NCBI GenBank assembly: GCA_037144045.1
Contig: JBAWXN010000004.1
Span: forward strand, 2,839 to 66,838
Direction of reading: 5' to 3'
Length of the DNA: 64,000 bases
Origin: a bacterium
Lineage (GTDB): Bacteria; Patescibacteriota; Minisyncoccia; Phycocordibacterales; UBA1006
This document shows, piece by piece, positions 1-64,000 of the stretch. Both the position numbers and the translations under genes were made by a program. The notes beneath the pieces were generated by a model, which saw only the letters and a list, made by a program, of their open reading frames with translations, was not told where the DNA came from and made no database searches. Position 1 is the first letter of the stretch; each line of letters starts with the position of its first letter.

Positions 1-152
1 GAAGAAAGTGACACTAATAATGTTCCTATTGCGAAAATTATGTTCCGGTACAATACTGATTTCAATTACGGATTCTTGCGGTGTGAATTACTCAACCCGA
101 AAGACACCGTCATCCTGAACAAGGACAGTGCCCAGAACTACATTAGAAAACA

Positions 153-764
153 ATGGGAATTGGTAATGGAAATTTCAAAACATTAAATAACCTTCAATAC
201 ATTCTTATGAACTATGGACGTAGAACAGATAAGATCCTTGCCTTCGAGCTCAATGGACGAAACGTATTTTGCGGCATAGATGCAACGCGAATAATTTTCT
301 CCCCTCAATTACACCTTGATTACTTACCTGAACAGCACTTTGGTGATCATCACGAAATTCAGAGCACTATGATTACCCTTGGGAGCGCAGAAGAACCAAC
401 CGCTGAAGGTATTATTGTTTTAGCAGGTAATCCAAAAGCGTGCACCGTTCTAGGATGGGACGAATTCTTTGCTGTGAGACCTACGATTACCGAACCGAGG
501 AAACGTACCACTTGGGATGCCTCATGGTTTTCACTTGGTGATTCTCTTGAAATTGTTAAGGATGACTGGGAAGAATCTGAATCATCAATGGACCACCTAC
601 TTTCACAGAGGACATTAGGTAGTTCATTTGCTGAAGTATTTTTCACTAATGAATCCATTATTAATCAGTTTACCGAGTTTTTCTCGATAACAGCTGCGGC
701 ACTAGGTGCTAAGAAAGTAATCTTTGAAACCTATCCCGGTGACTCCTTTAAAAAATTCTTTTAA
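153..764 (+). CDS. hypothetical protein; start uncertain and it overlaps the tail of a partial upstream ORF at 1..186
   Basis: 203 aa ORF with no recognisable motifs; the frame-1 ORF entering from the window edge ends at 186, so a frameshift or alternative start (M at 207) is possible. Confidence 0.35.
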   Translation: MGIGNGNFKTLNNLQYILMNYGRRTDKILAFELNGRNVFCGIDATRIIFSPQLHLDYLPEQHFGDHHEIQSTMITLGSAEEPTAEGIIVLAGNPKACTVLGWDEFFAVRPTITEPRKRTTWDASWFSLGDSLEIVKDDWEESESSMDHLLSQRTLGSSFAEVFFTNESIINQFTEFFSITAAALGAKKVIFETYPGDSFKKFF

Positions 765-1142
765 TATCGTGAGAGGCTGCTATGCAGCCTCTTTTTTTGT
801 TGTCCAAAAGCTATTACACACCCTCACTATTCACCCTCCTCTACGCTATTGTAGAACTGTGACTACTCATGTCTAGTACTGTGCTCCCTGGGTTCCAATA
901 CTTGTTGATATAAAACTGTTCTGAGTCCCACAATCCATTTTCAGCTTTAGCAACATATTTTTGCTGCGCAGCGTCTTCTGAATAAGCGGCAATTATTTGC
1001 TGTTTTAAGGCAACTTCTCGTGATGTGTCTGTATTCATACCATTAGCTTACGCCCATGTTCTTGTGTGTTTAATGGTATATAACAATGATTAGACAAATA
1101 AAAAACCCTATGCACTATGCATAGGGTTTAATAACTTTGAAA

Positions 1143-1586
1143 CTAATCCACATATCCAAGTTCCTCACGAAGCTTAGGATATTCATCGTTCCATTTTTTA
1201 ATTATTTTTTGGGCAAGTTCAGTACAAACTCTTCCTGTGGCGAGTTCCCGTATTTCGCACGTAAGCGGTAACGGTTCGTTCATTCCGAAATAAATTATTG
1301 GGATAACCTTTTTTCCTGATGTCATACTAATAGTTACCATACCCGGTGAACCCAAGAGCTGCTTAAGTGCTTGGTATAACTCTTCGGTAAAATCATCTTC
1401 AGAAATTACTTTTAATACTCCTAGATGACTTATTGACCCATTAATTCCACCACACACCGTACCAGGAACATTGGGAACTGAATAGGTTACTGAATAATAG
1501 TTTTTGGTACCAGGGATTAATCCAAGGATTGTCTTGATAAATTTAGGTATGCGCATTGTTACTCTTTTTACTATTATAGCATACAA
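1143..1586 (-). CDS. hypothetical protein
   Basis: 147 aa ORF followed downstream by a hairpin terminator at about 1106-1126; no motif recognised. Confidence 0.4.
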   Translation of the reverse strand: MYAIIVKRVTMRIPKFIKTILGLIPGTKNYYSVTYSVPNVPGTVCGGINGSISHLGVLKVISEDDFTEELYQALKQLLGSPGMVTISMTSGKKVIPIIYFGMNEPLPLTCEIRELATGRVCTELAQKIIKKWNDEYPKLREELGYVD

Positions 1587-1609
1587 TTTATTTTTGTCAA
1601 AATAAAACC

Positions 1610-2272
1610 TTAACCAGTAGCGTTGGTACTACTAATACCATGACGTGCAAAACGCACGTCTTTCTTGAGGAGTATCTGAGACAAATGAAATATGGTGTAC
1701 GTAATAAATACCGCAGAAGCAACATCAATGCTGTAGTGCAAATGACCAAGAAGTACAATAAGTGCAAACCCAGCAGACCAGCCAATAAATATCCACCGCA
1801 AACTTTTATATTCCCAGAAAATAAATGCCATCAGTAGTGGAAACCCGGTATGACCCGAGAAAAACAAATCTCCTTTAAATGAAAAAATGCTCAATAAATT
1901 AGTTGCAGGAACTGATACCGCATCTGCATAAGGACCAATCTGGGTAAGGTTAATAAATACCGATCGAATTAAAATAAATAATGCTCCTGTTTTTAACGTA
2001 AAGGGTAGCTTTTGAAGGTGCGACATATACACGAACATACTAAATATCCAGAAAACGAGCGATCCGTAAATAAACAAACCCGCAACAGGAACCACAGGAA
2101 TATTACTCAGGAAAACATCACCCACAGCAATTCCTGCATGGTCACTGGCATAGGTTCCTGCAAAATAATTAACAACAAGTGCAATACCAAAAAGAACCAT
2201 CGCCTCGACGAGCGATATAACAAACTCTTTGTTATCAAAAAAACGCATTTGTCTATCAATAAAACTTTTCAT
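1610..2272 (-). CDS. PAP2-family membrane phosphatase
   Basis: 220 aa with multiple TM helices; PAP2 signature elements SGH (SGHTGFP) and HxxxD (GHLHYSIDV). Confidence 0.6.
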   Translation of the reverse strand: MKSFIDRQMRFFDNKEFVISLVEAMVLFGIALVVNYFAGTYASDHAGIAVGDVFLSNIPVVPVAGLFIYGSLVFWIFSMFVYMSHLQKLPFTLKTGALFILIRSVFINLTQIGPYADAVSVPATNLLSIFSFKGDLFFSGHTGFPLLMAFIFWEYKSLRWIFIGWSAGFALIVLLGHLHYSIDVASAVFITYTIFHLSQILLKKDVRFARHGISSTNATG

Positions 2273-2376
2273 ACTACTAGTATACCCTTTTTAAGCTTAA
2301 TGAACTATAAAAAAACTTGACAAGTTAAGGAATAATGATATATTACTAATCACTATTTGTTCATCAAAATCTCGTT

Positions 2377-3216
2377 ATGAAAAACAACATTAGCCACACC
2401 GTGGCCTTTTTTCCCATTCTTCAAGCGCTGCGCGAACTCAATGCGGCAGGTGTTGCTGATTCGTTTATTGGTAACACTCCGGAACATGATTCCCTCCTAA
2501 GTATGCTTCCTTTAATAGACGGCTTCCGCCCATTTCCTGAGGAACAACTGAAGACATTTATTGCTAAGGATGTTGAACGTATTAACGCCTTTCTTAAATC
2601 ACGTGTTTTCGATATTCAACTAAGCGCTCCACTCGATTTAGGTATTGTGGTAATTATGGATTTACTCGGCACCTGGATGAAACCAGGTAATGAAGCAACC
2701 ATTACTCGCAACAATCAACCCTACCCTGCGGTACGCTTAGAAGATTGTACTGTTTTACAGACTTCTGATCATGGTCAAATAATTCGTATTGAGACCAAAG
2801 AAGGTTTTACGGTACACATCCAACCTCATGCAGAAGAACGCTCAGGTAATTTATTATTTGAGCATATTATTAAAGTACAAAGCGCTAATACCACTAACAA
2901 TGAATCATGCACCGTTACCGTTCCGTTAGTACTCATGAACGAACAGCCTGATGTATCTTGGGTGGCAGGAATACAAACTGTTGGTTCTGATCCGCTTACG
3001 ATTACCCAAGTGCTGCAACAAAATAAACTTGCACTCACTACTAACGGTATCCGTGCCCAAAGTGCTGTTGCAATGGCACTACGTAAAGGAATCAGTATGG
3101 ATAAGCGGATTATCATTAATGAGCCTTTCAATTTGTGGATTACCCACAAAAACCAAGTACTTCCCTTGTTCGGTGCTTATATTGCACCTGATACCTGGAA
3201 AAATCCTGAAGCGTAA
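2377..3216 (+). CDS. hypothetical protein
   Basis: 279 aa ORF with an ATG start and a hairpin plus T-run terminator at 3241-3267. Confidence 0.5.
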   Translation: MKNNISHTVAFFPILQALRELNAAGVADSFIGNTPEHDSLLSMLPLIDGFRPFPEEQLKTFIAKDVERINAFLKSRVFDIQLSAPLDLGIVVIMDLLGTWMKPGNEATITRNNQPYPAVRLEDCTVLQTSDHGQIIRIETKEGFTVHIQPHAEERSGNLLFEHIIKVQSANTTNNESCTVTVPLVLMNEQPDVSWVAGIQTVGSDPLTITQVLQQNKLALTTNGIRAQSAVAMALRKGISMDKRIIINEPFNLWITHKNQVLPLFGAYIAPDTWKNPEA

Positions 3217-3240
3217 TCATTCATAACACATTACTTATTT

Positions 3241-3267
3241 CCCAGCTATCACGGCTGGGATTTTTTT
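3241..3267 (+). terminator. rho-independent terminator for the 2377..3216 gene
   Basis: Hairpin cccagctatcacggctggg followed by a T-run. Confidence 0.6.
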
Positions 3268-3277
3268 ATAAAAAAAA

Positions 3278-3294
3278 TCCGCTCAATGAGCGGA
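3278..3294 (-). terminator. rho-independent terminator for the PhoH-like gene
   Basis: Hairpin tccgctcaatgagcgga; the preceding A-run on plus is a T-run on minus. Confidence 0.55.
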
Positions 3295-3314
3295 TTGTTT
3301 AGGTTATTAAATTG

Positions 3315-4664
3315 TTATTTCATAAGCGCAGCATGACGGGAAACTGATCCACGTTCATTTGCTTTTAAGGTAATGTGTGCAGCTTCAGGGAAATCTATGA
3401 ATAACTTGATTGCTTTAGCCATACCATTTGAACGAGCGTCCAGGTACGCATCATCAATCTGTTTATTATCACCCATCACCGCGACTTTAGAATTGTCGGA
3501 AACACGAGTCAACAACATTTTCATTGCATGGGTTGTTGTATTTTGCGCCTCATCAATGATAAAGAATACACGATCAAGGGTTTTACCCCTCATTAAGTCA
3601 AAAGGAATTGCTTCGATTTTTTCTTTTAAGATGTCTTCGAACTCCTTAAACTTTTTCTTATCTTTTGCGAAGTATGGCGCTGCAAGGCGCTTAATGGCGG
3701 CAATATTATCATAGACACCACCCATGTACGGTGATATTTTTTGACTCGCATCGCCAGGCAATGCGCCAAGCCCTTCACCATCAACAGCGGTCATTGCGCG
3801 AGTAATGATGATCTTGTCATACTTACCGTCAATAATCCCCATGATACCTGCAAGAATTGATAAGAACGTCTTGCCACAACCTGCTTCGCCTTGCAAGGAA
3901 ACAAATTTAATTTCAGGATTGAATAAAGCCCAAGCAGCGGCAACCTGTTCGATATTCCTTGTTGAAATACCGAGGCGATTCTGCTTTAGCATTTCAATAC
4001 GCTCAAAACTAAATTCCTTAGCTTTTCTGCGTAATACCCATACTCCATCCTTGTCGCCTTCAACAATAAAAAACCTGTTAGCAACTTTCTGGTCTGGGTT
4101 CAGTAGTGGGATTGCTGGTTTAGTAGCAACCACTTCATCGCCCTGATAGCATGGAGCAATATCACGTTCATAATATTCAGTATCAATATTCATTGCTGCA
4201 GCCTGCAAACGCAGTGACTTGTCCTTAGTTACTAAAAAGACCTTTTTATATATTGAACGCATCTTCAAACACGTTGCAATAATTTGAGTTCCTGTGGTCT
4301 TACCATCGGGGTGCGTAGTAAACACTTTAGAGGTTTGCTCTACCATATCCACATGCAGCATATGATCAGTACCAGGAATATTAATGCCACCATTGAAACG
4401 CGGGTGCATTCCAAGGAGTTCAGTAATTTTTTCAAGTACCTCACCAGCTATGTGTTGGATGGCAGGCCTCCGACCGTTACCCTGTAAACGACCCAGTTCA
4501 GCAAGCACTCCAATAGGAAGCCTTACATCCGATCGTTTACCCAATTCACTGATAGCATCAGGATCATCAATAAGAAGGCTTGTGTCAATAACACGGCATT
4601 CTTTTTTCTTGGCTTGGGATTTTCTAGAATTACTAGAAACACTTTCTTTTTCTTTAGCGCTCAA
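3315..4664 (-). CDS. PhoH-like ATPase with N-terminal PIN domain (YlaK-like)
   Basis: 449 aa; N-terminal PIN-like region (VIDTSLLIDDP); Walker A GEAGCGKTF and the PhoH core in the C-terminal half. Confidence 0.8.
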   Translation of the reverse strand: MSAKEKESVSSNSRKSQAKKKECRVIDTSLLIDDPDAISELGKRSDVRLPIGVLAELGRLQGNGRRPAIQHIAGEVLEKITELLGMHPRFNGGINIPGTDHMLHVDMVEQTSKVFTTHPDGKTTGTQIIATCLKMRSIYKKVFLVTKDKSLRLQAAAMNIDTEYYERDIAPCYQGDEVVATKPAIPLLNPDQKVANRFFIVEGDKDGVWVLRRKAKEFSFERIEMLKQNRLGISTRNIEQVAAAWALFNPEIKFVSLQGEAGCGKTFLSILAGIMGIIDGKYDKIIITRAMTAVDGEGLGALPGDASQKISPYMGGVYDNIAAIKRLAAPYFAKDKKKFKEFEDILKEKIEAIPFDLMRGKTLDRVFFIIDEAQNTTTHAMKMLLTRVSDNSKVAVMGDNKQIDDAYLDARSNGMAKAIKLFIDFPEAAHITLKANERGSVSRHAALMK

Positions 4665-4761
4665 AGTATTAAATTTAAAAGGTTACGAAATACACTCAAC
4701 CAACAACGGTCTTACCTGTAGTAATATCATTTTTTGCCTTTGAGTGCAAGATACTAAAAAA

Positions 4762-4776
4762 AGCCCCGAAGGGGCT
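4762..4776 (-). terminator. rho-independent terminator for the 4790..5371 gene
   Basis: Hairpin agccccgaaggggct with a T-run on the minus strand. Confidence 0.55.
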
Positions 4777-4789
4777 CTGATTATTAATT

Positions 4790-5371
4790 TCAATTACTAT
4801 ACACCAGGGAGTTTTTTTGGGTTGGTAATTCAGGAGTCTTGGTGAACAATGCTCCAAAATCAGAAACCTTACATACTTTAAACTCATAAGCACTCATGTG
4901 AATAAATTCATCTGAATCATGTTCGGTGATAAACACTAACAGATTACTCAACAATTCCTGCTTTTGGTCTGAAAGGATCAGAGCTGTGATAACTTGAATA
5001 GCTATCAGGTTTTCTACCTCATGATCTTGATAGTCATTATACGGCAACCTGAAGACTTCATCGAAAAGCAGGGTGCTTTGTGGAACCACTTGATCATTGC
5101 CTTGGTAAATAACGGTAAGGTTAAGATTGTCTTGTAAGTCTACTAACGATGGCAGCCACTGCTCAACGAGTTGATGTTGAGCCATTTTTTTTCGATTCCC
5201 TATTTCATGCGAATACGTTTCAGCAATTACTTTTTTACCATTATTACTTTCCAAAAATTGATTGATATAATACCGAGCATCAATGCGCAGCTGAAGCCTG
5301 CGGATAAAACGAAGAATTCCTATCATGGCTAGGTTTTTTGAAATACTACCAAATAGCATCACTTTGGTCAA
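4790..5371 (-). CDS. hypothetical protein
   Basis: 193 aa ORF with its own terminator; no motif recognised. Confidence 0.45.
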   Translation of the reverse strand: MTKVMLFGSISKNLAMIGILRFIRRLQLRIDARYYINQFLESNNGKKVIAETYSHEIGNRKKMAQHQLVEQWLPSLVDLQDNLNLTVIYQGNDQVVPQSTLLFDEVFRLPYNDYQDHEVENLIAIQVITALILSDQKQELLSNLLVFITEHDSDEFIHMSAYEFKVCKVSDFGALFTKTPELPTQKNSLVYSN

Positions 5372-5456
5372 CGCACTACCCTAGATTGTTTATTGAGCTT
5401 TTCTTGACCATAGACATGTACACTATGGATAAATTCTTCATTTAAAACAACATATC

Positions 5457-6914
5457 ATGAAAAAAATCTTACTCTGTATTATCGCAGTCATGCATTTAGT
5501 TAATCTATCAGGACAACTACTTGTGATTAATGGTCCATTAATTATTTCTCATGATACTCTATTTGTTCACGGAACAATTAGAGTATCACCACTTGGGTAT
5601 TACCAAAATAATTCAGGAGTATGCTTGAATACTGATAGCATTGTTAACAATGGTATTTTTATATCACTGGGAACGCAAATCACCTCAGGTAGTTCTCATC
5701 AAACCATTTCCGGTAATTTTTTTGGAATAAACTATCTAGGGAGGCTCATTAAAAACAACCAAGGAATCCTCGCTGTTTCGCAAAATGCACGCGCTCAATC
5801 CTTAGACGTTAAAACTGATGGAAATATCGCTATTGCCGATAATCAAACTCTTTTAATTGATAACACATTCGTTAACAGTATCACGGGTTGTACTTCAGCT
5901 AGATATATTAGTTTAGGTAGCTCAAGTACTCTTAAGCGGTTTGTGTCAGACACGTCATTGAATAGTTCTTATCTATTCCCTATTGGTAATACGGTCACTG
6001 GCTATGCGCCACTATCGATCAAACTTAACTCACTTGGCAGCACCGGACCCAACTCTATCACCGCAGCACTTCACCTTGATTCTGTGAGCTCGGTTTCATT
6101 TTCCAAACCTCTTCCTTTGTGTTCATTAAGTCAATCTCAATATTTACATGTGAACTGTATAGAAAAATTTCATTGGCTATTAACCGGACCAAGTGATTAC
6201 AAGTATTCACTAGAAACATCAAAGGTACCTCTGTGTGGGTTATCACCCCATCGTATTATTACCACAACACCAGGAAATAATAACTGGAATACCACTATTG
6301 AAAACACTGCAGGAGTGGTAGTCGAAGATTTATGTAACTTTACCCAATGGGATGATAATCAATCATTTGTTTCTGGTGGCACTTATCAAGGACTTACCGT
6401 GTGCGCAACTATTGCCAGTAATATCGGAACGCTGTTACCTGTTACATTAGTTTCTTTTACTGCACATCCTATTAATAACCAATCAATCCAACTTAATTGG
6501 ATTACTGCTTCTGAATTAAATAATGATAAATTTCTTGTAACTCGTAGCGATAATGGCTATTCTTTTGAACCAATTGGTGAAATATTAGGAAATGGAACTA
6601 GTACTCAAACACATTCTTATACCTACCTTGATACCAACGTACTAATAAATCAAACTTATTATTATCAACTGATTCAAACTGATTATGACAGTCATACTGA
6701 AAAATCAATTATCGTCTCTGCACAGATAGCGGGAACTACAATCCCTATCACCGTAACCATTACTAACCTTATCGGTCAAATAGTCACCGAGTACGAAATA
6801 CCTTATTATGCCGACCCATTCCAAAATCTGAGAGTACCCCACCAATCTACGCTTTACGTGGTAACTGGAACACAGGGAACCATTCGTTCCACAAGGCGCG
6901 TATTCATACCTTGA
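5457..6914 (+). CDS. secreted Ser/Thr/Asn-rich protein with C-terminal beta-sandwich-like domains
   Basis: 485 aa; N-terminal signal peptide (MKKILLCIIAVMHLVNLSG); C-terminal segment LVSFTA..LNW.T.SE.NN.KF.V.RS.NG.SF..IG followed by a short tail resembling a sorting domain. Confidence 0.55.
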   Translation: MKKILLCIIAVMHLVNLSGQLLVINGPLIISHDTLFVHGTIRVSPLGYYQNNSGVCLNTDSIVNNGIFISLGTQITSGSSHQTISGNFFGINYLGRLIKNNQGILAVSQNARAQSLDVKTDGNIAIADNQTLLIDNTFVNSITGCTSARYISLGSSSTLKRFVSDTSLNSSYLFPIGNTVTGYAPLSIKLNSLGSTGPNSITAALHLDSVSSVSFSKPLPLCSLSQSQYLHVNCIEKFHWLLTGPSDYKYSLETSKVPLCGLSPHRIITTTPGNNNWNTTIENTAGVVVEDLCNFTQWDDNQSFVSGGTYQGLTVCATIASNIGTLLPVTLVSFTAHPINNQSIQLNWITASELNNDKFLVTRSDNGYSFEPIGEILGNGTSTQTHSYTYLDTNVLINQTYYYQLIQTDYDSHTEKSIIVSAQIAGTTIPITVTITNLIGQIVTEYEIPYYADPFQNLRVPHQSTLYVVTGTQGTIRSTRRVFIP

Positions 6915-6989
6915 ATTACTATACCAATGGTTGACTAATTAATAATTTGTGATATATTTTATTCGACAACATTCTTTAATTTTTAACCA

Positions 6990-7715
6990 GTGTATATGGA
7001 AAACAGAACGATTCTCCTCGTTGAGGACGGTGAACCAATTATTAGAATATGGATGGAACTCTTTAAAGAGATTCCTTACATTGTTCCCGTGTTTGTAAAA
7101 ACAATTACAGATGCGCGTGAGGCTCTTAAAAAAATCCAATTCGATGCTATTTTTCTTGACGGCACCCTTGATGCCAAAGAAAAATTTTCTCCAGAACCTG
7201 AAACCTTACCACTATTTTTGGAAATATGGAAACAATATACCGGTAAAATATTTTCTATAACCGATAATAATGGTTATATAGAAATTATGAAAGGATATGG
7301 TATTAATCACGTCTTAAAAGAAGACGTGCCTGATTTCGCAGCAGTTTTGTTTAAGGAAACTCCACTAAGTCTTGTTCCACGTACGAGTTTTTATGAAATT
7401 AAACCAGGAGCACTCCTCGTGGTACAACTCATGAAAAACGAAATTCTTACGCACCATAAAACCTACATTGCGGAGATTGTCTCTACTGGTCCACTCTTAT
7501 TAAAAATTTACGAAGGAATTACTCCTTTCAAACCAGGAAGCTATCGCATTTTGGAAACTGCATCACGCCTTATTCAGGGTACTCTTGTTGAACAAAATGC
7601 GCTTTGTAGGGATTACGCACGTAGTGAGCAAGGCCCCCTCCAATCAGGAATTAGCCTTTTCGGAGGAAAATTAGGAGACGTACTTTCTTTTCCTAATCTA
7701 ACAGAAGCTGTATAA
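6990..7715 (+). CDS. orphan receiver (REC) domain protein with an unknown C-terminal domain
   Basis: 241 aa; residues 5-115 align to CheY-like REC (LLVEDGEP, phospho-acceptor D in AIFLDGTL, T in FSITD, K in HVLKE); no histidine kinase or DNA-binding domain nearby. Confidence 0.5.
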   Translation: MYMENRTILLVEDGEPIIRIWMELFKEIPYIVPVFVKTITDAREALKKIQFDAIFLDGTLDAKEKFSPEPETLPLFLEIWKQYTGKIFSITDNNGYIEIMKGYGINHVLKEDVPDFAAVLFKETPLSLVPRTSFYEIKPGALLVVQLMKNEILTHHKTYIAEIVSTGPLLLKIYEGITPFKPGSYRILETASRLIQGTLVEQNALCRDYARSEQGPLQSGISLFGGKLGDVLSFPNLTEAV

Positions 7716-7742
7716 GCTCTCACTGATTTACCCTATCAAAAA

Positions 7743-7760
7743 CCCTAGGCATGCCTAGGG
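7743..7760. terminator. bidirectional hairpin terminator between the REC gene and uvrC-like
   Basis: Perfect palindrome ccctaggcatgcctaggg flanked by an A-run and a T-run. Confidence 0.55.
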
Positions 7761-7761
7761 T

Positions 7762-9006
7762 TTATTTTTGTAAAAATTTTTTTGCGCGTACTTGTTTATG
7801 AAATGTAATTGCAAAACGATGTGCTTCACTATTAGCAAGAAGAATATCGCGTTTATATTTTTTGATGATTACCTCATCACCATGAATTGCTTTTGGTTTG
7901 TGGCGCTCATCTTTAATGACAGCAACAATCGTCGTTGCAACATTCATTTCTTTAACGACTTCTTGAGCAATACCATACTGCCCAAGCCCACCATCAATTA
8001 CCACGACGTAAGGGTTCTGCCATTCTGGATGGTTAAATCTGCGAGTAAGCATTTCTCGGAGGTTGCCGTAATCATCATTACCCTTTCCTGATTTAATAGT
8101 AAATTTTTTATATTCTGACTTATCTACCTGACCATCAGTAATCACCGTCATGACCCCAACAGTACTGGTTCCACCATGATGTGCAATGTCATAGGCCTCA
8201 ATGCGCGTGCCCTTGCTTGATATATCGTGTCGATCATCTTTAATAAGTGCGACATCATTAATATGATTCAGCGCAAATATTTTTCGCTTAATAATTTCCG
8301 CAGCCTCAAATGCTAAATGCTTTGCATGGGTATGCATAGCGCGTTCAAGGTCTTTAATAATTTTAGTCTTTTTTCCTTCAAAAAATAATTTAATATTGGT
8401 AATATTTTTTAGATATTCAGCACGTGCAGCACTATCAGATGTATCTGGCGACAATCCTAACTGCTTATAGAAGCGTTCATTTTCAGGGCTGTCCGCACGA
8501 AAATCACGAAACGGAAAAATGCCACGAATTATTTTAAGCGCATCACGCAGTGAACCACCATTCGGATATGGTCCAAAGGTATATTTAATTTTTCCATTGA
8601 AGTTAATACGCGAAATTCGCCCAGTGATTTCCATAACTTTTAAATCACGTGAACGTACAATCATTACTCGTGGCCACAATTCGTCACTGATAATCACTTG
8701 GCAAAAACTCTTATTGTCTTTTTCTTTAACGTTATACTTAGGTTGATATTTTTTAATAAGATTAGCTTCAAGGATGAGCGCTTCAAGCACTGAATCCGTT
8801 TGCTGGTATTCAACCGTAGTAGCCTGTACCGTCATGTCTAAAATACTCGGCCCGCGAGTATCGATAATATCTTTTGAAAAATAACTCCGCACGCGATCGC
8901 GCAGACTAGTTGCTTTTCCAATATACAGAATTTCTTTACCTTTTTTCCAGAAATAGACCCCTGGAGTATCTGGTAATTGTAATCGTACCAAATCTTGACT
9001 TTTCAT
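7762..9006 (-). CDS. uvrC: UvrC-like excinuclease subunit (GIY-YIG, UVR and RNase H-like domains) lacking the C-terminal HhH domain
   Basis: 414 aa; N-terminal GIY-YIG (GVYFW..ILYIGKA), UvrB-interaction motif (LERAMHTHAKHLAFEAAEIIKRK), RNase H-like endonuclease region (YDIAHHGGTSTVG...VVVIDGGLGQ); it ends without (HhH)2. Confidence 0.8.
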   Translation of the reverse strand: MKSQDLVRLQLPDTPGVYFWKKGKEILYIGKATSLRDRVRSYFSKDIIDTRGPSILDMTVQATTVEYQQTDSVLEALILEANLIKKYQPKYNVKEKDNKSFCQVIISDELWPRVMIVRSRDLKVMEITGRISRINFNGKIKYTFGPYPNGGSLRDALKIIRGIFPFRDFRADSPENERFYKQLGLSPDTSDSAARAEYLKNITNIKLFFEGKKTKIIKDLERAMHTHAKHLAFEAAEIIKRKIFALNHINDVALIKDDRHDISSKGTRIEAYDIAHHGGTSTVGVMTVITDGQVDKSEYKKFTIKSGKGNDDYGNLREMLTRRFNHPEWQNPYVVVIDGGLGQYGIAQEVVKEMNVATTIVAVIKDERHKPKAIHGDEVIIKKYKRDILLANSEAHRFAITFHKQVRAKKFLQK

Positions 9007-9048
9007 ATAAATATGCTATAGTATATCAGAACAAAAACAAAAAACAAG

Positions 9049-9792
9049 ATGCCGCATATAGAAATCTCTTACTCAATTATTTTAGTTATTTGGGCAAGTT
9101 ATGTACTTAGTGGCCTAGTTAAGCTCGCTAAGCTCTACTTTGAAAAGAAGGCTACTATTGCCCCAATAGCTTCCTTATCTGGAAGACATCGCTCCGCTGG
9201 CTTATTACTACGAGTTCTTGCAAAAAAGTATCAATTCAATGCTATTTTTATCGGAAGAAAAGAAGCTGCTTATCAAGAAGCAACTGCATACTTTACCTAT
9301 TCTGAAAATAGCGTATCACTTCTTGGAGATTATTATAAGAATATGGACGCGCAAAAAACATTTATTGTGTTCCATGAATTTGGACACGTACTTTTTCAAC
9401 ACTACCTATGGAGACTTATTGAAGATCCATGCAGATCCTGGTTTACTTTTATTACTCAGGACGGTAGTAATAAATTTTTCTTTTTATTTTTTATTAACGC
9501 AGGTTCGTTTGGGATGCCGCTTATATCAATACTGTCATTACTTACTTTTATAAACATCCCTATCCTTATTGTTTTTATCGACGAGATCATAGCATCTACG
9601 TTGGGAACCATTGCTATGTATCGCCACTGCAATCTTTCAAGGAAGCAACTGTTTGCAAGTAGTGCGTTTTATACTTTTGCACTCTCAACCTATGTTGAAT
9701 CACTAAATAAAGTATACCAAACTGGATTTGTACTCTACTTCGCTACCATACTCTTTAAACAAGTATTACAGCAACTTAATTTATTTACATAA
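9049..9792 (+). CDS. membrane protein with an HExxH zinc-metallopeptidase motif
   Basis: 247 aa; TM segments and an FHEFGHVLFQH motif; followed by a hairpin terminator at 9793-9814. Confidence 0.45.
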   Translation: MPHIEISYSIILVIWASYVLSGLVKLAKLYFEKKATIAPIASLSGRHRSAGLLLRVLAKKYQFNAIFIGRKEAAYQEATAYFTYSENSVSLLGDYYKNMDAQKTFIVFHEFGHVLFQHYLWRLIEDPCRSWFTFITQDGSNKFFFLFFINAGSFGMPLISILSLLTFINIPILIVFIDEIIASTLGTIAMYRHCNLSRKQLFASSAFYTFALSTYVESLNKVYQTGFVLYFATILFKQVLQQLNLFT

Positions 9793-9817
9793 ATGCCACC
9801 TATAAAGGTGGCATTTT

Positions 9818-10915
9818 TTATAACAACTTTATAACGTCTTTTACCGTAATTACGAGCATTAATAGAAGTAGTAAGACAAATCCTGCTCCGTTTACCCATT
9901 CCACAAATTTCTTAGGGAGAGGTCGACGAATAATCGCTTCGATAATTACAAACACAATTCGTCCACCATCAAGGGCTGGAAACGGAAGAATGTTAATAAT
10001 TGCTAAGTTCACAGAAATAATTGCAATTACCATCAACAATGAAGTAAATCCAACTTGTTCTGCTTCACCTATTATTTTAGTAAGTCCTACTGGTCCAGAA
10101 ATAGTATTAAGGTTTACATTACCTGAAATAAGACGCACAAAAGCCTGCCCAGTACTTTCAACAACACGCACCGTCGTAGTAAATCCTTGGCTAAGTGAAG
10201 TAAAGAATGAAAGTCCTGGCTGGTATCCCACCTGATCAACCGCAACACCAATAGCAACATGATCAGCAACGATTCCTGTTTTAGGAGTAAGCACAATATC
10301 TTTCACCGTATCACCTCGCGTTACAGAAACCGTTATTGCATCTTGCTCAGTTCCCGATTGGATAAAAGTTGTGAACGCAGCTACGTCAGGATTTACCAAG
10401 ATTGATTTATTACTTGCAATTTTAGTAACAACATCGCCCGTAGCAATACCTGCGGTAGCTGCCGGTGAATTAGGTGCAACATCAAGCACTGTGAGTTGTA
10501 CATCCTTCAATAATTCGGGATGATCTGTTTGTGATGCAAGTGTTGGCGCACCCGCCATAAGCATTCCTGAAAAAATAACCCAGGCTAGAATTACGTTCAT
10601 CGTAACCCCTGCCGCAAGTACTGCAATTTGCTGCCACCACTTTTTAGCAATGAGACTTCTTTTAAAATCTGGATCATTTTTATCAAGAGAGTCTTCACCG
10701 TAAATTTTTACGAACCCCCCAAAAGGAATCCAGTTTAAGGTATAATCAGTTCCTTGGTAAGAAAATAATTTAACCGCGCGCGGGGGAAATCCAAGTCCAA
10801 ATTCATCGACTCGAATACCACACCATTTAGCCACCAAAAAATGACCCAGTTCGTGAACTAATACAATGAGCGCTAGCACTCCTATAAGGAGCAAAATTGA
10901 AATAAAAATTTGCAT
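9818..10915 (-). CDS. rseP: RseP-like site-2 protease (M50 family)
   Basis: 365 aa; HELGHF motif in the first TM helix, central PDZ-like region, multi-TM M50 architecture. Confidence 0.8.
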   Translation of the reverse strand: MQIFISILLLIGVLALIVLVHELGHFLVAKWCGIRVDEFGLGFPPRAVKLFSYQGTDYTLNWIPFGGFVKIYGEDSLDKNDPDFKRSLIAKKWWQQIAVLAAGVTMNVILAWVIFSGMLMAGAPTLASQTDHPELLKDVQLTVLDVAPNSPAATAGIATGDVVTKIASNKSILVNPDVAAFTTFIQSGTEQDAITVSVTRGDTVKDIVLTPKTGIVADHVAIGVAVDQVGYQPGLSFFTSLSQGFTTTVRVVESTGQAFVRLISGNVNLNTISGPVGLTKIIGEAEQVGFTSLLMVIAIISVNLAIINILPFPALDGGRIVFVIIEAIIRRPLPKKFVEWVNGAGFVLLLLLMLVITVKDVIKLL

Positions 10916-10918
10916 AGA

Positions 10919-11461
10919 TTAGACTGTGGTAATATCAGATTCTTTTTTAGTAAATAATTCTTCGAGTTTATTGTTAATGTCGTCAACATGTTTCTGGAGG
11001 TCTTCTTTCGCTCGGAATGCATCGTCTTCTGACTTTTCTGTTTCAGCAATGTCTTTATCAGTCGTTTGACGTTCAAGGCGTACCTTCACGCGCGCCTCTT
11101 CAAGTTTTTCTTTACAGAGTTTTACGAGTGACAATTTACTTTCTGCGGTAAGTTGAGGTACTGAAATACGGAGTCCTGAACTATCTACTGTTACAGATAA
11201 TGGAAGTCCTGAGTCTCGGATTGCGGTTTCAATACTTTTAATAACTCCCTTATCCCAAGGAGTAACACGAATCGTACGGAGTTCTTCAATGGTAACTGAC
11301 GCAACATTTTTGATTGGTTGATAGGTACCATAGGATTCAACATTAATTGAATCAAGAAGACTTGGATTTGCTCGTCCTGTAGAAATTTGTGAAAATTCTT
11401 TCTTGAGCCATTCTTCAATACCAGTAAATGCTTGTTTAAGCGGTGAAAAGTTATATGCCAT
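10919..11461 (-). CDS. frr: ribosome recycling factor
   Basis: 180 aa; typical Frr length and coiled-coil C-terminus. Confidence 0.85.
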   Translation of the reverse strand: MAYNFSPLKQAFTGIEEWLKKEFSQISTGRANPSLLDSINVESYGTYQPIKNVASVTIEELRTIRVTPWDKGVIKSIETAIRDSGLPLSVTVDSSGLRISVPQLTAESKLSLVKLCKEKLEEARVKVRLERQTTDKDIAETEKSEDDAFRAKEDLQKHVDDINNKLEELFTKKESDITTV

Positions 11462-11558
11462 ATGTGCTTATACTAGCACGATTTCACTAAGTTTTCCAAT
11501 ATTCTTTTCAGGATAATGGCAATAAAAAAACCAGTGCACGAGGCACTGGAAGTAATTT

Positions 11559-11951
11559 TCACTTTATATAAATTTCAAAAGAAAAGAATAGTTCATCATC
11601 TTCATGGGGACCAGATTCTGTTTTCTTAATATTTCGTATAAAATAGTTTTTGTAATTTTTTTCTGAAACGCCTTTGGCTTTGAGTATTTCGCGCTTACAG
11701 AGTTCAGAAAGTTGGTTTTCATCCATAGAAAAACTCAGAATTGTCTCTCGAGTACCTAAATCAGTTTTTAACTGTTCTTTTGCTTTATATGTTACTGTAG
11801 ATAACATATTTGCTGAAACAGGACCCCATATAAGGATAAACTCCTCAACAGGTTTTACCGTATTAGTAAACGACTGGCTACGTGCAAATTGCACCGCGTT
11901 TAAAATGATTATTTTAAGCTGTTGGTACGTGTATGAATGTTTTCCAAGCAT
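11559..11951 (-). CDS. hypothetical protein
   Basis: 130 aa ORF with a hairpin terminator (ccagtgcacgaggcactgg) at about 11529-11547. Confidence 0.35.
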   Translation of the reverse strand: MLGKHSYTYQQLKIIILNAVQFARSQSFTNTVKPVEEFILIWGPVSANMLSTVTYKAKEQLKTDLGTRETILSFSMDENQLSELCKREILKAKGVSEKNYKNYFIRNIKKTESGPHEDDELFFSFEIYIK

Positions 11952-11997
11952 GGTGTGAATTTTGCATATTAAAACACAAATTCAACTAAAAAGCAAC

Positions 11998-12659
11998 CTA
12001 CCCTTTTGGGCACACTATAGCTAAGAAATCTAAAATGATTCGGTGTGAACTTCCTCGTGTCGAGGCGTATTCGTGCATTTTACGAATATCGGCAAATAAT
12101 TGCTCATCACGGTTCCCCTGTTCCCATAATTTCTTCTCAAGAAGATCTATAAACGTAAGCACTTCTGTTTTAGTAACATTGTCTTCATCTTTTTTATTTT
12201 TAGTCCATGATTCAATAAAAGCAAACCGATCATTGGTCGACTTTTTTAAAAAATCATCAACAGTAATACGTGAAGTTCCCCGATCAGTATTTCCTGAAAT
12301 AACCTGACATCGGGAAAGAATGGTTGGTAATAGCTGATCAGTACTCGGGATAACTACAACAACATACGTACATGTGGTTCTTCTATTGTTTTGAGTAATC
12401 TATTTTGTACTTGAGCATCCATGCGATCGCAAGAAATAATACAGATTCTACATTCTGAAACCTTTTGTGAGGAAAGCAGAGAAACTATTTTTTCAACATC
12501 ATCTGTAAGGAGTTGTTCATCATTAAAAATATACACGTCAGGATTTCCTTGAATCGAAATTCCCTGCTCGCTCAAAAACAACTTGAACTGCTCAAGGTTC
12601 TTTTCTCGATTTCCTGTAATAATTGTTGCATGACTCAAAGTATCTAACATTCCAAACAT
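11998..12659 (-). CDS. holB: DNA polymerase III delta-prime subunit (HolB-like), interrupted by an apparent single-nucleotide frameshift near 12372-12377
   Basis: The N-terminal ORF (12354..12659) ends ...LLKTIEEPHVRMLL*; a second frame continues TCTYVVVVIPSTDQLLPTILSRCQ..., matching the canonical LLKTLEEPP...LLPTIRSRCQ delta-prime motifs, through to a stop at 11998. Confidence 0.55.
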
Positions 12660-12698
12660 ATCCTCTATCCTATCAAAAAAGCCGCGGCTACGCGACTA

Positions 12699-12947
12699 TT
12701 ACATTTTACTTTCAAGTGCTCTAATTCTCGATCCGTGATTTACCTCCATCCTTTCAAGTCGATTTTCTATTCGGTCAAAGCGCGCGTCCATAATACTAAA
12801 GCCTTGCATCATGAGCGTCTGGAGACTGTCAACTTTTTGATCAATCTTACAAGAAAGCTTCGTTCCCAGCCGTTCTTCAGATTCCCTGATGAGTTCTGCA
12901 ATTTTTTCGAGAGTAACTTCTTCTTTCATGAGGATAATTATATACAC
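12699..12947 (-). CDS. small coiled-coil protein, hypothetical
   Basis: 82 aa ORF with charged heptad-like sequence. Confidence 0.35.
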   Translation of the reverse strand: MYIIILMKEEVTLEKIAELIRESEERLGTKLSCKIDQKVDSLQTLMMQGFSIMDARFDRIENRLERMEVNHGSRIRALESKM

Positions 12948-13001
12948 TAAAAAACCGCATGCAACTGCGATTTTTGGGCGAGTTTAGAAAAAATTTATTT
13001 C

Positions 13002-14015
13002 CTATTTCGTAGCAAGTAGCGCACGATTATAGGTATCCATATGATCAAGCGCGACTCCGATTCCTTTAGCAACACAGTAGAGCGGGTCTTCTGCAAGTAC
13101 CGCCTTTACTCCTGTTTTGCGATATACCAAATCAGTAAGGTTGCGCAGTTGTGATGATCCCCCAGTCATTACAATACCATTATCAATAATATCAGCAGCA
13201 AGTTCTGGAAGTGTTTGCTGGAGCACATCCTTAATTGCATCAATGATTTTCAACAATTCGCTATCAATAGCACGGACAATTTCATTAGTTGAAATTTTTA
13301 CAGAACGAGGAAGTCCGGTTACATAATCGCGTCCTTTAATAATAAGTTCAAGTTCTTCTTCGAGTGGAATTGCAGCACCAATTTTAATTTTAATTTTTTC
13401 AGCAGTTCGATCGCCGATAGCAAGGTTGTAGTGTTTTTTAATGTAATCAGTAATCGCTCGGTCAATTTTGTTTCCTGCACATTTTACTGAAGTACATGCT
13501 TGAATAGATCCCAATGAAATGACTGCAACGTCAGTAGTTCCTCCACCAATATCTACTACCATGTGACCATGCGGTTCATTAATAGGAATACCTGCACCAA
13601 TAGCGGCAACAATAGGTTCACGCACCACGTGAGCCACTTTAGCACCAGCTTTAATAGCCGCTTCTACTACGGCACGTCGTTCCGTAGAGGTTACCCCAGC
13701 TGGAACAGAAATCATTACTTCTGGTTTTATGAACCCCATTCCCCCAAGTGCCTTTTTCATAAAATAGCGCAGCATGGCTTCGGTTACTCGATAATCTGCA
13801 ATTACCCCATCGCGCATAGGTCGGTACGCAATAATTGAATCAGGTGTTTTTCCAAGCATGGCTCGGGCATCAGACCCAATAGCAAGTATTTGATTGTCGT
13901 ATTCCGAAATAGCCACCACTGACGGCTCATTAATTACAATCCCTTTTCCAGGAACATATACCAAGACGTTTGCCGTCCCGAGGTCAATACCGAGTTTTTT
14001 CGAGAAGAATCCCAT
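13002..14015 (-). CDS. mreB: rod-shape determining actin homologue MreB
   Basis: Strong MreB sequence (LGIDLGTANVLVY, DIGGGTTDVAVIS); likely start at MGFFSKK (14015). Confidence 0.9.
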   Translation of the reverse strand: MGFFSKKLGIDLGTANVLVYVPGKGIVINEPSVVAISEYDNQILAIGSDARAMLGKTPDSIIAYRPMRDGVIADYRVTEAMLRYFMKKALGGMGFIKPEVMISVPAGVTSTERRAVVEAAIKAGAKVAHVVREPIVAAIGAGIPINEPHGHMVVDIGGGTTDVAVISLGSIQACTSVKCAGNKIDRAITDYIKKHYNLAIGDRTAEKIKIKIGAAIPLEEELELIIKGRDYVTGLPRSVKISTNEIVRAIDSELLKIIDAIKDVLQQTLPELAADIIDNGIVMTGGSSQLRNLTDLVYRKTGVKAVLAEDPLYCVAKGIGVALDHMDTYNRALLATK

Positions 14016-14048
14016 ATGTCCGAAAGTACCACAAACCGACAAAAAAAA

Positions 14049-14065
14049 CCACCCTTGACGGGTGG
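14049..14065 (-). terminator. rho-independent terminator after murA
   Basis: Hairpin ccacccttgacgggtgg with a T-run on minus. Confidence 0.55.
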
Positions 14066-14072
14066 TTCGTAA

Positions 14073-15485
14073 CTAATCAACAAGCTCAATATCCGCTCCA
14101 CTATCTATAAATTTTTGCACGAAATCTGGCGACCTGCGCAGTAACGGTCCAATGTCGGCAATAATAGTCTTTCCGGTACGACCGAGCGCCACAGAAAATA
14201 ATGCACGCGTCCCTTCGATAACTGGCACACCTGGGATGGTAACTTCATTTCCATGTTCACGAACAAAATATTCTTCTTCGTTATCTGCAGATCCGGTAAT
14301 AGAAATCTTCTGTGTGCCAAATTCTGTTGGAAATAATACTATCGAAGCACCGAGCTGATTCATCTGCTCGACATAACCAAGACCGTCTTCGTACATCCAG
14401 TTATTTACCACCGTTGAAATTGCAGTATAAGCACTCGCACTTGCAAGAGCAATAAAACTTGGCAAGCAATCAACCGGAAATCCAGGCCATGGCCGTGGAT
14501 TCATTTTCCAAGCAATATCATTTGCTTTTGAAAATCCATCTATGGGCGCATAAACACTTTCAATGCCGCGTATCATAACTCCATCACTTCGTACTTCGCA
14601 GTGAATTCCTGTTTTTACGAGAAACTCTACCATGGAACGAATTGCGATTGTTGGTAAACAGTTCAAGAACACATCACTCCGGGTAAGTACTGCCGTTACT
14701 GCAGTACCGTAGAAATCAACATGATCAGGCTCTTCCTGAAAATCATATTCAAATCCTTTTATCTTCCCAAAACAACCCTTCACCGTAAGCACACTTCCCT
14801 TGCCTTCAATGGTCACTCCCATCATACGGAGTATTTTCACCAAACATTCAACATGGGGTTCGTGCGCAATGCCTTGGACCTCAACATCAAACTTAGTAAC
14901 TATACTCAATAACATAAGCAAGTTTTCAGTAGGAGTTACTGATGCCTCAGAAAAAATAAACGTTTTGCGAGTGGTTTCAGAAGAAAATTGGACTAAGTCA
15001 TTACTTTTCAACTTACTCTGATCAACCCCAAACTGAATGCGCGGAACATCACCTGTTTCTTTTGGTGACTTAAATGCACAATTAACCCCAAGTTGTTCAA
15101 GGTAATAGATGTGGTCTTCTGGTCCACGATATCCCAACTTGCAACCAATGGCAACCGGGACGTTTGCATAACCAAATCGAGCGAGCAGTGGACCAACAAA
15201 TAATATTGCTGACTGAATATCCGCAACACATTGCGAAATCGCTTGCGAGGTAATATTTTTACAACAAACCATTAATGTATCATCAGTCCATTGATACGTT
15301 CCGCCAATCTGCTGAATGGCTTCAAGTATTTTTAATACATCAGGACTTTTCGGCACGTGATGCAAAATACATTCCTCCTCAGTAAGAAGTGTTGCGCAAA
15401 GCACCGGCAACATAGCATTTTTATTGGGGGTTATTGTAATGGTTCCCGATAATTTTTTTCCGCCATTAATAACTAATTTTGCCAT
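14073..15485 (-). CDS. murA: UDP-N-acetylglucosamine 1-carboxyvinyltransferase
   Basis: 470 aa; MAKLVINGGKKLSGTI N-terminus and MurA/EPSP-synthase fold sequence throughout. Confidence 0.9.
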   Translation of the reverse strand: MAKLVINGGKKLSGTITITPNKNAMLPVLCATLLTEEECILHHVPKSPDVLKILEAIQQIGGTYQWTDDTLMVCCKNITSQAISQCVADIQSAILFVGPLLARFGYANVPVAIGCKLGYRGPEDHIYYLEQLGVNCAFKSPKETGDVPRIQFGVDQSKLKSNDLVQFSSETTRKTFIFSEASVTPTENLLMLLSIVTKFDVEVQGIAHEPHVECLVKILRMMGVTIEGKGSVLTVKGCFGKIKGFEYDFQEEPDHVDFYGTAVTAVLTRSDVFLNCLPTIAIRSMVEFLVKTGIHCEVRSDGVMIRGIESVYAPIDGFSKANDIAWKMNPRPWPGFPVDCLPSFIALASASAYTAISTVVNNWMYEDGLGYVEQMNQLGASIVLFPTEFGTQKISITGSADNEEEYFVREHGNEVTIPGVPVIEGTRALFSVALGRTGKTIIADIGPLLRRSPDFVQKFIDSGADIELVD

Positions 15486-15581
15486 ATTCTTTCAATTTTT
15501 AGGTACATAATAATAGCCATCAAATCGACAATACCACATCTATTTCGTTTTTCAAGAATAGTTACATTGAAACACAAGAAA

Positions 15582-16496
15582 TCACAACTCGGCAATTAAT
15601 CTTTTTGCAAAATCTTGAATCGGGAAATACGTTCCTGGATTAATGGTTTTAGTAACCGAAAAAACTACTATGATATAGTTTCGCCCATCGGGAAGCGCTG
15701 CAACACCTGCATCGTTACTCCATCTAATAATTGCCCAACCCTTCTTAATAATCGCCTTAAGAAGTGACAATATTCCATGATTATAGAGATTCGTTTCAAG
15801 CCAGCCACCTTTTGCATAATAATGTGAAAATTGGTCTGGTAACCATAAACCAAGCTTTGATTGTCTATTAAATTGAGTCATGTATTCTTTTAATTTTTGA
15901 GACACAAAAGGACTCACCAACTTCCCCTTTTCTACCAAGTAGAAAAATTCCGCAAAATGGCGTGAACAAGACATGGTGGTGCTTGAAAATTGATAGGGTT
16001 TTTCTTCTTTTATTCTATCTAAAAATTTTCGAGTTACCTCGCTCCCATGCCAATTATTTTTGTAAATAATATTTTCAGTAATTGATTCACGTCCAACAAG
16101 ATCAATTAAACAATTTGAGGCCGTGTTATCTGAACGAGTTAACATAAGATCTAATAACTGATCAATACTCACTTCTTCTCCTGCGCTGAGCAATTTACGG
16201 GTATCACCTGGAAAAATACGCGCATCTTTGTCTACATCATTAGGTGCTTTAACAATAATTTTTTGCGCCAATGTAACATCACCTATTTCTATGCGTCGTA
16301 ATACCTCTGCACCAATAAAAACTTTATACATACTGGCAGGATAAATAAAATGGTCCAAATTATAACCAAAAATTTCTGGTTCAGACTGGTTTAAGTCAAC
16401 CACCGCAAAACTCATTTCATATTCTGAAATAAGGTCCTTAAAAACACTCTGAAGTTCGGCACTTCTTGTTTTATTTTCAGTGAGAATTCTTGTCAT
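15582..16496 (-). CDS. class A beta-lactamase-fold serine hydrolase (beta-lactamase / DD-peptidase-like)
   Basis: 304 aa; SxxK (SMYK), SDN (TRSDNTASN) and KxG (AKGGW) motifs in the canonical order. Confidence 0.6.
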   Translation of the reverse strand: MTRILTENKTRSAELQSVFKDLISEYEMSFAVVDLNQSEPEIFGYNLDHFIYPASMYKVFIGAEVLRRIEIGDVTLAQKIIVKAPNDVDKDARIFPGDTRKLLSAGEEVSIDQLLDLMLTRSDNTASNCLIDLVGRESITENIIYKNNWHGSEVTRKFLDRIKEEKPYQFSSTTMSCSRHFAEFFYLVEKGKLVSPFVSQKLKEYMTQFNRQSKLGLWLPDQFSHYYAKGGWLETNLYNHGILSLLKAIIKKGWAIIRWSNDAGVAALPDGRNYIIVVFSVTKTINPGTYFPIQDFAKRLIAEL

Positions 16497-16924
16497 GATG
16501 ATTGTGTCCAGAAACCATTAAGTTCTCGCTTGCCTGCAAGGTATTCTTCAATACGCCACTTAGTTGGCTTGGTAATGGTTTCAGGTAAAGCAGTTAATGG
16601 AAACCACGCTGCTTTTTGAATTTCAATTTCAAGTTTCGGAATTATTTTATTAGGAGCAGTTGCAACAAAAATAAATACCGTGTCACGCTTACCTTCTGCT
16701 TTTGAGCAGTATTCCCCTAACTGATAATCAGCATCACTTATCATTATTCCTGTTTCCTCACGTAATTCACGGAGTGCACCTTGTGCAGGATTTTCTGTTT
16801 TCTTTATTCCTCCTCCAGGTAAATTCCAATAATTTGATTTCCGAGGTTGGACTAATAATACTTGCTGATCATGCACAACAAGCACCCGTGCACCAAATGT
16901 TACGGGCTTTACAATCCTCCAATA
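16493..16924 (-). CDS. NUDIX hydrolase
   Basis: Nudix box GGGIKKTENPAQGALRELREETGI; the ORF track extends to 17080 but the internal M at 16924 or 16993 is the likelier start because the longer version overlaps the upstream dipeptidase gene. Confidence 0.65.
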   Translation of the reverse strand, partial: YWRIVKPVTFGARVLVVHDQQVLLVQPRKSNYWNLPGGGIKKTENPAQGALRELREETGIMISDADYQLGEYCSKAEGKRDTVFIFVATAPNKIIPKLEIEIQKAAWFPLTALPETITKPTKWRIEEYLAGKRELNGFWTQSS

Positions 16925-16982
16925 CATGCGAACACCGACAAGTGCTGTACTGTACACAATATTTTTTATTGTTTCAATAATG

Positions 16983-17645
16983 TTATTTTTCATATTCAGA
17001 TACCGGCCCGTATATGCACGTAGTACGTCCAGTATATACAGCCCACATACGATCACCAAAACAATAATGCCACCATTCACCGGGATACCACACGAACCCA
17101 GCAGACTCCATAGCTTTCCTGAGAATGGTTCGATTTTGTTCTTGTGCTGTAGTGATGTTTCTTGAAAACATCGGACACGTACTTCTTCCTAGTTCATCAG
17201 CTGGTCCATACTCAGTCCCAAAATCAACCATCACACCTTGATCATTAACGAGACATACATCTACTGCGCCACCACACACGTGATTAGTGATTCCTGCTGG
17301 CCTTGCTACTACCAATCCTACTTCTTGATTAATCTGTTCGTCTGACCAATCTGGATTTTCAGATTTCACCACACTCCATTTTCTTTCCCATGCTTGCTGC
17401 TGCCTCTCAAGCGAACGATACCCATCAAGGAGTTTCAAATATACTCCTTCAGGAAGCTGCTTCTTTACTTGTTCAATTTTTTGAGCAACGGTACCGCGAA
17501 TCTTAAATCCATCATATACCACCAATGACTCATCATTTTCTTGAATAGAAACATGCTCCCAATGTTTTCTAGGAAGTACGTGAATAATCTGACGATATGG
17601 AATAGAGGTAATTCTATAAATCCAGTATGGGATAATCATGATCAA
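16983..17645 (-). CDS. D-Ala-D-Ala dipeptidase (VanX/DdpX, M15D family)
   Basis: 220 aa; LLDGYRSLERQQ, VARPAGITNHVCGGAVDV and GFVWYPGEWWHYCFGD match the VanX zinc-ligand and catalytic motifs. Confidence 0.75.
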   Translation of the reverse strand: MIMIIPYWIYRITSIPYRQIIHVLPRKHWEHVSIQENDESLVVYDGFKIRGTVAQKIEQVKKQLPEGVYLKLLDGYRSLERQQQAWERKWSVVKSENPDWSDEQINQEVGLVVARPAGITNHVCGGAVDVCLVNDQGVMVDFGTEYGPADELGRSTCPMFSRNITTAQEQNRTILRKAMESAGFVWYPGEWWHYCFGDRMWAVYTGRTTCIYGPVSEYEK

Positions 17646-17661
17646 ATTCTAACATAAAAAA

Positions 17662-17680
17662 ACCTACAGGTATTCTGTAG
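17662..17680 (-). terminator. rho-independent terminator after the HAD-domain gene
   Basis: Hairpin cctacaggtattctgtagg with a T-run on minus. Confidence 0.5.
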
Positions 17681-17688
17681 GTTACTGA

Positions 17689-18690
17689 TTATTTCTTTTT
17701 AGTAAACAGTTTTTTAACATATTCAAATACATCATTCCCCGTTAAGGAAATATGTACCTGCGGTAAATCAATATCTTTATGATATTCCCCTAAATAAATC
17801 GCATACATGTTCCCTGCACGTGCGCCATACACATCGGAATACCCATCGCCAATTACTAAACAACGATTAGGAGTCGCGTTCAGCACTTCAGCCGCCTTAA
17901 GGAACACATCAGGTGCAGGCTTTGGATTGGTTACTTCTTCAGCAGATACATAATGTAACCCAAAGTAATCCTTGAGTCGGTATTCTTTCCCGTCTTGTGA
18001 AACGAGCATGCGCTTCATAAGTAAATCAAGGTACCACCGCGGCGATGCCGATGCAATACATATAGGAATACTGTTTTCCTTTAATAACTCAAGGAGTTCG
18101 AACATTCCTGGTATTGCAATGATTTCGTCTTCTTCAAGCATCTTACGCACGATAACCCATTTTTCTTTGTAGAGAATTTCTGGATCTAGGTGTGATGCTA
18201 GTTCTAAAAAAACTTTTTTCGTTGACATCCCAGCATACTTTTTTGAAATCCCTTCAGGAATAACCTTAATGTTATACCTTGCAAGAACCTGTGCCTCTGC
18301 ATTGGCATGGATACGATTCTGAGCATCCACTAACACACCATCAAAATCGAACAGTACTGCATCATACGGAAATTCTGAACGAGAAATAGTATTCCTGCTT
18401 TTAATTCGGTAATACGCAATAACTATTCCAAGCGATACCAACGCAATAAGCATAGTACCGGTGATAGTAAAATACTCACCGTGCAGATACATCCAAACAG
18501 ACGAATTAAGGTTCATAAAAAAGAATCCGAGATATGATTTTACCTCTATTCCTTGATAATGTTTTGTTTTAATCAAGTGTCGTAGTTGTAATGCAAAAAA
18601 GTATGCCGAAACAAACCATCCTGCAGTAAAAATCCAGTTACATAAAGTCGTCAATCCTTGAACGACGTCAATCCATAGGAGTATATTCAT
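17689..18690 (-). CDS. membrane-anchored HAD-superfamily hydrolase
   Basis: 333 aa; four N-terminal TM helices, then HAD motif I FDFDGVLVD and motif IV GDGYSD. Confidence 0.7.
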   Translation of the reverse strand: MNILLWIDVVQGLTTLCNWIFTAGWFVSAYFFALQLRHLIKTKHYQGIEVKSYLGFFFMNLNSSVWMYLHGEYFTITGTMLIALVSLGIVIAYYRIKSRNTISRSEFPYDAVLFDFDGVLVDAQNRIHANAEAQVLARYNIKVIPEGISKKYAGMSTKKVFLELASHLDPEILYKEKWVIVRKMLEEDEIIAIPGMFELLELLKENSIPICIASASPRWYLDLLMKRMLVSQDGKEYRLKDYFGLHYVSAEEVTNPKPAPDVFLKAAEVLNATPNRCLVIGDGYSDVYGARAGNMYAIYLGEYHKDIDLPQVHISLTGNDVFEYVKKLFTKKK

Positions 18691-18761
18691 ATTGTAAATT
18701 TACAACACAATACCACATATATAGTAAAAATCAATAATCTATATTATGGTATAGTACCCCT

Positions 18762-20666
18762 ATGAAAATCCTGACCGTTATCCCTATTGCAAAAGGAATT
18801 CCCCGCGACGAACTGTCGTATTTTTCCGCTAAACCCGTGTCGCTCGGCATGCTCGTTACGGCACCTTTTGGAAAACGGACTATTAAAGGAGTCGTGGTAA
18901 ACAACGAGGACGTACGTGACCTGAAAGGCTCCATCAAACAAAGTAATTTTGCATTACGCAATATAACCACAATACACAGCAATACCATCCTCGCGCATAG
19001 TATTTTTTCGGCAGCACAAAAAACCGCTGAGTTTTTTGCTACACGTGTAGGACCTATTTTGGAAACCATGCTTCCCAATCAGGTATTTGATTACTACATT
19101 AGTCACCCGAGTTCATTACAAGAAAAAAGAATCCATAATCCAAACATTCAATCTATCCAAGTACCTCATTCGGAACGGGTATCTATGTATAAAACACTCA
19201 TCCGAGAAAATCTTGCCAAACATGTTTCTACTCTAATCGTAGTTCCAACCGTTGCCCATGCAGAACAATTTGCAGAACTCCTAGCAACAGGAATTACTGA
19301 GAAATTAGTGGTGCTTCATAGTAAAAAAACAAAAAAGCATATCGAAAAAAGTATTACCACCGTTCTTGAGCAGAAAAATCCCGTGTGTGTAATTGCCACG
19401 GCTCCATTTACTACATTAGTACGTAACGACTGGGATACGATTATTATTGAAGAATCAAGTTCATCATATTACCGTTACGGATTTGGACCAATTTTTGATA
19501 TGCGGTTTTTTGTAGAATATCTTGCTAAGGATTTTGGGAGTCGCCTTATTTATGCTGACACCCTCCTTGATACTACTATTCATGCGCGAATAAAACATCG
19601 TGAAATATTTGAAATGCGAACTACGTGGCATATTAAAAAACCAGAAGATTTCACCATCATCGATATGAAGGCGAAATCAGATAAGCAAGAACTCGTTAAG
19701 AAAACTTTTTCTGTACTCCACGAAACTACGTATCGAAAACTCGAGGAATCGTTAGCGCATCAATTTTCAGCACTCCTTCTTACTACCCGTAAAGGAATAG
19801 CGCCGGTAACGGTATGCTCTGATTGCGGAACACTGGTATCATGTCCTCAATGTGGGGCGGCGCTCGTACTCCATCGTAAGAAAAACAAGGACGTATCAAA
19901 TCACGAAACGCGCACCTATATGTGCCACCATTGTATGTATACTACCCCGCCCTATGATCGATGTCAGGTGTGTACCAGTTGGAAACTTACCCTGTTAGGT
20001 ATATCTACCGATTCAATACGTATGGAAATTGAAGAACAGTTCCCAACCATTCCCATATATGTATGCGATGGTGATACGAGTACTCCAGCAAGTCTTACGA
20101 AAGCAATTGCACTCTGGAAAAAAAGCCCAAGTATTTTGATCGCAACCCCTATGGTGTTGCCTTACATTACGAACGCCGATTTTGGATGCATTGTCTCTAT
20201 GGATTCACTGTTGTCACTTCCAACCTATACCGGAAGCGAACACGGTCTTCATACCGCACTCACTTTTTTGGAAAAAAATGTACACACCGCAATTATTCAA
20301 ACACGGTCACTCGAACACGATGTTATGCACGCCATTGCCCATGAAAGTATTTTTGAATTCATGAATAATGAAATTGAATCAAGGACTTTATTTGGATACC
20401 CTCCTACAAAGGCTCTTATTAAAATTTCATGTGAAGTACCCCAAGCACAAGCAGTAAACGCTTCAGCGTCGTTTGAAAAAATGTTTCAAGAATGGAGTCC
20501 TGATATCCTTGCTAAGCGTTCTAAACAACCAGAATCTATTATTATTCAAACAATCCTTAAAATAGATTCTGATTATTGGAAAACGCTTGATACTCCGCTG
20601 CGATTAATCCTTAAAGAAATCATGTCCGATTGCATTATCGAGGTAAATCCTGAGAGTATTTTATAA
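18762..20666 (+). CDS. priA: primosomal protein N-prime (PriA-like) with degenerate helicase ATPase motifs
   Basis: 634 aa; PriA N-terminal 3'-DNA-binding region (VIPIAKG..LSYF..PVSLGMLVTAPFGKR), Cys-rich zinc-binding insert (CSDCG..CPQCG...CHHC...CQVC); no GSGKT at the Walker A position and IIIEES in place of DEEH. Confidence 0.75.
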   Translation: MKILTVIPIAKGIPRDELSYFSAKPVSLGMLVTAPFGKRTIKGVVVNNEDVRDLKGSIKQSNFALRNITTIHSNTILAHSIFSAAQKTAEFFATRVGPILETMLPNQVFDYYISHPSSLQEKRIHNPNIQSIQVPHSERVSMYKTLIRENLAKHVSTLIVVPTVAHAEQFAELLATGITEKLVVLHSKKTKKHIEKSITTVLEQKNPVCVIATAPFTTLVRNDWDTIIIEESSSSYYRYGFGPIFDMRFFVEYLAKDFGSRLIYADTLLDTTIHARIKHREIFEMRTTWHIKKPEDFTIIDMKAKSDKQELVKKTFSVLHETTYRKLEESLAHQFSALLLTTRKGIAPVTVCSDCGTLVSCPQCGAALVLHRKKNKDVSNHETRTYMCHHCMYTTPPYDRCQVCTSWKLTLLGISTDSIRMEIEEQFPTIPIYVCDGDTSTPASLTKAIALWKKSPSILIATPMVLPYITNADFGCIVSMDSLLSLPTYTGSEHGLHTALTFLEKNVHTAIIQTRSLEHDVMHAIAHESIFEFMNNEIESRTLFGYPPTKALIKISCEVPQAQAVNASASFEKMFQEWSPDILAKRSKQPESIIIQTILKIDSDYWKTLDTPLRLILKEIMSDCIIEVNPESIL

Positions 20667-20692
20667 AATAATTATGCTACAGTAGAATCATT

Positions 20693-21565
20693 ATGATACT
20701 CACGACACACAACGAACCCAACTACGAACTCCTCGATTCTGGTGACGGTAAAAAACTAGAACGCTATGGTGAATACGTGCTTGCACGACCCGATCCTCAA
20801 GCGCTCTGGAAACCACTACTTGGCGCAAACGAATGGAACAAGGCCGATGCGTTGTTTATTCGCAATGGAAAGAAAACAGAATGGAAAACAAAAAAAGGGC
20901 TTCCCGATGCTTGGACGATTGCATTTGGTGGACTTACCATAGAAATCGTTCCTACGACATTCAAACACACAGGATTATTCCCGGAACATGCAACTACATG
21001 GAGCTGGATGCGCGACACCATTAAAAAAAGTAAGCGCCCCAATTCAGTAATCAACCTATTTGGATACACCGGAGGTGCAAGCCTCGCATGCGCACAAGCC
21101 GGTGCTGCGGTGTGTCATATTGACGGGTCTAAACTTGCCATTGAATGGGCAAAGAAAAACCAGAAACTCTCTGGGCTTGAACCTGATGCGGTTCGATGGA
21201 TCCTCGATGATGCACTTCTATTCTTAAAACGAGAAGTAAAACGTGGTAACAAATATGACGCCATTATTATGGACCCACCTGCTTTTGGTCGTGGTCCTGG
21301 TGGTGAAGTATGGAAAATAGAAGAACAATTCCAAGACCTTCTTGAGCTGTGTCGTAACGTGCTTTCTGATAAACCACTGTTTATCATTATCAACGGATAT
21401 GCTTCAGGATTTTCATCGATTGCGTATCAAAATAACCTTATTCCCTTCCAAAAGAAATTCGGGGGCACTATCGAACATGGTGAACTTACCCTTGAGGAAT
21501 CTGTATCAAAACGACTCCTTCCTTGTGGTATTTTTGCTCGGTGGAGTACACTTGCAGGAAAATAA
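20693..21565 (+). CDS. class I SAM-dependent RNA methyltransferase (RlmI/YccW-like)
   Basis: 290 aa; Rossmann MTase motifs (LFGYTGGASLA, IIMDPPAFGRG) in a PUA-less RlmI-like arrangement. Confidence 0.65.
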   Translation: MILTTHNEPNYELLDSGDGKKLERYGEYVLARPDPQALWKPLLGANEWNKADALFIRNGKKTEWKTKKGLPDAWTIAFGGLTIEIVPTTFKHTGLFPEHATTWSWMRDTIKKSKRPNSVINLFGYTGGASLACAQAGAAVCHIDGSKLAIEWAKKNQKLSGLEPDAVRWILDDALLFLKREVKRGNKYDAIIMDPPAFGRGPGGEVWKIEEQFQDLLELCRNVLSDKPLFIIINGYASGFSSIAYQNNLIPFQKKFGGTIEHGELTLEESVSKRLLPCGIFARWSTLAGK

Positions 21566-21589
21566 TTTATATGCTACAGTAACACAACT

Positions 21590-21820
21590 ATGGCAATAAA
21601 TGTGGAAATCACAAAAAACAACAACGAAAACGGAGCAAGTGTTTTGCGCCGTTTCGTAAAGAAAGTTCGAGGAGCTGGATTCCTTCAAGAAGTACGTAAC
21701 CGACGTTACTACTCTCGAAAACCTTCAGCGCTTCGCCGAAAAAATTCTAAGATCGTAGTTTTAGCACGAACAGCTACTTATAACGAAGATCTTAAAATGG
21801 GTAAAACGATCGAAAAATAG
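21590..21820 (+). CDS. rpsU: 30S ribosomal protein S21
   Basis: 76 aa; VLRRFVKKVRGAGFLQEVRNRRYYSRKPS matches the S21 consensus. Confidence 0.8.
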   Translation: MAINVEITKNNNENGASVLRRFVKKVRGAGFLQEVRNRRYYSRKPSALRRKNSKIVVLARTATYNEDLKMGKTIEK

Positions 21821-21825
21821 TCTCT

Positions 21826-22218
21826 ATGCAGAAACACCTCGAAAATCTCACGATCACTCGAGAAACTCGTGGCAAGCTTCCCAGCTTGCCATTTCTGCGT
21901 ATGAAAAATACAATCCTTGGTGAAAATTATGAATTATCACTCGTGTTCGTTGGAAGAAATAAAGCAATTCAGCTTCATAAGGACTGGAAATCTAAAAATG
22001 ACCCAGTGAACATTCTCAGTTTCCCTCTTTCCAAGACCGAAGGTGAAATAATTATTTCCCTTGAAAAGGCTCGGAGCGAGTGCAAACATTTTGACCGTAC
22101 CTATGAAAACTATCTTGCATTTCTTTTTATTCACGGATGCACCCACCTCAAAGGTTTTGTTCATGGGAATAAAATGGAACAAGAAGAAAAGAAATATCGT
22201 GGTATGTTTGGTATCTAA
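21826..22218 (+). CDS. ybeY: rRNA maturation endoribonuclease YbeY
   Basis: 130 aa; zinc-binding H3xH5xH motif HGCTHLKGFVHG. Confidence 0.85.
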   Translation: MQKHLENLTITRETRGKLPSLPFLRMKNTILGENYELSLVFVGRNKAIQLHKDWKSKNDPVNILSFPLSKTEGEIIISLEKARSECKHFDRTYENYLAFLFIHGCTHLKGFVHGNKMEQEEKKYRGMFGI

Positions 22219-22271
22219 CCCCTCAGTCTCGCTTCGCTCGACAGCTCCCCTTATAAAGGGGAGCCAAGGCT
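22219..22271. repeat. left terminal inverted repeat (53 bp perfect, about 58 bp imperfect)
   Basis: cccctcagtctcgcttcgctcgacagctccccttataaaggggagccaaggct. Confidence 0.85.
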
Positions 22272-22634
22272 CCGATTGGGTTCACGACATAATAGCTCCA
22301 TTTTTATTTTCTGGGTTACAGATGGTAAATTATTTCTTATATCTTCATTTAAAAATCTCAATATGAGAATTTTTTTATTTTGTAAATAAATATCCCTTTC
22401 TTTATCATATATAACCTGATTCAAATGATGAGCACCATCGAGCTCAATTCCTACTCTATATCTAGGGGAATAAAAATCTAATATATAGGCACCAATTGAA
22501 TACTGTCTTCGAAATCGAGCATTATTAATATATTTTTTCAAGATACTCCAAATAATCCTTTCCTCACCAGTTAAAGCTCTTCTTAATGATTTTCTACGAA
22601 CTTTTAAAATAGATTGATTGTAAAGCTGTGTCAT
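22251..22634 (-). CDS. DUF559 (Vsr-like, PD-(D/E)xK) endonuclease-domain protein
   Basis: 127 aa; ERIIWSILKK..FRRQYSIGAYILDFYSPRYRVGIELDGAHH...ILILRFLNEDI matches the DUF559 consensus; the C-terminal codons run into the left inverted repeat. Confidence 0.8.
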   Translation of the reverse strand: MTQLYNQSILKVRRKSLRRALTGEERIIWSILKKYINNARFRRQYSIGAYILDFYSPRYRVGIELDGAHHLNQVIYDKERDIYLQNKKILILRFLNEDIRNNLPSVTQKIKMELLCREPNRSLGSPL

Positions 22635-22683
22635 AGAATATAATTACAACACAATGAGTTAAATAAAATTTAAATTCTATCGA

Positions 22684-22736
22684 AGCCTTGGCTCCCCTTT
22701 ATAAGGGGAGCTGTCGAGCGAAGCGAGACTGAGGGG
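22684..22736. repeat. right terminal inverted repeat (53 bp perfect)
   Basis: Exact reverse complement of 22219-22271. Confidence 0.85.
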
Positions 22737-22742
22737 TTTATT

Positions 22743-22770
22743 TTGATAATTGAGAAAAATTTTATATAAT
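22743..22770 (+). promoter_or_regulatory. sigma70-like promoter for ftsA
   Basis: -35 TTGATA (22743-22748), 16 bp spacer, -10 TATAAT (22765-22770), about 10 bp upstream of the ftsA ATG. Confidence 0.5.
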
Positions 22771-22779
22771 ACAAGCATC

Positions 22780-23961
22780 ATGGCTCGAGACTCTAAAAAA
22801 ATTGTAGTAGGTATCGATATCGGATCACAAATGACTCGGGTAATCGTCGCGGAAGAATCCGTAAAATTGGGCTATCCTCCAAAAATACTTTCCATCGGAT
22901 ATGCAGAATCGTTCGGTATGCGTCATGGATATGTCGTGTCGCCTCGGGATGCAACCGCGTCAGTAAGCGAAGCACTGCGCATGGCTGAAAAATCAAGTGG
23001 CGTGGAAATCAAACGCGCCTACGTTGCACTTGGCGGCATTAGTTTATCATCTGAAATTGCAGGAGGTGCCGCAGGAATTGCTCGCCCTGATGGTGAAGTT
23101 ACCGATGAAGACATTCATAATGTTATGACCATTGCTGAACAAGCATTTAGCAGTAGTAAAAAGAATCGGAAAATTCTTCACGCAATCCCATTAAAATATC
23201 GCCTTGATGGTTACGAAGTTATGGGTAACCCAATTGGAATGCGCGGCAGTAGACTTGAAATTCGTGTGGTATTTGTTACCGTACTCGAACATCATTTTAA
23301 CGATATTGTTTCTGTGATTACTGATGCTGGCGTAGATATTATTGACGTCATTGCAGCCCCTATTGCTGAAAGTATGGCAACACTCACCAAGAAGCAAAAA
23401 ACTGTTGGTTGCGGCCTACTCAATATCGGGTCTGAAACCGTTTCACTCGCAGTGTTTGATAACGATACTCCGGTATCAGTAGAAACATTTTCTATTGGCT
23501 CAAATGACATTACTAATGACATCGCGCTCGGACTACGCATTTCACTTGATGAAGCTGAACGAGTAAAGGTAGGTAAATTTGAAACCGGGCAATTTCCCAA
23601 GAAGAAGATTGAAGAAATAATCGATGCACGTCTGTCTGATATTTTTGACCTCATCCAAAATCACTTAAAGGCTATTAAACGTGACGGACTCCTCCCTGCT
23701 GGAATTATTATTACTGGTGGAGGCGGTATGCTTGCCCACATTGATGAGTTTTCAAAAGCTGCGCTCAAATTACCTAGTGCTGTAATGCATGTTGACCAAG
23801 TAATGAACACACGACGTGACCTGGATCCTTCATGGCTCGTGGTATATGGACTGTGCTTCCTTGAAGACGATGATCAAGTATACGGATCAAAGATATTCAA
23901 AGCAGCCATGAAAGAAACTAAAAACGGCCTCATGAAGATCCTTAGAGAATTTTTACCATAA
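22780..23961 (+). CDS. ftsA: cell division protein FtsA
   Basis: Actin-fold ATPase motifs (VVGIDIGS, IITGGGG) and FtsA domain order; ATG at 22780 preferred over the TTG at 22750. Confidence 0.9.
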   Translation: MARDSKKIVVGIDIGSQMTRVIVAEESVKLGYPPKILSIGYAESFGMRHGYVVSPRDATASVSEALRMAEKSSGVEIKRAYVALGGISLSSEIAGGAAGIARPDGEVTDEDIHNVMTIAEQAFSSSKKNRKILHAIPLKYRLDGYEVMGNPIGMRGSRLEIRVVFVTVLEHHFNDIVSVITDAGVDIIDVIAAPIAESMATLTKKQKTVGCGLLNIGSETVSLAVFDNDTPVSVETFSIGSNDITNDIALGLRISLDEAERVKVGKFETGQFPKKKIEEIIDARLSDIFDLIQNHLKAIKRDGLLPAGIIITGGGGMLAHIDEFSKAALKLPSAVMHVDQVMNTRRDLDPSWLVVYGLCFLEDDDQVYGSKIFKAAMKETKNGLMKILREFLP

Positions 23962-24126
23962 CAACCCTGATAATTCATGGGTTTTTATGTTGTACAAAAT
24001 ATAATTACATAACTTTTATAGTATTCGTCAATCTTCTAAGAATTGCTTGTTTTATAGGTTTGAGCTATTATATGCGTATTCACTTAATAAGACAGGGATT
24101 CCCTATTTAACGAATACACTTTCACT

Positions 24127-25296
24127 ATGGCTAAAATAAATCCAGATATTCAAAGTTTCGCTCGCATCAAGGTTATTGGTGTCGGTGGATCAGGAAAAAA
24201 TGCACTCAATCACATGATCGACTCAAAAGTTGATGGTGTTGAATTTATTTGCATGAACACTGACACTCAAGACCTTCATCACTCAAAAGCAACTAAAAAA
24301 ATTCACATTGGTCGCAACCTCACTAAAGGTCAAGGAACTGGAATGAATCCAGAAATTGGACGTGAAGCTGCAGAAGAAACCAAAGCTGAAATTCAAGAAG
24401 CCATTAAAGGAGCTGACATGGTATTCATTGCTTGTGGTATGGGTGGAGGAACCGGAACTGGAGCTGCACCAATCGTTGCACGCACTGCTCGAGAACTCGG
24501 AGCACTTACTATCGCTGTAGTAACGAAGCCATTTGCATTTGAAGGACAACAACGACTTCGCATCGCTGACCAAGGACTTTCAGACCTTGAAAAAGAAGTT
24601 GATGCTATGATTACGGTTCCTAATGATCGACTCCTTTCAATTACTTCGAAAGACACTTCATTCAAAGACGCCTTTGCAATGTCAGATGAAATCCTCCGCC
24701 AAGCTGTTGAAGGTATTGCAGAACTTATTACTACTCAAGGAATAGTAAACATTGATTTCGCTGACATTCGTTCAGTGATGTCTGATGCAGGTGCTGCGTT
24801 TATGGGTATCGGAACGGCTACAGGTGAAAACCGAGCCGAAGAAGCAGCTTACAATGCTATCAATTCCCCTCTCCTTGACGTTGCTATTTCCGGAGCTAAA
24901 GGAGTGTTGTTTGCAATTTCAGGTGGTGACGATGTTACCATGCATGAAGTAAACAGTATTGCGAAAATTGTTACTGAATCGGTTGACCCTGATGCTAAGA
25001 TTATCTTTGGACCTATCCATGACGATAAACTTAAAAAAGGTGAAATTAAAGTTACTGTTATTGCAACTGGATTCACTCCTCAGAAAAAAGGAGCTTCTGT
25101 CCAACAAGCTATGGTACAACGATCTGCACCAGCACCTGTTGAACGAACTATTCCTATTGAAAAGCGAGAAATTCATAACAGTCTCCCTGTTGAACCTCGC
25201 AAACCTGTTGAAAAAGTTATCGAAGAAATCGGTGAAGATGACGATGATGACTTTGGATCTGCAATCCCTGCATTCCTCCGAAGAAGTAAAAAATAA
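24127..25296 (+). CDS. ftsZ: cell division GTPase FtsZ
   Basis: 389 aa; tubulin signature GGGTGTG, T7 loop NxDFAD and an acidic C-terminal tail. Confidence 0.95.
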   Translation: MAKINPDIQSFARIKVIGVGGSGKNALNHMIDSKVDGVEFICMNTDTQDLHHSKATKKIHIGRNLTKGQGTGMNPEIGREAAEETKAEIQEAIKGADMVFIACGMGGGTGTGAAPIVARTARELGALTIAVVTKPFAFEGQQRLRIADQGLSDLEKEVDAMITVPNDRLLSITSKDTSFKDAFAMSDEILRQAVEGIAELITTQGIVNIDFADIRSVMSDAGAAFMGIGTATGENRAEEAAYNAINSPLLDVAISGAKGVLFAISGGDDVTMHEVNSIAKIVTESVDPDAKIIFGPIHDDKLKKGEIKVTVIATGFTPQKKGASVQQAMVQRSAPAPVERTIPIEKREIHNSLPVEPRKPVEKVIEEIGEDDDDDFGSAIPAFLRRSKK

Positions 25297-25303
25297 GCAA
25301 ATT

Positions 25304-25324
25304 TCCCCTAATGGGGATTTTTTG
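25304..25324 (+). terminator. rho-independent terminator after ftsZ
   Basis: Hairpin tcccctaatgggga followed by a T-run. Confidence 0.55.
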
Positions 25325-25337
25325 TTACAATCATCTC

Positions 25338-26267
25338 ATGAATACTACTTACGATTTGGTGATCATTGGTGGTGGCCCTGCTGGAGCTGCTGCTGCAGTC
25401 TATGCTGCCCGAAAACAACTCAAGACTGTGCTTATTACCCCTGAATTTGGTGGACAATCAGTCGTATCTGAAACTATCTACAACTGGATTGGTACCCCTG
25501 AGATTTCAGGCGCTGACTTGGCAAAGAGTCTTGAAAAACATGTTAGTGCGTATGAAGGCCCTTTCCTTGACATTATCAAGGGTGAATACGTTAGTACAGT
25601 AACTAAATCTGGCGAATTATTCACTACCAAAACAACCAGTAAGTCATTTGAATCAAGAACTGTTCTTGTAACCACAGGAAGTGTACGCCGCAAACTTGAA
25701 ATTCCTGGTGCTGACACTTATGAAAATAAAGGAGTCGTTTATTGTGCATCATGTGACGGCCCTCTGTTTTCAGGACAAAATGTAGTTGTAGTTGGTGGTG
25801 GTAATGCAGCGTTCGAATCAGCAGCACAACTCGCGGCTTACTGTACTCACGTAACCATTGTTCACCGTAGTGACCACTTCAAAGCCGACGCCATTACGGT
25901 TGAAAAAGTTTCTGCAATGCCGAATGTGACTATTAAAACTTTTGTTGAACCTACTGAAATAATCGGTGAAGTATTTGTAACGGGAATGAAAGTAAAAAAT
26001 ACCCAGGATCAATCAGAGGAACTTATTCCTTGCGGTGGAGTATTTGTAGAAATTGGACAAATCCCTAATACGGGATATGTAAAAGACCTGGTGGAAACCA
26101 ATGAAATTGGAACTATTCGCATTGATCCATGGACTCAAGCGACTTCATGCAGTGGTATTTGGGCTGCTGGTGACTGTACCAATATTCACTACCACCAAAA
26201 CAACATTGCTGCTGGTGATGCAGTTAAGGCACTCGAGGATATTTATTTGTATCTTAAAGCCCGCTAA
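25338..26267 (+). CDS. trxB: thioredoxin-disulfide reductase
   Basis: FAD-binding GGGPAG, redox-active CASCDG, NADPH-binding GGGNAA; probable start at MNTTYD. Confidence 0.85.
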   Translation: MNTTYDLVIIGGGPAGAAAAVYAARKQLKTVLITPEFGGQSVVSETIYNWIGTPEISGADLAKSLEKHVSAYEGPFLDIIKGEYVSTVTKSGELFTTKTTSKSFESRTVLVTTGSVRRKLEIPGADTYENKGVVYCASCDGPLFSGQNVVVVGGGNAAFESAAQLAAYCTHVTIVHRSDHFKADAITVEKVSAMPNVTIKTFVEPTEIIGEVFVTGMKVKNTQDQSEELIPCGGVFVEIGQIPNTGYVKDLVETNEIGTIRIDPWTQATSCSGIWAAGDCTNIHYHQNNIAAGDAVKALEDIYLYLKAR

Positions 26268-26350
26268 TACTAGCCATGCTTCGGCATGGTTTTTATTTTT
26301 GACAAATTATTTAATGTTTGGTATTATATTTTCGAAACAAAATCTATTAC

Positions 26351-26929
26351 ATGATTACCGACCTTATTCTTTCACTAGACACGGAGTTCAATGGCGATAT
26401 TCCAGGAATAAATTCACTATGGTCTATAGGTGCAGCAGCCTTTAGTATAGAAAAAGACAACGATGAATTTAAACCAAAACTCATTGATCAATTTGAAGTC
26501 CATCTTAACGACCTCCCAGGAACAATTCATAGCCAAAGTAATATGGAGTTTTGGGAACAACATCAACAAGCATGGCAATACTGTAGAGAAAACAGTATCG
26601 AACCAAAACGTGCGATTGAATTATTTGATGTATGGCTTCATAAACTACCTAAAAAGTACATCGTTGCCACCTGGCCTGCAAATGCAGACGTTGGGTACGT
26701 CGAATATTACTTTGAACGATTTCTTAAAAAGCGCCCTTTTCCTGACTTTCTTTTAGACCTTCGTTCGTATTCTTTTGCAATGCTTAAACAAGAACAATGG
26801 AAAGATGCTGGAATGAAAGATTTACCTGAAGGATGGAAACCGTATAACCCAACACCTCATCGCGCCTGCGCTGACGCTATAGCACAAGGATACCTTGCAT
26901 GTAATCTTATTATTGCAAATCTTAAATAA
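26351..26929 (+). CDS. DEDDh-family 3'-5' exonuclease domain protein
   Basis: Exo I motif LSLDTEFNG and Exo III motif HRACADAIAQG; probable start at MITDL (26351). Confidence 0.6.
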   Translation: MITDLILSLDTEFNGDIPGINSLWSIGAAAFSIEKDNDEFKPKLIDQFEVHLNDLPGTIHSQSNMEFWEQHQQAWQYCRENSIEPKRAIELFDVWLHKLPKKYIVATWPANADVGYVEYYFERFLKKRPFPDFLLDLRSYSFAMLKQEQWKDAGMKDLPEGWKPYNPTPHRACADAIAQGYLACNLIIANLK

Positions 26930-26975
26930 CCCTTACCCTGATGGAACCACCATTGGGGAATTTTTATACACAAAA

Positions 26976-26996
26976 ACAACCCGAGATGGGTTGTTT
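26976..26996. terminator. hairpin terminator between the exonuclease gene and tRNA-Glu
   Basis: aacaacccgagatgggttgtt flanked by an A-run and a T-run. Confidence 0.55.
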
Positions 26997-27005
26997 TTGA
27001 TTCTG

Positions 27006-27077
27006 TGACCCTACTGGGAGTCGCACCCAGCTTCCAAGATTGAAAATCTTGTGTCCTAACTGATAGACGATAGGGCC
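27006..27077 (-). tRNA. tRNA-Glu (anticodon UUC)
   Basis: Reverse complement folds as a cloverleaf: acceptor GGCCCTA/TAGGGTC, D-arm TCGTCTA..GGACAC as in bacterial tRNA-Glu, anticodon loop TTTTCAA; T-loop TGCGACT slightly atypical. Confidence 0.7.
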
Positions 27078-27154
27078 AATACTTTAATTAAAAAGCTTTG
27101 AGAATATAACATGTTTTTACAAAAAAGAAAAGCCCTTTTCGGGCTCAAAATAAG

Positions 27155-27517
27155 TTAATGAATCGTAATCACGTCCTGACTCAAATCTACCGCATCCTGG
27201 TAGCATAAATCGACACTATTATGCGGGTAGATAAGAAAAACTACCTGATAATACTTTATAAAATGAGCAACTTGTTCCAAGGCGTTTTTCTTGCGTAATT
27301 GATCGGTAAAATGTTCACTCTCGGTAGCAGGCATAAACCCTGCTGAACGGAGTACTTGTGAAATAGTTTGAGCACGAACACTTTTAGTATCACATACTAC
27401 TACCCCCGTTGGTTGCTTAAGCTTATCTAATGCTGTAGTAACCGCATCTTTTGTGAATTTATACGTATCATCAATGATAACAATTCGTGATATTTTTTTC
27501 GTTCTCTGCATATTCAT
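27155..27517 (-). CDS. hypothetical protein (possibly a PIN/NYN-like fold)
   Basis: 120 aa; RIVIIDDTYKF...VVVCDT pattern; has its own hairpin terminator at 27129-27143. Confidence 0.4.
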   Translation of the reverse strand: MNMQRTKKISRIVIIDDTYKFTKDAVTTALDKLKQPTGVVVCDTKSVRAQTISQVLRSAGFMPATESEHFTDQLRKKNALEQVAHFIKYYQVVFLIYPHNSVDLCYQDAVDLSQDVITIH

Positions 27518-27597
27518 CGTTTAAATGCACAATATCACGTTTTAATAAAAAGTCAATTCTCCAGAAAAAAACCTGGCCGAAGCCAGGAATTTGTTAA

Positions 27598-28728
27598 TTA
27601 AATTTTTGATAACTCGAAATTATGATAACCTCGATTCCCGGTTACTTCCTTGCGTACATCAAGAAATTTTGGAACAGGGATAGAACCATGCATTTCAAGA
27701 ATTGGTGATACGTTCAGATTACGGAACACATCCACTTTGTAGTAGTGTCCGTTTGATGAAAAACAATAACGGTCTTTCACTAACGTGACGTGTTGTGAAT
27801 CCTTACGTGTAGCAATCATATCTCCATATTCGGCTTCTGAAAGCGTTCGCAGGATTTTAACACGACCACCACTTGCATGAGGTGTTTTCTCGGCCCATGA
27901 ATAGGAATAGGTCCCCATCCATTCACGTTCACGTACCCATTCTTCGGTAGTACCTCCTGTTACTAAGTACGTCTGCGTAATAGTAACTTTTTCGAACGGA
28001 TCACTCATGCGCACCTCATCAAACGAGTTGAGCAAAAACTTGCGTTCATGTTGAATCGGAAACGGTTCACCCAACATGTCGAACACGTATTGTGTAGCAA
28101 TTTGCATTTTGTCATCAAACAAGATGGGATTATTGTCTTCATCTCTATTTTTAACAGATCTGAGTTCCTCAACACCGAACCAAGCCTGAAACGAACGCGT
28201 ATTCAAAATGCGTGCTAATTCCTTACTTTCATCACGTTGATTATTGTTTTCATACGTAAAATATTCTTCCGCACCATCTGCTGCTGTAGTAAGGAATACC
28301 CCACCTTTGTATTCAGAACGAATTTGTTCTAGTGATAAACCCAAGGGTTCGAGTACTTTCTTTTGGAAATCTACTTGTTGATTATCTGAATTCATATACG
28401 CTGAACCCGACAATTTTGCACGGTCACAAATAAGTACTACACGTTTTTTAAACTTGGCTTGTAATTTACGCGCCAATACCATGTACTGGTCTTCATACTG
28501 CGCCTGCAGTTTAAAAATTAAGAGTTGATAATCAACATCTTCAAAATCCTTCGGATGTAATCCAGAAGCTTTAACAATAGTTGCCATTTCTGGAACCACG
28601 AGTGGAATAATGCCTCGCTCTATGAGTCGCGCTTTTACCATTTCAATACCTGTTGTTTTTCCAGAACAGATACCTCCATCAAAGAAAATCTTGTCGACCG
28701 GTTGGTCGCTGTTAAATTCATGTTGCAT
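27598..28728 (-). CDS. P-loop nucleoside/nucleotide kinase-like domain fused to a CYTH (triphosphate tunnel) domain
   Basis: N-terminal Walker A FFDGGICSGKTT and a Walker-B-like LICDRA; the C-terminal half has CYTH hallmarks (HERKFLL ExExK-type motif, later acidic/basic tunnel residues); start at MQHEF (28728), since a terminator for gmk lies at 28787-28806. Confidence 0.55.
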   Translation of the reverse strand: MQHEFNSDQPVDKIFFDGGICSGKTTGIEMVKARLIERGIIPLVVPEMATIVKASGLHPKDFEDVDYQLLIFKLQAQYEDQYMVLARKLQAKFKKRVVLICDRAKLSGSAYMNSDNQQVDFQKKVLEPLGLSLEQIRSEYKGGVFLTTAADGAEEYFTYENNNQRDESKELARILNTRSFQAWFGVEELRSVKNRDEDNNPILFDDKMQIATQYVFDMLGEPFPIQHERKFLLNSFDEVRMSDPFEKVTITQTYLVTGGTTEEWVREREWMGTYSYSWAEKTPHASGGRVKILRTLSEAEYGDMIATRKDSQHVTLVKDRYCFSSNGHYYKVDVFRNLNVSPILEMHGSIPVPKFLDVRKEVTGNRGYHNFELSKI

Positions 28729-28786
28729 ATACCATTGTTTTTTAAAGAACACTATGAAATTATCATTAAATAACTCATTTGTCAAA

Positions 28787-28806
28787 AAATAACCTTGCCC
28801 AGTGGG
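28787..28806 (-). terminator. rho-independent terminator after gmk
   Basis: Hairpin ccttgcccagtgggcaagg with a T-run on minus. Confidence 0.55.
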
Positions 28807-28830
28807 CAAGGTATGCAAGTATTACCATTT

Positions 28831-29433
28831 CTAATAGAACACCCTATTCAGAAACTCGTTCAGAGCAAATTCAAATTTACCTTGTTCGTTTCTGATGATA
28901 TTGTCAAAATGTACCATTTGGCTCAGTTCATATTCCATGCGTACAATTCGTTTTTGAATCTTCGCTTCGGAATCATTACGTTTACCTTGCTCAATATCTT
29001 TACGAATGCGGGCAATCATATCTTCTTTCCTCGAAGCAATATAGATCACTTTTACCGAAATACCTTCAAGGTCGATAAACCCTGACTGTTTTTTACCAAG
29101 GAATTTTAACGCACCATTCACATCGGCAACTGCTATTGCATGCTTTCTCTGTGATTGAATACGCTTGAGTTCCTCACGACTGAATCCATACCATCCATTT
29201 TCATACACTTCCTCTGCTTCAAAAAACTTATTTTGTTGCAGATGTTGCTGAAAGAGGGACGGTGTCAACCGGTAGTAGTCCCTACCTTCTTGTTCGGTAT
29301 CACGAAGCTCGCGATCGGTGGTAGTAATAAATTTAATCAGTTCATCAGAATGACTTCCGATACACGTATTGGAAATTTCAGTTTTACCAGCTCCTGATGG
29401 GCCGGTAACAATTACTAGGTCAGTTCTTGCCAT
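28831..29433 (-). CDS. gmk: guanylate kinase
   Basis: P-loop GPSGAGKT, TTTDRELRDTEQEGRDYY and EEVYENGWYG match the Gmk consensus; start at MARTDL. Confidence 0.8.
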   Translation of the reverse strand: MARTDLVIVTGPSGAGKTEISNTCIGSHSDELIKFITTTDRELRDTEQEGRDYYRLTPSLFQQHLQQNKFFEAEEVYENGWYGFSREELKRIQSQRKHAIAVADVNGALKFLGKKQSGFIDLEGISVKVIYIASRKEDMIARIRKDIEQGKRNDSEAKIQKRIVRMEYELSQMVHFDNIIRNEQGKFEFALNEFLNRVFY

Positions 29434-29500
29434 ATAAAGAATTTTCCATAAAGTACCACGACTGGAAATAAAGGTCAATCTGTGGTACCCTACCGACATT

Positions 29501-30562
29501 ATGAACATCCTTGCGATTGAAACGTCATGCGATGAAACGGCTATGTGCTATATCGAAGCTATACCGACTGAACTAGGTACTGATTTCATCGTGCATAAAA
29601 ATATCACCCACACGCAACTTGAACATAAAGAATACGGTGGCGTATTTCCTGCAATAGCAAAACGTGAACATCAAATTAACTTACCTATAATCCTTGAACA
29701 AGTAATGGCAGGCCATGATATCCCTGATTATATTTGCGTTACGAATGGTCCAGGACTCGAACCGGCATTGTGGTGTGGCATTGTATTTGCAAAAGAACTT
29801 GGACAAAAATGGAATATACCTGTAGTACCTGTAAATCATATGGAAGGACATATCTTGTCAGTACTCGTTCCCCCACTCCTTTCAGGAGAGGGGCTAGGAG
29901 TGAAATTTGCATTCAATAACACTATTATATTCCCTGCGCTTGCGCTTCTTATTTCTGGTGGACATACAGAACTCGTATTGGTAAAAGAAATTGGTGATTA
30001 TAAGATAGTAGGAAAAACACGCGATGACGCGGTTGGCGAAGCGTTTGATAAAGCCGCACGACTCATGGGACTTGATTATCCAGGCGGACCTGAAATTGCA
30101 CAACGTGCGGAACAATATTCCGACCAAGAAAAACCAGTATTCCCACGACCCATGCTTCATACTAAAGACTTCGATTTTTCTTTTTCAGGATTAAAAACTG
30201 CAGTACTTTATTATATTCAATCACTTGGTTCTACGACTACCGAAGAACAACGCATTGCTATTGCTTATGAATTCCAAGAAGCAGCCACTGAAGTGCTCGT
30301 AACTAAAACCAGAAAAGCTATGGATTATTTTGGTGCCCAATCCCTTATTGTTGCAGGAGGGGTATCTGCAAATAAGCGCATCATTAATGGATTACAAACT
30401 ATGACTACTCAGGAATTTCCAGGAACAAGCTTCCTCGCACCAGTTCGTGAACTTACTGGCGACAATTCCCTAATGATCGCACTCGCTGGATATTTTAAGA
30501 TACAAAAAAGCCCTGATACTGTATACACAGACATCAAGGCTCAAGGTAATCTTCAATTATAA
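29501..30562 (+). CDS. tsaD: tRNA N6-adenosine threonylcarbamoyltransferase TsaD
   Basis: 353 aa; MNILAIETSCDETA N-terminus, HMEGH metal-binding motif, Kae1/TsaD family. Confidence 0.9.
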   Translation: MNILAIETSCDETAMCYIEAIPTELGTDFIVHKNITHTQLEHKEYGGVFPAIAKREHQINLPIILEQVMAGHDIPDYICVTNGPGLEPALWCGIVFAKELGQKWNIPVVPVNHMEGHILSVLVPPLLSGEGLGVKFAFNNTIIFPALALLISGGHTELVLVKEIGDYKIVGKTRDDAVGEAFDKAARLMGLDYPGGPEIAQRAEQYSDQEKPVFPRPMLHTKDFDFSFSGLKTAVLYYIQSLGSTTTEEQRIAIAYEFQEAATEVLVTKTRKAMDYFGAQSLIVAGGVSANKRIINGLQTMTTQEFPGTSFLAPVRELTGDNSLMIALAGYFKIQKSPDTVYTDIKAQGNLQL

Positions 30563-30575
30563 ATTACTCACTGCT

Positions 30576-30599
30576 AACTCCTTCAGTAATGAAGGAGTT
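30576..30599 (+). terminator. rho-independent terminator after tsaD
   Basis: Hairpin aactccttcagtaatgaaggagtt followed by T-rich sequence. Confidence 0.55.
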
Positions 30600-30675
30600 A
30601 TTTAGTATATCTTGGAATAAAATGAGCTAGGAAAAACGAATAGGAACAGATGCACGATGTAATTTATCAGCATTA

Positions 30676-30810
30676 TTAATCATTCTCCTGTTTTTCGGTA
30701 TTTGCCTCATCAATGGTTTTTTTCTTAAAGAACAACCGAGGAATACTGATAATACAAAAAATAATAAGCGCAACCATGAATAGGCCACCAACGAAATAAT
30801 GCAAATACAT
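30676..30810 (-). CDS. possible 44 aa hydrophobic small protein
   Basis: ATG-initiated ORF MYLHYFVGGLFMVALIIFCIISIPRLFFKKKTIDEANTEKQEND in an otherwise empty 348 bp intergenic region; below the ORF-track cutoff. Confidence 0.2.
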   Translation of the reverse strand: MYLHYFVGGLFMVALIIFCIISIPRLFFKKKTIDEANTEKQEND

Positions 30811-30909
30811 ATCGAGTGATTTAATGAACAATAATTAGTCGCATAATATCACGTTTTACTCTTTTGTAAATATCTCCCCAAAAACCCTTTAAAATGGTAT
30901 AGTTTTTTC

Positions 30910-33105
30910 ATGAATACCGAGAACCGACACAATATCCCCGAGGAATTTTTACGTCCTTATAGTCCTACAGAAAGTGAACCTCTTGTTTATCAAACATGGG
31001 AAACATCTGGATTTTTTAATCCGGATATTTGTATTGAAAAAGGAGTTACTAAAGCTGATGCCGAACATTTTTCAATCGTACTTCCCCCACCAAACGTAAC
31101 AGGAACCTTGCATACTGGACACGCGCTCATGCTCGTAATCCAAGACATTATGGTGCGCTATCAACGCATGCTAGGTAAAAAAACTCTTTGGATTCCCGGA
31201 ACTGATCATGCGGCGATCGCTACTCAGTCTAAAGTAGAGAAACTTCTTGAAAAAGAAGGACTTAAAAAACACGACCTTGGCCGTGAAGCTTTTTTGAAGC
31301 GTGTAGAGCAGTTTGCCCAAGAATCACATGATACGATCGTGCATCAAACTAAAAAAATGGGAGCATCCCTTGATTGGTCACGCGAAGCGTATACTCTCGA
31401 TGATAAGCGCAACCTTGCCGTACGTACTGCATTTAAAAAAATGTATGACGATGGACTTATTTATCGTGGTCACAGAATCGTAAATTGGGACCCAAAAGGT
31501 CAGACAACTATTTCTGATGATGAGCTCGTATACCAAGAAGAAACTGTTAAATTTTACTATTTCAAATATGGACCATTCACGATTGGAACCGCGCGCCCGG
31601 AAACAAAGTTTGGTGACAAATACGTAGTAATGCATCCAGACGATGCTCGTTACGCACAATACAATCATGGTGATAAGTTAACTATTGAATGGATAAACGG
31701 TCCTCTTGAAGCTACCATTATCAAAGATTCAATGATTGATATGGAATTTGGAACCGGTGTTATGACTATTACTCCTTGGCACTCTAAGGAAGACTTTGAC
31801 TTAGCTGAAAAATACAATCTGGACAAAGAACAAATTATCGATCAATACGGAAAACTCCTTCCTATTGCAGGCGAATTTGCTGGAATGAAAATAAAAGACG
31901 CTCGAGAAAAAATCGTAGAAAAACTTCAATCAAAAGGCCTCGTAGAAAAAGTCGAAGAAAACTACAAACACAACATTGCAACCGCGGAACGAAGTGGTGG
32001 TATTATCGAACCACAAATAATGCATCAATGGTTTATTGATGTTAATAAACCCATTGCAGAACGAAATAATAAATCTCTTAAAGAGTTAATGCAAGATGCG
32101 GTGAATTCAAAAAATATCGAAATTATTCCTGATCGTTTTGAAAAAATATATTTCCATTGGATTAATAATCTAAAAGACTGGTGTATCTCTCGGCAGATCT
32201 GGTACGGTCACCAAATACCTGTTTGGTACAAAGGTGAAGAAACGTATGTTGGAATAGAGGCGCCTCTGGAAGAGGGCTGGGTACAAGATCCGGATACTCT
32301 CGATACGTGGTTCTCATCAGGATTATGGACATTTTCCACATTAGGATGGCCAGAACAAACAACCGACCTTGAAACCTATCATCCAACCTCAGTACTTGAA
32401 ACAGGTCATGACATTTTATTTTTTTGGATAGCTCGCATGATTCTTATGTCGACCTACGTCCTTGGTACTGTTCCGTTTAAAACCGTATACCTCCATGGAA
32501 TGGTACGCGCAGCCAACGGACAAAAAATGTCTAAATCTCTTGGAAATGCTGCAGCCGACCCACTCGATATTATTGCAAAATATGGAAACGATGCGTTGCG
32601 TATGGCTATGATTATTGGGAATACCCCAGGAAACGATTTAAAGCTCGATGAAAATAATATTCGTGGATACGGAAAGTTTGGTAACAAGATTTGGAACGCA
32701 ACACGATTTGTATTAGAAAGTATTGCACAAGCTGATTTCAGTGAACCCGTTGAACTCGATAGTGAAGATCAGCAATCTATGGATGAACTCAATGAATTAT
32801 TGAAAGTGGCTACTAAAGAAATGAACGAGTTTAAGTTTTCACTTGCTGGTGACAAACTCTATCATTATTTCTGGCACACCTTTGCAGATATTATTATCGA
32901 GCGATCAAAGAAAAAAATTACTGAAGGAATTAATGCGCCAAGTGCTCAACGACTTCTCTATTTGCAACACCTCACCTTGATTAAAGCACTCCATCCATTC
33001 ATGCCATTTGTAACTGAAAAAGTATGGGGCCTCCTTCCAAAAATTGGAAATGAGACAAACGACAATAAATTGCTTATAATAGAGTCATGGCCAACATCAG
33101 CCTAA
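30910..33105 (+). CDS. valS: valine--tRNA ligase (short form lacking the C-terminal coiled-coil extension)
   Basis: 731 aa; PPPNVTGTLHTGHAL (HIGH), WCISRQIWYGHQIP, KMSKSLGN. Confidence 0.9.
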   Translation: MNTENRHNIPEEFLRPYSPTESEPLVYQTWETSGFFNPDICIEKGVTKADAEHFSIVLPPPNVTGTLHTGHALMLVIQDIMVRYQRMLGKKTLWIPGTDHAAIATQSKVEKLLEKEGLKKHDLGREAFLKRVEQFAQESHDTIVHQTKKMGASLDWSREAYTLDDKRNLAVRTAFKKMYDDGLIYRGHRIVNWDPKGQTTISDDELVYQEETVKFYYFKYGPFTIGTARPETKFGDKYVVMHPDDARYAQYNHGDKLTIEWINGPLEATIIKDSMIDMEFGTGVMTITPWHSKEDFDLAEKYNLDKEQIIDQYGKLLPIAGEFAGMKIKDAREKIVEKLQSKGLVEKVEENYKHNIATAERSGGIIEPQIMHQWFIDVNKPIAERNNKSLKELMQDAVNSKNIEIIPDRFEKIYFHWINNLKDWCISRQIWYGHQIPVWYKGEETYVGIEAPLEEGWVQDPDTLDTWFSSGLWTFSTLGWPEQTTDLETYHPTSVLETGHDILFFWIARMILMSTYVLGTVPFKTVYLHGMVRAANGQKMSKSLGNAAADPLDIIAKYGNDALRMAMIIGNTPGNDLKLDENNIRGYGKFGNKIWNATRFVLESIAQADFSEPVELDSEDQQSMDELNELLKVATKEMNEFKFSLAGDKLYHYFWHTFADIIIERSKKKITEGINAPSAQRLLYLQHLTLIKALHPFMPFVTEKVWGLLPKIGNETNDNKLLIIESWPTSA

Positions 33106-33818
33106 CAACCATCTGCTACGCTGCCCTCGGTGGCATGGTACCCACATTTTTGTGGTTGTGGTTTTGGCTGACCGAAGAAGACGATCATGCTGAGCCGGTA
33201 GGACTTGTAGCACTCACATTCATAGGAGGAGCCATTGGAGTACTCATCCTCCTTCCTCTCAAGCCATTAGTTCAAAGTCTTTCAATGAGCCCCCAGCATG
33301 TGACCGTCCTCTACGCATTTCTTGAAGAATGCATTAAATATGGAATTGTATCATTAGTAGCATTTAATAGTGGTGCTATTACCCGAGCAACAGACTATAC
33401 TGTATTCCTCGTAACCGGAGCACTCGGATTCTCTGCACTTGAAAATACGCTGTACCTCATAAAACCAATTGCTGCCAATACTGATATTGGACTTATCCTT
33501 ATCACGGGTAATATGCGATTCCTAGGAGCTACAGTTCTTCACTCAATTTCTGTTGCTCTTATCGGTGTACTCATTGGATTAGGATACACAGGACTGAAAT
33601 CACTCAGAGCACTCTACACCATGATCGGACTTGTGCTTGCTACTGGTTTGCATACCGTCTTCAACTATTTTATAATGCAAGATACCAGACAGAGTACTAT
33701 CATTGCTATATCAGGAGTTTGGATTGTTGCCGTAATTGTAATCTTGCTCTTTGACCGATTACGATCACTTGAAGCAAACATTAAGGATAGTTACCAAAAC
33801 AATCAATTATCATCATAA
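33087..33818 (+). CDS. PrsW-like intramembrane metalloprotease family protein
   Basis: 243 aa multi-TM; EExxK (FLEECIKYG), FxxxEN (FSALENTLY) and conserved His motifs. Confidence 0.55.
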   Translation: MANISLTTICYAALGGMVPTFLWLWFWLTEEDDHAEPVGLVALTFIGGAIGVLILLPLKPLVQSLSMSPQHVTVLYAFLEECIKYGIVSLVAFNSGAITRATDYTVFLVTGALGFSALENTLYLIKPIAANTDIGLILITGNMRFLGATVLHSISVALIGVLIGLGYTGLKSLRALYTMIGLVLATGLHTVFNYFIMQDTRQSTIIAISGVWIVAVIVILLFDRLRSLEANIKDSYQNNQLSS

Positions 33819-33837
33819 TTTCTTTTACTATATATTT

Positions 33838-34356
33838 ATGCAACAAAAACGATCATTTTTCGAACGACTCACCGGAAGTATTCGCATGGAAGACGATGAA
33901 CCAGTCGTTATGAATCCTCCTGCACGAAAACCATCACTCTATCGTAACTACCCTACTGATACTTACGAATCAGATACTACCATTGATGAGTCTCTTGAAA
34001 TTGAAACTGAGGTTGAAGAATCTGAACCAGAAGAAGCTCAGCTTGCCGTAGATATTTATGAAACCAATGATGCAGTGATTGTTAAAACCATGACTGCAGG
34101 GGTAAAAAAGGAAGATCTTCAGATTCATGTAACTCGCGAGACCCTTACTATCCGTGGTCATCGCGAAAATGAAACTCGTGGATACCAGCACCATTACCAT
34201 AATGAAGAGCTTTACTGGGGACCTTTTACCCGCACGGTTAACCTCCCTGCTGAAGTAGATATCGAACAAGCGAGCGCTACTGAACACCATGGACTCGTTA
34301 CTATTAAACTTCCTAAGTTTGATAAGAAACGCCAAGCAACGCTTAAAATTCAATAA
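33838..34356 (+). CDS. Hsp20/alpha-crystallin family small heat shock protein
   Basis: Alpha-crystallin domain (AVDIYETNDAVIVKTMTAGVKKEDLQIHV...LTIRG....HGLVTIKLPK); start at MQQKRS (33838). Confidence 0.8.
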   Translation: MQQKRSFFERLTGSIRMEDDEPVVMNPPARKPSLYRNYPTDTYESDTTIDESLEIETEVEESEPEEAQLAVDIYETNDAVIVKTMTAGVKKEDLQIHVTRETLTIRGHRENETRGYQHHYHNEELYWGPFTRTVNLPAEVDIEQASATEHHGLVTIKLPKFDKKRQATLKIQ

Positions 34357-34364
34357 TAGAAAAA

Positions 34365-34383
34365 ATCCCTCACGGGATTTTTT
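34365..34383 (+). terminator. rho-independent terminator after the hsp20 gene
   Basis: Hairpin atccctcacgggat followed by a T-run. Confidence 0.55.
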
Positions 34384-34389
34384 CATGGG

Positions 34390-34462
34390 TGCCAAGGGGC
34401 GGGCTCGAACCGCCGACCCCATCCTCTTCAGGGATATGCTCTACCAACTGAGCTACCTTGGC
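34390..34462 (-). tRNA. tRNA-Phe (anticodon GAA)
   Basis: Reverse complement GCCAAGGTAGCTCAGTTGGTAGAGC...CTGAAGA...GGTTCGAGCCCGCC..CCTTGGCA; canonical cloverleaf with a TTCGAGC T-loop. Confidence 0.9.
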
Positions 34463-34523
34463 AAAACAGTGTTAAAACTGTTCCGCTAGTATACAGGATT
34501 ATAGTATTTTTTCAACCCCTGAT

Positions 34524-34787
34524 TTATTGATTGACTCGAGGTGTAACAAAGTCAACAACACTTCCAATTTGGTTGTTAATCGACGAAAATTGGTCCCGTA
34601 GGACTTGTAAATATGGAAATGCGTAATAGTATCCACCAATAGCCAAGACGATCAACACCGCCCAATAAAAAGCAGTCCAATTACGTCCCCATCGTTGTCG
34701 GCGATCAATCCTAATTAAGTAGTGATTATTTTCTTTCGCATATTTTAAATTTTCAAGTAATAAATATTCGAGTTCTTTTTCAGTCAT
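34524..34787 (-). CDS. small membrane protein, hypothetical
   Basis: 87 aa with one central TM helix; lies between two tRNA genes. Confidence 0.4.
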   Translation of the reverse strand: MTEKELEYLLLENLKYAKENNHYLIRIDRRQRWGRNWTAFYWAVLIVLAIGGYYYAFPYLQVLRDQFSSINNQIGSVVDFVTPRVNQ

Positions 34788-34823
34788 AGTACTATTCTAT
34801 CAGATCTATAAAACAATCCAAGG

Positions 34824-34895
34824 TGCCCCCACTAGGAATCGAACCTAGATCTTTTCCTTAGGACGGAACTGCTCTATCCATTGAGCTACAGGGGC
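34824..34895 (-). tRNA. tRNA-Arg (anticodon CCU)
   Basis: Reverse complement GCCCCTGTAGCTCAATGGATAGAGC..GTCCTAA..CTAGGTTCGATTCCTAGTGGGGGCA; canonical cloverleaf. Confidence 0.8.
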
Positions 34896-34910
34896 AATGT
34901 ATCAAATAAA

Positions 34911-34933
34911 AACACTCACATACCGTGAGTGTT
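34911..34933. terminator. bidirectional hairpin terminator
   Basis: aacactcacataccgtgagtgtt flanked by an A-run and a T-run. Confidence 0.5.
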
Positions 34934-34965
34934 TTTATCCTAGCATATTACGCAGGGTTTTTCAC

Positions 34966-35232
34966 CTACGCCGTAATACCTAATTTTTGTTCAAATAATG
35001 CCTGACTAAATCCAACAAGCACATCAGGGTGTTGATCTGGGTGATCAAGGTCGGTAATAACGGTAACCGGAACTCCCATTTGTCCTGTTAATTCAACGAT
35101 ATATTTTCGTTTTTCCATATCTGAAGCTACATCGTGATCAGTAAAGGCAATATTATGGCTAGTTAAATAACCCTTTTCCATATGGCAAAAATGACATGAT
35201 GGGGTTGAGTAAATATCAATTTTCTTATTCAT
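34966..35232 (-). CDS. glutaredoxin/NrdH-like redoxin
   Basis: CxxC active site in IYSTPSCHFCH, thioredoxin-fold pattern (GVPVTVI); start at MNKKIDIYS. Confidence 0.6.
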   Translation of the reverse strand: MNKKIDIYSTPSCHFCHMEKGYLTSHNIAFTDHDVASDMEKRKYIVELTGQMGVPVTVITDLDHPDQHPDVLVGFSQALFEQKLGITA

Positions 35233-35251
35233 AGACCAAGTATAGCACATT

Positions 35252-35632
35252 TTAAAATCCAAGAAACTGTTTAATTCGTACCCACCATGACGGGTTCACA
35301 GAAGGTGTTTTATTGCTTTGAGCTGCATCATCAACCACGATTACTAACTGTTCCCCGGGACGAATCACTCGATACCGATTACGTACTTCTGCCTCAAGCC
35401 CTCGATCGGTCGATAAATGAGTAATTTTATCTGCCAGTTCTTCCTGTTTCTCATTTAATGTATCCAGTTCGCTTTGAAACTGATTTCTGAGTGCGACCGC
35501 CTCCCTATTTTTTACATACATACGATATACCACAAACAATCCCCAACACAATACCACTACTAAAAATACCGCGAGTACGGGTGAATGGGTCCAGGACTTT
35601 TTTTTGTGGGCAATAAATGGTTTATGGTGCAT
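35252..35632 (-). CDS. FtsB/DivIC-like septum formation initiator
   Basis: 126 aa; N-terminal TM helix, coiled coil (LDTLNEKQEELADKITHL), VRNRYRVIRPGEQLVIV motif. Confidence 0.5.
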   Translation of the reverse strand: MHHKPFIAHKKKSWTHSPVLAVFLVVVLCWGLFVVYRMYVKNREAVALRNQFQSELDTLNEKQEELADKITHLSTDRGLEAEVRNRYRVIRPGEQLVIVVDDAAQSNKTPSVNPSWWVRIKQFLGF

Positions 35633-35786
35633 ACTCCTTTACTTTTTGGCTGTTTTTATTATACTACAGCGTATGAATATTTTCACGAGTAAACACCAAA
35701 AACGTATTAAATGGATTTGGGGCACATTAAGTATTATTGTTATTGCCTCAATGATTATCCTCTATTCTGGAATTACTAACTTCTAA
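35604..35786 (+). CDS. possible small membrane protein
   Basis: 60 aa two-TM ORF ending at the lepA terminator; partly overlaps the upstream minus-strand gene start, so uncertain. Confidence 0.25.
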   Translation: MWAINGLWCILLYFLAVFIILQRMNIFTSKHQKRIKWIWGTLSIIVIASMIILYSGITNF

Positions 35787-35789
35787 AAA

Positions 35790-35806
35790 ATCCCGCATGG
35801 CGGGAT
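35790..35806. terminator. bidirectional hairpin terminator after lepA
   Basis: atcccgcatggcgggat flanked by an A-run and a T-run. Confidence 0.55.
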
Positions 35807-35809
35807 TTT

Positions 35810-37615
35810 TTATTTTTTCATCATTTTCAAAAATACTTCATGAGGAATATTCACCTTTCCCTTTCCTCGACTCGCCATTTTTTTCTTTCCTTCTTTTTGT
35901 TTCTCGCGAAGCTTCATTTTTCGCGTAATGTCACCCCCATACATATGCTGGGTAACGTCCTTCATAAACGCTTTAATGGTCTTCGAGGCTAGAATACGTC
36001 CGAGTGCAAATCCTTGAATTTTCATTTCAAACATTTGTCGTGGCATTACTTCGTGAAGTTTTTCTACGGCTGACTCAGCTTCTTCTACTGCACGTCGTCG
36101 AGCAATCACCCGAGTAAAGGCAGGCACCACTTCATCTGCAAGGAGAATGTCGAGACGGGTTACATCTGCTACACGCATTTCTGCAAAATCATACGCAATA
36201 GACGCGTATCCTGAAGTAACTGATTTCAATTCATCAAAGAAGTTGCGCATTAATTCACGAAGCGGCATAAGCACGTTAATTTTGGTTCGTTCATCACCAA
36301 AATTTTCCATGTCTACCACTTCACCTTCATGGTCGTGACACAGCATCGAAAGTCCACCCAAATACGTATTCGGGGTCATAATGTGCAGCAGTACCCACGG
36401 TTCCAATACTTCAGCAACTTCTCCATCATTGGGAAACATATGCGGTGAATAGACAATTTGGTCTTTACCATTTTTAAGTGTTACGTGATACGTAATCGAA
36501 GGCTGTGTTACCACAAGGTCAAGATTATGTTCGCGTCGTAATCGTTCAGTAATAATTTCCAAGTGGAGCATCCCGAGGAATCCACAGCGGAATCCTCGTC
36601 CGAGCGCACCAGACACTTCTTCTTCATAGGAAAATGCAGAATCTGATAATCGCAATCGTGCAAGCGCATGTTTAAGTTCTGGGAAGTGGTCTTGTGATTC
36701 TGGGTATACGGATGCCCATACCACCGGTCGAGGATTTTGATATCCAGGAAGTGCTGGAAGTGGGTTTTTAAACAACGTAATCGTATCACCTACCGATGCA
36801 ATACCCGGCTGTTTAATTCCGGTAACAATGTACCCAATTTCACCTGCCGCTAAATGATCGCGTTCCGTTTTAACGGGTGAAAAAGTTCCGAGAGATAGCG
36901 CAAAGAATTTTTCGTTAGCAATAGCAAACAATAATTGATCACCCTTTTTAATGGTTCCATTTAATACGCGAATATATACAATTACTCCTTGATGGTTTGA
37001 ATATTCAAAATCAAACACGAGCGCACTAAAATCATTTGGCCCTGTATGGGTCACGTGAGGTGCCGGCACGCGTTCAATAACCGCTTTTAATAAATCATCC
37101 ACCCCAGTTCCTGTTCGTCCTGACACTTCGAGTACTGAATCTGGATCGCAATCAAGCACTGAAGCAATTTCTAGTTTCACTTCATCAACTCGTGCGAGCG
37201 GTGAATCTACTTTTGAAACTACAGGAATAATAACGAGTCCTGAGGCTCGTGCCATTTCAAGGGTAGTGAGGGTTTGAGCTTGAACTCCTTGGGTAGCATC
37301 TACTAAGAGAATTGATCCCTCTACCGCTTTAAGCGCCCGAGAAACCTCATACGAGAAGTCGATATGCCCTGGGGTGTCAATGAGGTTCAACACAAAATCA
37401 GACCCGTTATGGGCGTATTTCATGCGTACTGGCTGCATTTTAATCGTAATCCCGCGTTCGCGTTCCAATTCCATAGAATCAAGGACTTGGTCCTGCATTT
37501 TACGTTTTTCGATGGTATGTGTTAATTCGAGCATACGATCTGCAAGGGTTGATTTTCCGTGGTCAATATGAGCAATAATGGAAAAGTTTCTAATTTTTGA
37601 GAGGTCGTGTGCCAT
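35810..37615 (-). CDS. lepA: elongation factor 4 (LepA)
   Basis: AHIDHGKSTL G1 motif and EF-G-like domain order with the LepA-specific C-terminal domain; start at MAHDLSKIRNF. Confidence 0.95.
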   Translation of the reverse strand: MAHDLSKIRNFSIIAHIDHGKSTLADRMLELTHTIEKRKMQDQVLDSMELERERGITIKMQPVRMKYAHNGSDFVLNLIDTPGHIDFSYEVSRALKAVEGSILLVDATQGVQAQTLTTLEMARASGLVIIPVVSKVDSPLARVDEVKLEIASVLDCDPDSVLEVSGRTGTGVDDLLKAVIERVPAPHVTHTGPNDFSALVFDFEYSNHQGVIVYIRVLNGTIKKGDQLLFAIANEKFFALSLGTFSPVKTERDHLAAGEIGYIVTGIKQPGIASVGDTITLFKNPLPALPGYQNPRPVVWASVYPESQDHFPELKHALARLRLSDSAFSYEEEVSGALGRGFRCGFLGMLHLEIITERLRREHNLDLVVTQPSITYHVTLKNGKDQIVYSPHMFPNDGEVAEVLEPWVLLHIMTPNTYLGGLSMLCHDHEGEVVDMENFGDERTKINVLMPLRELMRNFFDELKSVTSGYASIAYDFAEMRVADVTRLDILLADEVVPAFTRVIARRRAVEEAESAVEKLHEVMPRQMFEMKIQGFALGRILASKTIKAFMKDVTQHMYGGDITRKMKLREKQKEGKKKMASRGKGKVNIPHEVFLKMMKK

Positions 37616-37671
37616 AGGTTGTAACCGCATAGTACCATATTTTAGCTATAAAAAAAGCCCTCGTAAGGCTT

Positions 37672-39357
37672 TTACCCTTCAATTTCCTGCACCACATTTG
37701 CTTTCCAGAATTTTTTCTTGAGCGTTGCGATGAATTCATCGATTTCGTGGTTCCGTAACATAACGAGCACGGCAACAAAAATAGAAATTCCAAGCATTCC
37801 TGATAGAAATCCTTGCATAAATATTCCCCAAAACGTGTTTTGCTTAATGAGCAGCACAAAAATATTAAGGGCTCCATAGGTAACCGCACCCATGCAGAGC
37901 GACGCGGTCGCCGTTTGTGCAAAAGTGCGAATAACCGGAAAGAGTTCTGCTTGAGGAAAATCTTTTTTGAAAACCCACCAGAGTGCAAAATAATTAAAAA
38001 TATTTCCAATCGAGTACGCAAGTGGTAGTGCAAGAAGACTGATATCAGCAACTCCATCCAATCGGAGTAAGTCCGACCAAAATGATCCAAACCAGTTACT
38101 GTGACGGAATAACCAAATAAATATAATTGCGAGAATAATCGTTATCACTTCCCCAGCGAAATTCATGATCAATGGTTTTTTAGTATTCCCCATAGCGTAA
38201 TATCCACGCACAAATAAATGAACTAGTGACTGGCACACGAGCCCAAGCATGAGTATCGCAAGTGATGCTGCAGCGAGTTTGGTATCGTTCCATGAAAATG
38301 ATTGTGATCCTAGGATAACGCGCACTACTTGTGCTCGAAGGATAATAAAGAGTACCATAATAGGAACTGACCAAAAAATAATTTTTCGCGTAGCATTCAA
38401 AATATGACTAGCAAACTGACTGTGTTCATTATTTTGAAAAAATTTAACCAGTGTCGGAAACGATGCTACCGAGTATGAAATACCTACAATTCCAATAGGG
38501 ACGTTGAGCATGTTATTAGTAAGGTTAAACAATGAAATTGAACCTGTTGCGAGTGTTGACGCAATCGAAGTAAGGATAAGTGCGGTAAAGCTCGACATAG
38601 ATAGCCCAATCGTACGAGGAATAGATGTTACAACAATCGATTTAATTTCTGAAAATGAAATACGCGTGGTAACTTGAGGAATCAATTTGTGATGTATCAA
38701 CACTGGTATCTGAATTACCAGATGCAATACTGCTCCTAAAATAACACCGTATGCAAGCCCTGTAATACCAAATGTTGGATAGAGTAATACAATTCCTAAA
38801 ATAATTCCTACGTTATAAAACACGGGTGAAAGAGCTGCTACAAAGAATTTTTTAAACATCTGAGTCACACTTGAAATCATGTTCGATACACCAACAATAA
38901 TTGGCTGGAGTAACATGATTCGCGATAGTCCAACTAGAGTACTTAATTCAGACGCAGAAAATCCAGGAGCAACTAATTTTGCAAGCCACGGCATTGCAAT
39001 AAACAATATCACACTCAGGAGTACCAAAAACCCAAGGAGTACGGTAAAAATTTGATTCAGAAACTGCTGAGCATTGTCTCGCCCTTGCGCATCGCCTTCG
39101 CCATATTTTTGAGTAAGGTATGGCAGCAATACGGTAATCGCCGCAAGTGTTGCAACAGAAACGTACAGAAAGTCAGGGATTTTGAAAGCTGCATAATACA
39201 AATCAAGGTGTGCGCCAGCACCAAGGTATGTCGCAAGAAGTCGATCACGAACAAGTCCTAATAATTGTGAAACAAACGTAAACAGCCCCAAAAGGAGGGC
39301 TGCTTCGTTAATCCCGTGTGATTGTCTATTAAGCAATTTAAAAAATCGAGAAACCAT
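37672..39357 (-). CDS. murJ: lipid II flippase MurJ (MviN family)
   Basis: 561 aa, 14-TM MOP-superfamily profile with a typical MurJ N-terminus (LLGLVRDRLLATYLGAG). Confidence 0.8.
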   Translation of the reverse strand: MVSRFFKLLNRQSHGINEAALLLGLFTFVSQLLGLVRDRLLATYLGAGAHLDLYYAAFKIPDFLYVSVATLAAITVLLPYLTQKYGEGDAQGRDNAQQFLNQIFTVLLGFLVLLSVILFIAMPWLAKLVAPGFSASELSTLVGLSRIMLLQPIIVGVSNMISSVTQMFKKFFVAALSPVFYNVGIILGIVLLYPTFGITGLAYGVILGAVLHLVIQIPVLIHHKLIPQVTTRISFSEIKSIVVTSIPRTIGLSMSSFTALILTSIASTLATGSISLFNLTNNMLNVPIGIVGISYSVASFPTLVKFFQNNEHSQFASHILNATRKIIFWSVPIMVLFIILRAQVVRVILGSQSFSWNDTKLAAASLAILMLGLVCQSLVHLFVRGYYAMGNTKKPLIMNFAGEVITIILAIIFIWLFRHSNWFGSFWSDLLRLDGVADISLLALPLAYSIGNIFNYFALWWVFKKDFPQAELFPVIRTFAQTATASLCMGAVTYGALNIFVLLIKQNTFWGIFMQGFLSGMLGISIFVAVLVMLRNHEIDEFIATLKKKFWKANVVQEIEG

Positions 39358-39372
39358 GTGGGTACTATTTTA

Positions 39373-41661
39373 TTATTTTTTTACCTTTGGTGCAACAGGT
39401 GTTTTAACGGGTGTTTTTACCGGTGCAGCTGCAGGGACAGTGCCAGCAGCATCAGGTTGAGTAACCGTCATATTTTGAGAAAATGATGACTTAATTTGAT
39501 TGATTGCTGCGTCCCCATCAGAGAACTGCTTTCTAATAAGGTCATAGATCCTATTGGCATTATCAATGTCACCTGACTTTTCATAGGCCACTCCAAGATA
39601 TACGTACAGCGGAGCATTGCCTTGATCCATAAGGATGGCTTGTTTTAATGAGGTAACTACATCACTCCATTTCTGTTGACCAATTTGTACTTGAGCTCGG
39701 AGCAAATACGCATCACGAGTTGGGAATAAATCAATTGAGTCTTGAATACTCTTGTAAGCACCTGCCGTGTCTTTATTAGCGAGTGCTAAATTAGCAAAAC
39801 TTAAATACATAGAAGCATCCGTCGGATTACGCTTTTGTGCTTCAGTATAGGCATCTTTTGCAAGTGATACCGCGTCACTTACCCCGAGAGTAACTGCTGC
39901 TCGATACACATTTCCGAGGAGTATCCAATTTTTATAACTCAACGGATTTTGTGTTGTAGCTGCTTTAGCGTGGCCTAATGCAATACCAAGTACTTGTTCT
40001 GCTTGTTTAGAAATAACTTGTTTATTTGAATCAGTAAGTCCTGCAAGAAGTTTCGCCGTATCACTGAGCGCAAGCTGTGCAAGTTGTGTATGGTACACAT
40101 CATGTGACGCATATGCATTTGCTAAATTAATTTCGCCGGCTGCCCCTGCAAGATCACCCTGCGACATCAAGAGAACTCCTCGTGTATCATGAACAAATGA
40201 TGCGAGTTTACGTACGATAATATAACCACCGAGAAGGGTTGCAATAATAATTACTGTTACTCCAAGGATTCCAAAGAAACTTGCTCGCGGGTCTTTAATA
40301 AATGAAAATGTTGTCTCGTGTTTTGGTAGGAAGACTCCAACGAATGCTCCGACAGAAACTGCCCAAAGGATAAGCGCGTACGTCCCCGGAACTGAAACCC
40401 ATGCAATAAATGACAGGAAGAAAATAATCGCACTTAATGAAATAACAAAATAACGATCAAGACTATGTTCAAATCCTTGCCCAAGTCGTTTCAAAATAGT
40501 GTAGGCAAGTACTGCAAAAAATACAATCCATAGGAGTGCCCCGAGTAATCCTGATGTTGCAATAAGACTTGTGAAATAGCTGTACCCTACTGAAAAATCA
40601 GCGTCAGCAAGTGCATTTCCCGAAACAGCTGGCGGTTTAGACAACGCCCATCCCAGCGCAAACGAATTTGGACCATACCCAGTAACGAAATTATGTCCAA
40701 GTGTTTTTTGTGCTACATGAACGGTTGTAGTAAACGATGGTCGTACATCATTCCAAGTAATGTTTTGGTGCTTACCGGCAAACGCATTAAAAAATCCACC
40801 GAAAAATATTCCTACGAGGGACACTATGAATAATGTAAGTACATACCACGGTACGCGTTTTTCTTTTTTATAGATTTTACTTTCAGCATCCCAATACGCA
40901 AATGCAAATAAGTACAAAATTAACAAGAGACTGATAAAACCGAGAACCGTCCAAACGATATTCATATTCATGAACAGTAGGAATGCACCTGAAACAAGCC
41001 CAATCACCATAACCACCCATTTTGCAAATCGAGTAAGCCCCGCTAATTGTAGTGTGGTAACACTAATAAGTAGTACTACCCCTGCAAAAATACCTAAATC
41101 GCTCCAAGAGCCTACTAACGTTGATGTAGTAGATCCGAGTACTCCCAGGTTCGCTGTTGCAGGACCTGCAACAAACCGGATAATCTGAATCACCGCTGTA
41201 ACGATAAATGCAAGAAATAATCCTCCGTAAATAATACCAATACGGTCATAACTTTTAATTGTTTTGTACGCCAAAACCGCCATAAGTCCAAGTGACGTTA
41301 TGAATAACCATGTTGTTGTTTCAAATCCATATCCCCAAAATGCCATTGAAAAACTAGGCGAAAATACTGCCCCGATTAATGCCGCAAGTGAAATTCCACC
41401 TAATAGGAAAAACAGTACATGTTTTGAAAATGTAATACTCCCCCGTTTTAGTACCGTAATACCTGCTACAAGTAATGCAATCACGGTAATAATTGCTGCG
41501 AAGTAACCTTTACTTGCTGTAACACTCATCGCACGTACTGGGAAGAAAAACAGTGGTCCCAAAACAACAATAATTACAATAATAATGTATGACAATGCAT
41601 TACTTGATTGAGCAATCATTGTCGAAAGTTTTTTAAATGGTTGAGTTATAAATTTGATCAT
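39373..41661 (-). CDS. large polytopic membrane protein with C-terminal TPR repeats (O-antigen-ligase-like domain suspected)
   Basis: 762 aa; more than 10 TM helices then TPR-like repeats (YVYLGVAYEKSGDIDNA) and a PVKTPVKTPV tail. Confidence 0.5.
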   Translation of the reverse strand: MIKFITQPFKKLSTMIAQSSNALSYIIIVIIVVLGPLFFFPVRAMSVTASKGYFAAIITVIALLVAGITVLKRGSITFSKHVLFFLLGGISLAALIGAVFSPSFSMAFWGYGFETTTWLFITSLGLMAVLAYKTIKSYDRIGIIYGGLFLAFIVTAVIQIIRFVAGPATANLGVLGSTTSTLVGSWSDLGIFAGVVLLISVTTLQLAGLTRFAKWVVMVIGLVSGAFLLFMNMNIVWTVLGFISLLLILYLFAFAYWDAESKIYKKEKRVPWYVLTLFIVSLVGIFFGGFFNAFAGKHQNITWNDVRPSFTTTVHVAQKTLGHNFVTGYGPNSFALGWALSKPPAVSGNALADADFSVGYSYFTSLIATSGLLGALLWIVFFAVLAYTILKRLGQGFEHSLDRYFVISLSAIIFFLSFIAWVSVPGTYALILWAVSVGAFVGVFLPKHETTFSFIKDPRASFFGILGVTVIIIATLLGGYIIVRKLASFVHDTRGVLLMSQGDLAGAAGEINLANAYASHDVYHTQLAQLALSDTAKLLAGLTDSNKQVISKQAEQVLGIALGHAKAATTQNPLSYKNWILLGNVYRAAVTLGVSDAVSLAKDAYTEAQKRNPTDASMYLSFANLALANKDTAGAYKSIQDSIDLFPTRDAYLLRAQVQIGQQKWSDVVTSLKQAILMDQGNAPLYVYLGVAYEKSGDIDNANRIYDLIRKQFSDGDAAINQIKSSFSQNMTVTQPDAAGTVPAAAPVKTPVKTPVAPKVKK

Positions 41662-41684
41662 ACTAAATGTAAGTATACTGTTTT

Positions 41685-44519
41685 TTAAATAACAATGCTA
41701 ATGATTTTTTTGGGGATAAAAATAAATTTCTTTACTTCTTTACCATCGATCCATTTTTGAACTTCAGGAATTGCGAGTACTTGTTCACGGACCGTAGATT
41801 CTGTCGCGTCAACGGCGAGAGTGATTTCTGCACGGACCTTTCCATTTACTTGAACCCCAAGAGTCACAGTATCATCAACAACTAGTGCTTCATTATAGGT
41901 TGGCCATGCGGTTACGTGAATTGATTCTTGTTCATCGAGAGTATTCCAGAGTTCTTCAGTCATATGCGGTGCAAATGACGCAAGAAGTTTCAAAAACATC
42001 TTCCAGTCGTCTTTATGAATCGTAGATTGCTTATCAAACTCGTTCATGAAAATCATCATAGCGGAAATTGCCGTGTTGAAACTAAATTTTTCGATATCTT
42101 CTGAAACTTTTTTGACGGTTTTGTGAAGTGTTCGCACTAACGATTCTTCGGTAGGTTGAGTGCCAACTTTTTCCTGGGCCGCCCAAACACGCTCCAAAAA
42201 TCTACGCACTCCTACTACCCCGTTTGGATCCCACGGAAAACTTGCAACGGTTCCGTACGGTCCCATGAATGCTAAATACATACGCACAGTGTCAGCCCCT
42301 AATCGATTAACAATTGCGTCAGGATCAATAACATTTCCTTTTGATTTAGACATTTTTTCACCATCTGGGCCAAGGATAAGTCCTCGATTACGACGAATCA
42401 CATACGCTTCGTTATGATCTACTAATCCTAGATCGTGTAACGCCTTCACCCAAAATCGTGAATACAGTAAGTGCATCGTGGTGTGTTCTGCCCCGCCCAT
42501 GTACAGATCAATAGGCATCCATGATTTAATTTTTTCTGGGTCAGCAAATACACCATCGTTGTTATTATCTAAATAGCGATAGAAATACCATGATGAATCG
42601 ACGAACGTATCCATGGTTTCTACTTCGGGTCGCCATCCAGCACCAAATATTTTTTCTGTACGTTCAACAAGCTCCTTGCTGCGCGCAAGAGGAGATGTTC
42701 CGTCTGGAGTATGATCAACATCAGTTGGTAATAACCATGGCAAATGTTCAACTGGAATCGGATGTGCCTTACCTGCTGGGTCATAGACAATAGGAATCGG
42801 AACCCCCCAATAGCGCTGCCGTGAAATTCCCCAATCGCGCAATCGATAGGTTTTTACGAGTTTCCCACCAACAAATTCAGTTATTTTTTTCTTTGCTTCT
42901 TCTGAATCAAGACCAGTGAACACTCCAGAATAAATCAGCGATCCTGGTTCAACAAATGCAAAATCATGCCCATCCCATCGTGACAGCCAATCATTTAATT
43001 CTGCATGAACAATACGCGGATATACCAACTCCGATTTTGGAAGCCAGAGAAATTCATGCTTTCCTTCTTCTTCTGCCAATAGTGGAACGCGTGTCTCATC
43101 AACTAAATCAAACATTACTCCGTGCGTATAGGCGACCCTGTTTTCATCTTTATGGGCAGCAAAATACTCAGCACGAACAGGCCCTCCTAATATTTTTACA
43201 AATTTAAGATTGATATAACCCGTCTCTTCACGAATTTCACGCTCAATCGTTTCAATAATACCTTCACCTGATTCCCTGCCGCCCATAGGAAACGTGGTCC
43301 ATTTGAATTCTTTCGAATACATGCATAAATACGTATCTGTTTTGGGATTTCTCACAATAGCTTGTACATTCCATCGCTCCTGACTCTTCTTTCCAGGCAC
43401 TGGCGGATTTTTCACATCTATACGATTAGGAATAACCACTTCTTTTATTGGTAACTGATATTTTTTAGCAAACTCAAAATCGCGTTCGTCATGAGCAGGC
43501 ACCGCCATCACCGCTCCAGTTCCGTATCCTGCCAACACATAGTCTGCAATCCATACAGGAACAGATTCATCATTTACAGGATTAACTGCAGTTACCCCTT
43601 TGAGTTCAACACCTGTTTTTTCTTTGCTTTGTTGACGATCGAGTTCTGATTTTTTATTTGCACCTTGAACATACGCATCAATTTCTGATTCGTTTACAAG
43701 TCCCTTCTTTAATTCTGCAACCAATTCATGTTCTGGCGCAAGTACTACATAGGTAACCCCAAACAAGGTATCAGCACGCGTGGTGAATACTTTAATCTTC
43801 TTTTCAGATCCTGAAATAGGAAATTCAATTTCTGATCCTTCAGATCGCCCGATCCAATTTTTCTGTGACTGCTTGATAGCATGTGGCCAATCAAGCGGAT
43901 CCAGGTCATCAATTAATCGATCTGCATATTTTGTAATACGCAACATCCATTGTTCTTGATTTTTCTGAACCACTTCCGTTCCACATCGTTCACATTTTCC
44001 ATCGGTTACTTGTTCATTTGCAAGAATAGTTTGGTCTTTCGGGCACCAGTTTACTGATGTAACATCACGATACACGAGATCCTTTTTCAAGAACTCGTTA
44101 AACATCCACTGGGTCCATTTGTAATATTTCGGGTCACACGAAACTACTTCCCGATCCCAATCAAACATCGCCCCCATTGATCGCAATTGATCACGCATGG
44201 TTTCCATGTGTTTATAGGTCCATGTCTTTGGGTCTTCACCAAGTTTAATAGCCGCATTTTCTGCAGGTAATCCGAACGCATCAAATCCCATCGGGTAGAG
44301 CACATTAAATCCCTTCATGCGTTTGTAGCGCGCAAAAATATCCGGCACCGCAAATGCATACCAGTGTCCCACATGGAGGTTTCCTGATGGATAACTAAAT
44401 TCTACTAAGGTGTAGTAGTTTTCTTTCCCAAGGACTGAATCAGACACTTTGTAGATGCCTTGTTTGTCCCATTCCTGCTGCCATTTTTTCTCGATATCTT
44501 TGTGATCATAGGGTTTCAT
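41685..44519 (-). CDS. leuS: leucine--tRNA ligase carrying an inserted NUDIX hydrolase domain
   Basis: 944 aa; HVGHW (HIGH), TTRADT editing motif, AVPAHDERDFEF, YRLRDWGISRQRYWG, KMSKSKGN; residues about 365-525 carry a full Nudix box GGRESGEGIIETIEREIREETGY. Confidence 0.9.
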   Translation of the reverse strand: MKPYDHKDIEKKWQQEWDKQGIYKVSDSVLGKENYYTLVEFSYPSGNLHVGHWYAFAVPDIFARYKRMKGFNVLYPMGFDAFGLPAENAAIKLGEDPKTWTYKHMETMRDQLRSMGAMFDWDREVVSCDPKYYKWTQWMFNEFLKKDLVYRDVTSVNWCPKDQTILANEQVTDGKCERCGTEVVQKNQEQWMLRITKYADRLIDDLDPLDWPHAIKQSQKNWIGRSEGSEIEFPISGSEKKIKVFTTRADTLFGVTYVVLAPEHELVAELKKGLVNESEIDAYVQGANKKSELDRQQSKEKTGVELKGVTAVNPVNDESVPVWIADYVLAGYGTGAVMAVPAHDERDFEFAKKYQLPIKEVVIPNRIDVKNPPVPGKKSQERWNVQAIVRNPKTDTYLCMYSKEFKWTTFPMGGRESGEGIIETIEREIREETGYINLKFVKILGGPVRAEYFAAHKDENRVAYTHGVMFDLVDETRVPLLAEEEGKHEFLWLPKSELVYPRIVHAELNDWLSRWDGHDFAFVEPGSLIYSGVFTGLDSEEAKKKITEFVGGKLVKTYRLRDWGISRQRYWGVPIPIVYDPAGKAHPIPVEHLPWLLPTDVDHTPDGTSPLARSKELVERTEKIFGAGWRPEVETMDTFVDSSWYFYRYLDNNNDGVFADPEKIKSWMPIDLYMGGAEHTTMHLLYSRFWVKALHDLGLVDHNEAYVIRRNRGLILGPDGEKMSKSKGNVIDPDAIVNRLGADTVRMYLAFMGPYGTVASFPWDPNGVVGVRRFLERVWAAQEKVGTQPTEESLVRTLHKTVKKVSEDIEKFSFNTAISAMMIFMNEFDKQSTIHKDDWKMFLKLLASFAPHMTEELWNTLDEQESIHVTAWPTYNEALVVDDTVTLGVQVNGKVRAEITLAVDATESTVREQVLAIPEVQKWIDGKEVKKFIFIPKKIISIVI

Positions 44520-44543
44520 AAGTCCTCTGACTATATCAAAAAA

Positions 44544-44561
44544 CCCTCAAAAAATCGAGGG
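44544..44561 (-). terminator. rho-independent terminator; copy 1 of a thrice-repeated hairpin
   Basis: ccctcaaaaaatcgaggg with a T-run on minus; near-identical copies at 44896-44913 and 46170-46187. Confidence 0.55.
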
Positions 44562-44568
44562 TTTGGGA

Positions 44569-44883
44569 TTATGCTTCTGCATGATCTCGTGTTTGAAGTA
44601 TAAAAGCAACATAGGATTTTACATCACCTATTTTTTTCAATGAGTATGCATGTGTTGGTGCAATAAGTTCAGGATCCTCATCTTTTTCCACCATTTGCAT
44701 AGCGTAATCAATTTTCGCTTCATCTAGAAGATTTTTAAAGTCTTTACCCAACCTTCCTCCTGGATAAAGAAGTATTGGTATCTGTGTATGGCTCATATAT
44801 TGTATTTCCCATAAGAGTATCATACCGATTCTTAAAATCAAAGATGTTTCGTGCATCCAAGGATTATTCTTGAAATTTCTCAT
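44569..44883 (-). CDS. hypothetical protein
   Basis: 104 aa ORF (possibly starting at the internal MSHTQ); no motif recognised. Confidence 0.4.
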   Translation of the reverse strand: MRNFKNNPWMHETSLILRIGMILLWEIQYMSHTQIPILLYPGGRLGKDFKNLLDEAKIDYAMQMVEKDEDPELIAPTHAYSLKKIGDVKSYVAFILQTRDHAEA

Positions 44884-44895
44884 TGATTAATAAAA

Positions 44896-44913
44896 CCCTC
44901 GAAAAATCGAGGG
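44896..44913 (-). terminator. rho-independent terminator; copy 2 of the repeated hairpin
   Basis: ccctcgaaaaatcgaggg. Confidence 0.55.
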
Positions 44914-44920
44914 TTCAGAA

Positions 44921-45235
44921 TTAAAGAGTATATCGAGACTCGTCATTAACTTTTAACTTCGAAAGTACGGGATTAGGGACGTTTTCCATTACTTTGACTG
45001 TCTCAGAATCACTATCAATTTTTTTAATACACTCTGCAATCTTGTCAAAATTTTCCTGCTCTTGTTCTTCTGAAATAAGCGCAAACCTTACACAGGTAGT
45101 TAGTGTTTCATCGTTTTCAATCAGGAGGTTAATGTTATTTTCAAGGGCAAACTTTCTAAGTCTCCCTCGAAACATTACTCCTTGTAGATTATTTACCGAT
45201 TTAATTTCATAAATGTCCCATTTTAAAATATTCAT
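44921..45235 (-). CDS. acylphosphatase-like domain protein
   Basis: DIYEIKSVNNLQGVMFRGRLRKFA...LIENDET parallels the acylphosphatase signature VxGxVQGVxFR...N. Confidence 0.45.
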   Translation of the reverse strand: MNILKWDIYEIKSVNNLQGVMFRGRLRKFALENNINLLIENDETLTTCVRFALISEEQEQENFDKIAECIKKIDSDSETVKVMENVPNPVLSKLKVNDESRYTL

Positions 45236-45237
45236 AA

Positions 45238-45723
45238 TTAAAATTTATTTACTATTGAAATATCTTGTTTTAAAATTACATCCCCTTCTCCGAATATAAA
45301 TTCGCCTTTAACTAATTTCCCCTCGATTACCTGCGGCAACCAAAACTTGTCATCAGGCCACATACTATCAAACGGCATGTTTTCTATAGTATACCAAAAA
45401 GGCTTCATTTCCTCTGATTCAATAGGTGTGTCTAACCATTTTTCCGTAATGTATACATGCACTAACTGATCAAAGTCAGGTCGATGTGGAAAGTAAAAAG
45501 AAAGTTCTGCGACTTTTAATAAGTCATCTTTTTCAACACTAACACCAATCTCTTCGCTGGATTCACGAATTACAGCATCTTCAACCGTCTCACCTATGGC
45601 AAGTTTCCCACCAACCCCATTCCATCGCCCAACTCCAAAACCTCTTTTTTTCATCGCAAGGAGAATTTCGACTATCTTAGCATCTTGTTTTTTAACCAAA
45701 AAAAGTAACGTAGTATTTCGCAT
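45238..45723 (-). CDS. NUDIX hydrolase (MutT-like)
   Basis: Nudix box GGKLAIGETVEDAVIRESSEEIGV; probable start at MRNTTLLF. Confidence 0.7.
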   Translation of the reverse strand: MRNTTLLFLVKKQDAKIVEILLAMKKRGFGVGRWNGVGGKLAIGETVEDAVIRESSEEIGVSVEKDDLLKVAELSFYFPHRPDFDQLVHVYITEKWLDTPIESEEMKPFWYTIENMPFDSMWPDDKFWLPQVIEGKLVKGEFIFGEGDVILKQDISIVNKF

Positions 45724-45733
45724 ATAATTACTA

Positions 45734-46144
45734 TTATAAAATAATGTGACCATCATCACCTATCGGTCGTTTTTCAATGTTTTCTTCTGTAAAAGGAATG
45801 TCCTTAGCGTAATCAGGTATATAAGAAGGAGTTATTTTGTCATCATGATTATCAGTAGTACGATTCGTCTTCGAACGCTTACGTCGCAGCGCACGCGCCT
45901 CATACCAATACATAGCCATTTGTAAATGTTTTATAGCTTCTTCTGTTTCTTTACACGGCAGAACATTATTTAAATATTTCGTTCTGTCGATTAAAGCGCG
46001 TAACACCTCTTGTGTTTGTAACCCAGGCCATTCTTTTGCGTAATTAACTGCCCCGCCTGAGCGTTTAATAAATTTTAACACTTGAACTTCACTGTCGCCC
46101 AACTGCCTTAATTCGTAGATATGACCCGGGTCGATTATTTTCAT
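45734..46144 (-). CDS. hypothetical protein
   Basis: 136 aa ORF with a basic central region; no motif recognised. Confidence 0.4.
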   Translation of the reverse strand: MKIIDPGHIYELRQLGDSEVQVLKFIKRSGGAVNYAKEWPGLQTQEVLRALIDRTKYLNNVLPCKETEEAIKHLQMAMYWYEARALRRKRSKTNRTTDNHDDKITPSYIPDYAKDIPFTEENIEKRPIGDDGHIIL

Positions 46145-46169
46145 ATACTTATTATACCATAAGAAAAAA

Positions 46170-46187
46170 CCCTCAAAAAATCGAGGG
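46170..46187 (-). terminator. rho-independent terminator; copy 3 of the repeated hairpin
   Basis: ccctcaaaaaatcgaggg immediately after the TrmH-family gene stop. Confidence 0.55.
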
Positions 46188-46189
46188 TT

Positions 46190-46912
46190 TTAGCGTTTCC
46201 AATTATCGAGTACAATCGCGGTTGCAATTCCCACATTAAGCGATTCTGCGTGACCATACCGTGGAATAGTAATTTTCTGAGTAATATATTTTTCAAGGTC
46301 AGGATGAATACCATGCGATTCACTTCCCATGAGCAAGATTCCTTGATCAGGGAACGTATACGTATGTACATCTTCACCTGATAAATCAGCCCCAAGCACA
46401 GCGACTCCTTGATGATTTTCTAAAAATTCCTTAAGGTCTTCGTAATACACCTGCACCCGCGCAAATGAACCCTTGGTAGCACTAATTACTTTCGGGTTAT
46501 ACACATCAACCGTATTTTTTGACGCAACAATTTTTTTAATACCGTACCAATCAGCAATACGCAAAATGGTTCCTAAATTCCCTGGGTCATTTACATCTGA
46601 CAATGCGAGCACGATTTCGTTTTCTAGTGAAAATGCAGGTACTTCTTTCTGGTGAAAAATTCCAATTGCTTTATCATTTGATGACAAGGTTCCCAGTTTT
46701 TCTAATCCTGTTTTTTTAACTTCGTGAATTTTTTCAGCAATATGTTTCACTTCAGATTTATGATCGAATAGAAATTCAGAAGACGCTACAAGCGCCTCAA
46801 GTTTGTAATCAGATACCAGGAACTCTAAAACACTTACTTCTCCTTCTACGAGGAATAATTTATGTTCGTTTCGCCCTTTTTTATCATGGAGTTCCTTGAT
46901 TAATTTCTTCAT
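46190..46912 (-). CDS. SpoU/TrmH-family RNA 2'-O-methyltransferase
   Basis: 240 aa; SPOUT motifs (DPGNLGTILR, LLMGSESHGI, ESLNVGIATAI). Confidence 0.75.
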   Translation of the reverse strand: MKKLIKELHDKKGRNEHKLFLVEGEVSVLEFLVSDYKLEALVASSEFLFDHKSEVKHIAEKIHEVKKTGLEKLGTLSSNDKAIGIFHQKEVPAFSLENEIVLALSDVNDPGNLGTILRIADWYGIKKIVASKNTVDVYNPKVISATKGSFARVQVYYEDLKEFLENHQGVAVLGADLSGEDVHTYTFPDQGILLMGSESHGIHPDLEKYITQKITIPRYGHAESLNVGIATAIVLDNWKR

Positions 46913-47610
46913 GCATCTGTTATACCATACCTTAATTGATTATGCATTTCAGGATGATTAACCAGATATTCCTGTAATTTTTCAGCCACAATTTCATCTT
47001 GAGACAAAACTTTTTTATTGAGATACCTATTTCTTAAATATTCTTTAAGCACACAGTAGTGCGTACACGCAAGCACGATTACCTCATAATCCATTGATAC
47101 TCCAATAACTTGATCAACTACTTGTTGTGCCGTATTCATATCGCCCTGCTCAATCAAAAGTGCAAGTTTAGGAATTGGAATACTTACTACCTGTTTGACA
47201 GCCTGTCGTGATTTTAATTCGTCTTCATACCTCTGTGATGCAACTGTGCTTTCTGTTGCTAACAATAAAAATTTTGTTTCGGGTAACTCATCCATTACTT
47301 CTACGGTTGGAATAACTACCCCGAGCACTTTCCTATCTGAATATTTTTTCTGAACCAATTCATCTTGAATAACTCTTACCAATCGAACTGATAATGTATT
47401 ACACGCAACAATGACCAGGGCACATCCTTGATTAAATAACGCAATAATATTTTCTTCAAGGAGCTTTCGGAGTACTTCTTCAGACTTGTTTCCATAAGGC
47501 ATGTTTTGGGCATCATTACGAATAATAATTGAATATTCAGGATGGAGCCGAGAAAAATAATCGGCAACCAATTTTCCACCTAATCCTGAATCAAAAAAGC
47601 CAATATGCAT
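46909..47610 (-). CDS. murI: glutamate racemase
   Basis: FFDSGLGG, ACNTLS and LACTHY catalytic Cys motifs. Confidence 0.85.
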   Translation of the reverse strand: MHIGFFDSGLGGKLVADYFSRLHPEYSIIIRNDAQNMPYGNKSEEVLRKLLEENIIALFNQGCALVIVACNTLSVRLVRVIQDELVQKKYSDRKVLGVVIPTVEVMDELPETKFLLLATESTVASQRYEDELKSRQAVKQVVSIPIPKLALLIEQGDMNTAQQVVDQVIGVSMDYEVIVLACTHYCVLKEYLRNRYLNKKVLSQDEIVAEKLQEYLVNHPEMHNQLRYGITDA

Positions 47611-47642
47611 AGTTCTATAGTAAAAGAGTTATTATAAAAAAA

Positions 47643-47660
47643 CCCTTGACGATACAAGGG
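47643..47660 (-). terminator. rho-independent terminator after murB
   Basis: cccttgacgatacaaggg with a T-run on minus. Confidence 0.5.
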
Positions 47661-47673
47661 TTTTTATTGATTA

Positions 47674-48588
47674 CTACCATTCACCAATCATCTGTATTTC
47701 TGTTTCAAGCATTATTCCTGTTCTTTCAAACACTACTTGTTGCACATGATTAATAACATACTTAATAGCGGTTGCTGTAGCATTTCCTGTATGAGTAATA
47801 AAATTAGGATGTTTGACTGATACTTGAACACCTCGATACTGAAAGCCTTTTAGTCCACATTGGTCTATCAGTTTTGCAGCAGCAATGTCGTGCACTTTTT
47901 TGAACACCGATCCGCACGAATAATAGGTATCCAGTGACGGATGGCGCGCATTACGCCAAGTTAAATTTTCTTGCACTTGATGAACAATGGTCTCATGTGT
48001 TGACTTCTGAAGCTGAAACACCGCATCAATGACTACATGATTACCCTGGTGGAGTATTGAAGTATCATATCCAAACGTAAAATCTTTTTTGTAAAATATT
48101 TGCTCCTGCCCTGTTGCCATATTCAAAACGGCCGCATGATGTACTACTTCTTCGATAAAAAAAGTTCCGGATCTGTCAGGATTTAAAAAGTGTAAATTTT
48201 GCCAAAGCGCTCCTCCAACAGTGCTTGGAATACCTGCAAAATGTTCAAGTCCAGATAGTTCGTATTTTTTTGAAACATCAATGAGCGATTGAATCGTTGC
48301 ACCCGAACCTGTATGTAATAAATAAGTCTTAATAGGTTCATTAGTACTATCTACTTCTATACGACAATCACTGTATTCATTTTTAATAACAAGTCCACGA
48401 AACCCTTTATCAGAGACTAAAATATTTGCCCCCAATCCCAAAATAAAATAAGGGATTTTGTGTTGTTGTGCATACACAAGTGCTTCTATTAATTCAGTGC
48501 GTGATTTTGTAACCACAAATAAATCAGCTGGTCCGCCGACGCGATATGTAGTAAAAGGTCCTAAAGGGATATTATTCTGTAGTTTCAT
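47674..48588 (-). CDS. murB: UDP-N-acetylenolpyruvoylglucosamine reductase
   Basis: 304 aa; FAD-binding domain (FTTYRVGGPADLF...LGLGANILV) and MurB C-terminal domain. Confidence 0.85.
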   Translation of the reverse strand: MKLQNNIPLGPFTTYRVGGPADLFVVTKSRTELIEALVYAQQHKIPYFILGLGANILVSDKGFRGLVIKNEYSDCRIEVDSTNEPIKTYLLHTGSGATIQSLIDVSKKYELSGLEHFAGIPSTVGGALWQNLHFLNPDRSGTFFIEEVVHHAAVLNMATGQEQIFYKKDFTFGYDTSILHQGNHVVIDAVFQLQKSTHETIVHQVQENLTWRNARHPSLDTYYSCGSVFKKVHDIAAAKLIDQCGLKGFQYRGVQVSVKHPNFITHTGNATATAIKYVINHVQQVVFERTGIMLETEIQMIGEW

Positions 48589-48711
48589 AATTATTTTTAT
48601 TTAGCCTATAAAAAATCCCCCGACACGTCGAGGGAATTTAAGTTAAAGAATACTAAAATTAAGCTGTAAAGATCTTATTAAGAATCAATAATGCTATCGT
48701 AAAAAGAAAGT

Positions 48712-49095
48712 ATGCGACCCGTTTCCATTACTAACACTATTTCACTATTTTTTATTCACGATCACTTTAACTACGATCAGATAATAGCAACACTAAACAA
48801 GCAAGGTTTCGATCCTCTTACCGGAAATACTGTTATTCAAGAGCTCTACAAAAAACAAGACCTTTTGCCCTTACCCCGTAACGGTAATTACATTATTGGA
48901 TTAACCACCAAAAAACAAATGCAGCAAGTACCCTATCCATGTGGAACCATTCTCTATTATTATCCAATTATGTATGAAGTTACCCGCGGTCCCTATACTG
49001 GATACCACCTTGGCGAGTCATGTATATCTGAAAGTGGCTGCATAGACAACTTTATAAATTGCTACGTTATTGCAGTAAAAAACCCTTTACCATAA
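48712..49095 (+). CDS. hypothetical protein
   Basis: 127 aa ORF ending in a hairpin ccctttaccataaaggg; a terminator-like hairpin at 48607-48636 makes the gene call uncertain. Confidence 0.3.
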   Translation: MRPVSITNTISLFFIHDHFNYDQIIATLNKQGFDPLTGNTVIQELYKKQDLLPLPRNGNYIIGLTTKKQMQQVPYPCGTILYYYPIMYEVTRGPYTGYHLGESCISESGCIDNFINCYVIAVKNPLP

Positions 49096-49101
49096 AGGGT
49101 T

Positions 49102-50166
49102 TTATTTTATTATAACTGCTCGCCCCCTGGAAATCAGGATTCGTTCGTAGGCGCTTTCCTTACATACAAGGATCGCTTCACGAGTTGGTGCTGTGTCACA
49201 AAAATCATACGTTGTTTGTAGTGGTTCCGCATCAGAATAATACTGCCGGAATGAGCCTTGAGCTGCATAACAATACGTAATCATATCACCTGTAAAAATA
49301 TTACAATCAGGTGCAATATATATCTTGTGAGTATGGTAATACTTACTATGATCAGTGCGAGTACCACCTTTAGTATATTCATGGAACAGTCCACTCACAC
49401 ATGCACGATAATCAGTATCAGTAAAACCACGGCAAAAATTCTTCTCTGCATCTTGGACAGAAAAATCATTTTGTTCTAAATAGCTATGTCCGAGTGCGTG
49501 CATACACCCAAAACGCAATCTTCCTATTTCGAGTGCATGACACTGATTTTTTGCTTGATCAATTCCCTTTTCGTACGCAAGCTGCATTACATATCCATGG
49601 ACACACCCATCCTTTATGAGCGGTGGACACTGGGTGAGTAATTCATTAAAAGGAACACGCGCTGTAAAATAATCAGCACCTAAATGATGTAGATTGAGGG
49701 CATAATTTCTAAAATCACCGAATACAAAATTCATTGCGCGCAGTTCTGCAAGCTGTACTAATGCAGGTGCTGTAGTCGCGTGTTCAATAATACAACTCGT
49801 ATTAATAGAAATCGTTTTGCATTGAACCAATAATGATACGGCCTCGGTATGAGTGCTCATAATTACTATAAAACCTACAAACACGCTCACTATATTAAGT
49901 ACAAGCGAAGTAATGAAAGCCCTACCTATATTTTTCCAAGATCGAGTAAACCAAACTGTTTCAAAAACTACCACCCCTAATTCCATAACCCAAAGGTTTA
50001 CCTTAAACAACCGATATATTATTTGAGCAATAGGATTAGAAACCAGATTCGCAAAAAGAACCCTCTCGTCAGAAGGTCCCTCGTGCCAAAACTTTCGCAC
50101 TACGTATTTATTAATAAGGATTTCGATTACGAGCGTAATCAAAATGTTTACGAAAAAGAATTGCAT
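49102..50166 (-). CDS. membrane protein with a Cys/His-rich C-terminal domain
   Basis: N-terminal TM helices, then a region with more than 12 Cys and several His (GCMHALGHSY, CPPLIKDGCVHG); start at MQFFF. Confidence 0.45.
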   Translation of the reverse strand: MQFFFVNILITLVIEILINKYVVRKFWHEGPSDERVLFANLVSNPIAQIIYRLFKVNLWVMELGVVVFETVWFTRSWKNIGRAFITSLVLNIVSVFVGFIVIMSTHTEAVSLLVQCKTISINTSCIIEHATTAPALVQLAELRAMNFVFGDFRNYALNLHHLGADYFTARVPFNELLTQCPPLIKDGCVHGYVMQLAYEKGIDQAKNQCHALEIGRLRFGCMHALGHSYLEQNDFSVQDAEKNFCRGFTDTDYRACVSGLFHEYTKGGTRTDHSKYYHTHKIYIAPDCNIFTGDMITYCYAAQGSFRQYYSDAEPLQTTYDFCDTAPTREAILVCKESAYERILISRGRAVIIK

Positions 50167-50173
50167 GGAAATC

Positions 50174-50386
50174 TTACTTAGATTTTTTAAAGAAGAGGAA
50201 GTACACAATAATACCAATAATAAGGAGTCCTGCACCACTATCTACTGCTACACCAGACTGATATCCTGTCTGGTTCATAACAGGTCCAGGTTGGTTTTGC
50301 CCCGGATAAGGCAACACATCAGCACTTGCTAATACGGGCAATAATAATGAAAGCGTACCGATACTCATTGCATTGATTTTTTTCAT
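50174..50386 (-). CDS. small secreted protein with a C-terminal TM anchor and basic tail
   Basis: 70 aa; signal peptide MKKINAMSIGTLSLLLPVLASA, a Gly/Gln-rich middle, C-terminus SGAGLLIIGIIVYFLFFKKSK resembling a C-terminal sorting-signal architecture. Confidence 0.4.
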   Translation of the reverse strand: MKKINAMSIGTLSLLLPVLASADVLPYPGQNQPGPVMNQTGYQSGVAVDSGAGLLIIGIIVYFLFFKKSK

Positions 50387-50402
50387 ACAAAATAAGTATA
50401 CC

Positions 50403-50948
50403 TTATTCTTTAAATTTTTTCACCGCAAACCAAATAATTAACGCAAGTGCAATAGCAAGGATAATCACGCGCATCCAATTATCCGCGTCTGACCAATAAC
50501 GCCCTGACGCGATAATAAGTGACACTACCCCAGACCAAGAGAACCCAAGCGCTAATACTTCAATAGGAAGGAATATTCCTAACCCAAGCACTGCGAGCGA
50601 TAGTGCAATAAGCACTATAAATACATTTCTATTATAAATAGACAGTGTATGCGTATAGTCTTTATTGCATGTAAAATTCGGATCACACCACCCTAATGGT
50701 TCGCCACTTTTTACAGCTTCTGTTACTTGTTTAGGTGACAATGCATTGTTTTGCCATTGACCACCCGCGTTAACACAAGTAATTGCGTCGATATAATTAG
50801 TTACCTGATTAGAACAAAACGCATCAAATTTAGGCTCAGGATACACCATTGCAATAACATAATAAAAGAATAGATTAACTACAATTACTAATGCTACCGC
50901 TAATGTCCACTTGAGCACCTTTGAATGTGTTGGTTTGTTTGTTTCCAT
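50403..50948 (-). CDS. membrane protein with an extracytoplasmic Cys-containing domain
   Basis: N-terminal TM helix, a central domain with six Cys, two or three C-terminal TM helices. Confidence 0.45.
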   Translation of the reverse strand: METNKPTHSKVLKWTLAVALVIVVNLFFYYVIAMVYPEPKFDAFCSNQVTNYIDAITCVNAGGQWQNNALSPKQVTEAVKSGEPLGWCDPNFTCNKDYTHTLSIYNRNVFIVLIALSLAVLGLGIFLPIEVLALGFSWSGVVSLIIASGRYWSDADNWMRVIILAIALALIIWFAVKKFKE

Positions 50949-50975
50949 ATGAAAATAGTGTACCATACAATCTAT

Positions 50976-51386
50976 ATGGATCAGAACCCGTTTTCAATTG
51001 AATCTATTGCACTCAAAGCAACCAAATGGATTGGATCTCCGCAGTCACTTATTGTGCACACCATCCTTTTTGCAGGTGCCTTTATTGTTGCACTCCTCGG
51101 TATTCCTTTTGATCGAGTCCTCCTAGTACTGACCACCATTGTTTCGCTCGAAGCAATCTACTTGTCAATTTTTATCCAAATGTCAGTAAACCGAAACGAA
51201 AAACGCCTTGATCTTGTTTCGGAAGATATCGATGAGATTCAAGAAGACATTGAAGAGATTTCAGAAGATATTGAAGAGATTTCAGAAGATGTGGGAGAAA
51301 TTCAAGAAGACGTTGAACAAATCGAGAAAGACGTTGATGAGATTCAAGAAGACATTGACGAGATTCAAGAAGAAATAGAAGAATAA
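50976..51386 (+). CDS. DUF1003-family membrane protein with a C-terminal acidic heptad-repeat tail
   Basis: Two TM helices then IQMSVNRNEKRLD (the DUF1003 NRQ-type motif) and seven or more EDIxEIQ repeats. Confidence 0.6.
   Translation: MDQNPFSIESIALKATKWIGSPQSLIVHTILFAGAFIVALLGIPFDRVLLVLTTIVSLEAIYLSIFIQMSVNRNEKRLDLVSEDIDEIQEDIEEISEDIEEISEDVGEIQEDVEQIEKDVDEIQEDIDEIQEEIEE
51222..51383 (+). repeat. tandem 21 bp coding repeat (about 7.7 copies) encoding E-D-I/V-x-E-I-Q/S heptads
   Basis: gaagatatcgatgagattcaa / gaagacattgaagagatttca / gaagatattgaagagatttca ... in frame within the DUF1003 gene. Confidence 0.8.
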
Positions 51387-51394
51387 AAAAACAC

Positions 51395-51907
51395 CTAGTT
51401 GGTGTTTTTTTCTGTCCAATCAATCATTGCTTGAATCGTTTTTGTAGCCACCTGCCCAGTCGCCGTTATTTTATTCTGTGTCTGGAATTTTTTAACGTCT
51501 GCCTCAAGGGTCTTTCCAAAGTCATTATCTATTTTGAGTGTTTTCTTGAAATATGTATTCATGAATGTTTGCACCGTACCTACTGCTGCACCCCTACTTC
51601 CTTTTTTCAAAACTATTTTTTGATCAAGTAGCTTTTGTAATTGTGATTGGAGTGAACTATCTAAGGCAGTGGCTGTTGTGGTCACTGAAGAACTGACTGC
51701 TGTGGTTGTCGCGATAACCGTTTCATGGGTATAGCGAATCGAATCAGAATCAGTACTTGTGGCAAGTTTGTGTAAATCGCCAATCTTTTCATTGTCTTGA
51801 ACCATGTAAGTTTTAGGGTTTTTCAAACTCGTTAATGCAAAATAACCACCATATCCAAGGAGTCCAATAATAACCAAGGTAGCTAATGTGAATCCGAATT
51901 GTTTCAT
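51395..51907 (-). CDS. membrane-anchored protein with a peptidoglycan-binding (PG_binding_1-like) domain
   Basis: N-terminal TM helix, a Thr/Ser-rich linker, C-terminal LKKGSRGAAVGTVQTFMN...VDGKFG...T..A.. pattern. Confidence 0.55.
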   Translation of the reverse strand: MKQFGFTLATLVIIGLLGYGGYFALTSLKNPKTYMVQDNEKIGDLHKLATSTDSDSIRYTHETVIATTTAVSSSVTTTATALDSSLQSQLQKLLDQKIVLKKGSRGAAVGTVQTFMNTYFKKTLKIDNDFGKTLEADVKKFQTQNKITATGQVATKTIQAMIDWTEKNTN

Positions 51908-51963
51908 GCCTATAGTATATCAGAATACTTGAACAAAAAAAGTAAGTATGCTATACTGCTCGC

Positions 51964-52197
51964 ATGAATACGATTACTCAGGTACTCCCTTGGTTTCAAC
52001 TCGTCCTCTCTCTTCTTCTTATTATTCTTGTTCTACTTCAACGAAGTGCGGACGGTATTGAAGGAGCATTGGGTGGAAGTGCGTCTAATATGACCTATTT
52101 TGCCCGACGAGGCGCTGAACGATTTCTTTTTATTGGAACGATTGTTATTGCAATCTTGTTCTCGATTTCAGCATTGTTACCATTGATTATAAAATAA
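51964..52197 (+). CDS. secG: preprotein translocase subunit SecG
   Basis: 77 aa; two TM helices and the VLLQRS...G motif characteristic of SecG. Confidence 0.65.
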   Translation: MNTITQVLPWFQLVLSLLLIILVLLQRSADGIEGALGGSASNMTYFARRGAERFLFIGTIVIAILFSISALLPLIIK

Positions 52198-52286
52198 ACA
52201 GATTCGTTCTGGTTATTTTTCGTACCTTATTCTGTTAAGAGTGAATCTGTATTCTCTATTACTCACTTTTACTTTTCATTTATTTT

Positions 52287-54032
52287 GTGAAAAAAAATAT
52301 CTTCTCATTTTCAACCACTCGGGAACGTATCGCTCGCCTTAGCCTCCGCGGAAGGGTTTTCTTTGCGACCTCCCTTGCATTGCTCGTTATTGGTGCTTGC
52401 GGTGCCTTGGTTTCTTTTTCTAATCGATTTACTACCGAAGTACCTCAGTTTGGTGGAACCTACCACGAAGGAATTGTGGGAATACCTCGTTTTATAAATC
52501 CAGTACTTGCAAATTCAGATGCAGACCATGACCTTACCAGTCTGGTATTTAGTGGACTTGTACGAAAAGGCCCCGATGGTGCCCTTATTCCCGACTTAGC
52601 TCAAGAATGGACCATTTCAGCAGATGGAAAAACATACACTGTTACCCTTAAGCCTGGTAGTGTTTTTCATGACGGAACCCCCCTTACCCCAGAAGACATT
52701 ATTTTCACCGTAACTAAAATTCAGGATCCAAGTATTAAAAGTCCTCTTCGTGTGGCTTGGGACGGAGTTACTATTACATCACCCGATGAACAAACAGTAG
52801 TCTTTACCTTACAAAAACCCTACGCAGGATTTTTACAACAATTAACTCTTGGGATACTCCCTGAAAAATTATGGCAACTCGTTCCTGTTGATGCGTGGCA
52901 GACCAGTGTCTACAACAGCGAAGCTATTGGAACAGGTCCTTACATGATTAAAAACATTTCACGAAATAAATCAGGAGTACCTCAATTGTTTACCTTGAAA
53001 GCATTTTCTCAATTTGTTCTCGGTAAGCCTTATATGAAGAATGTAGTAATAGAGACCTTTGCTAAAAAAACAGACGCTTATGAAGCACTTGCAAATAATT
53101 CTATCGATGAACTTGCTATGGTTGATTCGAGCGATGTTGATCAAACAGCGCCAAACACCCATACTATAATTACTAAATCATTGCCTCGAGTATTTGGATT
53201 ATTCTTCAACCCATCAAAAAATAAACTCTTTGCTGATCCAGCTCTTATCAAGGCACTCAATTTAGCTACTGATAAAAAGTCACTTATCGATCATATTTTT
53301 GACGGTTACGGAACACCGCTCAGTGGACCACTTCCTGAATCGCTAGATAGTAGCGCTTCAGATTTCGCAGCGAAGCAAGCACTTGCCAAAAGTCTCCTCG
53401 ATAAAGCAGGGTGGAAAGTAAACCCAGCTACAGGAATTCGCGAAAAAACAACCAGTACTACTACAGGAACTGGCAAGAAACAAACAACTCAAACCAGTAA
53501 ACAAACCCTTGCATTTACCCTTTCAACTGCAAACACTAATGACCTTGAAGCATCTGCTCAATTACTTGCAGAACAATATAAGGAAATTGGCGTAGCAGTA
53601 ACGGTTAAAGTATTTGAAATTGGAACCTTGAATGAAAATAGTATTCGTGGACGTGATTTCGAGGTATTACTGTTTGGACAAGTAATTAAACACGATACCG
53701 ATATTTTTGCATTCTGGCACTCATCCCAAAAGGCAACTCCGGGACTCAACATTACTGGGTACACTAATAAACAAGTGGACACCCTTCTTGAATCAGCTAT
53801 TAAAGAAACTGATCATGAGAAACGATTCGCATTGTACAAGAAAATTTCTGACCAACTCGCTACAGACGCTCCTGTAATATTCCTGTATACCCCTGACGCT
53901 ATCGCAATCATGAGTAGTCGAGTTCGTAATCCTGTAATGCCCCCTATTGCAACGCCAAGTGATCGTTTTTCACTTATTTATCAATGGTATCTCTATACAG
54001 ATCATGTTTGGAATATCTTCATTAATCATTAA
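52287..54032 (+). CDS. ABC transporter substrate-binding protein, family 5 (peptide/nickel); orphan (no permease genes adjacent)
   Basis: 581 aa with a signal anchor; family-5 SBP core (YTVTLKPGSVFHDGTPLTPEDIIFT). Confidence 0.75.
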   Translation: MKKNIFSFSTTRERIARLSLRGRVFFATSLALLVIGACGALVSFSNRFTTEVPQFGGTYHEGIVGIPRFINPVLANSDADHDLTSLVFSGLVRKGPDGALIPDLAQEWTISADGKTYTVTLKPGSVFHDGTPLTPEDIIFTVTKIQDPSIKSPLRVAWDGVTITSPDEQTVVFTLQKPYAGFLQQLTLGILPEKLWQLVPVDAWQTSVYNSEAIGTGPYMIKNISRNKSGVPQLFTLKAFSQFVLGKPYMKNVVIETFAKKTDAYEALANNSIDELAMVDSSDVDQTAPNTHTIITKSLPRVFGLFFNPSKNKLFADPALIKALNLATDKKSLIDHIFDGYGTPLSGPLPESLDSSASDFAAKQALAKSLLDKAGWKVNPATGIREKTTSTTTGTGKKQTTQTSKQTLAFTLSTANTNDLEASAQLLAEQYKEIGVAVTVKVFEIGTLNENSIRGRDFEVLLFGQVIKHDTDIFAFWHSSQKATPGLNITGYTNKQVDTLLESAIKETDHEKRFALYKKISDQLATDAPVIFLYTPDAIAIMSSRVRNPVMPPIATPSDRFSLIYQWYLYTDHVWNIFINH

Positions 54033-54037
54033 TCTTT

Positions 54038-56083
54038 ATGAATCAAAATCCTAATAACCCAACCGGTGGGCATCACGGAGAATTCCAAGCGAAATCTGCG
54101 CATCCCCCGAAAAATAGTACCTATCGCCCTAACGACCGTGCACACCAAAACAATCGTACGTTCGTATATCGCAAGGACACATCGCTTGAATCAATTGAAC
54201 AAGCACTTAATAAAATTGCTCTTCCTCCGGTAAAATCTCCTGAAGGAACTACGGCACCCGCCACACGAAGTGATAAGCGTGGGTCTTTCCACGCGAAACG
54301 AATGAATAATCGAGGTGACCGTCGCAAACCTCGAGGGTTCGACCAGCCTCGTATTCGTGATGACCGACCAGGATCCTCTCGAAAAAATGACATCATTCCT
54401 CCACTTAAAAAAGGTGATGTGCGTGTTGTAGTAATCGGTGGAGTTGAAAAAATTGGAGCCGTGAACATGACCGTAGTTGAATACATGGACGAAATTGTAG
54501 TAATCGACGCTGGATTCCAGTTTACCGATGACGATACTCCAGGAATCGACTTTATGATTCCTAACACGAAATATTTAGAAGACCGCAAGCACATGATCAA
54601 AGGACTCGCGATTACCCACGGACACCTTGACCACATCGGTTCCCTTTCTTTTGTTATGGAAGCGCTCGGCAACCCTCCTATCTATACTATGGAATTCGGT
54701 GCCATGCTTATTAAAAAGCGCCACGAAGAATATCCCCACCTTCCAGAACTCAATATTAAAATTGTAGATAAAGGTGACGGAGCCATTCCTCTTTCTGAAC
54801 ATCTTAAAATTCGATTCTTCGGAATTACGCACAGTATCCCCGATTCAGCGGGAGTTATTGTTGAAACCCCTTTTGGTGATGTGGTATCAACCGGTGACGT
54901 ACGCGTAGAAAACGATAACGGTATTCCAACCGAAGAAGAAGTACAGCAATATAAATTCTTTAAGGATCGCGAGGTGCTCCTCATGACCCTCGATTCAACC
55001 GGTATTGATAAACCAGGTTGGACTATTTCTGAAAAAGTTGTAGCTGATACCGTTGATAAAATTATTCGAGACACGAAAGGACGATTACTCATTGCAACTT
55101 TTGCTTCTCAAGTTGAACGTATTATTGCATTCCTTGAATCAGCAAAACGGTATGGACGCGTCGTAGTAATTGAAGGACGCGCAATGAAGACTAACATGGC
55201 TATTGTGAAGCATTTAAACCTCACCAACTTCGACCACATTGTAGATGTTGAAGATATGCATAAATATCCTCAAAACAAAATCATGATGCTCGTAACCGGT
55301 GGACAAGGTGAACAATACTCAATTCTTGACCGTGTATCAAAAGGAACTCACAAATATTTGAAACTTGAAAAGAGTGACACTATTGTATTTTCATCATCAG
55401 TAATTCCTGGTAATGAAGGCACCGTAGATGCTCTTAAGGATGCCTTGTATAAAAAAGATCCAAAGATCATTACCTACCAAGACTCAGAAGTACACGCCTC
55501 AGGTCACGGAAAACGAGGTGAACTTGAATGGGTTCATAAACAAATTAATTACAAGTATTTCATGCCGGTTCACGGAAACTATGCACGTCTCATGATGCAC
55601 CGTGACCTGGTTGAAAACCTTGGTATTAAACGAGAACAAGTAATTATTCCTGATGGAAATGGAACAATTATTGAATTTAGTAATGGTGGTAATACTATGA
55701 ACGTATTAGCTGCAAAAGCACCTCACGAAACGATTGCCGTAGAAGGTACTCGCATCGGAGAACTTCAAGAAGTAGTAATTCGTGATCGAAAACTACTCTT
55801 GGAATCTGGAGTATTTAACATTTTTGCCGTTATCGATGAAAAAACCGGTAAACTTAAAAAGTCACCTGATATTTTCTCTCGAGGATTTGTTTATATTCGT
55901 GAAAACCAAGAACTCTTCCATAAGGTTCGTGGACTGGTTAAAAAAGTAATTGAAGATCGCACGGTTGATCCTAATTATTCAATTGACGACCTGAAAGAAG
56001 AACTCATTGAAAAGATTGAACGATTCCTTCTTCAGAAGACTGGTAAAAAGCCAATCGTTATGGCAGCAATTGTTACTTTCTAA
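54038..56083 (+). CDS. rnj: ribonuclease J with a long basic N-terminal extension
   Basis: Metallo-beta-lactamase HxHxDH (ITHGHLDHIG), beta-CASP and RNase J C-terminal domains; the first ~120 residues are R/K/P-rich, low-complexity and absent from canonical RNase J. Confidence 0.85.
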   Translation: MNQNPNNPTGGHHGEFQAKSAHPPKNSTYRPNDRAHQNNRTFVYRKDTSLESIEQALNKIALPPVKSPEGTTAPATRSDKRGSFHAKRMNNRGDRRKPRGFDQPRIRDDRPGSSRKNDIIPPLKKGDVRVVVIGGVEKIGAVNMTVVEYMDEIVVIDAGFQFTDDDTPGIDFMIPNTKYLEDRKHMIKGLAITHGHLDHIGSLSFVMEALGNPPIYTMEFGAMLIKKRHEEYPHLPELNIKIVDKGDGAIPLSEHLKIRFFGITHSIPDSAGVIVETPFGDVVSTGDVRVENDNGIPTEEEVQQYKFFKDREVLLMTLDSTGIDKPGWTISEKVVADTVDKIIRDTKGRLLIATFASQVERIIAFLESAKRYGRVVVIEGRAMKTNMAIVKHLNLTNFDHIVDVEDMHKYPQNKIMMLVTGGQGEQYSILDRVSKGTHKYLKLEKSDTIVFSSSVIPGNEGTVDALKDALYKKDPKIITYQDSEVHASGHGKRGELEWVHKQINYKYFMPVHGNYARLMMHRDLVENLGIKREQVIIPDGNGTIIEFSNGGNTMNVLAAKAPHETIAVEGTRIGELQEVVIRDRKLLLESGVFNIFAVIDEKTGKLKKSPDIFSRGFVYIRENQELFHKVRGLVKKVIEDRTVDPNYSIDDLKEELIEKIERFLLQKTGKKPIVMAAIVTF

Positions 56084-56091
56084 CACCGAGA

Positions 56092-56110
56092 AACCGCACC
56101 AGCGGTTTTT
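56092..56110 (+). terminator. rho-independent terminator after rnj
   Basis: aaccgcaccagcggtt followed by a T-run. Confidence 0.55.
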
Positions 56111-56142
56111 TTGTGACGAAAAATAAGTTATACTACATACCT

Positions 56143-57300
56143 ATGAATCCTCGATCATTACTAAGAACAACCTATTTGGCTGGATTTCTTTTTTCATTTC
56201 ATACCGCACTCACGGTATACATTAACTCATCATTTCTTGCCACTAAAATACCAGAATCAATTATCGGGAGTCTCTATACGGCATCGGCAATCGTTTCAAT
56301 TATTGGACTCTTTCTGGTTCCTAAACTTATTGCACGATTTGGAAGTCGACTTATTTTAGGAATTCTCCTCGTTTTTAATTGTGCGAACATTGTTGGTTTA
56401 ATTTTTGCAACGAATATCCTTCTGATTATACTGTGCTTTATCTTTTTCTTTGGTTTTAACACTGTTCTCTACCTTGGATTTGATATCCTTATCGAACACT
56501 GGTCAACCCGCGAACACCAAGGAACTATCCGCGGTACCTACCTTACCTCGCTTAATATTGGCTTTATGCTTGCGCCACTTCTTACGGGGTATATCGCTGA
56601 TCGACTCGGATTCGGAGTACTTTACGCAATAGCACTTACCATCCTCTTTCCTATTATTGGTATCGTGTGTATACAACTACCCAAAGTGCAACAAGCACAC
56701 ACTTCTAAACTACGCGCCATTTCTCTAGCTCATAAATTTATTCGCGATCGTCATCTCCGTGCTGTATTTGCTATTAACGGAACCCTTCAGTTTTTCTATG
56801 TATGGATGACCATCTACACTCCTATTTACCTTCATGAACACGTTGGAATTAGTTGGGATAAGCTAGGACTCATGTTTACCATCATGCTTTCTGCGTTTGT
56901 ATTATTCCAATACATTACTGGTAAAATTGCAGACCGCTTCCATAGCGAAAAAATAATGATGTTCTTTGGACTCATGATCATGGGTGGTGCAACACTATTC
57001 ATTGCACAAGCCCCTAGTATGTCATTTTGGACACTCGCAGGAATACTCTTTATAACCCGTGTTGGAGCCAGTATCGTTGAAGTAATGACTGAAAGTTATT
57101 TTTTCAAACACGTACACCCAGATGACGTAGGTTCAATCGGTTTTTTTAGAAACACCTATCCGTTTGCATCTATCATTGCCTCCCTACTAGGGGCTGTATT
57201 ACTCCAATGGATACCACTCTGGCTCCTCTTTATATTCCTAGGAACTTTGTGCTGTGTAAGTACCTTGTGGATTATCACGCTCAATAAAAAAGCCGCGTAA
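56143..57300 (+). CDS. MFS transporter
   Basis: 12-TM profile with MFS motif-A-like GxLxDRxG (GYIADRLGFG and GKIADRFHS). Confidence 0.75.
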   Translation: MNPRSLLRTTYLAGFLFSFHTALTVYINSSFLATKIPESIIGSLYTASAIVSIIGLFLVPKLIARFGSRLILGILLVFNCANIVGLIFATNILLIILCFIFFFGFNTVLYLGFDILIEHWSTREHQGTIRGTYLTSLNIGFMLAPLLTGYIADRLGFGVLYAIALTILFPIIGIVCIQLPKVQQAHTSKLRAISLAHKFIRDRHLRAVFAINGTLQFFYVWMTIYTPIYLHEHVGISWDKLGLMFTIMLSAFVLFQYITGKIADRFHSEKIMMFFGLMIMGGATLFIAQAPSMSFWTLAGILFITRVGASIVEVMTESYFFKHVHPDDVGSIGFFRNTYPFASIIASLLGAVLLQWIPLWLLFIFLGTLCCVSTLWIITLNKKAA

Positions 57301-57312
57301 CGCGGTTTTTTT
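57293..57312. terminator. bidirectional hairpin terminator between the MFS gene and the ABC ATPase
   Basis: ccgcgtaacgcgg flanked by an A-run and a T-run. Confidence 0.5.
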
Positions 57313-57976
57313 ATTGAGCAATAATTTTACCATCAGACAACGTAATAACACGATCACAGTAAACCGTATATTCCGGTTCATGGGTCACCATAACAATAGT
57401 CTGCCCAGCTGCATGTAATGAACGAAAGATATCAATTACCGCCTTACTTGATTCACTATCAAGGTTTGCCGTTGGTTCATCTGCAAATAAAATTTTTGGA
57501 TTATGAGCGACTGCACGTGCAATGGACACTCGCTGTTGTTCACCCCCTGACAATTGGCTCGGTAAATTGTTTTCACGGTGGGCTAACCCTATCTTTTCAA
57601 GTGACGCAATAGCAATTTTCTTCGCCTCTGATTCACTTTTTTCTTGCATCAGAAGTGGCACCATAATATTTTCAACAGCGGTCAGTTCTGGCACCAATGC
57701 ATAATCTTGAAAGATATATCCGAGATTATCCAGACGAAACTTGGTTCGTTCATCGTGACTCAGCATGGTTACTTCTTGGTTATCAACCATAATGGATCCG
57801 CTCGTTGGATGATCCAAGAGACTCATTTGATACATGAGCGTTGATTTTCCGGCCCCTGACTTCCCCATAATAGCTACAAACTCTCCAGAATTGATCTCTA
57901 ACGAAACCCCCTTAAGGACTTGGGTGAGTACATCACCATTTTGAAATTCTTTTGTAATATTTTTTACTTGAATCAT
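57311..57976 (-). CDS. ABC transporter ATP-binding protein (MacB/LolD-like)
   Basis: Walker A GKSGAGKST, signature LSGGEQQR, Walker B ILFADEPT; start at MIQVKNI. Confidence 0.85.
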   Translation of the reverse strand: MIQVKNITKEFQNGDVLTQVLKGVSLEINSGEFVAIMGKSGAGKSTLMYQMSLLDHPTSGSIMVDNQEVTMLSHDERTKFRLDNLGYIFQDYALVPELTAVENIMVPLLMQEKSESEAKKIAIASLEKIGLAHRENNLPSQLSGGEQQRVSIARAVAHNPKILFADEPTANLDSESSKAVIDIFRSLHAAGQTIVMVTHEPEYTVYCDRVITLSDGKIIAQ

Positions 57977-57980
57977 AGTG

Positions 57981-59237
57981 TTATCGCCCCAGGATACTAT
58001 CCAAGGTATTTTTACGAACAATCATACGAGCCGGAATAAATCCTGCAATAAGCGTTACTATCAACAATAATATAATACGAATTAACGTCCCAGAAGGTTC
58101 TGCAACCAGGATTCCATCAGAGAATGGGAAATTGATAGGGTGTTTTGCAACCAGTGGTACTAATACACCATATAAAATTATTGTACCTAATAATGAACCC
58201 AATACTGCATAGAAAAATGATTGCAATAAATATGATATCTGAATCGCAAGTGAAGACACGCCAATTCCTTTCATGATTCCAATAAATTTTCTACGAGTAA
58301 CTGCGTTAATGAAAATAACAATGAAAATAGTAATAGAAGCTACCACAATTCCAATGGCTCCAATCATATTACCGAGTACTCCGAATGCAAGCTTAATCTG
58401 ATTCAAGAAGTCAGGAATTGCTTCTGTTGCGGTTTGAATCTTAGTAAATTGATCAAAGCCGTTTTTAACAAATATCGCTTTTGATTCATCATCAGTAATT
58501 TGTGCTGTATGCCGCAAGGCGATTTCATTCACGTTCAAACTCCCTCGATCAGTAAGTCGTAAGAAATCACCTTCCGTGATAAATGCACGTATTGATACTT
58601 CACCCACCTTTGATTTAACAATTCCTTTTACCGTGAATTCTTGTGTTTTGCCATTTACTGTAATTTTCACCTTATCTCCTGGATAGGTTCCATCCAGAGA
58701 ATCGAATCCATCCCCAAATGATGATGAAAATCGTCGCAATAAGTTTGCACCCAATACTACATACCCACTTTCATTTGGGTCAAGATAGTCTCCTTCGATA
58801 ACATATTTCGAAATATTCGAAAAATTATCCTCACGTATCGGGTCAATACCAGCGAGCTGAGTCGCTGCGGTATCTGCCTTAGTGTTGAAATCACTACGTG
58901 TTTTATAGTTCGCTTCAACCGCACCTCCTGATAAAAAGCGATATGAATAATCAGCAACGGTGTTATCAGCTTTCATTGTAGCAATGATATCCTGACTCTT
59001 TGCAATATCAGGTTTACCAGACAACGTAGTCATAATAACATCACCCGTGTATTGCTCACGGTTAGCATTATTGCCCCCAACAATTAGCCCAATCAAAATA
59101 CCTGAAACAACTACCAAGTTCAAAAAGGTGAGAGTCATGATAAACACAATAAGTCCAGTAGTCCATCGACTCGCTCGTTTTAGTTGTCGTACCCCTAAGA
59201 ATATTCCTACCTTAAGAGAAGTTCCCAATGTAGCCAT
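57981..59237 (-). CDS. ABC transporter permease, FtsX/MacB-like
   Basis: 418 aa; N-terminal TM helix, large extracytoplasmic domain, three C-terminal TM helices (FtsX fold). Confidence 0.8.
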   Translation of the reverse strand: MATLGTSLKVGIFLGVRQLKRASRWTTGLIVFIMTLTFLNLVVVSGILIGLIVGGNNANREQYTGDVIMTTLSGKPDIAKSQDIIATMKADNTVADYSYRFLSGGAVEANYKTRSDFNTKADTAATQLAGIDPIREDNFSNISKYVIEGDYLDPNESGYVVLGANLLRRFSSSFGDGFDSLDGTYPGDKVKITVNGKTQEFTVKGIVKSKVGEVSIRAFITEGDFLRLTDRGSLNVNEIALRHTAQITDDESKAIFVKNGFDQFTKIQTATEAIPDFLNQIKLAFGVLGNMIGAIGIVVASITIFIVIFINAVTRRKFIGIMKGIGVSSLAIQISYLLQSFFYAVLGSLLGTIILYGVLVPLVAKHPINFPFSDGILVAEPSGTLIRIILLLIVTLIAGFIPARMIVRKNTLDSILGR

Positions 59238-59240
59238 ATA

Positions 59241-60584
59241 TTAAAGTGCTTCTGGATTTACCCGTTCCCCTTCACTGAGCCCCTTCACCACTTCGACCCT
59301 ACTATCACTTCCTCGTAATCCAGGAGTAATAAGTCGCTTTTCGGTCTTGTCATCAGTAACGATTACGTACACATATGACCCCGATGAATCAGTATGAATA
59401 TATGAAGCTGGGATGGTTACCACATTATTTTTTTGTTGCGCGATAATTGTAGCAGTCGCTGTCATTCCTGATCGAATACGATCATCAGCCTTCGCAAACG
59501 AAACCTTGGTTTCATATACTGGTACTCCATCAACAATAGTTTCAGCAGGATTTATTGAAGTAATTTTTCCTGGGAATACCACGTCTTTACCATAGGCATC
59601 AAGGCGAATATCTGCTGACATACCTACGGTTAATTTTGCAACACTAATTTCTGGAACTTTAAGTACTACCTCATAATCATTTTGAGAGATCAGAGTAATC
59701 ATACCTGTTTGATTGGCATCACTTGAAATAGTAGATCCAACTGCTTCACCTTGCTTAACCCCCACCTTTGCAATAGTACCCGCAAATGGGGCATAGATCC
59801 TTCGTTTAGCCATTTGAGAACTCACACTATCAGCGGTAAGCCGTGCGTCGTTAATTACTCGTTCTCGAGTAGCTTTGGCTGATTCATATGCGTTTAAATA
59901 CGTAGCATAGGTTGTTGCTCGCTTGTTTGGAATTGATACAGTCCAGTTGGTTCGTATGTAGGAAAATCCAGGAGGAAATTCAATATAGAGCCCCCGTGAC
60001 CCGAGCGGTACTGATATACCTGGAGCAACGGGTTGATTAAACCCATTTTCAAGTCCTGATACTTCAAAAGAAGCACCCGACGCTGCGTTTGAACCATATA
60101 CTCGGATACGATAATCACCTTCATCACCAGAATAAACCCCAGTGATAGTTGGTGATGTTTCCCGCGCGTTCAAATCATCAGATACAGCCCCTAAATTTCC
60201 TGAAATAAGGTTTCGGTACGCATTTGCAACCAACGCGTCTTGTTCTCGAGTTATTTTTGCAACATCACTTGAATATAAATCGCTTGTGTCGATACTTGCG
60301 AGTAGTTGCCCTTGCGATACCTTATCACCTTCCTTAACCAAGACTCGATTAACACGTCCCTGTCCTGCAAATCCTAAATCAACCTCACTCGCTGATTGGG
60401 TACGTCCTGAAAGGACTACACTGTCTACTACATTCCCTGTAGTAACAGTAGTTATCCCTGTTGCTGGTGAAGCATCTTTGTTTTTAACTAAAATAACAAT
60501 CCCGACAATAATAACTAGTGCAATCATTGCCCAAATTATCTTGCTAGCTTTATAATTATCCCAAACTTGTTTTATTTGTTGCAT
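59241..60584 (-). CDS. HlyD-family periplasmic adaptor (membrane fusion protein)
   Basis: 447 aa; N-terminal TM helix, biotinyl/lipoyl-like and beta-barrel segments typical of MFP adaptors (GxVxxxxxVxVKxGDxVxxGQxL). Confidence 0.75.
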   Translation of the reverse strand: MQQIKQVWDNYKASKIIWAMIALVIIVGIVILVKNKDASPATGITTVTTGNVVDSVVLSGRTQSASEVDLGFAGQGRVNRVLVKEGDKVSQGQLLASIDTSDLYSSDVAKITREQDALVANAYRNLISGNLGAVSDDLNARETSPTITGVYSGDEGDYRIRVYGSNAASGASFEVSGLENGFNQPVAPGISVPLGSRGLYIEFPPGFSYIRTNWTVSIPNKRATTYATYLNAYESAKATRERVINDARLTADSVSSQMAKRRIYAPFAGTIAKVGVKQGEAVGSTISSDANQTGMITLISQNDYEVVLKVPEISVAKLTVGMSADIRLDAYGKDVVFPGKITSINPAETIVDGVPVYETKVSFAKADDRIRSGMTATATIIAQQKNNVVTIPASYIHTDSSGSYVYVIVTDDKTEKRLITPGLRGSDSRVEVVKGLSEGERVNPEAL

Positions 60585-60591
60585 AGTTCTA

Positions 60592-61161
60592 TTATTTATC
60601 TCCAGAATACTGGATTTGATTATCGGCTACTAACGTAAATGTCTTTGTTGACTTCCCTACCTTAACAGAATATTTTCCTGCGGCAAGCCCTTCTACAGGA
60701 ATATCAACTACACTATCACCTGGAACTAAATTTTTAGTACATGGCGCGTCTTTTTGAGCTCGAGACGTAAGACTCACCGTAAATACCTTACCTGATCCAG
60801 TTACAGTCGGCGTATCAAGTACCGCACAATTACCTGAAAGGTTATATCCTACCCGCGCTTGAACTTTTTGTGGAAACGTTTGCAAATTAACCACGTCTAA
60901 ACTTGTTACCCCTACTGGTAATTCGATAGTTTCTACAGCTCCAAGCACTGATGTTGTTACGGAATTTTTAACTGAACTAGACTGATTTGCAGTTCGTACA
61001 GTTTCAGTAGTGACAGTATCTGCTTGCGTATCAGCCTTATTAAGAGACTTTTGAGTAGCGCCATATACCAGCGCAATAATCATTACCACAAGGATAATTC
61101 CTCCAATAATCCATAGAGTCTTTTTACCATTTGATTCATTTTGATCGTAATTCATTTCCAT
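60592..61161 (-). CDS. membrane-anchored extracytoplasmic protein, hypothetical
   Basis: 189 aa; N-terminal TM helix then a Thr/Ser/Val-rich beta-rich domain with two Cys. Confidence 0.45.
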   Translation of the reverse strand: MEMNYDQNESNGKKTLWIIGGIILVVMIIALVYGATQKSLNKADTQADTVTTETVRTANQSSSVKNSVTTSVLGAVETIELPVGVTSLDVVNLQTFPQKVQARVGYNLSGNCAVLDTPTVTGSGKVFTVSLTSRAQKDAPCTKNLVPGDSVVDIPVEGLAAGKYSVKVGKSTKTFTLVADNQIQYSGDK

Positions 61162-61179
61162 ACATTTATTTTAAATTAA

Positions 61180-61947
61180 TTAGTTATTACTTGATAATGA
61201 TTCGTTTATTGATTTTCGTGTCATGGGCCCAGCAATTCCATCATCAACCAGTCCATGATTTTGCTGGTACACACGAAGCGCATCTCGAGTCCTTGTCCCA
61301 AAGAAATAGCCTTCATTACCTCGAGATCCGATACCGGTAGCAACAACTGCTGCATTATGAGTATTTAAAAAACGTTGTAATAATTGTACTTCGTAATCGT
61401 ACACTCCTAACGAAAGAGGTTTCGTAAGCAGTTCAACGTTAGGCTTTTTATCATCATTTTGATTCCACCAAACCGTTGCTTGAGGAATCCTTCTCCCTGA
61501 TTGTGAACCTGTCGGTACTGGGGCCGAGTCAACAGGACCAGAAAGAGTTACTGAGATATTATTTTGAAATAAATTATAATATTCAGAATTAGAAGTCGTA
61601 GTCATTCTTACTGTAACAGTATTAGGACCCCCTTCAACTGCATTCCCTACTTTGGTAAGAGTAATTGTTTTCTGCTGTGACCACTCATTTTGTAAAAAAA
61701 TAACTTTTTTTGGACTTACAGTAACCCGAGGATCACTCGGTGAAAACCTCAGAGTAACCTGACCAACCCCTGATTCACTGGGTGCAATGATAGGGTTGTC
61801 TAAACTTATAGTAATAGTCTGACTATCTCCATTGTTTTGCAAGGTCGTCGTCTGAGGAGTAAGTGAAACCCGTCCGTTCGCTGCACACGAATGGGAACTT
61901 ACCATGAAAATACTTATAATAATAATCGAATAGAGGGTTTTTTTCAT
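61180..61947 (-). CDS. secreted protein with a C-terminal peptidoglycan-binding domain
   Basis: Signal peptide; central Ig-like Thr-rich region; C-terminal LGVYDYEVQLLQRFLN...GYFFGTRTRDALRVYQQNHGLVDDGIAGPMT matches PG_binding_1. Confidence 0.55.
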   Translation of the reverse strand: MKKTLYSIIIISIFMVSSHSCAANGRVSLTPQTTTLQNNGDSQTITISLDNPIIAPSESGVGQVTLRFSPSDPRVTVSPKKVIFLQNEWSQQKTITLTKVGNAVEGGPNTVTVRMTTTSNSEYYNLFQNNISVTLSGPVDSAPVPTGSQSGRRIPQATVWWNQNDDKKPNVELLTKPLSLGVYDYEVQLLQRFLNTHNAAVVATGIGSRGNEGYFFGTRTRDALRVYQQNHGLVDDGIAGPMTRKSINESLSSNN

Positions 61948-62028
61948 AAAATAACAACCTCATTATAGCATAAAACTTATCACTCCCAATCAAAAAACCC
62001 TTTCACAACGAGAGGGTTTTTTGATTCA

Positions 62029-63834
62029 TTAATCGTCTTTACGTTTGTTTTTTGAACGTTCAGATTCTTTCAAGAATTGCTTACGGAGGCGTGTTGATTT
62101 TGGAGTAATTTCCAAGAATTCATCACCTGACATAATTTCAAGTCCTCGTTCAATAGTGATTTGAATCGGTGGAACCAAGAGAATGGTTTCATCAGTTCCA
62201 GAAGCACGCATGTTAGTAAGTTGTTTTCCTTTGGTTGGATTTACCACCATTTCATCACCTTTTGAGGTGTTTCCAACAACCATACCTTCATATACTTCAA
62301 CTTGAGGACCAATATACAACTGTCCTCGGTCTTGTAGGTTTCCAAGGGCAAATCCAAGCACCTTTCCAGACTCCATAGAAGTCATAGATCCGGTAGCTCG
62401 TTTTTCGATTGGTCCAGCATAGGCACGGAATTCCAAGAATCGTGACGCAATAATACCTTCACCTTTCGTATCAATCATGAAGATTCCTCGGTATCCAAAG
62501 AGTCCTCGTGTTGGTCCTTCGAAAATCATACGTACGGTGTTTTCATGAATTTTCATGTCTTTCATGATAAACGCGCGCTTTCCTAGTTTTTCAATAATAG
62601 CTCCTTGGAATTCTGAAGGCACATCTACGGTTACTTCTTCGAATGGTTCTGATTTAACTCCATCAATTTCCTTAATGATTGCTTGAGGCTGTGATACCTG
62701 GATTTCAAATCCTTCACGACGCATGTTTTCAAGGAGTACTGCAATATGCATTTCACCTCGTCCAAACACTTTAAATCCTTCAAGGGATCGGTCTGGATCG
62801 GGATTAAAATCAACACGGAGTCCCACGTTAATTTCAAGTTCCTTTTCAAGACGTTCACGAATTTGTCGTGTCGTTACAAACTTACCTTCACGTCCTGCGA
62901 ATGGTGAGTTGTTTACCAAGAAGTCGAGTTTAATGGTTGGTTCATCAACCGTAATTGCTGGGAGCGCTTCTGCGTCAGCATTAGTTGCAACCGTTTCCCC
63001 GATAAAGATATCTGAGATACCTGCAATCATTACAATATCACCCGCGATTGCTTCTTCTACTTCTTTACGCTTAGTTCCTTCGAACGTACACAATTTGGTA
63101 ATTTTTCCTGAACGGCGTGCGCCGGTCAACGGATTCACAATGGTTACTGATTGTCCGTTTTTAATAATACCTTCGTATACACGCCCAATTCCCAATCGGC
63201 CAAGGAAGTTATCGTATGCCAAGTTAAATGGCTGCATACGGAACGGTTTTGAGGTGTCGTTCGCTGCTGGAGGAACTTTTTCAAGAACCGTATCAAACAA
63301 TGGCTTGAGGTCTACTAATTCATCAGACATTTCTCGTTTAGCAGTACCATCACGTCCAATAGCGTATACCGTAGTAAAATCAAGCTGTTCATCAGTTGCT
63401 CCTAATTCCATAAACAATTCAAATACTTCGTCATGCGCTTTTTTTACATCAGCACCTGGCTTGTCGATTTTGTTTAATACCAAAATTGGTTTCAATCCCA
63501 ATTCAAGAGATTTTTTAAGCACGAATCGAGTCTGTGGCATAGGTCCTTCCTGTGCGTCCACCACCAAAAGTACTGAGTCAATTGATCGGAGTACTCGTTC
63601 TACTTCCGAACCGAAGTCGGCGTGTCCTGGTGTGTCTACAATGTTAATCTTGGTGTCTTTGTAAAAAACAGAAGTGTTTTTTGCGTAAATAGTAATACCA
63701 CGTTCTTGTTCAAGAGCGTTTGAGTCCATTGATACTCCTTCTTCTCGCATACCACACTGTTCAAGCATGTTATCCGTAAGTGTTGTTTTTCCGTGGTCTA
63801 CGTGGGCAATAATTGCAATGTTTCGAATTTCCAT
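62029..63834 (-). CDS. typA: translational GTPase TypA/BipA
   Basis: 601 aa; G1 [11 protein letters not shown]3 DTPGHADF and the BipA-specific C-terminal domain. Confidence 0.9.
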
Positions 63835-64000
63835 AAGTAATTAGAATAATGATTAGAACCATTACTGTACACGAAATTTGACAAAATGTCCAGTATTTTT
63901 CATTGTTTTATAAAACAAAACCCCTTATTAAGGAGTTGTTGTGGTATCTGTTTCAGTTATAGGACTCGGTTCGGGAACTATTGGACTTGGGTCAGTAGTT

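Follow-up and report, generated by a model that had tools for sequence, protein, structure and literature searches.

Known from E. coli since the 1990s, BoxC/PIT/TMECO repeats are abundant in enterobacteria and cyanobacteria, and to our knowledge neither an enzyme nor an origin nor a means of spread has been identified for them. We also know of no demonstrated transposase or homing activity for DUF559 proteins; 3HRL, the one close relative with a solved structure, has not been characterised. The BoxC/PIT/TMECO repeats combine a C-run/G-run hairpin with a further matching block, are intergenic and often form inverted pairs (PMC4666352). They occur in Enterobacteria and Cyanobacteria with no known mobilising enzyme, and no transposase or integrase remnants were found at TMECO sites (PMC4666352, Holder et al. 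2015). Furthermore, they mark unstable genome regions (PMC4666352). The Vsr-like fold, for its part, includes proven homing endonucleases such as I-Bth0305I (PMC3239194). No literature linking DUF559 to BoxC/PIT/TMECO-type repeats was found.

Herein, a locus is described in which a DUF559 gene lies between two such repeat units, within a 64-kb stretch of DNA that was analysed as a whole and is called the window. In the reading preferred here, to which a probability of roughly 55% is assigned, the nuclease gene and its two inverted repeat units form a cassette whose insertion, as a whole unit, separated the ybeY stop codon from the ftsA promoter in one sublineage within a Patescibacteria clade; the role of DUF559 as the acting enzyme is inferred. 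The features of the locus are as follows.

22219..22736, no strand assigned: whole inserted cassette of 518 bp, from CCCCTC to GAGGGG, bounded by the arms at both ends and missing in relatives with an empty site.
22217..22276, plus strand: left arm, made up of the C-box CCCCTC (22219-22224), a 19-nt linker, the hairpin (22244-22264) and the inner extension CAAGGCTCCGAT.
22244..22264, plus strand: left hairpin, GCTCCCCTT-ATA-AAGGGGAGC, from pattern search and folding.
22251..22634, minus strand: DUF559 / YcjD-like Vsr-fold nuclease gene of 127 aa (PF04480 at E 4e-25).
22635..22678, minus strand: AT-rich leader from the right arm to the DUF559 start codon, read directly from the sequence.
22679..22738, plus strand: right arm, the reverse complement of the left arm.
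22691..22711, plus strand: right hairpin, GCTCCCCTT-TAT-AAGGGGAGC, from pattern search and folding.
21826..22218, plus strand: ybeY, the left neighbour, outside the element (PF02130 at E 7e-21; 81% identical to YbeY of the related locus L204).
22743..22770, plus strand: ftsA promoter-like site TTGATA-16-TATAAT, the right neighbour, kept in empty alleles.

The arms are 60 nt each, 98% complementary and separated by 402 nt, and the left one overlaps the ybeY stop codon by 2 nt. The original prediction of a perfect inverted repeat of 53 nt was borne out with a slightly longer exact stretch of 55 nt (AACCCCTCAG...CCAAGGCT). In both arms a linker joins a C-box (CCCCTC) to a 9-bp CCCC/GGGG hairpin; the hairpin in each arm had been foreseen, but with a stem of 7 bp, where folding gives 9–10 bp and a 3-nt loop. 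Patterns of 32 nt and 21 nt derived from the arms occur at only two places in 64 kb, namely both arms, and in none of 100 shuffles, and the arm repeats are not a product of chance. Rfam returned only a chance match for them (E 0.6), and neither a further copy of the arms nor a second DUF559 gene was found in the 64-kb window, the only stretch of this genome scanned. The boundaries fall where they had been placed: the ybeY TAA ends at 22218, so that the CCCCTC box begins on the following base, and the ftsA promoter match starts with its -35 box 6 nt past 22736. This match, upstream of the ftsA ATG at 22780, is the best sigma-70-like site of the region (11/12). Filled and empty alleles alike have it intact and in the same position, leaving the proposed influence on ftsAZ expression unsupported. 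The DUF559 gene presumably has its own promoter in the leader (22635..22678); a consensus scan found no strong sigma-70 match there, and this promoter is therefore inferred.

The gene at 22251..22634 is the sole DUF559 ORF in the window, and no protein record with exactly the sequence of its product was found. Its product matches the PF04480 profile with 88.2 bits against a cut-off of 20.6, over positions 5-108 of 109, and the NCBIfam YcjD model NF007294 over its full length (E 4e-20). Matches to PDB 3HRL (E 7e-31) and to the I-Bth0305I domain 3R3P (E 6e-4) were also obtained, the sequence match to 3HRL being decisive for the predicted Vsr-like fold. Residues D53, E64, D66 and H70, corresponding to the Vsr-like D...ExD..H motif, are invariant across 23 aligned sequences; judged from this alignment, the catalytic residues are intact, and nuclease activity is inferred. 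The identification of the interior ORF as a 127-aa DUF559 gene thus holds, as does the placement of its 3' end inside the left repeat, which contains the stop codon and the last 6–8 codons. Pfam matches are confined to DUF559, MTES_1575 and PvuRts1I-like nucleases, with no HUH (Y1) transposase domain in the ORF, and searches with Pfam, NCBIfam and further profiles matched no known transposase family in the cassette.

Relatives of the window genome provide both states of the site. In five of them (L203, L205, L206, L209 and L210; FtsA 79–87% identical), ybeY is followed directly by the same ftsA promoter with neither arms nor gene. In these gene-less relatives the arms are missing as well, so they are not a terminator conserved at ybeY-ftsA junctions. 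L206, with a clean empty site, has TAA followed by TTTTGATTATTGAG..., and its junction reads TAA followed by TTTTGATTATTGAGAAAAATTTTATATA. Compared with this allele, no target-site duplication is visible: the cassette is flanked by TAA and TTTA in the window and by TGA and TATAA in L204. The latter has a diverged cassette of its own at this site, oriented as in the window, with a nuclease 52% identical to that of the window, against 81% for YbeY and 86% for FtsA. In a neighbour-joining tree of FtsA, the filled alleles (the window, L204 and probably L202) group within the empty ones, which suggests a single gain nested within empty lineages; the tree has no support values and its internal branch is short. 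The cassette is an insertion with a filled/empty polymorphism among relatives, and the presence of both alleles at one conserved site is also one of the marks of a homing endonuclease gene. The original reading of a minimal selfish or mobile element finds support in these empty sites and in the occurrence of arm sequence at other loci. The window and L204 alleles may both go back to a single old insertion, which leaves present-day mobility in this lineage unproven, and neither an identical cassette at two sites of one genome nor an excision or insertion intermediate was observed. Some relatives also have small minus-strand ORFs between ftsA and ftsZ, without any Pfam match.

Beyond this site, DUF559 genes as a family are associated with hairpin repeats. 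In a survey of about 63 metagenomic DUF559 relatives, C-stem hairpins were present at 43/63 5' ends (68%) and 40/63 3' ends (63%), compared with 2/144 and 10/144, respectively, of other gene ends on the same contigs (1–7%; Fisher p 2e-26 and 2e-17). Hairpin density was 3.0 per kb near DUF559 genes versus 0.32 per kb elsewhere. Exact inverted repeats of at least 12 nt joined the two flanks at 25/71 DUF559 loci versus 3/652 control placements, and 19 of the 22 loci that could be classified have their units in inverted orientation around the gene. About 20 of 44 downstream hairpins begin before the stop codon, as in the window, and genes 90–95% identical were found in unrelated flanks (L050, L080, L111). 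Finished genomes agree: Deinococcus (D. proteolyticus) has an inverted box-plus-hairpin of about 36 nt on both sides of DUF559, in N. gonorrhoeae and Sphingobium the gene has hairpins on either side, in PCC 7002 it is surrounded on either side by many small CCCC/GGGG hairpins, and Synechocystis B12 has a unit downstream of the gene. In addition, DUF559 genes were 14-fold enriched among inverted-repeat genes in a survey of predicted inversions (PMC9881135). The general association of the family with inverted units is strong, and the same pairing recurs across phyla of bacteria, with E. coli ycjD as one instance; this points to a nuclease-repeat partnership that has not been described, although such an association could also come from repeats inserting beside a DUF559 gene without being moved by its product. 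In IMG/VR, 1 hairpin match and 10 gene matches were obtained, and phage carriage looks negligible.

Copies of the arms at other loci, which had been suggested as a check, are present both with and without a DUF559 gene. The right arm of L204 is of the window type (90% identity over 52 nt to the window right arm), and its left arm matches the arms of L001 at 98% identity over 45 nt; in L001 a third DUF559 gene (49–55% identical) lies between rpsI and grpE within its own inverted arms. By blastn-short, window-type arms were confined to the window and L204, and those of the L001 type to L001 and L204. Arm types are therefore shared by unrelated loci, and at the level of sequence the arms behave as exchangeable ends between cassettes. 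The perfect identity of the window arms had been read as a sign of recent mobility, of which it is no proof: since L204 has two different arm subtypes at the same site, conversion between arms, or replacement, is more likely. Of 120 loci with hairpin units, 113 are far from any DUF559 gene, which weighs against the preferred reading. A gene-less form is present in L041 as a 95-bp doublet, TACCCCTCC..hairpin..20 nt..hairpin..GGTAGGGGTA, which reproduces the arrangement of the window without the gene.

This doublet also serves the explanation that a free-standing homing endonuclease gene was copied by repair into the cut centre of a pre-existing doublet, the arms being a split target that does not itself move. 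Such an origin would be in keeping with the proven homing endonucleases of the Vsr-like fold (PMC3239194, PMC2677866), with a gene that diverges far faster than its arms (52% versus 90–98%) and with insertion sequences known to target REP palindromes (cited in PMC3116915). However, none of the five empty ybeY-ftsA sites contains a doublet or a single unit, arms and gene being present or absent together. Furthermore, the boxes lie on the gene side and the hairpins outermost in 14 DUF559 loci, against 5 with the opposite arrangement, that of the window, so that homing would need a different target at most loci. Homing into a standing doublet is consequently considered improbable, without being set aside.

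An equally improbable alternative is that DUF559 is a host-serving, non-mobile nuclease (repair, restriction-like or defence), around which repeats gather as recombination or insertion hot spots or as expression signals (insulator, promoter, ribosome-binding). TMECO loci are indeed rearrangement hot spots in E. coli (PMC4666352), and many upstream units finish in AGGAGGGGGTATAAT directly before the start codon and could supply expression signals. PADLOC gave weak, marginal matches only, to DpdF and methyl-directed restriction enzymes, and one Synechocystis DUF559 copy adjoins a BREX methylase gene. Against this, the other gene ends of the same contigs rarely have hairpins (the 1–7% versus 63–68% given above), units of the same design flank the gene in bacteria as far apart as E. 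coli, Deinococcus and Patescibacteria, and gene and arms were gained together at a clean site. PIT elements, moreover, had neither promoter nor terminator activity in earlier tests (reported in PMC4666352).

An ancestral resident gene with ordinary terminators, deleted in the relatives, is a very poor candidate. It would accommodate hairpins at the gene boundaries and the shared site and orientation of the window and L204, but it requires at least four independent base-precise deletions and leaves aside the foreign composition of the interior (26–32% G+C versus about 40% in neighbouring genes) and the same arm type at the rpsI-grpE junction of another genome. A consensus terminator scan reported no intrinsic terminator at either arm, neither of which has a T-tract, while the terminator-like hairpins of this genome are of the A-tract/stem/T-tract type. 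Finally, an invertible switch, with the 400-bp interior flipped by way of its inverted repeats, suggested by 55-bp perfect inverted repeats and by the enrichment of DUF559 among predicted programmed-inversion targets (PMC9881135), can practically be dismissed, as the vicinity contains no recombinase gene, the interior is oriented alike in the window and L204 and, the arms being identical, flipping would change neither the ORF nor its relation to an internal promoter.

Under the insertion of the cassette as one piece, a mechanism can be outlined in which the action of DUF559 on the units, the cut position, the mode of transfer and catalysis are all inferred. The nuclease would recognise the C/G-tract blocks of its own flanking units, or the hairpin or triplex extruded from them, and would nick or cut at the unit boundary. 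To resolve the break, a cassette-bearing template might then be copied, in a homing-like conversion, or the repeat-bounded segment might move. This activity of the nuclease, or else ordinary arm-arm recombination, could keep the arms identical and let cassettes swap arm subtypes. A wider conjecture, put forward only tentatively, is that stand-alone DUF559/YcjD nucleases spread BoxC/PIT/TMECO-type repeats throughout Bacteria, or maintain them by conversion, with the window as a minimal autonomous copy and the doublets as non-autonomous derivatives. If true, this would define a new mobile element class driven by a Vsr-fold PD-(D/E)xK nuclease, and mobilisation of the units by the nuclease would add a new catalytic class to the few prokaryotic transposition and homing systems. 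The cross-phylum pairing with one small nuclease family offers a concrete candidate enzyme, testable in E. coli via ycjD. It would also explain the odd Pro/Gly-rich C-terminal tails on thousands of DUF559 proteins as translated repeat sequence, the scoring of DUF559 as an "inversion target" in inverted-repeat surveys and the breaking of assemblies at such loci.

The strict TMECO pattern, CCCTCNCCC N3-6 GGGNGAGGG N3 GGGNGAGGG (PMC4666352), is not met by the window arms, which have CCCCTC, then 19 nt (22225-22243), then GCTCCCCTT-ATA-AAGGGGAGC; it fails because the third block is 19 nt away instead of 3 and the stem is CTCCCCTT. A looser criterion, a C-run/G-run hairpin with an extra C/G block on one side, is met. 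The 19-nt hairpin of the window is identical to that of GGGGAGGG-TTA-GGGTGGGGT units, and in the Nostoc and Patescibacteria units that share it the block is 3 nt away, with a TTA spacer as in type-A TMECO. Among the matches listed, this hairpin core is identical in Nostoc, Patescibacteria, Nitrospirota and other genomes. Judged by such similarity, the arm unit is a member of a cross-phylum repeat group of BoxC/PIT/TMECO design. The arms are thus no orphans (PMC4666352). Published work describes these repeats without an associated gene, whereas here a DUF559 gene lies between the units. E. coli YcjD (b1289) is a full-length homologue of the window protein (NF007294, E 4e-20), but is only about 39% identical to it and its function is equally unknown. 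The ycjD stop codon is overlapped by a BoxC-like hairpin and followed, 168 nt downstream, by TMECO #9; no unit was seen 5' of this gene. Phylogroups A, B1 and C have this gene and B2, D, E and F lack it (PMC12817139); strains without it still have 1–18 TMECO-like copies, a further point against the preferred reading.

Among mobile systems, IS200/IS605 elements and insertion sequences or MITEs with terminal inverted repeats are similarly compact, with one gene, subterminal hairpins, a conserved terminal box and gene-less miniature derivatives. The window cassette shares the lack of target duplication with IS200/IS605 and terminal inverted repeats with TIR IS/MITE; it differs in having no HUH, DDE or serine/tyrosine transposase, symmetric inverted ends and no multi-copy evidence within the 64 kb scanned. 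Vsr-like (EDxHD) homing endonucleases such as I-Bth0305I resemble the window protein in catalytic fold (3R3P, E 6e-4) and in presence/absence polymorphism, both being compared here as selfish nuclease genes. In contrast, they have additional DNA-binding domains, lack flanking repeats and are found within group I introns or between split inteins (PMC3239194, PMC2677866), whereas the window protein is a 127-aa stand-alone domain encoded in an intergenic spacer. The original reading is to be corrected in that this fold already has proven homing endonucleases among its members (PMC3239194). REP/REPIN-RAYT systems (REPtrons) likewise combine one nuclease-type gene with inverted hairpin repeats, and gene-less singles and inverted doublets elsewhere (PMC3116915). 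By analogy with IS/MITE or RAYT/REPIN pairs, the window cassette resembles a gene-carrying ("autonomous") form and the doublets its gene-less counterpart. The repeat sequences of REPtrons are unrelated to the window arms, and the RAYT is an HUH tyrosine transposase, whereas the window enzyme is a Vsr-like PD-(D/E)xK nuclease. Finally, RAYTs are mostly vertically inherited single copies, while the window cassette is polymorphic among close relatives.

The 518-bp element between ybeY and the ftsA promoter is a compact cassette, in which a single nuclease gene is enclosed by inverted arms, each built as a unit of C-box (CCCCTC-type), linker and CCCC/GGGG hairpin. Its parts and neighbours are as follows:

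rpsU and ybeY, left-hand neighbours; the ybeY stop codon ends at 22218
22217-22276, left arm (repeat finder)
22251-22634, minus strand, DUF559 ORF of 127 aa, the sole ORF within the cassette
22679-22738, right arm (repeat finder)
22743-22770, sigma-70-like site of the right-hand neighbour, 11/12 match
22780, ATG of ftsA beyond this site, followed by ftsZ

The repeat finder placed the 60-nt arms 402 nt apart with 98% complementarity, including an exact stretch of 55 nt. This confirms the inverted repeats of the original prediction, as well as the 127-aa ORF inside them, which matches the PF04480 (DUF559) profile with E 4e-25. The hairpin predicted for each repeat is likewise present in both arms; however, when folded independently it has a stem of 9-10 bp rather than 7 bp, with a 3-nt loop (GCTCCCCTT-ATA-AAGGGGAGC). 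Within the 64-kb window, neither the 32-nt outer part of the arm nor its 21-nt hairpin has a further copy, and none was obtained in 100 shuffles. The cassette interior has a G+C content of 26-32%, compared with ~40% in the surroundings. Elsewhere in the window, three near-identical A-tract/stem/T-tract hairpins, AAACCCTC(A/G)AAAAATCGAGGGTTT (44541-44564, 44894-44915 and 46166-46191), resemble ordinary bidirectional terminators, with one design serving all three sites.

Many close relatives of the window FtsA exist among public assemblies, and contigs of eight of them were compared at the ybeY-ftsA junction (percentages are FtsA identity to the window):

L202, 97%: contig begins 2 nt past the right-arm end
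L203, 87%: empty, 121-nt spacer
L204, 86%: filled with a diverged cassette
L205, 86%: empty, 51-nt spacer
L206, 85%: empty, 40-nt spacer, TAA followed by TTTTGATTATTGAGAAAAATTTTATATA
L207/L208, 84%: 252-nt spacer without arms or gene, a different palindrome inside
L209, 83%: empty, 27-nt spacer
L210, 79%: empty, 60-nt spacer

Empty junctions, which the original prediction had proposed to look for, were thus found in five relatives (L203, L205, L206, L209 and L210), where the same promoter comes after ybeY, arms and gene being absent. Relative to L206, the cleanest empty site, the window carries CCCCTC...GAGGGG (22219-22736) plus 4 nt (TTTA, 22737-22740); the target-site duplications that had been envisaged are not visible in this comparison, and the loci compared yielded no intermediate of transposition or homing. 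The L204 cassette occupies the same site in the same orientation, and the start of the contig of L202, the closest relative (positions 1-41), is probably an assembly break at the inverted repeat. By neighbour joining of FtsA, the window, L202 and L204 were grouped together, nested among empty lineages. A single gain is the simplest reading of this tree, which was built without support values and joins the three by a short branch. Altogether, these comparisons show that nuclease gene and inverted units entered a clean intergenic position together, in a single piece.

Other small elements were also observed around these genes. The spacer of L207/L208 (2749-3000 in both) contains the palindrome TTTGTCGGAAAAAATC-TGCCCTCTCT-GATTTTTTCCGACAAA, and a similar motif directly adjoins a window-like unit in a Bacteroidaceae genome (L105, 1885-1925); several small elements of palindromic type seem to have used the stretch between ybeY and ftsA as a landing site. 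The ftsA-ftsZ spacer, only 165 nt in the window, holds variable minus-strand ORFs of 91-143 aa without Pfam match in relatives (L203 4287-4625; L207 4229-4654; L209 4239-4670; L210 4234-4509). In addition, a PemK-family toxin gene with a small partner ORF is inserted between priA and a SAM-methyltransferase gene in L209 (434-1352) and is missing from the equivalent window spacer.

The arms themselves behave as exchangeable ends. Between L204 and the window, YbeY is 81% and FtsA 86% identical, and the nuclease only 52%. The L204 right arm is window-like, with 90% identity across 52 nt, providing the copy in a related genome that had been suggested as a check, and its left arm belongs to another subtype, matching the arms of L001 at 98% over 45 nt. 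The database protein most similar to the window nuclease (55%) comes from L001, where its gene lies between rpsI and grpE and is bracketed by its own inverted arms. Arm subtypes are therefore common to unrelated loci and have diverged less than the genes between them. Since the window arms are identical while L204 has two subtypes, conversion between arms, or replacement, is argued for, and perfect repeat identity is no simple proof of the recent duplication or mobility originally read from it.

Beyond these relatives, the 19-nt hairpin core was found at no fewer than 120 places (at least 120) in species-representative genomes. Among the matches listed, most are in Nostoc and Chamaesiphon, and others in Patescibacteria, Nitrospirota, Deltaproteobacteria, Elusimicrobia and Bacteroidaceae. 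In nearly all listed copies, a C-box (ACCCC[A/T]CCC) precedes the hairpin on its 5' side by a few bases, and the layout (CCCC-box, TAA, CCCTCCCC, loop, GGGGAGGG) is the published architecture of BoxC/PIT/TMECO repeats, CCCTCNCCC N3-6 GGGNGAGGG N3 GGGNGAGGG. These repeats number 23 in E. coli K-12 and are abundant in cyanobacteria, often form inverted pairs with genomic instability nearby, and have no associated transposase or integrase found (PMC4666352). Box-plus-hairpin design and an identical hairpin are found in the window arms too, but these fail the strict pattern because box and hairpin are separated by a 19-nt linker (22225-22243). Gene-less doublets of cassette-like design also exist: a 95-bp inverted doublet in Candidatus Magasanikbacteria (L041, 3925-4015) reproduces the box-outside arrangement of the cassette minus the gene.

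A DUF559 ORF lies within 610 bp at 7/120 listed hairpin loci. From the gene side, 80 metagenomic loci encoding DUF559 relatives were sampled, which are not phylogenetically independent; control gene ends came from the same contigs, >300 nt from any DUF559 gene. C-stem hairpins (stem >=7) occur at the 5' end of 43/63 DUF559 genes versus 2/144 other gene ends (Fisher p 2e-26) and at the 3' end of 40/63 versus 10/144 (Fisher p 2e-17), with a density of 3.0 per kb at DUF559 genes and 0.32 per kb elsewhere. Exact inverted repeats of >=12 nt between flanks were present at 25/71 loci against 3/652 control placements. By simple motif rules only, flanking units are inverted in 19 of the 22 loci where both could be oriented, with boxes beside the gene in 14 (the L001 arrangement) and outside in 5 (the window arrangement). 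About 20 of 44 downstream hairpins (~20/44) start upstream of the stop codon, giving many family members Pro/Gly-rich tails. Nostocales DUF559 genes can be 90-95% identical with unrelated flanks. The association of the family with inverted box-plus-hairpin units is thus strong, specific and cross-phylum. As a side observation, units flanking DUF559 genes in a group of groundwater Patescibacteria (L122-L124, L127, L129, L139, L146) have GG(A/T)GGGGGTATAAT at their ends, which lie a few bases upstream of the start codons of the DUF559 gene and the next tatD-like gene, and may therefore supply promoter-like -10 boxes.

Finished genomes display similar pairings. In Deinococcus proteolyticus pDEIPR03, a ~36-nt inverted box-plus-hairpin lies on both sides of the DUF559 gene in the window arrangement; TMECO-like units in Neisseria gonorrhoeae, related units in Sphingobium and many small CCCC/GGGG hairpins in PCC 7002 pAQ6 likewise occupy both sides, and Synechocystis B12 has a related unit downstream. 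Two features were located in E. coli K-12:

1351407-1351760, minus strand, ycjD, with a BoxC-like hairpin across its stop codon
1351204-1351239, TMECO #9, 168 nt downstream of ycjD

The ycjD 3' end is partly duplicated downstream (L211 885-1146, the sapF-ycjD-fabI locus; NC_000913 1351040-1351760). The gene is polymorphic: phylogroups A, B1 and C carry it, and eefRABCD takes its place in the others (PMC12817139). Among 60 chromosomes sampled at even spacing, the median number of further TMECO-like places was 17 in ycjD-positive and 5 in ycjD-negative genomes, a roughly threefold difference. Strains without ycjD still have copies. This co-variation fits a nuclease-repeat relationship, but is confounded by phylogeny.

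No paper linking the DUF559 family with these repeats was found by full-text literature search; subscription papers were outside its scope, and prior description is not excluded. One survey names DUF559, without comment, as enriched 14-fold among the targets of predicted inversions (PMC9881135), which can be read as an independent sign of the repeats that flank this family.

Across its entire length, the window ORF fits the NCBIfam model for E. coli YcjD as well, and D53, E64, D66 and H70 are unchanged throughout an alignment of 23 relatives. The family profile matches PDB 3HRL, presumably from Neisseria gonorrhoeae, with E 7e-31, and more weakly 3R3P, the catalytic domain of homing endonuclease I-Bth0305I (E 6e-4). 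It is inferred, without biochemistry, that the nuclease acts on its own flanking units: it would nick or cut at the unit boundary or hairpin, and the cassette as well as gene-less units would thereby be copied or converted. Homing into pre-existing doublets is weakened by empty ybeY-ftsA sites lacking any unit. Two results weaken the view that repeats collect around a host nuclease: the hairpins are specific to DUF559 ends as compared with the ends of other genes, and gene and arms arrived together. That the gene is ancestral and carries terminators is contradicted by the terminator scan, which reports no site at either arm, by the G+C content of the interior and by the existence of empty sites. 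As for an inversion switch, no recombinase is nearby, a single orientation is seen and a flip would alter nothing. For a nuclease acting on its own units, the closest analogies to cassette and gene-less units are the RAYT/REPIN and IS/MITE pairs, from which the cassette differs in its enzyme fold, a Vsr-like PD-(D/E)xK.

What the first reader, a model, noticed from the sequence alone, without database searches (positions are those of the whole stretch)
42945..43427. Complete NUDIX hydrolase domain inserted inside leucyl-tRNA synthetase
The LeuRS is collinear with bacterial LeuRS (HIGH, TTRADT editing motif, AHDERD, YRLRDWGxSRQRYWG, KMSKS). Between ...FEFAKKYQLPIKEVVIP and GSLIYSGVFTGLD..., where E. 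coli LeuRS has a 17-residue surface loop, it carries about 160 extra residues. These contain a textbook Nudix box GGRESGEGIIETIEREIREETGY (Gx5Ex7REUxEExGU) plus the flanking beta-strand pattern of a full Nudix fold. Aminoacyl-tRNA synthetases make diadenosine polyphosphates (Ap4A) as side products, and many Nudix enzymes are Ap4A or NDP-X hydrolases, so a covalent LeuRS-Nudix chimera is functionally suggestive. I am not aware of this architecture being described. Two free-standing NUDIX genes also lie nearby, at 45238-45723 and 16493-16924.
Basis: partly seen in the sequence, partly recalled or inferred. Interest (0 to 1): 0.7.

Follow-up and report, generated by a model that had tools for sequence, protein, structure and literature searches.

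The report
Swappable Nudix domain inside LeuRS
The essential enzyme that loads leucine onto tRNA in this tiny uncultured (Patescibacteria) bacterium carries a second, complete nucleotide-cleaving (Nudix) enzyme nested in a loop of its proofreading domain. Close relatives carry different Nudix versions, other domains or nothing at that same spot, and I found no paper describing this.

Summary

It is not an assembly artefact. The same type sits at the same site in about 70 species-level Patescibacteria genomes and is more conserved than the LeuRS backbone (59% vs 53%).

The main new point is that the site behaves like a cassette. leuS genes whose flanks are about 80-87% identical in DNA (87-96% in protein) carry unrelated Nudix types (27-28% identity), with sharp DNA breakpoints. 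Among the 120 closest LeuRS, 78 carry at least 16 insert types and 42 carry none. Relatives also nest Ham1, HAD, alpha/beta-hydrolase, ASCH, DUF559 or extra Nudix copies at this and nearby sites.

The substrate is unknown. An invariant Tyr at +17 and the structural neighbours (RppH, ApnA hydrolases) mildly favour dinucleoside polyphosphates, but no curated Nudix subfamily model is reached. The two neighbouring free-standing Nudix genes are real; the one tested shows no similarity to the insert. No paper describing this architecture was found. Verdict: a new variant of a known kind.

The parts
41685..44519 (-). leuS gene: 944-aa bacterial-type leucyl-tRNA synthetase with a nested Nudix domain. 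It is identical to GenBank MEI8224140.1, annotated 'class I tRNA ligase family protein'.
   Evidence: ORF; TIGR00396 936.5 bits vs cutoff 548.4; 100% identical to P0122; AF2 model pLDDT 87.3, TMt 0.79-0.85 to E. coli and T. thermophilus LeuRS.
44364..44375 (-). HIGH motif (HVGH, aa 49-52) of the aminoacylation site.
   Evidence: H49, G51 and H52 are invariant in 62 homologues.
43428..43862 (-). CP1 editing domain, part before the insert (aa 220-364). It includes TTRADT (43767-43784) and AHDERD (43479-43496).
   Evidence: PF13603 at 220-368, profile positions 1-146 of 185; T246, T247, R248, T251, H343, D344, R346 and D347 are invariant.
42945..43427 (-). Nested Nudix domain of the 'T1' type (aa 365-525). 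It includes an N-terminal extension with the motif D-x2-NPP-x3-K-x4-R.
43215..43283 (-). Nudix box GGRESGEGIIETIEREIREETGY (aa 413-435), matching Gx5Ex7REUxEExGU.
   Evidence: Read directly; G413, G414, E419, R427, E428, E432, T433 and G434 are invariant and E431 is conserved in at least 90% of 66 species; a strict box is found in about 65 of 74 loci.
43137..43175 (-). X-loop region RAEYFAAHKDENR (aa 449-461), with invariant Tyr452 exactly 17 residues after the Nudix box. This is the likely substrate-specificity determinant.
   Evidence: R85, A86, E87, Y88, F89, A90, H92, K93 and N96 (insert numbering) are invariant; for the role of the X-loop and the Tyr marker see PMC5389931 and PMC6856373.
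42935..43454 (-). Variable cassette as defined by DNA comparison (gene nt ~1066-1585, aa ~357-527). The breakpoints fall after FEFAKKYQL(P) and before G-x-L-x-x-SG-x-F.
   Evidence: Nucleotide identity to L081, L082 and L083 is mostly 78-96% in the adjoining flanks and drops to about 30-60% inside.
42840..42944 (-). CP1 editing domain, part after the insert (aa 526-560), leading into YRLRDWGISRQRYWG.
   Evidence: Aligns to T. thermophilus LeuRS 375-448; G526 and S531 are invariant.
42342..42356 (-). KMSKS motif (aa 722-726).
   Evidence: K722, M723, S724 and K725 are nearly invariant.

Best explanation
This is the housekeeping leuS of a Patescibacteria (Paceibacteria/Nomurabacteria-like) genome. 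It encodes a bifunctional protein.

The LeuRS body keeps all aminoacylation and editing motifs. A self-contained Nudix pyrophosphohydrolase domain (aa 365-525) with an intact catalytic motif bulges out of a naturally variable loop of the CP1 editing domain, equivalent to T. thermophilus loop 363-374.

That loop is a cassette site. Conserved flanks (FEFAKKY... and ...NSGxF) probably allow homologous recombination, so alleles with different Nudix types, other small domains or no insert circulate among related lineages.

The T1 type found here is an uncharacterised Nudix subfamily that lives mostly inside LeuRS. Its most likely chemistry is hydrolysis of a nucleoside-diphosphate-X compound. Dinucleoside polyphosphates (Ap3A/Ap4A and related caps) are the leading single candidate, which would tie clearance of adenylate-derived by-products to the synthetase.

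Shown: the architecture, the fold, the catalytic motif, conservation across the clade, and cassette replacement.
Inferred: catalytic activity, recombination as the mechanism of exchange, and substrate class.
For: LeuRS identity and intact motifs.

Same site and intact box in about 70 species genomes.

Purifying selection: mean insert identity is 59% against 53% for the backbone, and the insert is the more conserved part in 77% of 1891 pairs.

Orthologous locus: the downstream genes in L082 (with insert) and L083 (without) are TPR protein, MurJ and LepA. The window has a TPR-repeat ORF and two ORFs of matching lengths in the same order; I did not run family searches on those two ORFs.

Cassette behaviour:
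- P0123 has flanks 96% and 91% identical in protein but an insert only 28% identical.
- P0124 is 94% / 27% / 87% (N-flank / insert / C-flank).
- P0125 is 75% / 76% / 66%.
- The DNA breakpoints are sharp.
- There are at least 16 insert types, interleaved on the backbone tree.

The family is small and mostly inside LeuRS: 338 hits among 1.84 billion representatives, and 101 of the best 150 carry LeuRS flanks.

Against: No activity was measured.

From general knowledge, LeuRS is not among the strong Ap4A producers.

The same site accepts many Nudix types with different X-loops, and also non-Nudix domains. A single chemistry specific to LeuRS is therefore not required.

Some T1 members deviate from the strict box, for example Gx5Q or REVRSE.

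The insert-less near-identical allele (L083) is 5'-truncated, so that one comparison may involve a pseudogene or a chimeric contig.
Confidence: 0.6

Rival explanations
1. Hitch-hiking house-cleaning module. The Nudix domain acts on free nucleotides (oxidised or non-canonical (d)NTPs, or NDP-sugars) and has no mechanistic link to leucylation. The CP1 loops are simply permissive sites that give a small-genome organism co-expression with an essential, steadily expressed gene.
For: Relatives nest other nucleotide house-cleaning enzymes in LeuRS: Ham1/ITPase (197 bits in P0296; also P0224), HAD_2, and up to three Nudix copies. Many Nudix types with different X-loops occupy the same site. The same type can sit at site A or site B. 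Free-standing homologues exist and most are not next to leuS.
Against: This Nudix family is overwhelmingly found inside LeuRS (101 of the best 150 representatives) rather than spread over other host proteins. Stand-alone ~280-aa proteins in Clostridiales-like contigs keep a piece of CP1 on both sides of the Nudix, which suggests the CP1 piece matters. The closest free-standing homologue lies directly upstream of an insert-less leuS.
Confidence: 0.25
2. Platform for RNA or tRNA ends. CP1 positions the tRNA 3' end. The nested hydrolases (Nudix, HAD, alpha/beta-hydrolase, ASCH, NTase-like) remove abnormal groups from tRNA or aminoacyl-tRNA, such as pyrophosphoryl or nucleotidyl adducts or N-acyl groups, or they decap RNA. 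The rapid turnover would reflect conflict with toxins or phages that target tRNA.
For: The inserts sit inside the tRNA-3'-end-binding editing domain, at two or three recurrent sites. The co-nested domains are mostly hydrolases of ester, phosphoester or amide bonds. Cassette turnover is faster than backbone divergence. The CP1-fragment+Nudix mini-proteins keep the CP1 piece. RppH-like RNA pyrophosphohydrolases are among the nearest neighbours.
Against: This is purely inferential. There is no defence-system match of note in PADLOC and no T1-type relative in viral contigs. No toxin or antitoxin was identified nearby.
Confidence: 0.12
3. Non-catalytic insertion. The Nudix fold serves as a nucleotide sensor, a regulatory module or a structural module, or is a decaying remnant.
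For: A minority of inserts have degenerate boxes, for example the T2 type GGGTEGD...KEIREETGY, or T1 members with Gx5Q or REVRSE. Non-enzymatic Nudix proteins exist (PMC5389931).
Against: In the T1 type the catalytic residues E419, R427, E428 and E432 are invariant and E431 is conserved in at least 90% of 66 species. The domain is more conserved than the essential backbone.
Confidence: 0.03

Closest known systems
Canonical bacterial LeuRS with CP1 editing domain (E. coli 4AQ7/4ARC, T. thermophilus 1H3N/2BYT)
   Same: Collinear sequence with 32-38% identity. All catalytic and editing motifs are present. The fold matches at TMt 0.79-0.85.
   Different: Canonical enzymes have a short loop (12 residues in T. 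thermophilus, 363-374) where this protein has a 161-residue Nudix domain. A 2026 survey lists PF13603 as only ever being inserted, never hosting another domain.
Free-standing Nudix hydrolases of the RppH / ApnA-hydrolase group and the uncharacterised E. faecalis protein 2AZW
   Different: Sequence identity is only 15-24%. Scores are far below every curated subfamily cutoff. This type has its own N-terminal NPP motif and RAEYFAxHKDxNR X-loop, and it is embedded in another enzyme.
Bifunctional NMN adenylyltransferase/Nudix (NadM-Nudix; 2QJO, NF003785 family)
   Same: A nucleotidyltransferase (a HIGH-motif enzyme according to PMC7824862) covalently joined to a Nudix hydrolase that acts on a product-related nucleotide.
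   Different: There the two domains are joined end to end and the Nudix substrate (ADP-ribose or NAD) is known. Here the Nudix is nested two levels deep (Rossmann fold > CP1 > Nudix) and the substrate is unknown.
IleRS with an N-acetyltransferase domain (NCBIfam NF040702 ileS_w_GNAT)
   Same: A class Ia synthetase that carries an extra enzymatic domain (listed).
   Different: The added domain is of a different family. I saw no evidence for exchangeable cassette alleles there, and that family was not examined here.
Lineage-specific insertion domains of bacterial RNA polymerase (BEAN/HABAS; PMC11515920)
   Same: Polyphyletic domain insertions at recurrent permissive sites of an essential information-processing enzyme (title and abstract seen).
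   Different: I know of no enzymatic role for the RNA polymerase insertion domains (the paper was not read beyond its abstract). Here the inserts are complete enzyme domains of many families, and they are replaced between near-identical host genes.

Membership tests
Bacterial leucyl-tRNA synthetase (TIGR00396 leuS_bact) | Whole-protein HMM score above the curated cutoff | tested here: met
   936.5 bits vs 548.4
Bacterial leucyl-tRNA synthetase (TIGR00396 leuS_bact) | Class I signature motifs HIGH and KMSKS | tested here: met
   HVGH 49-52 and KMSKS 722-726; conserved in homologues
Bacterial leucyl-tRNA synthetase (TIGR00396 leuS_bact) | CP1 editing domain with the Thr-rich motif and the conserved Asp | tested here: met
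   PF13603 214 bits; TTRADT and AHDERD present; T246, T247, R248, T251, D344 and D347 invariant
Bacterial leucyl-tRNA synthetase (TIGR00396 leuS_bact) | Overall fold of solved LeuRS structures | tested here: met
   Foldseek E=4e-77; TMt 0.79-0.85 to 2bte and 5on2
Bacterial leucyl-tRNA synthetase (TIGR00396 leuS_bact) | Leucylation of tRNALeu and editing activity | not testable with these tools
   Needs enzyme assays
Nudix hydrolase superfamily (PF00293) | HMM score above the Pfam gathering score | tested here: met
   43.1 bits (whole protein) and 45.8 bits (insert alone) vs 21.1; all 66 of 66 orthologous inserts hit
Nudix hydrolase superfamily (PF00293) | Nudix box Gx5Ex7REUxEExGU | tested here: met
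   GGRESGEGIIETIEREIREETGY at aa 413-435; key residues invariant
Nudix hydrolase superfamily (PF00293) | Nudix alpha/beta/alpha sandwich fold | tested here: met
Nudix hydrolase superfamily (PF00293) | Metal-dependent pyrophosphohydrolase activity | not testable with these tools
   Needs a biochemical assay
Dinucleoside polyphosphate hydrolase / RppH (NudH) subfamily | Invariant Tyr about 17 residues downstream of the Nudix box (Bessman marker) | tested here: met
   Y452 is at +17 and invariant in 66 sequences; marker as described in PMC6856373
Dinucleoside polyphosphate hydrolase / RppH (NudH) subfamily | Score above the curated equivalog cutoff (PRK00714 models) | tested here: not met
   Best score 21.8 bits vs cutoffs of 118-259
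Dinucleoside polyphosphate hydrolase / RppH (NudH) subfamily | Closest structural neighbours belong to the subfamily | tested here: inconclusive
ADP-ribose pyrophosphatase subfamily | Conserved Pro 16 residues downstream of the Nudix box | tested here: not met
   Position +16 is E451, which is invariant as Glu; there is no conserved Pro
NADH pyrophosphatase (NudC) subfamily | SQPWPFPxS array downstream of the Nudix box | tested here: not met
   The motif is absent from the insert sequence. Among the proteins scanned, the NudC model NF001299 matched only other ones, at 16-23 bits against a cutoff of 158, and is not listed for the insert
MutT 8-oxo-dGTPase | Score above the TIGR00586 / PRK10776 cutoff | tested here: not met
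   No hit at E<=0.01 for the insert
Intein or other self-splicing insertion | N-terminal Cys/Ser and C-terminal His-Asn followed by Cys/Ser/Thr | tested here: not met
   The insert starts N-R-I-D and ends V-E-P followed by G-S. No flanking repeats of note

The most novel reading that the evidence does not exclude
The CP1 editing domain of Patescibacteria LeuRS is a horizontally exchanged cassette platform. Two or three fixed loops accept interchangeable enzyme domains: many Nudix types, Ham1, HAD, alpha/beta-hydrolase, ASCH, NTase-like and Vsr-like nuclease. These domains would use CP1's grip on the tRNA 3' end to repair or detoxify damaged or toxin-modified tRNA or aminoacyl-tRNA ends, or to decap RNA. 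On this reading an essential synthetase doubles as a fast-evolving tRNA-protection system.
Probability: 0.12. Interest if true: 0.9.

Novelty: new variant of a known kind. Interest (0 to 1): 0.7.

Why it matters
Aminoacyl-tRNA synthetases are among the most conserved enzymes known. Their editing domains are usually described as domains that get inserted, not as hosts for other domains.

Here the LeuRS editing domain of a large uncultured bacterial clade hosts a complete second enzyme. The nested enzyme differs between almost identical host genes. This gives three things:
1. A natural example of triple nesting (Rossmann fold > CP1 > Nudix) that leaves the LeuRS catalytic and editing motifs intact and is retained across about 70 species.
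2. A well-defined permissive site, with natural breakpoints, that could be used to engineer LeuRS fusions.
3. A testable link between tRNA charging and nucleotide or dinucleotide (Ap4A-type) metabolism, or tRNA-end repair, in organisms with minimal genomes.

It also explains why NCBI names these proteins only 'class I tRNA ligase family protein', and why some free-standing Nudix proteins are mislabelled 'leucyl-tRNA synthetase'.

Tried and rejected
- **Assembly chimera:** rejected. GC is continuous, the insert is in frame, and the same architecture occurs in 74 genome loci and dozens of other assemblies.
- **Recent duplication of the neighbouring Nudix gene:** rejected. There is no BLASTP alignment between the insert and 45238-45759.
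- **Intein or mobile element with terminal repeats:** rejected. There are no splicing residues, and only short, chance-level repeats that do not sit at the boundaries.
- **Phage origin or defence system:** no support. IMG/VR gave only weak generic Nudix hits. PADLOC gave only a marginal generic hit. PHROGs gave only a generic MutT/Nudix hit.
- **Assignment to a characterised Nudix subfamily by HMM:** failed.
- **AFDB Foldseek library:** unavailable.
- **Gene neighbourhood as a general link between free-standing T1 Nudix and leuS:** only 1 of 4 cases examined is adjacent, so I did not use it as strong evidence.
- **Regex-based measurement of insert lengths:** too crude. Replaced by alignment-based and HMM-based measurement.
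- **Geometry of the Nudix site relative to the CP1 pocket:** could not be measured, because model coordinates are not exposed.
Full report
**1. What is in the window**

The ORF at 41685-44519 on the minus strand encodes 944 residues. Window 42945-43427 corresponds exactly to residues 365-525.

NCBIfam places the protein in bacterial LeuRS (TIGR00396, 936.5 bits against a cutoff of 548.4). Pfam finds the LeuRS editing domain PF13603 at 220-368, but only profile positions 1-146 of 185. It also finds a NUDIX domain at 383-501 (E=5.4e-11, 43.1 bits against a gathering score of 21.1). The insert alone scores 45.8 bits.

Against solved LeuRS structures, the alignment breaks after T. thermophilus residue 362 and resumes at residue 375. 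The 161 extra residues therefore replace a 12-residue loop inside CP1. GC content is flat across the region.

**2. Fold**

- Foldseek against the PDB returns only Nudix hydrolases.
- The full-length model has pLDDT 87.3 and pTM 0.77. The Nudix region is its most confident part (88-96 per 10-residue block).
- The full-length model superposes on E. coli and T. thermophilus LeuRS with target-normalised TM-scores of 0.79-0.85.

**3. Not an artefact: a feature of a whole clade**

A pattern scan of one genome per GTDB species, using the insert alignment, found 74 loci. All but one carry Patescibacteria or unclassified-bacterium MAG labels (Kaiser-, Yanofsky-, Wolfe- and Yonathbacteria, Paceibacterota and others); one record is labelled Thermodesulfobacteriota.

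In nearly all of the loci with a complete gene, the match lies inside a LeuRS-length ORF, with the Nudix box 71 residues after AHDxRD. About 65 loci have a strict Gx5Ex7REUxEExGU box. All 66 aligned inserts hit PF00293.

The invariant residues include the catalytic E419, R427, E428 and E432. They also include an N-terminal D-x2-NPP-x3-K-x4-R motif and the block R449-A-E-Y-F-A-x-H-K-x2-N460. The editing and synthetic-site residues of the host are invariant as well.

Among 62 full-length proteins, the insert is on average more conserved than the backbone (59% vs 53%) and is the more conserved part in 77% of pairs. Insert identity and backbone identity correlate only weakly (Spearman 0.18).

The window protein itself is in GenBank as MEI8224140.1, 'class I tRNA ligase family protein'.

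**4. The site behaves as a cassette**

I compared the 120 closest LeuRS in the protein collection by alignment. Identities to the window protein:

| Protein | N-flank | Insert | C-flank | Insert content |
|---|---|---|---|---|
| P0123 | 96% | 28% | 91% | A different Nudix type |
| P0124 | 94% | 27% | 87% | A third Nudix type |
| P0134 | 96% | none | 89% | Only 28 residues at the site |
| P0125 | 75% | 76% | 66% | The same Nudix type as the window |

At the DNA level, identity to the contigs encoding P0123, P0124 and P0134 is mostly 78-96% in the adjoining flanks, falling to about 65-75% toward the 3' end of the gene. It falls to about 30-60% between gene nucleotides ~1066 and ~1585. The breakpoints are sharp, right after FEFAKKYQL(P) and right before G-x-L-x-x-SG-x-F.

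L081 (Nudix type 4) and L083 (no insert) share 96-98% nucleotide identity in the flanks. One caveat applies: the L083 gene lacks its first ~100 codons, so it may be a pseudogene or a mis-join.

L082 and L083 share the downstream gene order TPR protein, MurJ, LepA. The window has a TPR-repeat ORF and then two ORFs of matching lengths (561 and 606 aa) in the same order, which I did not run through family searches. On this evidence these look like alleles of the same housekeeping locus.

Clustering the site contents gives at least 16 sequence types in 78 proteins, about 11 of them Nudix. The other 42 proteins have no insert. The types are interleaved on a neighbour-joining tree of the backbone.

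**5. Wider pattern**

I used an HMM built from insert-less relatives as a ruler. It finds 178 inserted segments of at least 70 residues in 142 of 191 LeuRS-like proteins. The segments concentrate at three places:
- Site A, HMM position ~210-250: 29 segments.
- Site B, position ~360-390, the site of this finding: 132 segments.
- Site C, position ~400-440: 15 segments.

Of the 178 segments, 152 fall in one Nudix cluster that occupies all three sites. The rest include DUF559/Vsr-like nuclease, ASCH, alpha/beta-hydrolase, Ham1/ITPase, HAD, a nucleotidyltransferase-like domain and several unknowns. Some LeuRS carry two or three Nudix domains.

This sample is biased towards proteins that carry inserts, because of how the sequences were collected.

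A 2026 survey of domain insertions lists PF13603 as a strictly inserted domain, with no host events among 213 cases (PMC13114784). The architecture here is outside that picture.

**6. The Nudix family itself**

A search of 1.84 billion representative proteins with the insert finds only 338 relatives at E<=1e-3, and 21 at E<=1e-30. Of the best 150, 101 carry LeuRS or CP1 flanks.

Free-standing proteins of about 160 residues with the same NPP and FAxHKxxNR signatures exist. The closest, P0005, lies directly upstream of an insert-less leuS. Three others do not.

A separate group of ~280-residue proteins has a degenerate C-terminal piece of CP1 (AHIQED in place of AHDERD) on both sides of the Nudix. 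One is encoded next to hisS on a contig that also carries an NRPS gene. A co-clustered sequence is labelled Clostridiales.

**7. How it probably works**

The host enzyme should charge and proofread tRNALeu normally, because all of its motifs are intact. The nested domain should be an active Nudix pyrophosphohydrolase, because its catalytic residues are invariant and it evolves under stronger constraint than the host.

Substrate class is inferred only. The arguments in favour of dinucleoside polyphosphates are:
- Tyr452 lies exactly 17 residues after the Nudix box and is invariant. This is the position of the specificity-determining X-loop (PMC5389931) and of the Tyr marker for diadenosine polyphosphatases (PMC6856373).
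- The ADP-ribose marker (Pro at +16) and the NADH marker (SQPWPFPxS) are absent.

The arguments against are:
- All curated subfamily models are far below their cutoffs.
- Other cassette types have quite different X-loops.

I therefore rank the readings as follows:
- A dinucleoside-polyphosphate or related NDP-X hydrolase tethered to LeuRS is the leading reading.
- A generic nucleotide house-cleaning module using LeuRS as a permissive carrier is a strong rival.
- A function directed at tRNA or RNA ends is the most novel reading that the evidence does not exclude.

**8. Known or new**

Six searches of the full-text paper library found nothing on a LeuRS-Nudix architecture; a seventh, on domain insertions in aaRS, turned up only the survey above. 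The sequences are public and carry precomputed Pfam hits, but they are annotated only generically.

The finding is a new variant of known kinds: synthetases with extra domains, and Nudix fusions such as NadM-Nudix. Its unusual features are three-level nesting and cassette-like exchange in an essential gene.

**9. What led nowhere**

There are no flanking repeats and no intein residues. There are no phage or defence-system links. The neighbouring free-standing Nudix shows no similarity to the insert. The AFDB fold library was unavailable.

Noticed in passing
window 44520-46190 (between leuS and the SpoU-type methylase gene at 46190-46912): The stretch upstream of leuS is also variable. Here it holds four small ORFs: 136 aa (hits phrog_2428, function unknown), a MutT-like Nudix of 173 aa, and two 104-aa ORFs with no family hit. 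The related contig L082 has a single GNAT acetyltransferase at this position, and L083 has unrelated genes on the other strand.
   Followed up: partly
P0033, P0036, P0043 (locus L075:6001-6837): Stand-alone ~280-aa proteins in AT-rich contigs that do not look like Patescibacteria. One is next to hisS on a contig that also carries an NRPS gene; a co-clustered sequence is labelled Clostridiales. Each consists of a degenerate C-terminal piece of the LeuRS CP1 domain (AHIQED in place of AHDERD) on both sides of a Nudix related to the insert, as if the cassette plus its CP1 flanks had been excised from a leuS.
   Followed up: partly
P0242, P0244, P0263, P0296, P0224, P0150 (relatives of the window LeuRS): Some Patescibacteria LeuRS carry two or three Nudix domains. 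Others combine Nudix with Ham1/ITPase (197 bits, inserted between the catalytic core and the anticodon-binding domain), HAD, alpha/beta-hydrolase or ASCH, and reach 1100-1376 aa.
   Followed up: partly
L076:6001-6492 and 7071-9494: The closest free-standing homologue of the insert (P0005, 163 aa, 48% identity) lies 579 bp upstream of an insert-less leuS on the same strand. Three other free-standing homologues are not near leuS.
   Followed up: partly
L083:1-1300: The insert-less leuS allele P0134 lacks about the first 100 codons, including HIGH. Homology to leuS starts abruptly after an AT-rich non-coding stretch. It may be a pseudogene, a rearrangement or a chimeric metagenome contig.
   Followed up: partly
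P0014 (L078:2951-3433): A 160-aa free-standing Nudix is named 'leucyl-tRNA synthetase' in GenBank. The name was presumably transferred from Nudix-containing LeuRS. The Nudix-containing LeuRS themselves are named only 'class I tRNA ligase family protein'.
   Followed up: no
window 43470-43530 (aa 331-350 of LeuRS): In the full-length AF2 model, the segment around the editing-site motif GAVMAVPAHDERD has the lowest confidence of the protein (pLDDT 57-69), although its sequence is invariant. I did not examine whether this reflects mobility of the editing pocket next to the insert.
   Followed up: no
It has many weak NCBIfam Nudix matches, all below their cutoffs.
   Followed up: partly
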